A stretch of 64,000 nucleotides of DNA from Octopus sinensis (Eukaryota), in assembly GCF_006345805.1 (NCBI RefSeq), contig NC_043008.1, forward strand, positions 51,522,001 through 51,586,000. The letters run 5' to 3'. The notes beneath the pieces are model-generated. The model had not been told where the DNA came from. It made no database searches and saw nothing but the letters and a program-made list of their open reading frames with translations. Positions 1 to 64,000 of the stretch are shown here, one piece after another. The translations under genes and the position numbers were made by a program. Numbering within the stretch: the stretch's first letter is position 1; each line of letters begins with the position of its first letter.

Positions 1-279
1 AGCAAAACTGACCAATAGAATGCATACAAGGCAAGAAAAAGAAAGGATTGGGGGTTGATTCATTCAACTAAAGATTCTTCAAGGAAGTGCCTCAGCCTGG
101 CCATAGTCAAATGACTGAAACAAGTAAAATGCAAAAAATAAAAGATAATAAAAGAAATATGATTATATTTTGTCACATAATCTTTAGGTCTTTCTCAGTT
201 AATTCAAACACTTACATCTCTCTCCCTCTATCTCTCCGTCTGTCTGTCTGTTACTCTCACTTATTGACTCATGCTCCCT

Positions 280-452
280 AAAGCACCTGCTACACTCATG
301 GAGTGGTTGGCGTTAGGAAGGGCATCCAGCCGTAGAAACATTGCCAGATCAGACTGGGCCTGGTGCAGCCTTCTGGCTTCCCAGACCCCAGTCAAACAGT
401 CCAACCCATGCCAGCATGGAAAGCGGACGCTATACGATGATGATGATGATAA
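280..452 (+). mobile_element. Short copy of the RTE LINE 3'-UTR with (GAT)n tail (SINE-like; many copies in window)
   Basis: Matches the 3'-UTR that follows the RTE ORF at 56130-56636 (ggagtggttggcgttaggaagggcatccagc...aaacgatgatgat). Further copies at about 9225, 17650, 25120, 31090, 31690, 32535, 40330, 40900, 43040, 48830, 51140 and 63200. Confidence 0.7.
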
Positions 453-1174
453 TGATAATATGATAAAAAAATGGTTTACAAAGATCTGATCAAAGACTGA
501 AAGAAAAGAAAGGACGAATTATGTGCAGGGATAATATCAAGAATTGGACAGACATTAAAATATAGTGGACGTATATAAAAAAGGAGCACACACGAAAGAT
601 CAAAGATCAAGCTGGCAATATGTGATAGTCAGCCTACTGAGAACAGATGATAGATGATGACGATGGCAACAGCAGCAATGATGTTGGTGATGGTGATGAT
701 GACGATGTAACATATGGTGTCTTCTAAAATACATACGCTTCTTCAGTAATTAATTCAACAAGCGGTACATCATAAAGCCCACTACTGCTACCTGGAAATA
801 AAACCTACACCTGCTTGGTTTAGTGTAACATATGGTGAACTCTGAACTAGATAGGATGTTTGTTACATTATTGTGAATGTTACAAGGATGGCCAAGGTGA
901 ATGGGCCTACTCAAAGCGTGTGCCTCTAGGTTGAAGAAGAAAAATGCAGAGAGGGTACATACCCTAATGGTCAGGGTGACCATGGTTTTGTGGGTTCTCC
1001 ACGAGCAGCAACAGTGAATAATTCCCCTCATTTGGGAAATCACTTATTGTAATAATTTTACTTTGTTACTGTTTTTTTTTTTACATGACTTTTTATGTAA
1101 CCTCACACTGTATTGTCCCGTAACATCCCCCAATGCCTTTAGTGAACCCTTAGGGGTACATAAAGAAAACGTTT

Positions 1175-1256
1175 TGTTGCTGTTGTTGTTGTTGGTGGTG
1201 GTGGTGGTGGTGGTGGTGGTAGTGGTGGTGGTGGTGGTGGTGGTGGTAGTAGCAGC

Positions 1257-1311
<55 letters not shown>

Positions 1312-1312
1312 A
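1175..1312. repeat. Compound trinucleotide microsatellite (GTT)n-(GTG)n-(GTA)n
   Basis: Seen directly. It explains the poly-V/T/Y/H ORFs at 1044-1392. Confidence 0.95.
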
Positions 1313-1450
1313 GATGGTGAGATGGCAGAATCGTTAACATGCCAGGCAGAAAGCTGAGCGCATTTCCCCTTGTCTTTATGTTCTGAGTTCAAATTCTACC
1401 AAGGTCTACTTAGCCTTTCATCCTTTCCAGGTCAATAAAATAAGCACCAG
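1313..1450 (+). mobile_element. tRNA-derived SINE with Nin/Deu-like central domain
   Basis: tggcagaatcgttaac head, ttcaaattc B-box-like motif and cctttcatcctttc...aataaaataagcacc core. Related copies at about 7010, 7240, 15720, 29140, 36330, 59160, 59790 and 62820. The domain name is from recall. Confidence 0.65.
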
Positions 1451-1464
1451 AGGTAAATGTACAG

Positions 1465-2250
1465 AACAAACTTCAGAACTTAGAATTTGCTCTGCTGGTT
1501 GATGAATCAACTGACATTAGCACCAAAGCAGAATTACTTGTATTCCTTCACTTTATTGATGGTAACCAAATTATGAATCAGTTCTTTTGTTGTGAAGAAA
1601 TGCCACTCACTACAAGAGGTCAAGATATTTTTGACATTTTATCTGCCTATCTTGAAAAATGTGATTTATCATGGAATTCATGTGTTGGAATATGTACCAA
1701 TGGGGCACCATCTATGCTAGGCTCTATTAAAAGTTTTGTATTGCTCATACAACAGCAAAATCCTAATGATATACATACTCATTGCTTCCTGCATAGGGAG
1801 GTATTAGTTTTAAAAGAAACACTAGTTGAGTTAAAGCAAGTATTAAATGGTTAATTATGTTAAAAGAAGGCCATTAAAAAGTCACTTATTTGAACAAATT
1901 TGTGTTATGAATTCCCAGCACAAGCACTTACTTTTACACACAAAAATCAGATGGTTCCCAGAAGGTAAGGTGCTACGTCACACGCATGAACTCCAGTAGG
2001 AATTGCATGCATTTTTTTAAAGAAGTAAAAAATAAACACTTCTCGGAAACTCTACAATATAAAATCTTGGTTTTCAAGCTGAAATATTTAAAAGAGATAT
2101 TTGCACAAATTAATAGTGCCAATGCAAGTATGAAAGGTAGAGATGAAAACATTCTCACTTTGATAGATAAGCTGGTTTCATTTAAAAAGAAAGATGTAAT
2201 TTGGAAAAATGGAGCTGAAGGTGGTAACAGTTCTATATTTAAGAGACGAG
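1465..2250 (+). pseudogene. hAT (Buster/Charlie, ZBED8/SCAND3-like) transposase fragment
   Basis: Translates FALLVDESTDIS...ICTNGAPSMLG...HTHCFLHRE (catalytic DES and CxxH motifs), with stops and frameshifts. Confidence 0.85.
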
Positions 2251-2384
2251 GAATTATGTACATTATTTACATTTGTTTGTTGTTAACACAATGTTTCAGC
2301 TGTTATACCCTCCAGCATTCATCAGGTGACTTGGGGAAATTTCGAACCTGGGTTCTCATTGCTAATGTATTTTTGATATTATTA

Positions 2385-2419
<35 letters not shown>

Positions 2420-2469
2420 ATACAAAATTCAACTTACACAGCATCTTCAGCCACCTAACCACAGGAGGT

Positions 2470-3225
2470 GAAGGAAATTTGTTGACTAGGTTGTGGAGAG
2501 ACTTGCAACTTATGAAAATTTTGCAAAGAAAATCATCTTCAGTGACGAGGCCCACTTCCACTTCAATAAACAGAACTGCCAGATTTAAGGAAATGAAAAT
2601 CCTCAAATAATGCATCCACTGAAAGCATCTGTGTGGTGTGGTGTGGTGTGGTTTTGACGTTCTTCTTTGAAAATGATGAGGTGAATGCAGTTACCATTAA
2701 TGGAGAACATTATGGAGACAAAATGTCCACTCAGTTATGGCTGAACTTGGAAGATATGGAGATTGATAACCTCTGGTTTTGGAAGAATCAAGTGACTTGC
2801 CACATTTCCTGGCAAATGCTTGCGTTATTCCATGATAAATTTCTGAAACAAGTGATATTCTTGCATGGTGGCCAGCAATAGCCACCAAGGTCCTTTTATC
2901 TTATCCCTTGTGATTTCTTCTTATGGAGGTATGTGAAATCACAGGTATACATCAAGAAACCACACACAATTTCTGAACTCAAGGCTGAAATCAGGTGTAT
3001 GATTGAAAGCATCTGACCACACATCTGTGAGAGAGTTATTGGAAATTTTGAGGAGCACATTAATGTATGCCAACTCAGTGCAGGTGGACATATGACAGAC
3101 ATTGTATTCCATACCTAAACGGGAGACATAACTCATTAGAAATATGCAGAATATAATTGTATTTATAAAAATTTGTTTTCATTATTCACCTTTCAAATTC
3201 AGCACCCTTTATGGAACACCCTGTA
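2470..3225 (+). mobile_element. Tc1/mariner-superfamily 3' fragment with right TIR
   Basis: IIFSDEAHFH, VTINGEHY and PCDFFLWRYVKSQVY motifs. Ends in TIR-like atggaacaccctg followed by TA (3224-3225). Confidence 0.8.
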
Positions 3226-3398
3226 TAGGATAGATTCTTTTAAGTTTCTGTCTACCAAATCCACACACAAGGCTTTGGTCAACCTGGGCTATAGTGTCAC
3301 ACAGTGCAACTGAACCTGAAACCATGTGGTTGGGAAGCAAAATTCTCAAGCATACAGCTATGCCTGAGCATAAATGTCAGAGTGTGTGCACATATATA

Positions 3399-4437
3399 CA
3401 GGGGTTGGACAAAATAATTGGACATGTGTTAAATTCAATGAATATTTATCTAATACAGAATTGGTCCTCCTTTAGCTTTCTGAACAGCTTCAATACATAA
3501 AGGAATTGATTCATACAGCTTCCTGACTTCATTGAGAGGAATCTTGAGCCATTCTTCCTGCAAAATCTGCTTCAGCTGTTGCAGACACGTCGCTGGAAGG
3601 TAACAACTTCTAACTTGTCTCTCCAATATGCACCACTTGGACCAAGAGAATTCCAAGAAATGGCTGCCCAAACCATCACAAACTCTCCTCTATGCTTCAT
3701 TGTAAGAAGAAGGCAGTCTGGATTAAAAGCTTCCCCGGGCTGCCTCAACACAAAAACCTGCCCTGCAGTGAGGAAAAGAGAAAAACTAGGCTCATTGGAG
3801 AATATTACTTGCTCCCATTGGTCTGTCAACCAGCCATTGTGATCTCTACACCAGCTTAGCCTTTTCTGAATGTTTTGATGAGAAAGCAGAGGTTACCTGA
3901 TGGCGGCTCTTCCATGATATCTGGCTTTAATGAGCTCACTGCAAACAGTTTTTGTCAAAACTGGACTAGTCAGATGTTGACTCAACTCTGCAGTCATTTT
4001 AGGGGCAGTTGTCTGATTTTTGATCATAGTACGATTAAACAATCGTTGGTCTCTTTCAGTGAGATTCAGAGTCCTGCTGGATTTACTCCTCCTGCTGGAG
4101 GTTTTGCCCTCCTTCTCAAATTCAGTCATGGTCCTTGATTTGCTAGCTCTTCAAGAACCAAGGAGTTCAGCTATACTATTGACGGAAGCTCCTGCATTTG
4201 ACCTCCAACAAATATGTCCTTTTTCGAACTCAGTGAGGTCACACATCTTACCTTAACTTATACTACGATCTGAAAAAGAGATAGAAATAATCATTGAATT
4301 AGATTAATAAAACCATCTATAATACAAAAAAAAAAAAAGAAAATACCCTCACTTGAAATTTGGATGGATATTCTTAATATAATGGCTCGTTGAAATATTG
4401 GAGTTTTTACTGTTCCAATTATTTTGTCCAACCTCTG
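3399..4437 (-). mobile_element. Internally deleted Tc1 element with both TIRs and TA TSD
   Basis: caggggttggacaaaataattgga at 3399 is inverted to tccaattattttgtccaacctctg ending 4437, with TA on both sides. Minus-strand pieces: HTH (LTERDQR...TVCSEL), VIFSNEP, VMVWAAIS, C-terminal EEWLKIP...KAKGG. Confidence 0.9.
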
Positions 4438-5145
4438 TATATGTCTGTGTATGTCACTCTATGTGAGTCATTGTGTGCATGACATACAATTTGAGAAATT
4501 TTTTTTTATAATTGTCTAATAATTATTCTAGTGTGGGTTAATTACAAACTATTTCAGTTTGTCTGCTTTAAAAACTGTTTTGATCTGTTCTGCTTTAAAA
4601 ACTAACCCACACTTGTTATATTGACATCAAATCTGTATGTACAAAACTAAATAACTACCTCAATACATAATCGTAACTTCTTTACTCTCTCTCTCTCACA
4701 CACACACCACACACACACACACGCAAACATATTAATATCTTAAAACAGTGTTATATTCAATGCGCATTGTGGTGAAAGCATATTGGGTCCCAAAAATGTT
4801 ATTTTGAAAGAGGTTTACCTTACAAAAATTATCATGTGGAATACTTTCATGTCTATGTTGTAGTGACATTGAGAGAACTGAAATTTGAGCTGAACTTTTG
4901 TCAACTAATGAGGTCAGAAGCCAAAGGTCAACAGTTATTATATGTCATTTTCTCAGTACTGTGCAATTTAGATACCACAATTTTTGAGAAGATAAAAATA
5001 AGGTTATCAGTTGCAGTGAGATAAGATAAAAGACAAAGAAACCGCCCCCCACCCCGGACTCTAATAGTGGTCTCAATCAACAAAAGGCATAACTATGTAG
5101 TTAAGTTCACTTCCCAAATACATAATTTCAGTGGGAGGTGGTGGT

Positions 5146-5860
5146 GGTGATGTGTGTGCGTGTGTGTGTGCATGTATGTGTTTATATGTGTGTGCATGTG
5201 TTTATGTGTGTGTTTGTGTGCATGATGTGCATATGTGCGTTTGTGTGCTTGTGTGTGTGTGTGCATGTATGTATGTGTGTTTTTGTGCATGTGTGTGCAT
5301 GCATTTATGAGTGTGTGCCCTTGTGTGTGTGTGTGTGTGTGCATGTGTTTATGTGTGTGTTTGTATGCATGTGCATATGTGCATTTGTGTGTGCTTGTGT
5401 GTGTGTGTGTGTGTGCATGTATGTATGTGTGTTTTTGTGCATGTGTGTGTATGTATGTATGTGTGTTTTTGTGCATGTGTGTGTATGTATGTATGTGTGT
5501 TTTTGTGCATGTGTGTATATGTATGTATGTGTGTTTTTGTGCATGTGTGTATATGTATGTATGTGTGTTTTTGTGCATGTGTGTATATGTATGTATGTGT
5601 GTTTTTGTGCATGTGTGTATATGTATGTATGTGTGTTTTTGTGCATGTGTGTGTATGTATGTATGTGTGTTTTTGTGCATGTGTGTATATGTATGTATGT
5701 GTGTTTTTGTGCATGTGTGTATATGTATGTATGTGTGTTTTTGTGCATGGTGTTATGTATGTATGTGTGTTTTTGTGCATGTGTGTATATGTATGTATGT
5801 GTGTTTTTGTGCATGTGTGTGTATGTATGTATGTGTGTTTTTGTGCATGTGTGTGTATGC
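5146..5860. repeat. (GT/AT)-rich compound repeat that becomes a 34-bp minisatellite
   Basis: Unit gtatgtatgtgtgtttttgtgcatgtgtgtatat repeated about 13 times from about 5415. Confidence 0.9.
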
Positions 5861-5907
5861 ATTTTATGGCATGTTTACTATTTGTTGTCTTTTTGTTTTA
5901 TGCTGTA

Positions 5908-6305
5908 CTAGCAGTATCGCCCGGCGTTGCTCGGGTTTGCAAGGGAAATAACTATATAAGCATTTTTAGAGATGTAAAGTATAATAGCCATCTCAATATG
6001 GCTAACCACAAAGTGGGGGGTGTTACTGTAGCTTTTTACGTTCTGAGATTTAATAATAAATTTTTAGAGAGTTACTTCCCTTATATATGCCAAAAATGCA
6101 TTAAAATTGGGAAAAATTGATGGTAAATTTTTTTTTTAAATCGTAGACTCATCGTAGACGCACGCTAATACCCAGAAGGGCTCGATATGAATCACGACTA
6201 TAAGATACCCGCTTTTGGTTAAACTGCACCGCAAAATGTGGGAGTAGTTAGGAATCTAAATCGTAGGAGACAGACAGCACACAACCTCTCTTTTATATAT
6301 AAAGA
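5908..6305 (-). mobile_element. Non-autonomous Helitron, copy 1
   Basis: On the minus strand: A|TCTTTATATATAAAAG 5' end, subterminal hairpin cccg-agcaacgc-cggg, CTAG|T 3' end, no TSD. Confidence 0.8.
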
Positions 6306-6584
6306 TATTGTGCAGGTAATTTTGTCTTTCATTGCTGTCTTTCTTTACATGACTCATTGCTGCTTTCTGTCCCATTCTATCCTTTTCCAATGGCTTTTAG
6401 TGTACCCATGCACTCTCTATGATAATATTATTAAGGCTGCAAGTATTGGCTTTGATACAATCAACTGAGACTGGGTCCTCCTAAAACTGCTGGGTTTGTG
6501 ACAAAATAAGAAAAGGCAGCAAGCTGGCAGAATTGTTGGCATGTCAGACAAAATGCTTAGCAGTTTTTCTTCCAGCTCTTTCAT

Positions 6585-7005
6585 TCTTTTACTTGTTTCA
6601 GTCATTTGACTGCGGCCATACTGGAGCACCACCTAAAAGAGTTTTAGTTGAAGAAATTGACTTATTCTTTGTAAGCCTGGTTCTTATTTTATCAGTCTCT
6701 TTTGCCAAACTGTTAACTTATGGAGACATAAACACACCATCATCGGTTGTCAAGTGATGGTGGTGGGACACACAGACACAAAGACACACACACACACATA
6801 TATATATATACTTATTTATATATATATATATATATATACATACATATATGACAGGCTTCTTTCAGTTTCTGTCTACCAAATTCACTCACAAGGCTTTGGT
6901 CAGCCCAAGACCATAGTAGAAGACACTTGCCCAAGATGCCATGCAGTGGGATTGAACCTGGAAACATGTGGTTGGGAAGCAAGCATCTTACGACACAACC
7001 ACGCC
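6585..7005 (-). mobile_element. tRNA-derived CORE-type SINE with internal microsatellite
   Basis: tRNA-like head (ggttcaatcc B box), tgggcaagtgtcttctactat core, (TA/TG)n spacer, tail ending gactgaaacaagtaaaaga. Other copies at 12813-13130, 28130-28490 and 28705-29113; heads only at about 3240, 15990, 32400, 36540, 49250, 55980 and 63030. Confidence 0.8.
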
Positions 7006-7479
7006 TGCACCTTTACATTCTGAGTTCAAATTCCATCAAGTCAACTTTGCCTTTCATCTTTTGGTGGGGAGGGGGTGAAATTGATAAGAATAAAGCACCA
7101 ATCAAGCCCTGGGGTCAATATAATTGACTGATCCCCATCCACTCCCCTCGAAATTGCTGGCCTTGTGCAAAAATTAGAAAAAGATAGAAAAAATTTGAAA
7201 TAATCATTAAGATGAAAAACTGACATAATTGTTAGAGTATTGAGAAAATGCTTTGTGGCATGTTTTCTGATTATCTACATTCAAAATTTGAATCTCATTA
7301 GGGTCAACTTGGCTTTTCACCCTTCCAGGGTTTATAGAATAAAATGCTTGTCAAGTACTGAGTTCAATGGTATTGACTTACCCCAATCCAATACCATAAT
7401 TTCAGAGCATGTGCCTAAAACAGAAACAATGTTATTTTTTTAAGGAATTCTTTCAAATGACCAGAAATCTCTTTAACAG

Positions 7480-7960
7480 TATTTAACTGCTTCTGTTACC
7501 TTGGTGACCGAATCGGAAGTAAGGGTGAATATTCTAAAAGCATCATAATCAGAATAAGAACAGGGAAGACAAAAATTCATGGAATTACTGCAAGTATTGG
7601 CATCAAAAGAATACATTCTCTGAGTAGGTGGTGGATTGTACAATAGCAGGGTACAAAGCGTGAAACAGCATGGAAGCAAAACATAGGCACTGAATGCAGA
7701 AAATGTGTGAAAGGCAGACAGAAATGAGTTGAGCATTTTCTGCACAATAAGCAGTGTTAGTGAGCACGAACGATAGAACACAAATGAACCAAGGAAAATA
7801 CAAGGGTAAAAAGAGGTACCTCGTGTAACATGCAAGAGAGAAAACTGCATTGATTCAAGCATACGACAAGAAAGAAGAATAACACATGGGTAAGAAGTGT
7901 TACTAGATCCAAATGGAAGAAGACATTGGAAGAGGAAGACTAAGGAAGACATACAAAAAA
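7480..7960 (+). pseudogene. Degraded RTE LINE RT C-terminal fragment
   Basis: FCYLGDRIGS...RIRTG..KFMELL resembles the 56637-57971 ORF, with many stops. Confidence 0.7.
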
Positions 7961-8902
7961 GCAGAAGTGGTTAAGCTGATATCCAGTATAACCTGTTAAA
8001 TTTTCAGGCTGTTGACTAAACTAGCACCTCCACTAGGCTGGCCTGGCAAAGAGGGTGGTTAGAAACCTAACAGGATAACCATACAGATTTGTCAAAATGA
8101 CAGATGAACCTAGTGTAGGTTCAATGATAATCAAGCAATAGCACAGGCTCTCAGAAATTCCAGGTTGGTGTCTGGCATGTTGGAAGACCATTGGGTGTGA
8201 AGTACTCCTCAACTTTTGTTAAAACATGTCTCTAGGAAAAGGTCACTCTGATATAAAACCAGATATGCAGGGAATGGCACTGAACATTTTAGGGATCTTT
8301 TACTTGCACTTGAGGTTATGGTGTTCCCACATTCCTATTAGCTTACCTCTGGATCATGTCAGCAGGCTGGAGGAAGTCTTTGAGGTGCTGTGCAAGTCTT
8401 ATTGGACCAAAAATCTTCGGTTGTGCAATCATTGGCGAGGCAACTTTCTGATGTCCAGTTGAGTAGGTGAGCATTGTGGTGAGCATGGAAGCTGCAGGCA
8501 TGAAGGCGGAGACTGCTGGTGCAATAACATTATGCACAGTCATCGCTGACATTTTGCATGGTCAATAGTCTGTGATGGTTTGTTGCAGTCATGAGTGGAT
8601 AGCCACTGTCATCACACACACACACACACATAAGAGTGTGTGTATCCCGTGCCACTTGCTGACAACCAATATCAGCTTCTTTACATTCTTGCAACTTTGC
8701 AGTTTGGCAAAAGTGACTGGTAGAATAAGTTATGTTTGCAAACTTCTGCCAAGGTAGACTTTGCCTCTCATCCTTTCTGGGTCAATTGAATAAGTACCAA
8801 TTACACACTGTGGCCAATGTAATCAACTTAATCACTTTGTCTGTCCTTGTTTGTCCCCTCTATGTTTATCAACATGTGGGCAATAAAGAAATAAACTATC
8901 TA

Positions 8903-9179
8903 TAAATCCGGGTTTAGTCATAAATTGATCAAGTTAGTCGTGTTTTAACAGTTTTGTGACATTAGCTAAAAACAGTCAGAATTAGCAAAGCTGTTGATTA
9001 CAGGCAGAAGCTGTGGAAATTGTGATGACAATAAAACACCACCAAAAATAAATTTATCTTCCAAAAAGAGAGTGGCATTATCTCAATCCATTTTTATTAG
9101 AATGTATTGAGACACTATGTTGTCACAAAACTGTTAAAACTTTACTGACTTGATCAATCTGTAACTAGACCTGGATTTA
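8903..9179. mobile_element. MITE with ~59-bp imperfect TIRs
   Basis: taaatccgggtttagtcataaattgatcaag...ttttaacagttttgtgaca is inverted to tgtcacaaaactgttaaaac...cttgatcaat...cctggattta. TA at both ends. Confidence 0.8.
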
Positions 9180-9559
9180 ATTTCATATTATAAAAACTTT
9201 GCTATCAGTTATATGAATAATTGCAAAACCCATGCTAGCATGGAAAACGGACGCTAAACGATGATGATGATGATGATGATGTTTCTCTTTCACATTCAAT
9301 ACAACAAATATGTGCGTAGAGTTGTTTGGGGCTTAACAATCATGGCTGGAGTGCACAAGTTTCCCTTTTTTAGGAATTCAGAAAGATGTGTACAAATTAC
9401 TTCTTTTGCACCCATACACATACACTAGTTGAAAATTCAGTATGAATTATAAAATTAAAGCTCAACTTCAATTGAAATGACTTTTTTTTATTTTGTTATT
9501 CATATTTGTGATGAGCGTATTTAGAAACTTTATCTTCCCACTCCTTTATTGTTTTTTCA

Positions 9560-10070
9560 GCTATCTTGGTTGAAGGAACAATTCTGAACGTGGTAGATTA
9601 GTTTGTCTACCTGGGTAGCACACTCAACCGTTCTTGTTCCCCGGATGATGAAATATCTTTCAGGCTGCATAGAGCAACTGATTCCTTCTGGTCTCTTCAG
9701 TCTCATGTCTGGTCCCAGCATGACATCAGAAGGCAAACAAAAATCGCTGTGTACTGTACAGGTGTACTGACATTGCTCCTTTACTCATGTGACACATGAA
9801 CCCTTTACAAACGTCATGTAAGGGTCTTTGAATGGTTTCATCAGAGAAGTCTCAAACTTATTCTGGATGTTGACTGGACCTTAAAAACTCCAGGCATACA
9901 GGTCATGAGGACAGCTGATATCTCGAGTATTGAGGCGATGGTGCACAAGCACCGGTTACATTGGACCGGATACTTTATTAGAATGAAGGATAGCATGATC
10001 CCTAAACTGATGCTATATGGGAAACTTGTGAATGGAAAGAGACCCCAGAAGAAACCAATGCTGCGATATA
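9560..10070 (+). pseudogene. RTE/BovB-like LINE 3' fragment
   Basis: FVYLGSTL...TKIAVY...LLYSCDT...RLHWTGYFIRMKDSMIPKLMLYGKL motifs, with stops. Confidence 0.85.
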
Positions 10071-10477
10071 TGTGTACATATTTTTTATATATATGTGTGC
10101 ATATCTATGTGTGTATCTTTGAATTTATGAAGAAATACATGTAACTTTATGTGTGCGTTTTTATATGTGTTTGTCGAGCAAAACATCATTTTACAATTAT
10201 CTTCTCTTAAGTATTTTTCTCTTTCCTTCTCTTTCTGTTTCTCTTTTTTTCTTTTTCTTTTTTCCACGGTTTTCTTTCCCCCCACCACCCACTTATTATT
10301 ATCTGATTTTTTTTTCCTTTTTTATCTTTCGAATGTAACGATGAACTTGCATAAGCATACGCCAAGAGATTTTCTTCAAGTGCATGTGCATACATACATG
10401 CATATATAATTTTTTTTCAGAATGAGATAAAAAAAAAAAGAACCAAGGCTGTGAAGATTTTAGAACATTTATAAAGA

Positions 10478-10527
10478 TGTCTTACAGCTGTTTCCAGGAC
10501 ATTTATTATATCCCTTCATTGGAGACA
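10478..10527 (-). ncRNA. Degenerate type-I hammerhead ribozyme in a Penelope-like relic
   Basis: Minus strand: UGUCU-CCAAUGA-A-GGGAUA/UGUCCU-G-GAAA-CAGCUG-UA-AGACA. Stems I-III are present but the core has U4C and G5A. Confidence 0.55.
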
Positions 10528-11406
10528 GTGTGAGAAAATGATTAAGCAATAGATAATTTAGATAAGATACGAAATAGAGAGTGGAGTGGATGAATGAAAA
10601 TAGATGTGAGATATGAAGGGATATTGCATTTGTAGAATGGTATACATATAAGATTCCAATACCTTGTAAGTAAAATTCAATAGTATTTAAAATTTGTCAT
10701 TCCAAGTATAGAGTTTGTACACAGTGTTATTGAATCAAGGGTTTTATCTAAAGTGACCTGAAAGTAGGGGATGTATTTGTAAGGTCAAATCAAAAACAGG
10801 AAGAGAGGAATAAAGGAAAAAGAAAAAAAGAGAAGAAAAAAGGAAGAAAAAACAGGAAGAGAGGAATAAGGAAAAGAAAGAAAAAAGGTAAAAGAAAAAC
10901 AAGGAGAGAGATAATAAAGGAAAGTGTACCAGTTAGTGGTCAGTCAAGATAATTTGAAAGTAGGAATGGGGAGATGAGGGTGAGAGAGGGAGAAAGGTAT
11001 TAGAATGTAAAAAGATAGAAGGAATGGGGGGGGTGATAGAGAGAGAGGGGTATAATAATGTAAAAGGTAAAGGAGTGTCAGTTATGTAGTGATAGAGTCT
11101 AAGTGATGGAGCAGAGAGAGGGGTAGTAGTATGGAATGAAGAATTTAGGACTATATATTAAGTGGTTGGACAGGTCAGTGCTTAGTAGTAGAAGAAAATA
11201 TGTGTGAAGATGTATACATATGTATATATATATTTATACAGGTGTTTATACATATATCTACATATACAACTCGTACTCATATGTATATGTACACATGCAC
11301 ATCCATATATACGTGCATCTGTATGTATTATCGCCCATGTACATGCAGGTATATATACCTTGCATACATACATTCACACATACATACATACACACACATA
11401 TACATA

Positions 11407-11475
<69 letters not shown>

Positions 11476-11478
11476 CAC

Positions 11479-12205
11479 ACAAGATAAGAAAATGGAGAAA
11501 TACATCTAAATCAAATATCAATTACTAGATAATACTCAATCACATACTTTATTAAACCACCACATAAGAGACTGTAGGGTTAAACATAAAAAAGCAGAAC
11601 AAATCAGTGTACATAAAAGAGTAATGTTGTATAATAAGTAGAATATATATAAAAAAGAGAATATAAATATAAGTAAATATAAATATAAGTATAGATTACA
11701 TCTTACAGCTGTTTCGGCCATGTAGATAAGTATGTCTCATTTTACCAATATTAGCCTTTTATGGTAGGTCAATATATAGATATAAATGAGACATTTACAA
11801 AAATATCATAAGGCCTCTTCGGAGATATACATATACATATGAGTGCATATACTCACACTCCTATACATATAAAAATATACATATACATAATAATGTAAAT
11901 AAATAATATAAATTAGTAAACATATATATGTTCCATATCCAATGTTTCAGTTTAATAAAGTATGTGATTGAGTATTATCTGCTAATTGATATTTGATTTA
12001 GATGTATTTCTCCATTTTCTTATCTTGTATTAGTAATTTGTGGTAAATCATTTTACCTTTGCCCATATAATACAGTAAATGAATTGATTGCATCGCAATC
12101 CTTAACATTTATGTATTAACTTTGTTGGGTACTTTACTAGCAGTATATTGGATATATGTTATCCCATGGAGGGTTGCATTTACAACCCCTATCTCAATTT
12201 GTATA
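11479..12205 (-). mobile_element. Non-coding Penelope-like/retrozyme-like element with internal inverted repeat, inserted in (TA)n
   Basis: 79-bp inverted repeat (11479-11557 vs 11950-12028, 2 mismatches) flanks a hammerhead. Head and tail are shared with a shorter relative at about 18388-18597. Confidence 0.65.
11698..11828 (-). ncRNA. Type-I hammerhead ribozyme with long stem-II insertion
   Basis: Minus strand: AUAUCU-CCGAAGA-GGCC-[about 90 nt containing augucucauuu/aaaugagacau stem]-GGCC-GAAA-CAGCUG-U-A-AGAUGU. All three helices pair and helix III is the palindrome ACAGCUGU. Confidence 0.75.
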
Positions 12206-12777
12206 TATATATATATATATATGCATTTGTATATATTTATGCCTTGTCTACATATGTCTATATATGTATGTAGCCATGCACCTAATGCGAGCCCAGAGCA
12301 ATCTCATCTCTTACACTATTTCAGTATTATGTCTCTATTGTAATGTGAGATAATACTTTCAGTCTGAAAGAAGTCTGTTCTATACACATATATGGCTAAA
12401 TTCCTAACACGCCAGCTGAATTCAATTCGTCCCCAGTCGAAAGACACTTCTTGTGATGTCCTGTTATTATTATTATTATTGTTTTTTTGTATTATTTTTG
12501 TATGTATATTCGTGCAACATCGTCCGTTTTTCCGTCCTTGTTTCGTATACATTCGAAGCTTTTTTTCCAAGGAATCTAATGCTCTTAGCTTAGTTTTTCC
12601 TAGGGGCTGGCCAGATTGGAGCAATCTCAAGATTAATCAGCTGAAATTGCGAGATTTATGACTGAAGATTAAAGGCTTCGAATGACCCGTGCATGTTTTT
12701 TGTATCGTCTTCTGGATGTTTTGCGTTCTTGTCCCATTTTGTATTTATATATATATATTCCTTATATATACATTTAT

Positions 12778-12810
<33 letters not shown>

Positions 12811-12956
12811 TTACTCTTTTACTTGTTTCAGTCATTTGACTGTGGCCATGCTGGAGCACCGCCTTTAGTCGAGCAAGTCAACCCTAGGACTTATTCTATC
12901 GGTCTCTATTGCCGAACCGCATTTGTTGTCAAGCGATGTTGGAGGGACAAACACAG

Positions 12957-12989
<33 letters not shown>

Positions 12990-13519
12990 CAACGGGCTTC
13001 TTTCAGTTCTACCAAATCCTTTGGTCGGCCCAAGGCTACAGTAGAAGACACTTGCCCAAGGTGCCACATAGTGGGACTGAACTCGGAACCATGTGGTTGG
13101 TAAGCAAGCTACTTACCACACAGCCACTCCTATATTCCAGGTAATAATTATTTCTATAACATAATTTAAAGGCATGATAAAGAGAATTTATTTTAATAAC
13201 GTGAACTGTCTGTATAAAGGATATAGAAAATATGAAAAAAAGTGGAAAATTTTGTAAATCGAGGCAGGGTGAGGTTGAGAAGAATTTGCAGCGTTTAAGA
13301 TGTTTGTAAGCAATTCCAGAACAACAAGGGCCATTACTTTCACTGCAAAATTTCAATTTCGTTTGTGTCTAAATATTTTCGTTCTTTGAAACCATGGCAA
13401 AACCCTGACAAAAACTCGTGCCGCATCTGTTTTGTCAGTGAACAAGTCTCGGTTTCAAAGCAACAAAAATATCGAGATTGAAATGAGATTTAAATGTTGC
13501 CGTGAACCAACAGTTTCTC

Positions 13520-13800
13520 TTTGTGTGTGTGTTCTTGAATGGCTTACAAACATCTACTCTTCAAATTGTTTTACACCATTTACACTATTTTTCTTGTCTT
13601 TTGTTTTGTTTTTTTGGCTCGGGTCAAACACTATAGTTTACAGGCCACGGTCTGACGATGTGAATTTTCTGAGTCCTCTCCCCCACCCCACTTTCGCGAG
13701 CGCACATTTTTTTTTTCATAATCGTTTAGAGCAAGTTGTTTTACACCTTTTACACTATTTCTGTGTTTTTTTTGCTCAGCTCAAACGCTTTAGTTTAACC
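13520..13800 (+). mobile_element. Diverged solo arm of the foldback element family at 19580-21232
   Basis: Shares ctcccccacccc-ctttcgcgagcgca-tttttttcat..cgtttagagcaagttgttttacacc and ends in ttaacc like the TIR end. Confidence 0.7.
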
Positions 13801-14154
13801 GAGAAAGTTTGATGACGACTACTGAGGCGAAACTTCGAAGTCACAATCAACCTGTCCCGAGTAAAAATTTTAAATGCGATGCGCAGACAGATACACACGC
13901 AGAATATAATGACAAAATTAATTTTAAATTTCAACAAGAAACATAAGATTCAGCATTAATGAGACGTTTAATTGTTAAATTAATTAGTTATAAAAATGTC
14001 ATACTTCCATGAAAACAAATACGGAATCTTTTAATAAAAAAAATTGTTTCTTCTTTGATTTGTTCATTTCAATTTTTTTTTTTTAATTTTGTTTTAATAT
14101 ATGTGTGTGTGTGTGTGGAATGTTAACAGTCATTCAATTTATGTAATTGTTAAT

Positions 14155-14949
14155 TTATTTGACTTTATTTTTTCTGGTCTTCGTGGGTTGGGGTGAAGCC
14201 CTCCACATGAAACAGGAAAAACCATCTCCGACTAGGTAAATGCTGATTCCAAACAACCATAGAAGAATTATGAAGACAAACCTCTGTTGATTATTTAAGA
14301 TTTGAAGGATCGGGTAAACCCATATACCTTTAGCGAAGGCCAGGAAAAGGATCCATACCACGTAGATGCTAGTGTAGCAGAATGTGTAACCAATTCCACG
14401 AAGTTTGGGAGGATAACAATGAGGGACGAGGTACTTGTCCAAAAAGAGAAGGACCAATGGTAAAGTGTGCAAAATATGGTTCAACCAACCTGGAATGATT
14501 TCATCAAGGAAAGAAGGAAACACCAACTCGCGATCGAAATGGTAAATTAACCAAAATGTGATCACCACAAAAATTCCGACTGGGAAAACTATAGTAGCAT
14601 GAACGTGATCTATGACAATCTGCAGCTGTCTTACCTTGTTTTGATCGCATTTACTCACGCTTCGCCATTTCATGAGGTCATACAGTAAAGAAATGACAAA
14701 ATACAACGTTTGTATCCATATATTCCAGTATGTGAGGTATTTAAATTTACCAAAATATGTATTCCAACCGTACTGAATTTCGAAGGTGTCGGTGTAGGTG
14801 CCAAAAGCTAAAAGAATGAATGATATCAGGTGAAAAGAGCAAATATACAAAGATAGATTCGATATTTTTGCAGGAGAAGAAGAAGAAAGGGGTGAGGCCA
14901 TAGTATGCTCTTTATGTTGAGAGACTTTCCTTTCACGTTTTATTGCCAT
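14155..14949 (-). CDS. AIG1: AIG1/ADTRP (FAR-17a) family multi-pass membrane hydrolase, intronless
   Basis: Open frame with GKFKYLTYWN (catalytic Thr motif), FWLIYHFDRELVFP, GWLNHILHTLP (catalytic His motif), KGIWVYPIL and several hydrophobic helices. The ATG at 14949 has a strong accATGG context; alternative starts are 14985 and 14901. Confidence 0.92.
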   Translation of the reverse strand: MAIKRERKVSQHKEHTMASPLSSSSPAKISNLSLYICSFHLISFILLAFGTYTDTFEIQYGWNTYFGKFKYLTYWNIWIQTLYFVISLLYDLMKWRSVSKCDQNKVRQLQIVIDHVHATIVFPVGIFVVITFWLIYHFDRELVFPSFLDEIIPGWLNHILHTLPLVLLFLDKYLVPHCYPPKLRGIGYTFCYTSIYVVWILFLAFAKGIWVYPILQILNNQQRFVFIILLWLFGISIYLVGDGFSCFMWRASPQPTKTRKNKVK

Positions 14950-15317
14950 GGTGTCGCCTTTTTGTTTCCTCTCTCTCTCTCTCATCTCAGTACACTACTG
15001 TCTCAATCAATGTCACTACTGCTATCGATGGGAGCACTCGAAACGAACAGCAAAGAAGCGGATGTGCTTATATATGAATATATATATTATCTTTAGGATC
15101 TTGTCCTTTTGATAATAATATAACATATATGAATATATATTTTATTATATATAATAATAATATAATATATATAAATATATTTTTTATGAATGCGAAACCA
15201 TTTGTCACTCTATGACCGGAGATATATTTAACTTCATCTAAATATGTGTGTGTGAATGAATGATTATATTACATGTGTGTTTGTGTATAATTAATGCACA
15301 GTCTCGCAATGCCTACG

Positions 15318-15368
<51 letters not shown>

Positions 15369-15950
15369 ACGATGCTGTCCAAGTATGGCCTCAGCTTTCA
15401 GCTGAAACCGATAGAATAGTTAGGATCACCTATAATACACACACACACACACAGGTGGGGTTTGTTGACGAAAACAGAAAACGGACTAAAAAACGTGTTT
15501 ATATAATAATCGGCTGAGTTTTGTATATTAAAACGAAACATTCGGCCCTTTAGTCACTGTAACTTCGAATCTTTACCTTTTGACCGGCAGATTTAGAAAA
15601 TAATTTTTTGTAAAGATCCGTAACTTCTACCAATTGTATATATATATATATATATATAATTTTATTTATTTAATTAGGCTATTAGCCAGCAGAATCTTAG
15701 TACTTCGAACGAACTGCATTCTGGCATTCGTTTCGGGCGATTACATTCTGAATTCAAATACCGCTGAGGTCACCTTCACCCTTTAGTATTTCGAGGTCGA
15801 TTAAAGAAAGTACCGGTAAAGTGCTGAAGTATCATTGACTAATACCCTACCCTTAAAATTGCTGACTCTGCGCTTAAATTAGAAATAATAGTTGTTATAA
15901 CTTATTATTAATAGCTCAGGAGTTAAGAATCCATCCCACAGATCCGATAG

Positions 15951-15989
<39 letters not shown>

Positions 15990-16682
15990 GACGGGCTTTT
16001 TTCGTTTTCCGTCTACCAAATCCACTCACAAGGCTTTGATCGACTTGAGGCTATAGTAGAAGACACTTGCCCAAGGTGCCACGCAGTGGGACTGAACCCG
16101 GAACCATGTGGTTGGTAAACAAGCTACTTACTACACAGCCACTCCTACGCACCTCTGGATATCCTTGTTGCTTATTTTGACTTATATATATATTATATTT
16201 AAAGTTAGATTTTGGCGGGATTCTGCCACAGAATGTATAACACCTCATGACATTTTAATATTGGGGAATTTGCAGAAAATTTTGCGAATTTGTGATCTAA
16301 GTTGGTAAAAATTTACCAAAAGATTTCCCAGCAGGTTACATCTCAGTTATGCCACATTTTTAAACGTCTAGTACCCGACGGAACGTCTGTAACCTGGATA
16401 CTTTACTGAACACCGCACTACACGGTGAATCACAAAAACACGCACTTTTTATTTGTTTCAGCCCTTTATCTTCGGCCTTGTAGCAGCACTGCCTTCAAAC
16501 AGTTTAGCCGAACAAATCGACAAAGTTGCATATTCTCGCTTTCTTTTTAAAGCCTGATATTTATTTTGCCGAACTGCTATAGCAGGAGTGGAGGAAACCA
16601 GGCCCACAGGCCGATATACTATCATTATTGTTTACAAACAATATACAATGCTTCAAGCGAAATATAACTCTCTCATACACAC

Positions 16683-16715
<33 letters not shown>

Positions 16716-17067
16716 CATACACACGCACACATACACACATGTTCTCCTTCTCACTTCCTCCTCATCCACCTCACCCTCTTGTACTGTCTTACATTCCTCC
16801 CCACCACAACCAGAAACTATAAAATGATTAAAATCCCCAGCAAAGGAACTTATTTTCATTTGAAAACCCCACTAGAATGGGAGAAAGCGGTAATGAACTA
16901 AGTGATATGATATATATGTAAAAATGTAATATATAAATAAATATCTGTAAATACAAACCTTCCGATCTTCTGATTACCTCATCATTTCTTCTAATATATA
17001 TATATATATATACATATGTATTTATATATATATATAACATATTATTTATTTATATATATATATATAG

Positions 17068-17098
<31 letters not shown>

Positions 17099-17148
17099 TA
17101 ATATATAATATAACATATGCGTTTATTTATATATATGATACATATGTA

Positions 17149-17191
<43 letters not shown>

Positions 17192-17211
17192 TATGCATAT
17201 TTATATATATA

Positions 17212-17609
17212 CTAGCATATCGCCCGGCGTTGCTCGTGTTTGTAAGGGAAATAACTATATAAGCATTTTTAGAGAGTTATAGCCAAAATATAGCAAAAAA
17301 TGCATTAAAATGGAAAAAAAATTATAATTTTTTTTTTAAATCGTTGACTCATCGTAGACATTTTTAGAGAGTTACTTCCCTTATATAATAGCGAAAATAA
17401 TGCATTAAAATGGAAAAAAAATGATGGTAAATTTTTTTTTTAAATCGTAGACTCATCGAAGACGCGCGCTAATACCCAGAAGGGATCGATATGAATCACG
17501 ACTATAAGATACCCGGTTTTGGTTAAACTGCACCGCAAAATGTGGGAGTAGTTAGGAATCTAAATCGTAGGAGACAGACAGCACACAACTTCACTTTTAT
17601 ATATAAAGA
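17212..17609 (-). mobile_element. Non-autonomous Helitron, copy 2
   Basis: Same termini and right half as 5908-6305, with an internal tandem duplication (about 17265-17360 vs 17360-17460). Confidence 0.8.
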
Positions 17610-17647
17610 AGATATATATATACATATGCATTTATATATATATATAT

Positions 17648-18340
17648 ATCATCATCATCATCGTTTAATGTCCGTTTTCCATGCAAGCATGGGTTGGACG
17701 GTTCGACCGGGATCTGGGAAGCCAGGAGGCTGCACCATGCTCCAGTCTGATCTAGCAGTGTTTCTACAGCTGGATGCCCTTCCTAACGCCAACCACTTTG
17801 TGAGTGTAGTGGGTCCTTTTTACGTGCCACTGGCACAGGTATCACAACTACAATTTCTATTTGATTTTTTGATGTTGATGTACTTGACTCAATAGGTCTC
17901 CTCAAGCACAGCGGGTCGCCCTATGATCCAAGGTAAACACGACAGGCCGTCCTGCGATCCAAGGCACTTTGGATGGGCTGGGGCTTCTATGTGAAGCTGG
18001 TGCAGGAAACAGCCATGAACTCACGTTATTTGTCGGGTCTTCGCAGTCACAGCATATCTCCAGAAGTCTCAGTCTTTCGCCATTGGCTCTGTGAGATCCA
18101 ATGTTCGAAGGTCATGCTTGACCACCTCATCCCATGTCTTCCTGGGTCTACCTCTACTCAGATTCCTTCACTTGTTTGGGAGTGGCACTTCTTCACACAT
18201 CTTTCCTCATCCATCCGTAGTACATGACCATACCAGCGCAGATGTCTCTCTTGCACGCCACATCAAATGCTTCTTATGTCCAGCATTTCTCTCAGGACAC
18301 TTACACTCTGTCGTGTATGCACACTGACCATGTTAGCTTC
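17648..18340 (-). mobile_element. RTE LINE 3' end (ORF tail, 3'-UTR and (GAT)n)
   Basis: Homologous to 56130-56960 (GRPRKTWDEVVKHDL region) and degraded. Confidence 0.8.
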
Positions 18341-18341
18341 A

Positions 18342-18392
<51 letters not shown>

Positions 18393-18596
18393 AGATAGGG
18401 GTTGAAAATTCAACCCACCATGGGATAATATATTTGAAATTTTATACTTATATCTCTTTGTCTATTTACTCTTACTGTATATTTTTTATAATGCCTTTAC
18501 TAATATGTAATGGTGTATTAAAGTATTGATTGGGTATCATCTGATAGTTGATGTTTTATTGATTTAAGTATGTTTCTCCATTCTCTAATTTTGTAG

Positions 18597-18650
<54 letters not shown>

Positions 18651-18676
18651 ATATTATATATATATATATATATATA

Positions 18677-18710
<34 letters not shown>

Positions 18711-19579
18711 GTATATATATGTATTTCTATATATATTTATTTCTATTGGACCATATTATTAATAAATTAAATCTTGCTCTACTTTTATCTCCATTTCTTA
18801 GTCTATTTTTTATCCCTTTACAAATATTAGTTAGTTAATTCTCTTAATTTCTTTTAAATTTTTAAAAATTAATTCTGCTATTACCAGACCTATCGTAGTG
18901 TATTGTGATGTGATATAATATATCAAAATAATATAATATAATATAGTGTAGTATATTATAGTTTAGTATAATAATAATATAATTGTTTAATTCATTTAAA
19001 AACATTATGTATGTATTATAGTTTAGTATAATAATAATATAATAGTTTAATTTCATTAAAAACAACCCCATTTTTCTTTCCTTTCTAATGACCTCTTTGT
19101 AACCTGACAATCTATTAATAGTAACATTTATAAATAAAGAAATAAATTGTTGACCTCAGTTCGAATTTGTTCCAAACAAACTTAGACTTTTTTGTTAGTA
19201 TCAAATTGTGCTCATCCCCTTAGCTTCCCCTTTCCTTTCTCTTTGACAGCTTAAATAGCAGTAACTGATTAAATTCCTACCCCCTTCCTCCTCTTTCTGT
19301 GATTCTTTGAAAATTTCATTAACAATCTGAACCACTACAATATAAGACTGTCATTTTTGCTTCTCATTCGGACTCCCTGATATTTTCGCATGATTGTACC
19401 CTAAATCTCTCCACAAAACTGGATTACGAACTATAAGGACATACACAAATTTTGTAAGTTCAAGACTTTTTCATCGGATCTCCCAAAAAATCGAACTTAT
19501 CTGCGATTCTTGTAAATTTCAATAACAATCTGTTCCTCTACACGATATGACAGTCACTATGTTTTTACTCAGACTTTCC

Positions 19580-21232
19580 GGTTAATATAGGGCGTAACAA
19601 ATATCAGAAAATAAAAAAAAAAATGTGTGTAATAGGTGTAAAACAACTTCCTATGAACGAATATGAAAAAAAAAAATTCGCGCACGCGAAAGGGGGGTGG
19701 GGGAGAGGCCTCGGAAAATTCACATCGGGAAGTTCCGAAAGCGTCTGAGGAGCTGACCCGGGCACCAAAACAAAAAAAAAATAGTGTAATATGTGTAAAA
19801 CAACTTGCTCTAAACGAATATGACAAAAAAAAATGCGCTCTCGCGAAAGAGGGGTGGGGGAGAGGCCTCGGAATATTTATATCGGGAATTTCCGAAAGCG
19901 TCTGAACCGGGCACAAAACAAAAACAAAAACAGCGTAATAGGTGTAAAACAACTTGCTCTAAACGACTATCATGAAAAAAATGCGCGCTCGCCAAAGGGG
20001 GGTGGGGGAGAGGCTTCGGAAATTTCACATCTTCAGTCCACGGCCTTTAAACTAAAGAAAATAGTGTAATTGGTGTAAAACTACTTGTTCTAAACGAGTA
20101 TCAAGAACACACACTCACACATGAATCATAAACTCCGTATTTCGCAAAAAAAAAAATAAAGAGAAGAAATTCTGGAAAAAGTGAAGAAATGTTGGATCTC
20201 CGCCATGTGAATCAAAATACGTGTCAGAAACATCTTGAAATACTAGAAATTATGTTACGAAAATGATAATGTATACATACCTCTTTGAGTGGTCCATCGA
20301 TAATGATGATAAAGAAATGAGTTGGATTTGAACTCAGAATATTGACTAACACAACTACATACTACAAGACTCAAAATATTCAGCCAAGTCACCACCCTTT
20401 AACTAGCAATAATAATAACATCAATAACATAACAGCCAAAAGATTTATTTGTTCTGAAAAAACAATCATAGTAAATAAATATGTTCTTAATATTCACATT
20501 CATGTGCACAGTTAAACACACTTACATACAAACAGTCACGCATGCATAATACAGAACGGAACACATAAATGAAGGATGCATTACTTAGTATATATTACAT
20601 CTAGAGAATTTTGATTAATAAGTCAATATGCAAATTATAAAGATAATTAATTGCTTTACTAAACAGTTTTGTAAAGGTGAAAAAATAAATTTGGGAAAAA
20701 AATACACGCCAAAACTAATTAATAAAGGATAATTAGGGAAGGATTGACACAAATAATAATTTTTTGTGTCTCTTTTTTTCTGATAAATGCATCTTAATAA
20801 GTGAGAAGAATTGCATATATCTGAACTATTTCAAAGAAAAGCATAAATTTAATGTTTAAAATAGCTTTAACCAAGGAATGAGATCCAACATTTCTTCACT
20901 TTTTCCAGAATTTCTTCTCTTTATTATTTTTTTTTGCGAAATACGGAGTTTCTCCCCCACCCCTCTTTCGCGAGAGCGCATTTTTTTTGTCATATTCGTT
21001 TAGAGCAAGTTGTTTTACACATATTACACTATTTTTTTTTTGTTTTGGTGCCCGGGTCAGCTCCTCAGACGCTTTCGGAACTTCCCGATGTGAATTTTCC
21101 GAGGCCTCTCCCCCACCCCCCTTTCGCGTGCGCGAATTTTTTTTTTCATATTCGTTCATAGGAAGTTGTTTTACACCTATTACACACATTTTTTTTTTGA
21201 TTTTCTGATATTTGTTACGCCCTATATTAACC
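19580..21232. mobile_element. Foldback-type non-autonomous DNA transposon, Merlin-like (GG termini, 8-bp TSD)
   Basis: Starts ggttaatatagggcgtaac and ends gttacgccctatattaacc. TSD gactttcc at 19572-19579 and 21233-21240. Arms 19580-20200 and 20880-21232 are built of ~150-bp subrepeats; the right arm lacks left 19864-20130. Confidence 0.85.
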
Positions 21233-21602
21233 GACTTTCCTATACATGATGTGGCAGTCACTTTGCCTCTTACTCGGATTTTCAGAAATTTTGCATGACT
21301 GTATCCGAAAATTTCTTCATACAACTTGATCAAATATTCAATATGAGCTATATGTAGACATGCATGAATTCTATAGGTTTAAAACCTTTCATCGGATCTC
21401 CATGAATCGAACTTTCTTCAATGCAGTTAATCTTACAACCTCTTTTGTATCTACCCCTTTTGATGTTTGGGAATTCTCCGATATTTTTTCGGCTGACGAG
21501 TACGAGCCATCTGTATTCACTGCATTTTTTGTAGCTTATTAAAGATGTCCTCGTACGAAACGATCGTACCGAGATTTTAATCCATTCTTGTTGCTTTTTT
21601 CC

Positions 21603-22485
<883 letters not shown>

Positions 22486-23427
22486 CACGAGAGGCGTTCC
22501 GATAGCAGTAGAGCAACGAAACTTGGCACAGTTATTAGTCTTTTTCTACATAGGAACCACCCAGAGTTACGCATTTCTCCCATCGTTTGATGCAGCTCTG
22601 GAGACCGTTTTTGTAGAAGACCCCAGCTTGGTCCTCCGTCCTGGTCCCAGAAGACTGTGAGCATGACCTTGCCAGCGGAGGGCTGCACCCTTGCCTTCTT
22701 TGGAGGAGGTGAGTCACGGTGCTTCCACTGCATTGACTGGGCTTGGTCTCTGGATCATAGTGATGGACCCAGGTTTCATCCTGTGTAATCAGTCTTTTGA
22801 AAAATTTTGACTCATCTTCTTGGCACATTTCCAAATTCATCCTCGCGCAATCGACGCGTTCTTGCTTCTGGAAAGGTGTGAGCAACCTGGGAATCCATCT
22901 GACAGACACCTTTTGCATATGCAAATGGTCATGAATGATAGTTTCCAAAGACCCGGTACTAATCTTGACCTCATGGGCTATTTGACGAATAGTTATACGT
23001 CGATCTTCCAAAATGGCAGCCTCAACTTGACGGACAGATGCCTCATCAATGGCAGAAGGGGGGGGGGCGACCAGATCTGGGAGCTGTTTCCACAGAGTTC
23101 CGACCATGTTTGAATTCACGGTGCCAGCGTTTTACATGGCCATATGATGGGGCATCATCACCATAAATTACTTTCATTTCATCAAAAGTCTCCCGTGGTG
23201 TGCGTCCTTTCAAATACAAAAACCGGATCACTGCTCGTCATTCAACAGGCTCCATTTCACACTTGACTCAGTTCAAACACCTGTAAATCAGAAACCACAA
23301 ATAGTTCAGAGCTGTAATTTTCCACTTAATCTATAGAGATATAAATAATTGCACATGCAAGATCAAATTTCAGCTAGATCAAACAACTGCAAGTGGGTCA
23401 GGGGCATTACTTATTGAACGTCCCTTG
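22486..23427 (-). mobile_element. Internally deleted mariner element
   Basis: TIR-like ends cacgagaggcgttc and gaacgtcccttg flanked by TA. Minus-strand IRFLYLKG..WHREFK.GR, VRWIPRLL, LITQDETWVHHYDPE, QPSAGKVMLTVFWD, after which most of the catalytic domain is missing. Confidence 0.9.
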
Positions 23428-23983
23428 TATATGTACATATAAATGCATATGTATATGTGTGTGTGTGTGTGTGTGTGTGCTTGAAGCATTGTATATTGTT
23501 TGTAAACAACAATGATAGTAAATGGTAATAATGTGTTTAGAATGGCAGAACAATGCACTATAATATATATGTATGTATGTAATGTATATATATATATATA
23601 TATTGATCTTTTCATTTTGAATGGCAGATTTCAACACAATTTCTAGTTAACTAAACATTTTAAAACTTCGTATACTGGTAGAATGTGTCAAAAGAAAACA
23701 TTATTTTCACTTGGTTTTCTTGATAACGTAGTTTAATTTTTGGTTAACGTAGTTTAATTTTTCGAATTTTAACCAATGAATCGCCTCTATTTGAGCTGAA
23801 ATCATTTGCTGCGTCTAAAAACTGAGACAAAATCCTGTCACTGTTACGTAAACAACTATTTATACAAAATATACGGAAAGCGTATACATTTATATATATA
23901 TATATACATACATATATATATATATATATGCATATCTAAGTTTATATATGTATATGTGTGTGTGTGTATATATATATATGCGT

Positions 23984-24027
<44 letters not shown>

Positions 24028-24042
24028 TATATATATATAATA

Positions 24043-24074
<32 letters not shown>

Positions 24075-24114
24075 GTGCGTATATATTTATATATATATAT
24101 ATATGCGTATATAT

Positions 24115-24490
24115 ACCGCCAACTTTGCCCAAACGACCTGAACATTAGCTTCAAGGTTCATCCAAGACTGGGACCACGGGCCATACGTCCCCTGCCCAAT
24201 ACATGTACACTGCAACATAATTTCTTTTCCTCAACAGGCCCTGCCCTATTTAACATTGTCCCGAAAGAGATCAAAGAGGAAAAGGATCCCATCAACTTTA
24301 AACGGAGTCTGGATAGATTCCTTCAAAGAATACCAGATAAGCCACCCATAATTAGATACAACTCACCCAACAAAAACTTACTACTTGAATGGACCATAAA
24401 CAAAACTTGACTTAAACAGGATTCAAATAATCCTATCAGGTGGTGCTATTAAGTTAGACATGACCTGGACCAATCTTTGGTCGAAACATA
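24115..24490 (+). mobile_element. CR1-like LINE 3' end
   Basis: GPALFNIVPKEI...FKRSLDRFLQRIPDKP C-terminal motif, flanked by (TA)n. Confidence 0.75.
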
Positions 24491-24514
24491 TCTAAGTTTA
24501 TATATATATATATA

Positions 24515-25060
24515 TTGATAAAACGGTAAGATAACAAAAGAAAGAAAGAGACCTCAATATTATGTAAATAGAGGAAATTTATCTATACAATAGATAAATT
24601 ACTCGGTAGTCAAGATAAAAGCCCTATACTAACGGCAACGGAAGGTGCGGTTTATGCGACATGGAGAGATGGCTTATCTGGAAAAGCAGCTTAGACCCTA
24701 CCACATGTCTAAATACAAGGACAGAGCTTTTCGGATCATGCCCACATGTGACTAAATTTCTGTTACGTTTTTGGTCCCCTAAAGAAAACGGATAGAACAT
24801 GCTTTCTGTGTTATGTCCCAAGAAGATTTTATATATTTTTATATTTTTATGTATTTTTATATAATTTTTATGACGAAAAATGCGAGCGATGTATAAGTAC
24901 GCAGGCAAAGCAGAGTTATAACAGAGTAATTTCCCTTCATTTTTAACGGTATTTTTTCATAACGTTTTCAAATAGCCAGATAACCGAAGAGATGGTGTTG
25001 TGGATTTCCACTTCGGCATCTGAAACTCAGAGTTTTATCTTGACTACCGAGTAATGTAAC
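24515..25060 (+). mobile_element. Non-coding Penelope-like element with 5' inverted segment and hammerhead
   Basis: 23-bp perfect inverted repeat at 24598-24620 vs 25033-25055, hammerhead at 24978-25040, (TA)n on both sides. Confidence 0.65.
24978..25040 (+). ncRNA. Type-I hammerhead ribozyme
   Basis: AGAUAA-CCGAAGA-GAUG[..gugga/uccac..]CAUC-U-GAAA-CUCAGAG-U-U-UUAUCU. Stem I is 6 bp and helix III is ACUC/GAGU. One extra U before GAAA. Confidence 0.7.
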
Positions 25061-25062
25061 AT

Positions 25063-25108
<46 letters not shown>

Positions 25109-25809
25109 TAAATCAGATCAGAGTCTGGTACAGCCACTGGCTCTCCAGACCTCAGTCAAAACGTCCAACCTATGCCAGCATGGAAAATGGATGTTATACA
25201 ATGATGATGATGATATTACATACATATATATATATAATATAATCACCTCCAAATGTCTCTCTCACAGACTCCACCCACCCCTTGAGAACAACCTTTTTAT
25301 GGTGGTGGGAGGAGCTACTTAGCAACATTTCATTTGTCAGCCTTTCTTCGTCCTTTAATCATTGTTCCACCCACCTTAGTGATTCATTCCCCCTCCCTTA
25401 CACACACTGAACCACATGCACTACGCTTGCCTCTCTCTTTCTCTCTTTCTATGTAATTAATTCAGAGCCAACTATCTGTAACTCTGAAAAGTGTCATATT
25501 AATTATTGTTTCAAATTTTGTCACAAGGCCAGCAATTTCGGGGGATAAAGTCGATTACATGCTCAACTGATACTTATTCTATCGACCCTCATTATTAACA
25601 GAACTCTTAACATTGCTACTCCATCGCAGAGTGACGACTACGTCTTTAAACAGGAAAACTTGATTAACAACAATCACTGTTTTCTAGTATAGTGAAGAAA
25701 ATAGAATAAAACACGGATAAATCCCAATACAATATAAATAAATCTCACTCACGTTTTACTATATTTTCAGGAGTTACCTCCCTGGTTTACAAAACTATAT
25801 GACTGAAAT

Positions 25810-25840
<31 letters not shown>

Positions 25841-26259
25841 TATAGATATATATTCAAAGAAAAAATTTTTAATTGATCTAAAAGAAGAAAAAATCGAAAT
25901 AATAAAAAAGTGGTGTTAATTTCTTGTTATTTAATTACATTCATTCCGCATTTGGAAAGTAAAAGTAAACAAAAATAATGGAGAATACAAAAAAGTAACT
26001 TGGTTTTCTTAAACGAAACGAATAATTACATATAAATAGTTCATGATATTTTATTGCTTTCATTTCTTTACACAAACGTAAAACAAACAAAACAAATTGG
26101 TTCACTTAATGAATTAACATTAGCGAAAAGTAAACACTTGTTACTAAAAATAAAAAAAAAAACGCATCATTAAAATTAGAATTGAAACTCAGATGTAATT
26201 ATTTATTTGAAAGTTTTTGAAAGTACTAGATCAAAGCAACCACACATATATATATATAT

Positions 26260-26293
<34 letters not shown>

Positions 26294-26476
26294 ATATAAA
26301 TTATGCAATTTCCTCGCTAACTAAAAAGCTAGAGGTAATGATTTACTAATTTTGAAACGCATATTTTATTCGTTTCGGCAATTCGTGTTTTTGTATTTGC
26401 CATTATTTCAGTTATCGGTTTTAACTTCACCGCTTCTCCGAGAAGTTCGTAGAAAGTTTTTCTCCGAGTTTTAATT

Positions 26477-27418
26477 ATGACTGAAATATGTGAACGTGAG
26501 AAACCGAAAATTCGGGTAAAAATCGTGGACGCGATCATTAATAAAGAAGATCTAATTCAAAAGGAATATACTCTACACGATATTCAACAGGTAACTAAGA
26601 ATATTGATAGTACAATTAAGTTCCTTGCATCGGTCGGTTTACTTCACAATTCAGTGGTATGTTGTACCCAGCACATGACTTTTGTGACTCGTAAACAATG
26701 TTCAGATGGAAAAGTTTGGCACTGTTCTGTGTGCAGATCTTATCGTAGCATTAGGAATGATTCTTTCTTTTCTAAGTCTTCTATCCGTCTAACCCGCCAT
26801 CTTGAACTTATTTATTGGTGGACGTCGATTGAGTCCACGCAGTCTGTTGTTATGAATCAGGTTGGTCTTGGTTCAGAGGCCATAGTTAATTGGTATAACT
26901 ATTTTCGAGATGTCTGTGCCATGTGGTGCATCGATCACCCTACGAAGATCGGAGGAGAAGGAGTGAAGGTGGATATCGCCGAGTCAAAATTTATGCACCG
27001 CCAATATCATCGTGGTCATTATAAGGAAGGCCACTTGATCCTTGGGATGGTGGAGCGCCACAGTCTTAATTCCGTCCTTGTACCTGTCCCTGATCAAAGT
27101 GGTGCCACTTTGTTACCTATCATCCTTGAACATGTGTTGCCAGGCACCTGCATAGTAACGGATGGCTGTCATTCCTATGAAAAACTTCAAGAATCAGCTG
27201 GTCACAATCTTCAGTTTATGGATCCCAAAGATGAAAAACTCAACAGAAACAAAATAGAAGGGACGTGGAATAACGTGAAAAATAGATATAAACATTTGTA
27301 TGGACTTTCTGATAATCTGTTCTCGACTTACTTACAAGAATTCAGTTGGCGTCGTGTTCACAAAGATAATACATTTATGTCATTTATTTACTGGGTTCGG
27401 CATTATTATCCTGTGTAA
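26477..27418 (+). CDS. Merlin/IS1016 (ISXO2-like, IS1595 DDE) transposase-derived protein, intact 313-aa ORF, first catalytic Asp replaced by Ala
   Basis: Zn-finger-like C..M...DG..WHC..C...SIR..SFF, KIGG.G..VDIAESKF (family VEIDESKF), GMVER, TLLPII..HV.PG..IVTDG, NKIEGTW..VK, YLQEF.WR. No TIRs found by eye. Confidence 0.85.
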   Translation: MTEICEREKPKIRVKIVDAIINKEDLIQKEYTLHDIQQVTKNIDSTIKFLASVGLLHNSVVCCTQHMTFVTRKQCSDGKVWHCSVCRSYRSIRNDSFFSKSSIRLTRHLELIYWWTSIESTQSVVMNQVGLGSEAIVNWYNYFRDVCAMWCIDHPTKIGGEGVKVDIAESKFMHRQYHRGHYKEGHLILGMVERHSLNSVLVPVPDQSGATLLPIILEHVLPGTCIVTDGCHSYEKLQESAGHNLQFMDPKDEKLNRNKIEGTWNNVKNRYKHLYGLSDNLFSTYLQEFSWRRVHKDNTFMSFIYWVRHYYPV

Positions 27419-27579
27419 TGATTTTAGTGATGAAAAGCTTTTTTTTTTTATTTATTAAAGATGAAAAAAAATCAAGAATGTAAATAATTTTGTTATTGAA
27501 TACTTTCGTTCTTTCAATACAAGCACATGTATTGATGGCGATTTAAAAAAAAATTACACGTAACCCCCCCCCCCCCTGC

Positions 27580-28046
27580 TGAAACAAACCATTCGGATTT
27601 GGACAAGATCCAATAACCGAAAACTGCAATCTTTCGGTGAAAGTATGTGACGTCATGACATTGTTTCGTCTGCTCGACAGAAGTTAACTATCAAACACAT
27701 TCGCGCTCACCCATGACTGACTTCATATATTAATAGCGAAACACTGCCCCGAAAAACCTATGTTTTTATAATCATCTAAAACTAGTTAAGACTGTCATAT
27801 TGACAATCTTTCTATCTTTCGGTATTAGTATATGACGTCATTCAGTTTGATGTGTTCGGCAATTTTGGTGTGGGCGGGCTTATATCCTTGACTTTTCTTC
27901 CGTTACATTGTCTTTGATCTGAGCAGTCGAAGACACACACACACGTTCTCGCTATCTACCCAGTCTACTAATCAGCGGCTGGGATTAGTCCCTCACTCAT
28001 ATCAATTTTTTTCTCAATAAAATGAAAATTACTTATTTCTGTAAGA
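27580..28046 (+). promoter_or_regulatory. CpG-rich promoter-like segment with two CRE palindromes, a GC box and a candidate splice donor
   Basis: TGACGTCA at 27648-27655 and 27833-27840, GGGCGGG at 27872-27878, donor-like ct|GTAAGA at 28041. Confidence 0.35.
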
Positions 28047-29471
28047 TTTGCTTAATATGCGAGTATGTATGTATTTTTGTACATGTATATGTTTGTGTGT
28101 ATTTATGTATTTTTGTGCATGTATATTGTATCTTTAACTTGTTTCAGTCATAAGACTGCTGCCATGCTGGGGCACTGCGTTGAAGAATTTTTAGTCAAAT
28201 GAATCAACCTGAGTACTTTTACTTTTAAGTCTGGTACTCATTCTATCCTTCTCTTTTCCTGGACTACTACGTTACGAGGTGGTAGATAAGCATAGACATA
28301 CACACACACACACACACACACACAGAGGATGGGCTTCTTTCTGTTTCCATCTATGAAATTCACTCACAAGACTTTTGTCAACTGGAGGCTATAGTAGAAG
28401 ACACTTGCCCAAGGTGCCACACAGTGGGACTGAACCCCCAGAGCCGTGTGGATGGGAAGCATACTTCTTACCAGGCAACCATGGTCGGTACAATATGTAT
28501 TTTTGTGTATGTATGAATGGGTAACGTTGTTGTTGAACACTTTCTCAAAAAAGAACTTTTCCTTTATTTTCATTGTTTCCTCATCAGTAATTTCCATCTG
28601 TCACTTTTGCTAGTGTACTCCCCACCACCTCACACGCTTTAACTATAAGTTTATTCCATGGCCTCTAGTTTTCAGCTGTTTCTACTGACCACTAGTTGTT
28701 TTTACATTACTCTTTACTCTTACTCTTTTACTTGTTTCAGTCATTTGACTGCGGCCATGCTGGAGCACCGCCTTTAGTCGAGCAAATCGACCCCGGGACT
28801 TATTCTTTGTAAGCCCAGTACTTATTCTATCGGTCTCTTTTGCCGAACCGCTAAGTGACGGGGACGTAAACACACCAGCATCGGTTGTCAAGCAATGCTA
28901 GAGGGACAAACACACACACATACACATACATATACATATATATACATATATACGACAGGCTTCTTTCAGTTTCCGTCTACCAAATCCACTCACAAGGCAT
29001 TGGTCGGCCCGGGGCTATAGCAGAAGACACTTGCCCAAGATGCCATGCAGTGGGACTGAACCTGGAACCATGTCGTTGGTTAGCAAGCTACTTACCATAC
29101 AGCCACTCCTGCGCATTGGTTAATTTTTTTTTTTGACTCTAGGCACAAGGCCCGAAATCTTTGGGGAGTGGGCCAGTTAATTAGATTCTACCCCAGTATG
29201 CAACTGGCATTTAATTTATCGACCCTGAAAGGATGAAAGGCAAAGTCAACCACGGCGGAATTTGAACTCAGAACGTAAAGAGAAACGAAATACCACTAAG
29301 CGTTTCGCCTGGCGTACTAACGTTTCTGCCAGCTGACACATTCCTGATTATATAGAGGTAGATTGGCATATCTACACAAGTGTGCCCCACCCTGACTTTG
29401 TTTCTTCATAACCTTTGGTAAAAATGTATATTTTCATCGTGAGATTTTCTAGTTGGTGTACATTTTGAGTA

Positions 29472-29784
29472 CAGGTACTGAACCTCTTATTCAGCAACCT
29501 TAGGACCAGAGGTGGTCTGGATTTCTGGATACAGGCCAAATATATACTGAAAGTATGAAATAAACAACAGAAAGTAAAGAACAAAATTGTGTAACATATA
29601 CTAATTAATACATTTGTAAACCAGGATCTGTTTGATCCTTATTAAGCTACTTAAAACGATTAAAATATAGAATACTGTACTACATATAATGTATAGGCGA
29701 ACTACTGCAGCCCACGAAATTCAAAGCTAGCCAATTTCAAAAATACCTGTATTTCTGGATTCTGGATAAGAGGTTCGGTACCTA
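29472..29784. mobile_element. pogo/Tigger-like MITE
   Basis: caggtactgaacctcttattcag is inverted to ctggataagaggttcggtaccta, with TA flanks at 29470-71 and 29785-86. Confidence 0.8.
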
Positions 29785-30749
29785 TATATTGGAATTTCTT
29801 TTACAAAAAAAAATGTTGTGATGATGAAGGTGGATAATTCACAGAGGAATGATATGAGGAACCAATGTCGAGATGTGTGAATTATTTGAGTCATCCTCTC
29901 TCAGTTTTTTCAAATCAAATTCTGACATAATCGTAATGTACACCATCTGAAAAATATCTCCTGTGGTGGTGGTAGCAGCAACAATGGTGGCAGCAGTGGT
30001 GTGAGTGGGGCACACATCTATAGTTATGCCACTGGATTCAATGTAGAAATTTATCTGTTTTGTCTACACAATTCTAAATGGAATAAATCTAAAAACAAAC
30101 TGAAATTTTGTGGTAGAGACAGGCAAAAGTATGGAAAAGGCCAGCGGAAGAAAGACTACTGGAATAAAATATAAAACTAATTTAAAGATTGCCACTAACA
30201 ACACATGTTAATTGCAAACCAAAATATAGATTTATAAACATCTTTGTAAAATGAAAAATGTTTGCTCAATTTTATTCATTACTGAATAATAAAAGTAAAA
30301 GTGAAGTTTTAAACTCAAAGATCACTATTGTTTCAAAATAAATAGTCACTTCTTTATATTAACTTTATTTTTATTTAAATAATAAAATAATTTTCTGTGT
30401 CGGTGACAAAAAGTTTGTGACAACTGCCAAAAACAGTAGTAAAATCTGTCTCAATACCTCACTGAAATATTAGATTTGAGTAATTTGCTGTGTAAGAATA
30501 AAAGTCCATAAATAAGATGATAATTATATTACATAATAAAAAAACCAATAATGTAGAGATTTGCTAATCCAGTACCCGTAGAATCTGGATAAATGCAGAT
30601 TATCAAATATATTGGTGGACTGGAACTCATTCTTGAAATGTAACAAAATCATATTTTAGGTAAATAATAAGCAAAAACAAAAAATAAATACACGTGCTGG
30701 ACTTATTGAATACTAGGTTATGGGAGCTTTACTGTATCACCTTTATAAG

Positions 30750-31510
30750 TACTGGATGTAGAAGAAGCTAGTATGATCTGCTGGATGTGTAATGCCAGTG
30801 TGCATACACAACTGTAAGCGCCCTGAAAGAAAAGTTGGACATAAGCATCAAATGTGATGTGCAAGAGAGACGACTCCGCTGGTATGGTCATATGTTACAT
30901 ATGGATAAAGATAGCTGTGTAAAGAAGTACCACACCCTAACTGTGGAAGGAACCTGTGAAAGAGGTAGACTTAGGAAGACCTTTGAACATTGGGCCTCAC
31001 AGAGGCAATGACAGGAGACTGAGACCTTAGGAGATATGCTGTGATTGAGAAGACGCAGCCATTACTGATGCTAGTGTTGCATGTCCAGCCCATTTAAGAG
31101 TACCCTTGTTGCATTGGGCGATATGATATGTTTGAGAAGACCTGTTGAGTCAAGTAAAACCAAAATTGTAGCTGTAGCCAGTGCCCTCTGACTGGCTCCC
31201 ATGCTGGTAGCATGTAAAAAGCACTATCCAAATGTGATCGATTGCAGGACTGCCTGACTGGCTTGCATGCTGATGGCACATAGAAAGCACCATCCGAACG
31301 TGGCTGATGCCAGGCCTGTCTGACTAGCTCCTGTTCCAGTGATACGTAAAAAGCACCCACTACAGTCTTGGAGTGGTTAGTGTTAGGAAAGGCATCCAAC
31401 TGTAGAAACACTGCCAGATCAGATTGGATCTTGGTGCAGCTACTGGCCCTCCAAACCGTCCAACCTATGCTACCATGGAAACTGGATGTTAAACAATGAT
31501 GATGATGAAA
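30750..31510 (+). mobile_element. Degraded RTE LINE 3' end with UTR
   Basis: WMCNASVH..CDVQERRLRWYGH similarity, followed by the UTR and (GAT)n. Confidence 0.75.
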
Positions 31511-33309
31511 AACCCTTGTCTGACAAATGTTTTGTGAGTTAATTTGGTTGAAAGAAGCCCTTCATATGTGCATCTATGTGAGTGTGCATGAATGTTTACA
31601 TCTTGTGATTTCATTTGTGCGAAATAGTGATATGATGTTTACATTGCTAGTTGACATGACTTGTCTTTCTGCACTTTCACAGACATCATCATCATCATTT
31701 AACATCTGTTTACCGTACTGGCATGGGTTGAATGGTATGACAGGGTCTGGCAAACCACTGGGCTGCACCAAACTCCAGTGTGAGCTTTGGCATGGTTTCT
31801 GTAACTGGATGGCCTTCCTAATGCTAACCACTTTACAATGTGTACTGGGTTTTTTTTTGTGCTATTGGTACAGCTATTTGTGTTGTGATCCAATTTTTGT
31901 GATGATTATTGAGCCTCATATAGTTTTTTAAGAGATAGAACAACAGTGATATTAACATGTTGGGAAATAAAACTTATAAATATAAGTTTAATTAACTTTA
32001 CAATAGTCATGATGTAGATCTGCAAAATCACATTGCTCTGTTTGTCTCAAACAGCTCACAGTTGGGCTCAAAAAACAAGAGCCTTGTTTGTTTTAGTCTT
32101 TTCTTAAATGAAACTTTGCTGGGGACAATGCAGTGTGATACATATTTGCATTTTACATTTGAGAGGATAATATTCTAAAGTAGCTTTTCAATCCCCCACT
32201 TTCTGTGCCTGTTGTCATCATTTTCTGCTTTCTTTCCATGCTGACATCAGTTGGACATTTTGACAGGATCCAACAAATCAGATGACCCCACCATCTTGCT
32301 CCAAAGTCTCATTAATATCTCCTATGGTGTTATTAGTACATCATTGTATTGCTCAATAGACCATCATGAAATATGTGTTACCTACAATGAGATTCTTTCA
32401 GGTTCTGACAAGGCTTTGGGTGGCCTGAGGCAGTAGTAGACACTTGCACAAAGTGCCACACAGTGCGACTGAAACTGAAACCATGTGGTTGAGAAGCAAG
32501 CTTCTTATCACACAGCCTTACCCTTGCCTCAATACCATCATCATCATCATCGTCATTTAATGTCCGCTTTCCATTCTGGCATGGGTTGGACGGTTTGACT
32601 GAGACTGATGAGCCAGAAGGCAGCACCAAGCTCAGTCTGATCTGGCAAAGTTTCTACTGCTTGATGCCCTTCCTAATGCCAACCACTCCGAGAGTGTAGT
32701 GGGTGCTTTTACATGCCACCAGCATGAGGGCCAGTCAGGCAGTACTGGCAACAACCATGCTCAAAAGGTATTTTTTATGTGCTACAAGCACGGAAGCCAG
32801 TCCAGTGTCACTGGCAATGACCATGCTCGAATGTTGTTTTACACATGTCACTGGTACACGTGCCAATAAGGTGATGCTGGCAATGATCACACTCGAATGG
32901 TGCTTTTTGTGTCACTGGCACAGGAGCCAATCCGTGGCCCTGGCAACGATCATGCTCATATGTGCTTTTAACGTTCCACTGGCACAAGTGCCAATCAGGT
33001 GGTACTGTCATCAGCCACGTCAGCGATTTTGATTTCACTTGCCTCAATAGGTCTTCGCAAGCAAAGTTTATTGTCCGATGAATGTGTTATTCTCTAGAAC
33101 ACTTCCTATGAAATATCCTAATTTTCATTTCCATTTTACCACGACGATGCAAAAAAATCCATGGCTATTCAAAAATATTGTCACACTCCAAAATAAGCTA
33201 AACCTCATTCATCAATAGGTGGATTAAAAAAGTATAAAATTTAATACATCAAAATTTCAGGCCATTCATTACAGAGAGAATACACACAAATCACAATATC
33301 CGACACAAG

Positions 33310-33700
33310 AATGATGCAGAGCCCTCATGACTTAGGAGTAATCATATCAAATGATGCATCTTTCATTAGCCACATCACCAAACTGACCTCTAAATGCAGG
33401 CATCTCATAGGTTGGATCCTACAAACCTTTGTGACAAGAGAATCAGTAGTTAGGCTTACTCAATGGAAAACCTGAGTTCTGAGCAGGTTAGATTACTGCT
33501 CACAGCTTTGGTCTCCTAACTCATCCGGTCTCATAAAAGAAATTAAAAGGTTACAAAGAATGTTCACCAGTAAAATACCTTTGGTTAAAAGACTTGTCCA
33601 CTGGGAATATTTGAAAGCATTGCATCTCTACTATCTTGAATGCTGAAGAGTAATTTGCGATCACATATGTATGGAAAATCCTGTTCCAAACTCCAACATT
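33310..33700 (+). pseudogene. CR1-like LINE RT-tail fragment
   Basis: DLGVIISNDASF...CRHLIGWIL..F.TR...SRLDYCSQLWSP...LQRMFT.KI. Confidence 0.8.
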
Positions 33701-34199
33701 AGAGAGAATTTTAATGCATGAAATGTTAGACACTTTCGGCTTCCAGATATACCACCTTCGAAATCATGAGCAAAGGTACTTCATCTTGTGATGAAAAATG
33801 GGGTCATGAATGTAAAAGTTTATCAAGCATTGATGTATGATAATGAAAAAAATTATTATACCTGTGTTTGTTTTGATATTAAGATTGAAAAAGAAGCACA
33901 GCTGTGTTTGTAAAAAATTTGGACCTGAGTTTGCACCCCCTAAGCAAATTTCATTCCTGGGCTACTGTACATACATGCATGCATTCATTCATTCATTCAT
34001 TCATGCATCTGGTTATGCATAGCTAATTTTTGCTTCGCAAAGGCGAAATATAGAACTTTAAAATAAATTTTATATTTTACATTGCTCGTTGTTCTCTCCA
34101 CAAAGTTTCTTCATGAGACAGTTTTAGGCCCAGTTGGATGTTCATTTTCCTTTTCTTAATCTTAATTGCTGAATGAGTTTGGTTTTATGGTTGGTTTAT

Positions 34200-35150
34200 T
34201 GGTTTGATTCTATTACTCATTGGTATCCGTCTATCTCATGGAATCAAGTACTTGCAGGAATAGATGTGTTTATATAGGGCATGCTTTCAACAGATCATGA
34301 TTAACTCTTCATATAGAAACTGCATTCCTTTGTTAACATAGAGATTACTAATTTGTTTCCAGGAATTCAGTTTCGATTTCATTCCACTTGGTCTTCCTGA
34401 AATTCAAGTTCATGAGGAGTGAGTCATGTTTGATTTTATTTGAACCGGATACTGATAATTGTATAATTTTGTGGTCGGAAATAGCTGTGGGAATGATCTG
34501 AACATTGTGAGTGAAGTCTGTATCGGTGGTAAAGACTAGGCTGAGTATGCTTTTTCCCCCAAGTTGGACGGGTAATGATTTGTTATATGAGGCAGTCTTT
34601 TAGTAGTGTCACAAAGAGCATTCATATCTCTCCTATTCAGTTGCATAATTTCAGGTTGGATATAATTCTCAGGCCGGCTGAAATTAGGAAAACTAAAATC
34701 TCCTGCTAAATGTACATTGGCCAGTGGGCTGGCCTCATTTGAGGTTTAGCTTATAAGCGTCAAAGCATCTTTGATCTCCGCAGTTAGTTGCACCAGGAAG
34801 CCAGTTGGTAATATCTATGATTAAATTGAAGTCAATCACATGCATTATTAGTGCAGTGCACACTGTTGGAGTGGTAGAGGAGGACATTTGTTACCAGGTC
34901 TTCTTGGATGAAAATCGCTATTTCTCATTGTTTCTGTGTTATGTAGTCAGTTCTAAGTAATACATAACTTGGCATATGTACATCCACATCTAATACGCCT
35001 GGGGTCAGGTATGTTTCATTTAGTGCTACACATATTGACTTTTCTCACTGTATGAGCTCTCTCTCTCACTGTGCAAGGTCTCTAAGATATGATATTTATA
35101 GTCAATTTGTGAAGTGTGAAAGATCTCGTATATTCGGCATTATCATAGAG
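34200..35150 (-). pseudogene. CR1-like LINE apurinic endonuclease relic
   Basis: Minus strand NIRDL...CVALNETYLTP...MPSYVLLRTD...IAIFIQEDL, heavily degraded. Boundaries approximate. Confidence 0.6.
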
Positions 35151-36213
35151 TTGAGTTTGTGAGTTAATGACAGCAATGGTGTGTGGTTGTGAACTGGAGT
35201 AATAGCAGTGGTTGGTGCTGTGTGAGAGTTAGAAGTCTTTTTTATTTCTTTTACCAGATTCACTATGGTTTGTGGCTGTTGATTTTACAGTAGATATCTC
35301 AGTGACATCTGGATTTCAATGAAAGTCTGGACCAACACTGCCACTGTAAAGGATATTTCTCTTGTAGATTTGGTGGTGATTTGAAGTCATGCTTTTACTA
35401 GTGCATAGAGTCCCTAAAAGATTAGTGAAGGGACAGTCACACATCTGACTTAATCTTTTATGTTGGGAAAGCAACAGATTTTAAGAGTCCAGGTTACATG
35501 TGTAGTAGTTATTAAGTGTGATTTAGCATTTAGAAGTGTTGATGGTGGTGTTGTAAGATGTGTGGTTTGGCATTGGCTGGTATTGCTTGTGCAAATTATG
35601 CATCTTGTCCTTGGAAAATGGGTGAAGCTACAGTCACTGCATTTGCATAGTTTCTCATGTTGAGAATAGCAACATATTTTTGGGTTTCGTGTGATCATGA
35701 TTTTACTTTATTTGTAGTTGGTAAATTTATCATGGAGCTGTCAGGTATACATTCAGATTGAAGTGGATAGTAATGGGGAGGTAGGTAGGAAGAAAAGAGT
35801 GGTACTTCACTAATTGGAGTAGTAGTAGTGGTAATGGTAGTAGCAGTAGATTAGAATAGCAATGGCTATGATGGATCTCTTGTGTTATTCTGAGAAGAAT
35901 TTGAGTGACCTGACTGTGGAGAAGAGTGAGAGACTGTGTTGTTTAATGAGTCATCAATTGTTCTAGTATTAAAGAGTGACTGTCAATACTAATCATGTTG
36001 TTATTGCTATTGTCTATTTGTGGTAAGGGTAATTGCAGTAGAATATAATGGCAATAATGAAGATGATGGGTCATTTGTGGTATTTTGAGAAAATGAGAAA
36101 GTGGGGATAACTACACAGAGAAGGGTTCTTGATTGTGGAGTTTAATATTTCATTAATTGTGCTAGTATTGAGGAGTGGCCTTGGCTTTTGTTGTTTTGTT
36201 GTTGCTATATTGT

Positions 36214-36262
<49 letters not shown>

Positions 36263-36285
36263 TATATGTATATATATATGTCTAC

Positions 36286-36316
<31 letters not shown>

Positions 36317-36719
36317 TATCTACTTAAGGCGGAGAGCTGGCAGAAACGTTAGCACGCAGGGCAAAATTCCGCTGAGGTCAACTTTACCTTTCATCCTTTC
36401 GGGGTTGATAAATTAAGTACCAGTTACGCATTGGGGTCGATGTAATCGACTTAATCCGTTTGTTTGTCCCCTCTGTGTTTAGCCCCTTGTGGGTAGTAAA
36501 AAAATATATATATATCTACTCACAAATATATATATATATGGTGCAGACATGGCTTTGCAATTAAGAAACTTGCTTCCTACCATATGATCTTAGGTTCAGT
36601 CCCACTGTATGCCACCTTAAGCAAGTGCCTTTTACTCTGGGCCCAGGGCTGACCAAAGACTTGTGATTGGATGTGGCTGATGGAAACTAAAAGAAGTCTA
36701 CCATATATGTCTTAGTCTA

Positions 36720-37056
36720 GACAATAGACTCCCTCAAATGCTCGGTGGCTGGGGATCATTAGAACGCATCAGTTATTATTTATTATTTTGCATCAATTGT
36801 TGTTCATCTATGTTATTGCCATTTTATGTTTTGTTTAAATTAACCTCTAACTCAGGTAACCTTGTGACCGCGTGTGTACCGTTGGCGATTTTTTTTCCTC
36901 TGTCTTCCCTTCTCTGGATCTTTCCTTCTCCTATGTTTCCAACGAAGAGCTCCGCTTGAAACGTTAAACCCTACTTCTTTCCTTCTTTCCTGAGCGTCCA
37001 ATAATACTATATTTGTTCCACGTCCTCGCGTTATTGTGTTTTTCTGTGCTTTCTTG
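36720..37056 (+). mobile_element. Penelope-like terminal-repeat relic with degenerate minimal hammerhead (36935-36969)
   Basis: GUUU-CCAACGA-A-GAGC-ucc-GCUU-GAAA-CGU-U-AAAC, with palindromic ACGU helix III. Confidence 0.5.
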
Positions 37057-37179
37057 TTTGCATAAGGTGGAAGTAGATATCTTCAAAAAGAACTAGACAT
37101 CTTCCTCTTCACAGAATTGGATGAACCAACAGCTGGGACAGAGGCACATACATACATATACATATATATATATATATAT

Positions 37180-37255
<76 letters not shown>

Positions 37256-37299
37256 CATATATATATATATTCTTTCTTTTCTTTTCTTCCTGTCTGTCT

Positions 37300-38200
37300 T
37301 GATAGACAATGGGTCGCGCCAAGGGTGGGGCCTACTTTGATGATGAGCAGCGTCTGCTGTGACTGAACAGTCCAATTCTAGAGTGGCAGTCCCTGGTACA
37401 GTTGCTGCACACGAACATCGATGGGTACGTGTGGGGTGTTGCTGCAGTTGGCCTCCTCCTGTCCCGCCTGTCCGACCACAGCTGTGCTCTCCTTTCCTCA
37501 GCCATGGAAACGCCTTTCCTCACTGTCCGACGCCAGGCAGAGCGGTTCGCAGCTGTTACCTCCCACGTGTCCACACAGATGTTGGCAGTCCTCAGGTCGC
37601 ACTTGCACACATCCCTGTATCGTAGCTGTGGACGTCCCTTGGGTCGGGATCCCGTGGTGAGTTCGCTGTACAGGATGTCTTTAGGCATGCGACCGTCCTG
37701 CATGCGGCAGACGTGTCCGAGCCAGCACAGTCGTCTCCGCACGAGGATGGCATGCATGCTTGGCATATTAGTCTGTTCTAGGATGACTCCGTTTGGTACT
37801 CGGTCCTTCCAGGAGATGCCAAGGATCCGTCGAAGACACCGCATGTGGAAGCCGCTGAGGCGGCATTCTTGCCGGGTGTATGTTGTCCAGCTCTCGCTGC
37901 TGTAGAGTAGGGTGCTCAGCACGCAGGCTCGGTACACTGCGATCTTGGTGGTTATTGTGAGCATGTTGTTTTCCCACACTCTCCTGGAGAGCTTAGCCAT
38001 GGCAGCAGCAGCCTTCCCAATCCGTCTGTTCAGCTCCGGCTCGAGGGACAGGCTGCTGGAGACCGTCGATCCCAGGTAAGTGAACTCGTTCACCACCTGC
38101 AAGCTGTGGTCGCCGACACTGATGCTGGGAACCCCTCCGACGTCCTGGCCCATGATCTCTGTCTTTTTCAGGCCGATGGTAAGGCCGAACTCTGGCAGGC
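37300..38200 (-). mobile_element. GC-rich, young RTE/BovB-like LINE 3' fragment
   Basis: Uninterrupted 273-aa frame (37332-38153): FTYLGS, TKIAVYRACVLSTLLYSSESW, RRLCWLGHVCRM, C-terminal CxxC..HxxxC zinc finger. 5'-truncated and flanked by (TA)n on both sides. Confidence 0.92.
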
Positions 38201-38220
38201 ATATATATATATATATATAT

Positions 38221-38264
<44 letters not shown>

Positions 38265-38382
38265 GTATATTATATATATATATATATATATGTATATGTA
38301 TATATATTATATATATATGTATATATATATATATGTATATGTATATATATATATTATATATGTATATGTATATATGTATATG

Positions 38383-38413
<31 letters not shown>

Positions 38414-38427
38414 GTATATATATATAG

Positions 38428-38511
<84 letters not shown>

Positions 38512-38520
38512 ATATGTATA

Positions 38521-39722
38521 TGTATGTATGTGCCTCTGTCCCAGCTGTTGGTACATTTTGTGTATAAGGGAGTTTCATTCCACTGCCCCTTCGTCTGTAC
38601 CTCATGTCGGGCTGTCGGTTCATCCAATTCTGTGAAGAGGAAGATGTCTAGTTCTTTTTGAAGATATCTACTTCCACCTTATGCAAATTTCTTAATTTTT
38701 GTGGCAGGGCATTGAAGGGCTGTGAGCCTTTAAACCCTAGACTATTGCAGTACCTAGTCCTGAATTTAGATGGAGTGGACGGTACCTTTGGTACAATACA
38801 ATGGCAGCCAGTTCTGGCATTTGTATAACACTCAATGCCAAAGTTAGATACTAGCCCTTCTAGGATTTTCCATATGTATATTATTGCATATCTCTCATGC
38901 CTTCACTCCAGGGAGTGAAGCTGTAGTTTTCTCAGCTTATCCCTGTAGCTCATCCACTGCACTGTTTCAATTTTTTGGTGTAGTGGCATTGGACTGCTTC
39001 AAACTCTGCTCTTAGTTTGGCACTATATGGGGAGCAGTAGTCCAGGTGGCTGAGAACAAAAGTTCTCCACAGGGTCAACATAGTTTCTTGCTCTCGTCTT
39101 GAAGGATCTCAGTATCCATCCAGCCAGTTGTCTACACTTTGATGCCATCTTGCTAATGTGTTTATAAAATGATGCGTCATTGCACATACTGATCCCCAAG
39201 TCTTTCACTGCCTGTGACCCAGGGATTGTAGTGCCTTCAGATCCTGTACAGTAGATTGTACTGTATTCATGAGCTGATAGTGCAGTACTTGAAATTTTCT
39301 AGCATTAAACTGCATGTTATTTATTTTGGCCCATTTGTATATTGAATTTATGTCCCACTGTAAGCTTGTGACATCATCTTAGTTTTTTATTGCCTGTGAT
39401 ATTTTGTATCATTAGCATAGCTAGTGACAGTGGCTGTCCAAGTAACCGTGGGCATATCTAAGAGGGCTATTATGAACAGTAATAGCCCCAGAACAGTTCT
39501 CTGTGGGACACCACTTAGGATTTGAGTTTCCTCAGAAAGGGAATCATTGGCTGCAAACACCTGACTGATTTTAAGGAAGTCATGCAGCCACTTTCCCAGT
39601 TTACCAGCAACGCCAAGGTCACATAGCTTATGGCTTATCATGCCATGATCCACCTTATTAAATGCTTTTACAAAGCCTAGGTATATCACACTGGCATCAG
39701 AATGGTGAGGGAGCTGTTTCAA
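38521..39722 (-). mobile_element. CR1-like LINE 3' portion (RT to tail)
   Basis: YLGFVKAFNKVDH, SGVPQRTVLG, SYANDTK, DLGISMCNDASF, ...FNALPQKLRNL...DIFKK, then a (CATA/TA)n tail. Confidence 0.85.
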
Positions 39723-39762
39723 AACCTAGTATGTATGTATGTCTGTATGTATGTACATATGT

Positions 39763-39811
<49 letters not shown>

Positions 39812-39814
<3 letters not shown>

Positions 39815-40815
39815 GAAAGTTTCTGTTAGTGTAACTGCTAGAGTAAGAATAGCCTGGGCAAAGTTCAGAGAGCTCTTACCTCTACTGGTGACAAAAGGCC
39901 TCTCGCTCAGAGTAAAAGGTAGACTGTATGACGCATGTGTACGAACAGCCATGCTACATGGCAGTGAAACATGGGCCGTGACTGCTGAAGATATGAATAA
40001 GCTTGCAAGAAATGAAGCCTGTATGCTCCGATGGATGTGTAATGTCAGTGTTCATACCCGACAGAGTGTAAGTGCCTTGAGAGAAAAGTTGAAGGAGCAT
40101 CAGATGTGGTGTGCAAGAGAGACGTCTACGCAGGTATGGACACGTGGTAAGAATGGATGAAGATAGTGGTGTGAAAAAGTGCCACACCCTAGCAGTTGAG
40201 GGAACCTATGGAAGAGGTAGACCCAGGAAAACCTGGGACGAGGTGGTGAAGCACGACCTTCGCTCTTTAGGTCTCACCGAGGAAATGACCAGAGACCAAG
40301 ACCTTTGGAAGTATGCTGTGCGTGAGAAGACCCGGCAGGACAAGTGAGGCCATAACCCATGGCCCCTACCTGGGACGTAGTCAGTCCACCTGTGCATACC
40401 TTCCTTCTTGGGACACATAACTCTACTTGTGAAGACCTGTTGAGGCAAGTGAAAATCAAAAAATCAAATCAAAATTGAAATCGATCAACATCAATGGAAA
40501 TTGTAGTTGTGATACCAGTGCCGGTGGCACATAAGAGAACCATCCGAACTTGGCCATAGCCAGCACCGCATCGACTGGCCTCCGTGCTGGTGGCACGTAA
40601 CAAACATCATCCGATCATGGCCGTTGCCAGCCTCGTCTGGCACCTGTGTTGGTGGCACATAAAACGCACCCACTACACTCACGGAGTGGTTGGCATTAGG
40701 AAGGGCATCCAGCTGTAGAAACACTGCCAGATCTGACTGGCCTGGTGCAGCCTTCAGGCTTCCCAGACCCCAGTTGAACTGTCCAACCCATTCTAGAATG
40801 GAAAGCGGACGTTAA
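39812..40815 (+). mobile_element. RTE LINE 3' fragment with UTR
   Basis: SVTARVRIAWAKFRELLPLL...KTRQDK, near-identical to the corresponding part of 56637-57971. Confidence 0.9.
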
Positions 40816-40834
40816 ACACCCACATATGCTCATG

Positions 40835-40865
<31 letters not shown>

Positions 40866-41971
40866 ACGGACATATGTATATACATTCATATCATGCAGTG
40901 CCAAGTTAAAAGCACCCAGCACACACTGTAAAGTGGTTGGTGTTAGGAAGGGCATCCAGCCTTAGAAACCATGCCAAATTAGACTGGAATCTGGTGCACC
41001 TCATCAGCTTGCCAGTTCCAGTTAAACCGTCCAACCCATACCAGCATGGAAAACAGACGTTAAAGGAACATGATGACGATGAAACAATACAAGATGATCT
41101 TGTGTTGTGTCAAGGTGAAGTATCTTAGAACAAGTATCATGCAATATGATGACAATGAAATAAGTCATAAGTGTTTCATTTGATATCCATTAAATCCTTA
41201 ATTTAGTATAATTGAAATTGAGATTATTATTCATATTGAGATTTGAATGCATAAATCATGTAGAGACAGGCAGAAAGAGAAAAAGTGAAAGAGAGGGAAA
41301 GAAAGAGAAACAAGGAGAGTGAAGTGTCTTGTTCAAGGATATTCTTGCTATAGGATATAAAGCACAAATATGAAATCCCTGATCTGTAGAGTATATAACT
41401 TTCAATAAGTCCTCATGTATGGAGAACAATTGTATAACACATACGATGAACCCACAGGTTAACTGTAAGATTAGGAATGTAGTCTATATCTTAAGATGTA
41501 CTGAGGAATGGTGCAGAAACAAGACAACAGCTTACAGTGATGATACAGCACATAGCATAAGGAAGAAGACAGGCAAACATAGGAGGGAACTCTAAGAGGA
41601 GAAAGATTGTCTGTGCTCTACCAACATGCTCAATTAGAACATTGAGGTTCAGTTAAAACACAGAGGTTAGGATATGATCAATGCATAGAACAGACATGGC
41701 ACTTAGAAAGAATTGAACAAATATTTTAATAGAACCTCACATTTCCTACAAGCTTTCAATTTTTTTTTGTTCCCCTATAAACACAAAATCATTTGAAGTG
41801 TCAAGAATTATAAAAAAACATTTGGTATTATATCAACTGACAAAGGACTCTATCTCTTTTTATCTTTACAGTTTGTAAATACGATAAAAATAAGGAAACT
41901 GATAATGCTCATCTCTAAGAATAGTTGATATAAAAATTGTCAAGAAGATCCACTTCATTCCATATACCACC

Positions 41972-42026
41972 ATGTTATTTCTTTCCTGTTGGAGTATTTT
42001 GGTTTTCATTTGTCTTAATTTTGCAA
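41972..42026 (+). CDS. Secreted repeat protein, coding exon 1 (signal peptide MLFLSCWSILVFICLNFA)
   Basis: accATG start, hydrophobic 18 codons plus 1 nt, GTAAGT donor. An upstream acceptor (tatctttacag, 41871) implies a 5'-UTR intron. The phase-1 end fits the next exon. Confidence 0.75.
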
Positions 42027-42123
42027 GTAAGTTCTTGTTGTTATTTTTATTATTTGTTTGTGAAATCACTGAGTATGGCTGTGTATGATCAAGAAATTTG
42101 TTTCCAGGTCAGTTTCTATTGTA

Positions 42124-43030
42124 TCAGGTCACCCCATAAGTTCTCTCCTAATTTTACCTTTTTTAAAATTGAATTAAATTTAACAGTATTTTAGAATGTT
42201 TAATGGAATTTAAATATATTTTTATGCATTTGTGTACATTTAAACTAATTAAATATTATTTTACAGGATAATAGAATTCAAATTTTTTTGATTAAAACCC
42301 TTTCTAATATGGAAGTATCCAAAGAACATTTGAGGCACATAATGCTTTATGAGTATAAAAACAGGAAACTCTGCAGCCGAAGTGACTCGAAACATACACT
42401 CAGTTTATGGGAAAGAATGCTTGAATGAAAGAACTTGCAGAAGATGGTTTGCAAAATTCAGAAGTGGAGATTTCAGCCTTGAAAATGAAGATCGAATAGA
42501 GGACATCCAGTTGAGTTTGATGATATGCTCTTTGAGGCATTACTTGAAGAAAATCCTGATTATCAGTTGAAGAATTGGCAATAAAGCTTAGTTCAAACCA
42601 TACAACTATTCATCGTTATCTTTAACAACTTGGAAAGGTTCCTAAACTTGGAAAATGGATGCCTCATGAATTGCCCAAAAGCAACCACAAATCTTGACAT
42701 CTGCTCTTCTCCATTCTCGTGAACTCATTTCACCCTTTTTGGATAGACTTGTGACTGGTGACGAAAAATGGATCTTCTATCGAAATGTTAAATGTCGTAA
42801 ACAGCGGCTTGGTAAAAGGGAAAAAGCTCAACCACAGCCAAGAAGGGAACTTCATAGGAAAAAGGTTCTTCTCTCTATCTGGTGGGATTGCAAAGGAGTA
42901 TTTCACTTTGAATTGTTACCGTCTAATGCAACAATCAATGTTCAAGTCTACTGTCAGCAATTAGAGCATTTGAACCAAGCTTTGAAGAAAAAAGACCCGC
43001 CTTAGTGAATCGTAAAGAAGTTATGTTTTA
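42124..43030 (+). mobile_element. Mariner (Mos1/Hsmar-like) 5' portion, intronic
   Basis: TA|tcaggtcaccccataag TIR-like start, MEVSKEHLRHIMLYE, RRWFAKFRSGDFSLE, LVTGDEKWIFY, KVLLSIWWD. Frameshifted and cut by an RTE-UTR insertion. Confidence 0.9.
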
Positions 43031-44279
43031 AAAGTACCCTAGATGCTTGAGAAGACCTGTTGAGTCAAGTAAAACCCAAATCATAACTATGGCCAATGCT
43101 TCCTGACTGGCTTCTGTTCTGGTGGCATATAAAATGCATCCTCCAAACATAGTCGATGCCAGTGCCCCCTGACTGGCTCCCATTCAAGTGGCACGTAAAA
43201 AGCACCATCCATATATGATCAATGCCAGGGCTGCCTGACTGGCTTCCATGCTGCTGGCATGTAAAAAGCACCATCCAAATGTGACTGATGCTAGCTTGCT
43301 GGCAGCATGTAAAAAGCGCTATCCAAATGTAATCAATGCCAGGCCCACCTGAGTGGCTCCTGTGCCAGTGGCATGTAAAAAGCACCCGCTACACTCTCGG
43401 ATTGGTTGGCGTTAGGAAGAGCATCTAGCTGTAGAAACATTACCAGATCAGATTGGAGCTTGGTACAGCTGCTGGCATTCCAAACCTCAGTCAAACTGTC
43501 CAACCCATGCCAGCATGGAAAACAGACATTAAACGATGATGATGATGATGAGGAGGAGGAGGATATAAATAAAGTGCAGATAAACTAGAAAATATTTGTA
43601 AATAAGGATGGTACAAATCCTAAAAACAAACAGTACCTTTCTCTAAGAGATTGGCAGGCAGAAATTTAGCATGATATAATTAATATATGCAAGCCTAGCT
43701 CAGCAGGGCATTGCAGAGCATAAAAACTATAATATTTAAGCAAGCATCAATGGATAACATTGGAAAATTTACTTTCCCTTGTCTTCAATTTAATGATGGA
43801 TGGTCTAGAGGAGAAGAGGAAAACAAAGATGCTATAACAGCCGATGGATTATCATTATCTCCATTTTAGTCTAAATAGCAGTGTCTTTTAAACAGGACTA
43901 AATGAATATAACCAGGAAATGTAGAAGAAGACATTGTACTTAATATGACCTTTTGGTCCTTTTTATTATTTTTTAATTGAAAATGTTGGAATGACCTTTT
44001 ATTTTTGTTTTTGTCCAAAGTATTCCGGAACATTGGTTACTCATTAGTGACTTCAAACTGTCGGCATGAAGGATTCCAAGAAGCAACCCAGTTTGGAAAA
44101 GAAGGATCTGCATGCTTAAAGATCCTTTGAATAATCAGAGATTTAAAGTGTTTAATGAGAAGAAGGAGATACATGAAATATGAGTGGATGTTGTGAAAAA
44201 AATTGATAATAATACAATCAGATTTATGTCTGACTCTTAAAGAAAACATGTTAAGAAAACCATTTTCTTGGGATAAAAT

Positions 44280-44559
44280 TGTAGGATGACGTCAGCAGCT
44301 GGAGAGCTGGCTGGAGCTTGGGGATGACCGGAAGAAGGTGCAGGAGTGACGTGCGCGCAGACAGATGAGGATTGGGCCTTTTCAATCGGGGTAACCGACA
44401 GTGCTGGACGTATAAGCACTTCGACAAGGTAAAGGAAAAGCAGCTGCTATTTTTAGCATTCGGGTCGGGCTACGTGGAAGAGTGCGTTACCACCAGAGAG
44501 GACTGCATCGACGAAGAGAAGGTAGGTGTCTTTACTTCAAATCTCCTGCTTACACCACA
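44280..44559 (+). repeat. 5' LTR
   Basis: tgtaggatgacgtca...ttacaccaca. Confidence 0.93.
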
Positions 44560-47500
44560 AGCTATTTCGGCACTCCACATAAGACATCACCACGATGGCA
44601 GCTAAAATCAGGATCGCCAGCGACGTTATCAGACCCTTTAATGGTGAGGGCGATGTAGTGGCCTGGATGCGTAAAATCAGGCTTGTGGCGAGATTGCAAG
44701 GCATTAGCGATGTGGTGAGCCTTATGGCACTATATTTGGAAGGGAGCGCGTTGACTCTGTATCTCGAGATGGGCGAAGAAGAAAGTCTGAGTGAGGAGAA
44801 GATTGAGCGACATCTGAGAGAGTCTTACACCGAGTGTGAATATACAGCCTTTGTTAAGCTGGGCACGATTAGATGGATGGGAGAGCAGGTGGATGAATAC
44901 GCGATGGGGGTGCGCAGGCTGGCCACACTGGCTGGGTTTACAGGAGAAAGCCTGGACAGAGCAGCGCGACTGGCGTTCGTAAGTGGGTTGCCTGACGATG
45001 TAGGGATTCGACTGCAGCAATTGTCCGGGGGTAAAAAGATGGCGCTGAGTGAACTTGAGACTCAAGCCCGCGTGTTGATGCAAAACACTGGACGGAAGGC
45101 AATAGCGATGGCGGTAACGGAGGAGCATAAAGACGGACGACGGCCGGAGAAAGACGCGAAGAAGCCTACCTTGCAATGACAACGGCCGTTCTCAGGCCGG
45201 TGTTTTAGATGTCAGGGGTCGCACATGGCGAGGAAGTGTATGCAACCAAGGCCCGTCTGCTATCGATGCAGGCAGACAGGGCACATCGCCCGTGATTGCG
45301 ACCAGGGAAACGACCGTGGGGAAGTTGCTGCCTCTCGAACTTTCCCCGCAAACGAGTAGAGATGCTTTTGGAGACGCTGCCCTTAATTGATGTCGAGGCC
45401 GAGGGTAAGTCGTTCAAGGCCCTCGTGGATACAGGTTGCACGACCACCCTTGTGACGAAGAAATGGAATGGGGCAAGTAGCGTCTGGGCGATCGACGGCA
45501 GCGAAATCCGATGCAGCAATGTAGAGATAGTGGTGCGAGGCGCGACGCTAAGGCTGCAGGTAATTGTTGTTGACGAGGTTGATGTGGTAATGGGGATGGA
45601 CGCCATCAACCGCCTCAGTTGTGTCAGTATTGTAGGAGATGTATGTTCGGAAGCGTGGCGGTATTGTGCACTGTGAGTCAGGATCGCCAGAGAGAGCAGA
45701 GCCCCGCGAGGGACTGCGCCGCTTACACCATTAAGGACAAGGATTTTCAGGCGGCGTTCGATGGTCAGCGGTGGACGATAGAGTGGCAATGGAAAGACGA
45801 GCCCCAGATGCTGAAAAACAGGGTGAGCTGCTATCAGCATACCCTGAAAGGCCACGCCGGGGTTGAGTTTGAAGACGAGGTAGAAAGGTGGATCGAGGAA
45901 GGGGTCCTTGTCCCGTGGGAGGTGGAGGTAGTGGGTGGAGTGCTACCTCTGATGTCGGTGGTGCAGCCGATGAAGGGAAAAGTCAGATCAGTACTGGAGT
46001 TTAGAGAGCTAAACGAGCATATATCATGCCACACGGGAGGTGAGGTGACGGACGTTTGTGGCGAGATGTTACATGTGTGGAGACAGTCGACCAAGGCAGC
46101 GACGATTGTCGACTTGAAATCGGCATACTTGCAGCTCCATGTGAGTGACAAACTGTGGCAATATCAGCTGGTGTGGTACAAGGGCCCGACGTACTGTTTA
46201 ACCAGGCTGGATTATGGACTGAATTCCGCTATGAAGATCATGGCGGCAGTGCTTAAGTCCGTCCTAGGGAAAGAGGACAAGATAAGAAAGGCAACCAGTT
46301 CTTACATAGATGACATTTTGGTGGACGAAATTGTAGTGCCAGCCAACGAGGTAGTGAGACATCTGGAGAAGTTCGGACTGATTGCGAAGCCACCGGAGCC
46401 GATGGAAGGGGGAGCTGCACTGGGGCTGAAGCTGTGAAGAGATAGATTGGGTGAGTTGGTGTTCAGGAGAGGAAATGAAATCCCAGAGCTGAGTCCCAGC
46501 GTCAGCAGGAGAGAGCTGTTCTCGGTGTGTGGGAAGTTGGTCAGTCACTACCCGATCGAGGGGGAGAGTTGGGGCGACAAGGTGAGAGAAGGGACGGTGG
46601 TGATGATGCAGGAAATCTTAGAGAGGACAAGAGTGGAAGACCCGGTCAGGGGGAACTGGTATGTGCCCAAGACGGAATGCGGGACCATCTGGTGTGATGC
46701 TAGCAGTATAGCGATAGGGGTTGTGTTGGAGATCGAAGGCGGTGAGGTGGAGGACGTAGCCTCGCTTCGGAAAGCAGATGACTTTAACCACATCAATGTT
46801 GCCTAATTAGACACGGTGCTGAAGGGGGTGAACTTGGCCCTGAAATGGGGGCTGTGCTCAATTGAAATCCGGACGAATTCGGCCACTGTGCTTGTCTGGG
46901 TAGGATCGGTGATCACCGGTGAGAGGAGAGTTCGGACGAAAGGTGCCACGGAGATGTTGATGAAGTGCTGTCTAGGAGTCCTAGGAGAACTGATTGCTGA
47001 GTTCGGACTGAAGCTGATCATGGTTTTCATGCCTTCGGAGAGAAGCAGGGCAGACGCACTGACTATGGTGAAAAGGGCGTGGTTGGAGGAGCTGGAGAAG
47101 GGATAGAGATAGCTGAAAAAAATTAAAAATGGATCGTAAAGAGGACCGTAACTAAATACCACAAGGCATTTTGTCCGTTCAGTGCTGGAATGGAAAGGGA
47201 TAGCTGCAATGTGTCGGTTGGATGACTCCGAACTGAAGAGACTGCACACTAGACATTACTTGGGTGTGGAAAGGACCTTGTATCTCACGAAGAAGATTGA
47301 TGCTGACGTCACTAGGAGAAGCATCTGGAAAGTGGTCGGGAGCTGTGACAGGTGTCAGTCCATTGACCCTGCTTCATGCGGGCATGAGCAAGGAAACCTT
47401 TCGGTGGAGCACAACTGGAAGAGGCTACCTGTGGATGTGATGCACTACCGTCAGGGAATGTATCTCTCCATGGTCGACTGTGGAGGGAGTCGAGAACAGG

Positions 47501-48171
47501 CATTGCTGATGAGATTGCGCAGATTTTGAATGGGATATTTTTGGAGAGGGGTCCTGTCGAAGAACTGCTAATGGACAACGGGGCAGCATTTCATACGGAA
47601 GCGTTGAGGGATATGCTTGACTGGTGGAAAGTGCGTCGCTTGTTCAGAGCAGCGTATAGGCTGAGTGGTAACAGAATCATAGAGAGGCACCAGCGGACAG
47701 TCAAGGCCATAGCGGAAAGAGGGCACATTTCGCCGCTGGAAGCAGTTTTCTGGTACAATATGTCTCCCCGATCTGGACAAGCTGAAGAATCTGTGCTACA
47801 AAGAGCGATATTTAAATATGAATGGAGGTGTCTGAGTAAAGTGCCGGAGTGTTACGAGGGAGAGAAGGGACCTGCTTATGTGAAAATAGGGGAGGAAGTC
47901 TGAGTTAAGCCGCCGAAGGCATGCTGTACGTCTCAATGGAGCAGAGAAACGGTGATAGCGGTCAATTCCAGAAACAACATCTCCGTGGATGGAATGCCGC
48001 GACATGTCTTAGGCCTTCGCAGGATTGTTGCTTTGTCGGATGATGATTGTGGAGAGGAGGAGAATGAGGTGCCTAGCCTGAGAAGTTCTCGATGCGCAAG
48101 GCGCCCTCCCGGTTGGATGGTGGACTTCAATATGAAATAAAGAGAATGTGATCTTTAAGATCAGGGTGGTG

Positions 48172-48434
48172 TGTGGGATGACGTCAGTTGCTGGGGAGCT
48201 GACTGGAAGAAGGGTGCAGGAGTGACGCGTGAGCAAGCAGGGGATGATTGGACTTTTTTGATGGGGTAGCTGACAGTGCTGGACGTGTGAGCGCTTCGAC
48301 AAGGTAAAGGAAAAGCAGCTGCTATTTTTAGCATTCGGGTCGGGCCACGTGGAAGGGTGCGTTACTGCCAGAGAGGTCTGCATCGACAAAGAGAAGGTAG
48401 GTGACTTTACTTCAAATCTCCCGCTTACTCCACA
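48172..48434 (+). repeat. 3' LTR
   Basis: tgtgggatgacgtca...ttactccaca, preceded by a PPT-like aagatcagggtggtg. Confidence 0.93.
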
Positions 48435-48610
48435 AAAATGTGGGAAGAATTCAGATTTTCATGATTATTCAGATTTTTATGTTATTTTTAAAACCAATTC
48501 CAATGTTTTATATGAGTCTTTTTTTATGTAACACTTCACATTATAAAACTTTTTAGATGTTTTGAAAATAAATTGAAATCATTTTCTTCTTTTTTCAGTC
48601 TATTTTGCAG

Positions 48611-48804
48611 ATATCCAGGCCACAAGTTGGGATGTAACAGTTTGTTTTGATACAGCTAACTATTCTTCAATTCGTGTTGCTTTGAACAATAAATATGTCG
48701 ACATATCATATCAAAGCAAACAAAAATGTTTCAAACCCAATTTTGAATTAAACAGTGGAGAAAAGCCAAGTTTTATTAAAGTTAATCCGTATAATAACTA
48801 TGAG
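48611..48804 (+). CDS. Secreted repeat protein, exon 2 (repeat 1 N-part: IQATSWDVTV...NPYNNYE)
   Basis: ttttgcag acceptor, GAG|GTAAGT donor, 194 bp open, phase 1 to 0. Confidence 0.8.
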
Positions 48805-49409
48805 GTAAGTAAATTACAATTACGTGCTGGTGACACATAAAAGCACCCCTACACTCTCGGAGTGGTTGGTGTCAGGAAGGGCATCCAGCTGTAGAAATAT
48901 GCAAAAAGTTTACAAACACATACATACACATACTCGTATGTACACACACACATACATGCATATCTACTTGTACACTTGTATCATCAAAAATTATGCTATT
49001 TTCAAAGAAATAAGCTGAAAATGGTATTTAATAATTGCATTGACACTGCATATGTTCTTTATATTTGAATATAGATTCAGATTCAAAGAGCTTGAAAATT
49101 TTCACCCCTAACAGGATTTGAACTCCTGTCCTTTATTGCTAGTTTTATCTCTGAACTATGTGATTAAAAACTTCTGTCAACTATAAATATTAAATTAATA
49201 AGATGGCTTGAAAAGAAATTATGTGTGTGTGTGTGAGCATGCATGTATGTGTGTGTGCAGGTGCAAGCATCAATCCACAGTAAGAAATTTGCTTCCCAAC
49301 TGCATGGGTTCAGGTTCAGTCCCACTGCTTGGCATCTTGGGCAAATGTCTACTACTAGAGCCCCAGGTCAAGCAAAGTCAAGATTGAACTTGGAAGATGG
49401 AGACTGAAA

Positions 49410-50490
49410 GAACCCAAGCTATGGACACATAAGAGATGCAGCAATATCAAAGGAAGGCTAACTGGGAAGATAGTGTTTGCATGTGGCAGATGCTCAGGAG
49501 CAATAAACACTAAAAACGCGCAGAGAACAACTTCCGTCACATTCCAGGAAGAAAAACTAGAAGTAGTTGATAGTTTCCGTTACCTAGGTGATCAAGTCAG
49601 TAGCGGGGGAGAATGAGCTGAAAGTGTAGCTGCTAGAATAAGAATAACCTGGGCAAAGTTCAGAGAGCTCTTACCTTTGCTGGTGACAAAGGGCCTCTCG
49701 CTCAGAGTAAAAGGTAGACTGTATGACGCATGTATAAGAACAGCCATGCTACATGGCAGTGAAACATGAGCTGTAACTGCTGAGGACATGCGTAAGCTCG
49801 CAAGGAATGAAGCCAGTATGATCTGATGGATGTGTAATGTCAGTGAGCATACTCGACATTGGTCACTTGATATTGTGTCCTTGAAGCCCAACATTCAAAG
49901 ATCATGCTTCACCACCCAGTCCTGTATCTTCCACGGGTTCCCTCCACTGTTAGAGTGTAACACTTCATCACACAGCTGTCCTCATCCATACACATCACAT
50001 GACCATACAGCACAGTCATCTCTCTTGCATACCACATCTAATGCTTCTTATATGCAACTTTACTCCCAGAATGCTTACACTCTGTTGTGTATGCACACTA
50101 ACATTACATATCCAGTAGAGCATGCTGGGTTCATTTCTTACAAGCCTATGCATATCCTCAGCAACTCATGTTTCACAGCTGTATGACATGACTATTTGCA
50201 CACAGGCATCATAAATCTACTTTCACTCTGAGTGAGAGGCCCTTTGTTACCAGCAGAGGTAGAAGCTCTCTGAACTTTGCCCAGCCTATTCTTATTCTAG
50301 CAGCTATGCTTTCAGAACATCCACCTCCACTACTAACTTGGTCACCTAGGCAATGGAAGCTATTGACTACTTATAGTTCTTCCCCCTAGCATGTGATGGA
50401 ATCTAATTTCTGTACATTTATTGCACCTGTGCATCTTCCACATACAAAAACTACCTTCTATGACTTTTCTACAGATCAAGCTGGGTCATC
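49410..50490. mobile_element. Two RTE fragments in opposite orientation (+ 49410-49858, - 49860-50490)
   Basis: Both match the 56637-57971 family over overlapping regions. The minus copy is more diverged. Confidence 0.8.
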
Positions 50491-50875
50491 TGTATAATAC
50501 ACAAACTCATATGCACACATACAAGACACGTACTAAACAGGTGGACACAAATACACACACGCAGATACAGACATAAATGCATGCAAAGATAGGGATACAT
50601 AATACACAAAGACAAAATGGAATAGGCAGGACAAGCAGAGACACATAGGACAAAAAGTCATTAGAAAGGCCACAAAAAGAAGTCTGACAAGTAATAAAGC
50701 TCAAGTGATGATCAAATAAATAGTGTGTGTTCAACTGGAAAAAGGTGACCATCCCCAAATATAACAATATCTGTTTCAACAAACAACTTCACAACAAAAA
50801 TCTTAAAAAACAAATAGATAAACATGTACATACATACATACATACATACATACACATACATACATACATACATAC

Positions 50876-50908
<33 letters not shown>

Positions 50909-51575
50909 CATACATATACACATACATACAAACATGCACGTACACACACACACAAACACACACACACATTTATATATCTTTCAGGCACACATATATATAC
51001 ACAGCACTACTTCCTCTTACCAAATTCACTCACAAGGCTTTGATCAGCTTGAGTCTATAGTAGAAGTCACTCAAAGTGCCTTGGAGTGAGACTGAATATC
51101 GTTTTGTTGACTGCATGGCGATGTCAGTTGCCCAGGCAACTTGGACAAAGCACCTAGTTCATGCTTTGAAGTAGTTGGTGTTAGGAAGAGTATACAGCTT
51201 GAAAGACTATGTCAAAATAGACATTGTAGTTTGATGCAGTCCTTAGACACATTGGATCTGGTCAAACCATCAATCCCATGCCAGCATAAAACATGGATAT
51301 TAAATGATGATTATGATGTTGATGATGATGATAAGGATATACGTATATGTACGTGTATGTATGTGTGTGTTTATGAGCACATGTGTGTGTAGACTAATTC
51401 AAATGATTTTTGGCTGAGAAACAGAGTCCTGGCTGTGCATTATATATGTTTTACCATCATTGTGATCTACAGCATGAGGATAATGATGATGGTCACTATC
51501 ATCATCATCATCATCATCATTAAACTATTCCAAATACAGCATTTTGTTCAACTTTGTTGTATTATTCTATTTTAG

Positions 51576-51660
51576 ACAATTGTTGGAAAACCAGATCATT
51601 CAGAAATATATTTTGGCGAATGCAAGTCAGATTGTTATAAGAAGACAAAATTAGGAAAAT
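51576..51660 (+). CDS. Secreted repeat protein, exon 3 (TIVGKPDHSEIYFGECKSDCYKKTKLGK)
   Basis: tattctattttag acceptor, GTAAGT donor, 85 bp open, phase 0 to 1. T plus GG from the next exon makes Trp. Confidence 0.8.
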
Positions 51661-51719
51661 GTAAGTTTTTGTTTTAGAACTGTTCTTTATTCTTTTCTTT
51701 TTTGCTTTTCTTTCTTTTT

Positions 51720-52090
51720 TAAACTCCAACTTATATGGGAAGGTGGAAGGAATTCTACTGGAAACTGATGTGGCTTGGGTCATGGTGGCTGTTCTCCTGG
51801 GAAGTGGAGAAGTAGCCGTCCTCCAAGCCACAAAAACGGACGGCTCGGTTTGGAGAGGCCAAACATTAGAGCTAATCGTACAGGCAGAAGGGGAGACTCT
51901 AAATAATTTTGCAGAGATGGTATGGATAGGAGACCTGGGGCTGAAAGTGTGGTTGGAGGGCAGGACTCCACGTTGTTTTAAATGTGGCCAAAACGGCCAC
52001 ATTAGAGCACACTGCCCTCTGCAGAAGCAGACAGAAGAAAGGATACTGGAAAAGAAGCAAGAAGAGAAAAAAGGAAGAAAGAGAAGATGA
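51720..52090 (+). pseudogene. L1/Tx1-like LINE ORF1 (gag-like zinc knuckle) fragment
   Basis: KVWLEGRTPRCFKCGQNGHIRAHC followed by a K/E-rich tract. Confidence 0.65.

Positions 52091-64000: not shown

What the first reader, a model, noticed from the sequence alone, without database searches (positions are those of the whole stretch)
26477..27418. Intact but catalytically disabled Merlin transposase: candidate domesticated gene
Seen: a 313-aa ORF with no stops or frameshifts, while most other coding TE relics here are broken. The motif VDIAESKF has Ala168 (GCC, 26978-80), one base from Asp (GAC). D229 and E261 are retained but only 31 residues apart, versus about 36 as I recall for the family, implying an in-frame ~5-aa loss (the H-x-T-V-N segment). 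The Zn-finger region is intact, no TIRs or TSD are visible, and both flanks are CpG-rich. Known: domesticated transposases often keep DNA binding and lose DDE chemistry, and Merlin domestication is rarely described. Inferred: a host DNA-binding protein or a repressor of Merlin MITEs.
Basis: partly seen in the sequence, partly recalled or inferred. Interest (0 to 1): 0.72.

Follow-up and report, generated by a model that had tools for sequence, protein, structure and literature searches.

The report
Domesticated, catalytically dead Merlin transposase gene
An octopus gene descended from a Merlin "cut-and-paste" transposon has lost its catalytic site and its transposon ends, yet natural selection has kept it intact in two copies across octopus species, so it looks like a jumping gene recruited for a host function.

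Summary
The 313-aa ORF at 26477-27418 (+) is real. The window is Octopus sinensis. The ORF is a DDE_Tnp_IS1595 (Merlin) transposase homologue with Ala (GCC) where 126 of 139 relatives have the first catalytic Asp.

The defect is old and shared, not a single recent mutation. The same Ala and nine other substitutions at family-conserved core positions occur in four relatives: the O. vulgaris orthologue, a paralogue 3.5 Mb away, both O. bimaculoides counterparts, and a more distant octopod contig.

Pairwise dN/dS among these copies is 0.19-0.30 (dS 0.28-0.36). All ORFs are exactly 942 nt, while their flanks carry about 18 indel events per 700 bp. No TIRs are detectable, whereas a 52%-identical DDE-intact relative shows about 110-nt TIRs starting 5'-GG with the same method. 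The nearest Asp-bearing relatives are only 52-56% identical.

One correction: the D-to-E spacing is shortened by 2 aa relative to close relatives, not 5, and the VNH motif is substituted, not deleted.

The RNase H-like core is the most constrained part (omega about 0.1). Domestication is well supported. The function (DNA binder or Merlin repressor) remains inference. Expression and O. bimaculoides synteny could not be tested.

The parts
26477..27418 (+). Single-exon ORF of 313 aa (paralogue 'A'): a Merlin/IS1595-type transposase homologue with a dismantled active site
   Evidence: identical protein at the orthologous O. vulgaris locus L001
26660..26734 (+). Cys cluster C62, C63 ... C83-x2-C86 (putative zinc ribbon). 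Sits on beta-hairpins with pLDDT above 90
   Evidence: Synonymous TGT/TGC changes at C62 and C63 among paralogues. No Pfam Zn-finger hit
26972..26983 (+). D166-I-A168-E169 on beta-strand 1. The Ala168 codon GCC (26978-26980) replaces the first catalytic Asp. E166D is also clade-specific
27161..27169 (+). Second catalytic Asp, D229, retained. The adjacent family-conserved Trp is replaced by Cys231
27197..27205 (+). A241-G242-H243 in place of the family 'V-N-H' motif. The D2-E interval is 2 aa shorter than in the nearest relatives
27242..27259 (+). N256-R257-N258-K-I-E261 in place of the family 'H-T-N-x-I-E'. The catalytic Glu is retained; His and Thr are lost
26365..26384 (+). 20-nt block upstream of the ATG (TTTATTCGTTTCGGCAATTC). 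It is 100% identical in paralogue B and in the distant octopod contig, although the surrounding flank diverges by 28-40%
26451..26465 (+). 15-nt conserved block (AGAAAGTTTTTCTCC) just upstream of the ATG
27468..27519 (+). 52-nt conserved block downstream of the stop. It is 96% identical to the distant octopod contig and 89% over 74 nt to paralogue B. Likely a 3'UTR or regulatory element
   Evidence: No significant RNA fold
25654..27541 (.). Segment shared with paralogue B (L003 9182-11129): about 820 bp of upstream sequence, the ORF and about 120 bp downstream. It is a duplicated gene-plus-flank unit without TIRs
26001..26750 (.). CpG-non-depleted stretch over the putative promoter and 5' end (CpG o/e 1.7-2.0; window median 0.41)

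Best explanation
This is a domesticated (exapted) Merlin transposase gene of octopods.

Proposed history. An ancestral octopod Merlin element lost its terminal inverted repeats. In the ancestor of the clade its active site was dismantled: D168A plus E166D, K176Q, R207Q, W231C, V241A, H256N, T257R and a 2-aa shortening between the second Asp and the Glu. The immobile gene, with about 0.8 kb of upstream sequence, was later duplicated. The copies are A (this window) and B (3.5 Mb away in O. vulgaris). The duplication predates the O. bimaculoides / O. vulgaris-sinensis split.

What is shown: both copies have since evolved under purifying selection.

What is inferred: the protein keeps a folded RNase H-like core, an N-terminal helical and Cys-rich module and the C-terminal helices, but cannot catalyse DDE chemistry. 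It most likely acts as a sequence-specific DNA-binding and multimerising protein. The likeliest role is a trans-dominant regulator that occupies Merlin ends or poisons Merlin transpososomes. Alternatively it is a lineage-specific transcription or chromatin factor.
For: Shown:
1. Family membership and the register of the catalytic residues.
2. The same Ala codon (GCC) and ten shared substitutions at family-conserved positions occur in A_sinensis, A_vulgaris, B_vulgaris and the Logan contig L004. All ten lie between residues 166 and 257. At protein level they also occur in O. bimaculoides A and B.
3. Nei-Gojobori dN/dS: A-B 0.21, A-L004 0.30, B-L004 0.19, with dS 0.28-0.36. Fisher p from 2e-9 to 2e-15.
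4. All ORFs are exactly 942 nt. The flanks have 17-18 indel events per 700 bp and 2-3 times the substitution divergence. Neutral simulation gives P(no premature stop) = 0.015 per lineage at 10% divergence.
5. No TIRs in three loci. Positive control: the DDE-intact relative P0176 in L010 has about 110-nt TIRs starting 5'-GG.
6. Low copy number. Two exhaustive-style protein searches found only these clade members. The next relatives are at most 57% identical.
7. L004 aligns to the B locus over its whole 2.5 kb, beyond the A/B shared segment. This is consistent with a positional orthologue.
8. Reciprocal protein pairing: A_sin-A_bim 299/313 and B_vul-B_bim 184/188, against 274-278/313 between the A and B types.
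9. The NJ tree shows a monophyletic clade with a long stem and short tips.
10. The AF2 model (pLDDT 83.6, pTM 0.79) keeps the beta1-beta5/alpha RNase H-like topology, with Foldseek hits to integrase cores, Mos1, ISCth4 and IstA.
11. There are conserved non-coding blocks and a CpG-non-depleted 5' flank.
Against: - No expression evidence could be obtained.
- Positional synteny of A outside the very close pair O. sinensis / O. vulgaris is not shown. O. bimaculoides DNA was not retrievable.
- Only three independent coding sequences underlie dN/dS.
- A pair from a neighbouring octopus Merlin clade (P0003/P0004) also gives dN/dS 0.31. dN/dS below 1 alone therefore does not discriminate in this superfamily.
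- Genome-wide copy number, including broken copies, was not measured.
- Asp166, two residues before Ala168 on the same face of strand beta1, leaves a small chance of residual or shifted catalysis.
- The DNA-binding and repressor function is pure inference. The N-terminal domain gave no significant structural match.
Confidence: 0.75

Rival explanations
1. An ordinary dead Merlin copy: a young element with one inactivating mutation, or an old relic whose ORF is intact by chance, evolving neutrally.
For: Merlin is abundant and recently active in Octopus. Lopes 2021 (PMC8101967) reports 191 Merlin proteins in O. bimaculoides. PMC13282606 lists 11 recent insertions in O. vulgaris. A Merlin-like non-autonomous element inserted about 7 kb away after the sinensis/vulgaris split. 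The O. sinensis versus O. vulgaris comparison is itself uninformative: 0.3% divergence in the ORF against 0.1-0.5% in the flanks.
Against: The defect is shared by copies with dS up to 0.36. dN/dS is 0.19-0.30. There are no indels in 942 nt, against about 18 per 700 bp in the flanks. There are no TIRs. No close Asp-bearing relatives exist.
Confidence: 0.04
2. A still TE-borne gene: a low-copy Merlin subfamily that encodes a non-catalytic (regulatory) protein or a non-canonical transposase. It would be mobilised in trans or by itself, with ends too far out or too degenerate for my search.
For: The A/B duplicated unit is compact (about 1.9 kb). dN/dS below 1 is also seen between copies of the neighbouring clade C. 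Lopes 2021 reports Merlin families with highly imperfect TIRs. Asp166 could conceivably substitute for Asp168.
Against: No inverted repeat above shuffle level within 300 bp (permissive scoring) or within 1300 bp upstream and 700 bp downstream (stricter scoring). Only two copies per genome among called proteins. Ten conserved core residues were lost together. The B locus in L003 and L004 shares flanks beyond the duplicated unit.
Confidence: 0.1
3. A domesticated gene that still has nuclease or recombinase activity, using a rearranged active site (D166/D229/E261).
For: The strongest purifying selection is on the RNase H-like core (omega 0.06-0.14). D229, E261 and E169 are invariant. E166D is clade-specific and lies on the same strand face as position 168.
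Against: In 139 relatives the first Asp is nearly invariant. It is lost here together with the conserved K176, R207, W231, H256 and T257. An independent octopus copy (P0003) lost positions 168, 207, 256 and 257 in parallel. This suggests these residues form one functional unit that decays once catalysis is gone. From general knowledge of DDE enzymes, D-to-A at the first carboxylate abolishes catalysis.
Confidence: 0.08
4. The ORF is conserved for a reason other than its protein, for example an overlapping non-coding or antisense function, or homogenisation by gene conversion.
For: ORF divergence between A and B (9.3%) is lower than expected from their flanks (about 30%), and lower than B versus L004 (11.5%). 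This hints at A/B gene conversion.
Against: Gene conversion does not produce a fivefold excess of synonymous over non-synonymous change, nor frame preservation. There is no long antisense ORF and no Rfam hit.
Confidence: 0.03

Closest known systems
Autonomous Merlin DNA transposons. Examples: the TIR-flanked element encoding P0176 in locus L010, and the Merlin families of Feschotte 2004 and Lopes et al. 2021 (PMC8101967).
   Same: Same protein family (PF12762). Same length (313 aa). Same N-terminal CC...CxxC module, RNase H-like core and C-terminal helices. 52% identity to P0176.
   Different: The autonomous elements have VEIDESKF, TD[GS]W, VNH and HTNxIE motifs, long TIRs starting 5'-GG, and 8-9-bp TSDs. 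The octopus gene has Ala at the first Asp, ten core substitutions, no TIRs or TSDs, two fixed copies, and purifying selection despite the dead site.
Putatively domesticated Merlin-related ORFs in protists (Stentor, Symbiodinium, Perkinsela), proposed by Lopes et al. 2021, PMC8101967.
   Same: Preserved Merlin ORFs without TIRs or TSDs. Some lack the DDE motif. Some were amplified by segmental duplication and are syntenic between species.
   Different: Those are in ciliates, dinoflagellates and a kinetoplastid. No selection tests are quoted in the passages I read. The present case is in an animal, with dN/dS and indel evidence. I found no paper describing a Merlin-derived host gene in a metazoan (held library only).
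Catalytically inactive domesticated DDE transposases from other superfamilies. From my own knowledge: CENP-B/Abp1 (pogo), FHY3/FAR1 (Mutator-like), DAYSLEEPER (hAT); and TE-encoded or host-encoded transposase-derived repressors such as the P-element KP protein.
   Same: A transposase-derived, immobile, single- or low-copy host gene that has lost catalytic carboxylates yet is under purifying selection. Presumed DNA-binding or regulatory role.
   Different: Different superfamily (Merlin/IS1595). It is not fused to host domains. Here the ex-catalytic fold is the most constrained region. The function is unknown.

Membership tests
Merlin / IS1595 transposase superfamily (protein homology) | DDE_Tnp_IS1595 (PF12762) domain above the Pfam gathering score | tested here: met
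   59 bits against a cutoff of 27, E=7.4e-16. 5,724 relatives at E<=1e-3 in the representative library.
Merlin / IS1595 transposase superfamily (protein homology) | NCBIfam NF033547 'IS1595 family transposase' above its cutoff (a bacterial equivalog-domain model) | tested here: not met
   57.1 bits against a cutoff of 75. Expected for a eukaryotic Merlin branch.
Active Merlin transposon | Complete DDE catalytic triad | tested here: not met
   First Asp replaced by Ala168 (Asp in 126 of 139 relatives). D229 and E261 present.
Active Merlin transposon | Terminal inverted repeats (24-462 bp, terminal 5'-GG) | tested here: not met
   No inverted repeat above shuffled controls in A, B or L004. Positive control L010 scores 89 against a null maximum of 18.
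Active Merlin transposon | 8-9-bp target-site duplication | tested here: inconclusive
   Without definable ends no TSD can be sought. None is apparent at the borders of the A/B shared segment.
Active Merlin transposon | Multiple dispersed near-identical copies | tested here: inconclusive
   Only A and B appear among called proteins of O. vulgaris, O. sinensis and O. bimaculoides. There is one copy in the window. A whole-genome nucleotide census is not possible with these tools.
Domesticated (exapted) transposase gene | Purifying selection on the coding sequence after immobilisation or inactivation | tested here: met
   dN/dS 0.19-0.30, p<=2e-9. Zero indels. Neutral simulation.
Domesticated (exapted) transposase gene | Orthologues retained in several species at syntenic positions | tested here: inconclusive
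   A is at the same locus in O. sinensis and O. vulgaris. The B locus of O. vulgaris is collinear with contig L004 of a more distant octopod over 2.5 kb. O. bimaculoides has both A-type and B-type proteins, but its DNA could not be fetched.
Domesticated (exapted) transposase gene | Transcription and translation in the host | not testable with these tools
   No RNA-seq access. The only indirect hints are the conserved flanking blocks and the CpG-non-depleted 5' flank.

The most novel reading that the evidence does not exclude
Octopods carry a pair of Merlin-derived genes whose product is a catalytically dead 'decoy' transposase. It would still recognise Merlin ends and co-assemble with active Merlin transposases. 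That would make it a host-encoded dominant-negative repressor, kept under selection because Merlin elements are still jumping in these genomes. A Merlin-like element inserted about 7 kb from this gene after the O. sinensis / O. vulgaris split. This would be the first Merlin domestication in an animal. It would also be a rare case where the ex-catalytic fold, not just the DNA-binding domain, is what selection preserves.
Probability: 0.25. Interest if true: 0.7.

Novelty: new member of a known kind. Interest (0 to 1): 0.52.

Why it matters
Domesticated transposases are a recurrent source of new regulators and genome-defence factors, but none derived from the Merlin superfamily has been described in an animal in the literature I could search.

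This case has several features that make it useful. It is clean: a single exon, two paralogues and a dismantled active site. It is lineage-restricted to octopods, whose genomes are unusually rich in Merlin and other transposons. It sits in a genome where Merlin-type elements are demonstrably still moving. Whether transposase domestication serves as transposon control can therefore be tested directly.

It also gives a natural 'mutational map' of the Merlin active site, a superfamily with no solved structure. Positions 168, 207, 256 and 257 were lost together twice.

Tried and rejected
1. Fetching O. bimaculoides DNA for the A orthologue: P0023 is not on record.
2. Reaching the O. bimaculoides B locus through the neighbouring zf-MYND/MSS51-like gene, using a 60-aa exon peptide: no candidates.
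3. Identifying the species of run SRR11869394 from the literature: no paper.
4. Using the O. sinensis versus O. vulgaris comparison as a selection test: the species are too close (ORF 0.32%, flanks 0.14-0.46%). The only signal is 3 synonymous against 0 non-synonymous changes.
5. Apparent TIR remnants seen by eye near 26350 and 27500 (TTGAAA...TATTC): rejected, because permissive alignment scores fall below the shuffled 95th percentile.
6. Similarity between the gene's flanks and the termini of the 19580 element or the L010 TIRs: none.
7. The 3' conserved block as a structured RNA: the hairpin is not better than shuffles (z = 0.15), and there is no Rfam family.
8. A solved structure for the family: none by sequence.
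9. Foldseek matches. The full model gives only weak matches to integrase and transposase cores (best E about 0.01). The N-terminal 160 aa give only non-significant homeodomain-like three-helix matches (E >= 2).
10. A Pfam zinc-finger assignment for the N-terminus: none in 16 relatives.
11. My own early note of a 'shared 5-aa deletion' was wrong and is corrected to 2 aa.

Full report
**Identity of the window and the ORF**

The window is Octopus sinensis chromosome CM016870.1; locus L002 matches window 16477-37418 at 100%. The ORF at 26477-27418 (+) is real. It is 313 aa with an ATG start, and an in-frame stop lies 10 codons upstream. It matches Pfam DDE_Tnp_IS1595 at E=7.4e-16, 59 bits against a gathering score of 27. 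It falls below the cutoff of the bacterial NCBIfam IS1595 model. tblastn finds no second copy in the 64-kb window.

**Register of the catalytic residues**

I aligned the query with 138 relatives of 230-460 aa taken from the homologue searches.
- Ala168 sits in the column that is Asp in 126 of 139 sequences. The family motif is V-E-I-D-E-S-K-F; here it is V-D-I-A-E-S-K-F.
- D229 aligns with an Asp present in 128 of 139 sequences.
- E261 aligns with a Glu present in 120 of 139 sequences.
- The spacing from position 168 to D229 is 60 residues, the family mode. [quoted passage not shown] 2021 (PMC8101967).
- D229 and E261 are separated by 31 residues. The nearest DDE-intact relatives have 33. The clade-specific shortening is therefore 2 aa, and 'VNH' is replaced by 'AGH' or 'ADH' rather than deleted.

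No solved structure exists for the family by sequence search. Residue roles therefore rest on the family alignment and the published DDE assignment.

**The defect is ancient and shared**

The protein database holds five members of this clade:
- the window protein, encoded identically in O. sinensis and O. vulgaris (L002, L001);
- a paralogue 'B' in O. vulgaris on the same chromosome, 3.47 Mb away and in the same orientation (P0022, L003);
- two O. bimaculoides UniProt entries, one A-type (P0023, 299/313 identical to A) and one B-type (P0024, 184/188 identical to B);
- P0002, 82% identical, on a 2.5-kb Logan contig from run SRR11869394 (L004).

All five carry Ala168. Of 63 positions conserved in at least 70% of the other family members, the clade deviates at 11. 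Ten of these deviations are absent from its closest relatives: E166D, D168A, K176Q, V188I, R207Q, W231C, V241A, V248M/I, H256N and T257R. Every one lies between residues 166 and 257, inside the catalytic core, and none lies in the N-terminal half. DDE-intact relatives deviate at only 1-5 of the 63 positions. The next most similar proteins are 52-57% identical and mostly have the canonical motifs. An NJ tree gives a monophyletic clade with a long stem and short tips, nested among octopus and other Merlin transposases.

**Selection**

Nei-Gojobori estimates:

| Pair | dN/dS | dS |
|---|---|---|
| A vs B_vulgaris | 0.21 | 0.28 |
| A vs L004 | 0.30 | 0.32 |
| B_vulgaris vs L004 | 0.19 | 0.36 |

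- Fisher tests on synonymous and non-synonymous counts give p = 8e-12, 2e-9 and 2e-15.
- All divergence among these sequences postdates the shared D168A. The constraint therefore acted on the catalytically disabled protein, not on an active 'master' transposase. This matters because a pair from a neighbouring octopus clade (P0003/P0004) also shows dN/dS 0.31. dN/dS alone is not diagnostic in this superfamily.
- All four ORFs are exactly 942 nt.
- The homologous flanks carry 17-18 gap events per 700 bp upstream and 21-39% substitution divergence there. The ORF shows 9-12%. Third codon positions (14-18%) diverge twice as fast as positions 1+2 (7-10%).
- A neutral simulation gives only 1.5% probability of escaping a premature stop at 10% divergence per lineage.
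- The O. sinensis / O. vulgaris pair is too close to be informative: 3 synonymous and 0 non-synonymous changes, with flanks at about 0.4%.

Constraint by region:

| Region (residues) | omega |
|---|---|
| 57-100 (Cys region) | 0.5-0.65 |
| 101-160 (helical) | about 0.1 |
| 161-230 (RNase H-like core) | 0.06-0.11 |

The ex-catalytic scaffold and the helical region before it are the most constrained parts.

**No transposon ends**

- Local alignment of up to 1300 bp upstream against the reverse complement of 700 bp downstream found only A/T low-complexity matches in A, B and L004.
- A permissive search within 300 bp scored below the 95th percentile of shuffles in all three loci.
- The same procedure on L010 found about 110-nt near-perfect TIRs beginning 5'-GGCGATC (score 89 against a null maximum of 18). 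L010 is an ENA contig encoding P0176, 313 aa, 52% identical, with intact VEIDESKF / TDS / HTNTIEG motifs.
- This matches the published Merlin hallmarks of TIRs of 24-462 bp, a terminal GG and an 8-9-bp TSD.

**Locus anatomy**

- A and B share about 820 bp upstream, the ORF and about 120 bp downstream (window about 25654-27541).
- L004 aligns with the B locus across its whole length, including about 500 bp further upstream that A lacks. L004 is therefore best read as the positional orthologue of B.
- Flank divergences are A-B 0.31, A-L004 0.39 and B-L004 0.21. This suggests the duplication predates the split from the L004 species. The ORF distances (A-B smallest) hint at some A/B gene conversion.
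- Three short non-coding blocks are almost invariant among A, B and L004 although their surroundings are diverged: 26365-26384, 26451-26465 and 27468-27519. The last is 96% identical to L004 over 52 nt. They are absent from other Merlin clades.
- The 5' flank is strongly CpG-non-depleted, with o/e 2.0 against a window median of 0.41.
- These features fit a host gene with its own promoter and UTRs, but that reading is inference.

**Structure**

- AlphaFold2 with a 16-sequence alignment gives pLDDT 83.6 and pTM 0.79.
- The model has short helices at 23-52, beta-hairpins at 61-91 carrying C62, C63, C83 and C86, helices at 105-153, and then a beta1-beta5/alpha RNase H-like core with C-terminal helices.
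- Confidence is lowest (60-74) between D229 and about residue 280, where the motif losses lie.
- Foldseek against the PDB returns weak but coherent matches to retroviral integrase catalytic cores and to the Mos1, ISCth4 and IstA transposases (best E about 0.01, probability up to 1.0).
- The N-terminal 160 aa modelled alone (pLDDT 89.5) give no significant match, only homeodomain-like three-helix hits at E >= 2.
- No Pfam zinc-finger model hits any relative, although the four Cys are conserved family-wide.

**Mechanism**

Shown: the gene is an immobile, low-copy Merlin-derived ORF. It has a dismantled active site and is maintained by purifying selection in at least four taxa and two paralogues.

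Inferred: the protein cannot perform DDE catalysis. It is retained for a structural activity that needs the RNase H-like scaffold, meaning DNA (end) binding and/or multimerisation. I favour a regulatory role toward Merlin elements, acting as a decoy or dominant negative. Three points support this.
- Merlin is abundant in octopus: 191 proteins in O. bimaculoides.
- Merlin is recently active: 11 recent insertions in O. vulgaris (PMC13282606).
- The window itself holds a fresh Merlin-like insertion (see below).

A lineage-specific transcription or chromatin factor is the main alternative. Residual catalysis via Asp166 is unlikely but not excluded.

**Comparison with what is known**

By homology it is a member of the Merlin/IS1595 transposase family. 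It fails the defining features of an active Merlin transposon: the triad and the TIRs are not met, and TSD and copy number are inconclusive. It meets the core criteria of a domesticated transposase for selection and loss of ends. Synteny is only partly shown and expression is untested.

Merlin domestication has been suggested only for protists (Stentor, Symbiodinium, Perkinsela). I found no report for an animal or for cephalopods, within the limits of the held library.

**Verdict**

The domestication interpretation is well supported (confidence about 0.75). The proposed function is untested. It is a new member of a known kind, of moderate to good interest.

Noticed in passing
window 19580-21232 (TSD copies at 19572-19579 and 21233-21240); empty site at L001 ~3534-3541: A 1653-bp non-autonomous element with ~285-bp TIRs (98.9% identical). 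Its termini are 5'-GGTTAATATAGGGCG...CGCCCTATATTAACC-3', it has internal ~157-bp subrepeats, and it is flanked by an 8-bp TSD, GACTTTCC. The orthologous O. vulgaris site is empty, with a single GACTTTCC. The element therefore inserted after the O. sinensis / O. vulgaris split (flank divergence ~0.4%). The GG terminus, 8-bp TSD and long TIR are Merlin hallmarks, but the superfamily is not proven. Its termini occur nowhere else in the window and do not resemble the gene's flanks.
   Followed up: partly
L008 4001-4921 (O. bimaculoides LOC106877575, P0003) versus L005/L006/L007 (P0004): A second octopus Merlin clade (56% identical to the query). The O. bimaculoides copy has independently lost the same active-site positions (D168L, R207T, H256S, T257K), while the O. 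sinensis/vulgaris copy keeps the full DDE. The pair has dN/dS 0.31. No TIRs were found. This may be a second domestication or a decaying relic.
   Followed up: partly
L005 (CM016860.1) and L007 (CM016861.1): About 7 kb around the P0004 gene is 99.6% identical on two different O. sinensis chromosomes, and 98-99.8% identical to one O. vulgaris locus. This is either a very recent segmental duplication or an assembly duplication.
   Followed up: no
L010 2471-4113 (ENA ERZ25069412 contig): An apparently complete autonomous Merlin element. It has ~110-nt TIRs starting GGCGATCTTTCG, a subterminal repeat of the same motif, and a 313-aa DDE-intact transposase. A mariner-type transposase gene lies next to it. 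The host organism is unknown.
   Followed up: partly
window 14155-14985 (-): An intact 276-aa single-exon ORF with a strong FAR-17a/AIG1 domain (E=4e-49). It is probably an intronless AIG1/ADTRP-like gene or a retrocopy, ~11.5 kb upstream of the Merlin-derived gene.
   Followed up: no
window 27468-27519: A 52-nt block downstream of the stop codon, nearly invariant among A, B and the distant octopod contig. It contains a 7-bp inverted repeat (TATTGAA...TTCAATA) with one compensatory change in B. The predicted fold is no better than shuffles.
   Followed up: yes
window ~44500-48000 and 56637-57971 (-): A G+C-rich, G-skewed stretch (GC 0.47-0.55) that contains a gag-like ORF followed by CCHC zinc-knuckle motifs in a broken frame. 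This looks like a retroelement relic. A separate 444-aa ORF carries RVT_1 plus a weak PHD finger hit.
   Followed up: no
L003 1-9273 (-): In O. vulgaris, paralogue B lies ~730 bp from the annotated 5' end of a zf-MYND/MSS51_C gene on the opposite strand, a possible divergent pair. The annotated first coding exon (MSDSFVLHLFVFYIILFLCPK...) looks doubtful. About 90 bp of it falls inside the segment duplicated to locus A.
   Followed up: partly
proteins P0027 (1611 aa) and P0028 (1750 aa): These are the top hits of the representative search. They contain 14 and 11 separate Merlin-like stretches respectively. They are probably gene models that fuse tandem or nested Merlin copies.
   Followed up: no
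window 5151-5859, 21603-22485, 38201-38529: A large TG-rich minisatellite (68/102-bp units). It explains the extreme GC skew and the overlapping ORFs at 5-6 kb. There are also two long (TA)n arrays of 0.9 and 0.3 kb.
   Followed up: no
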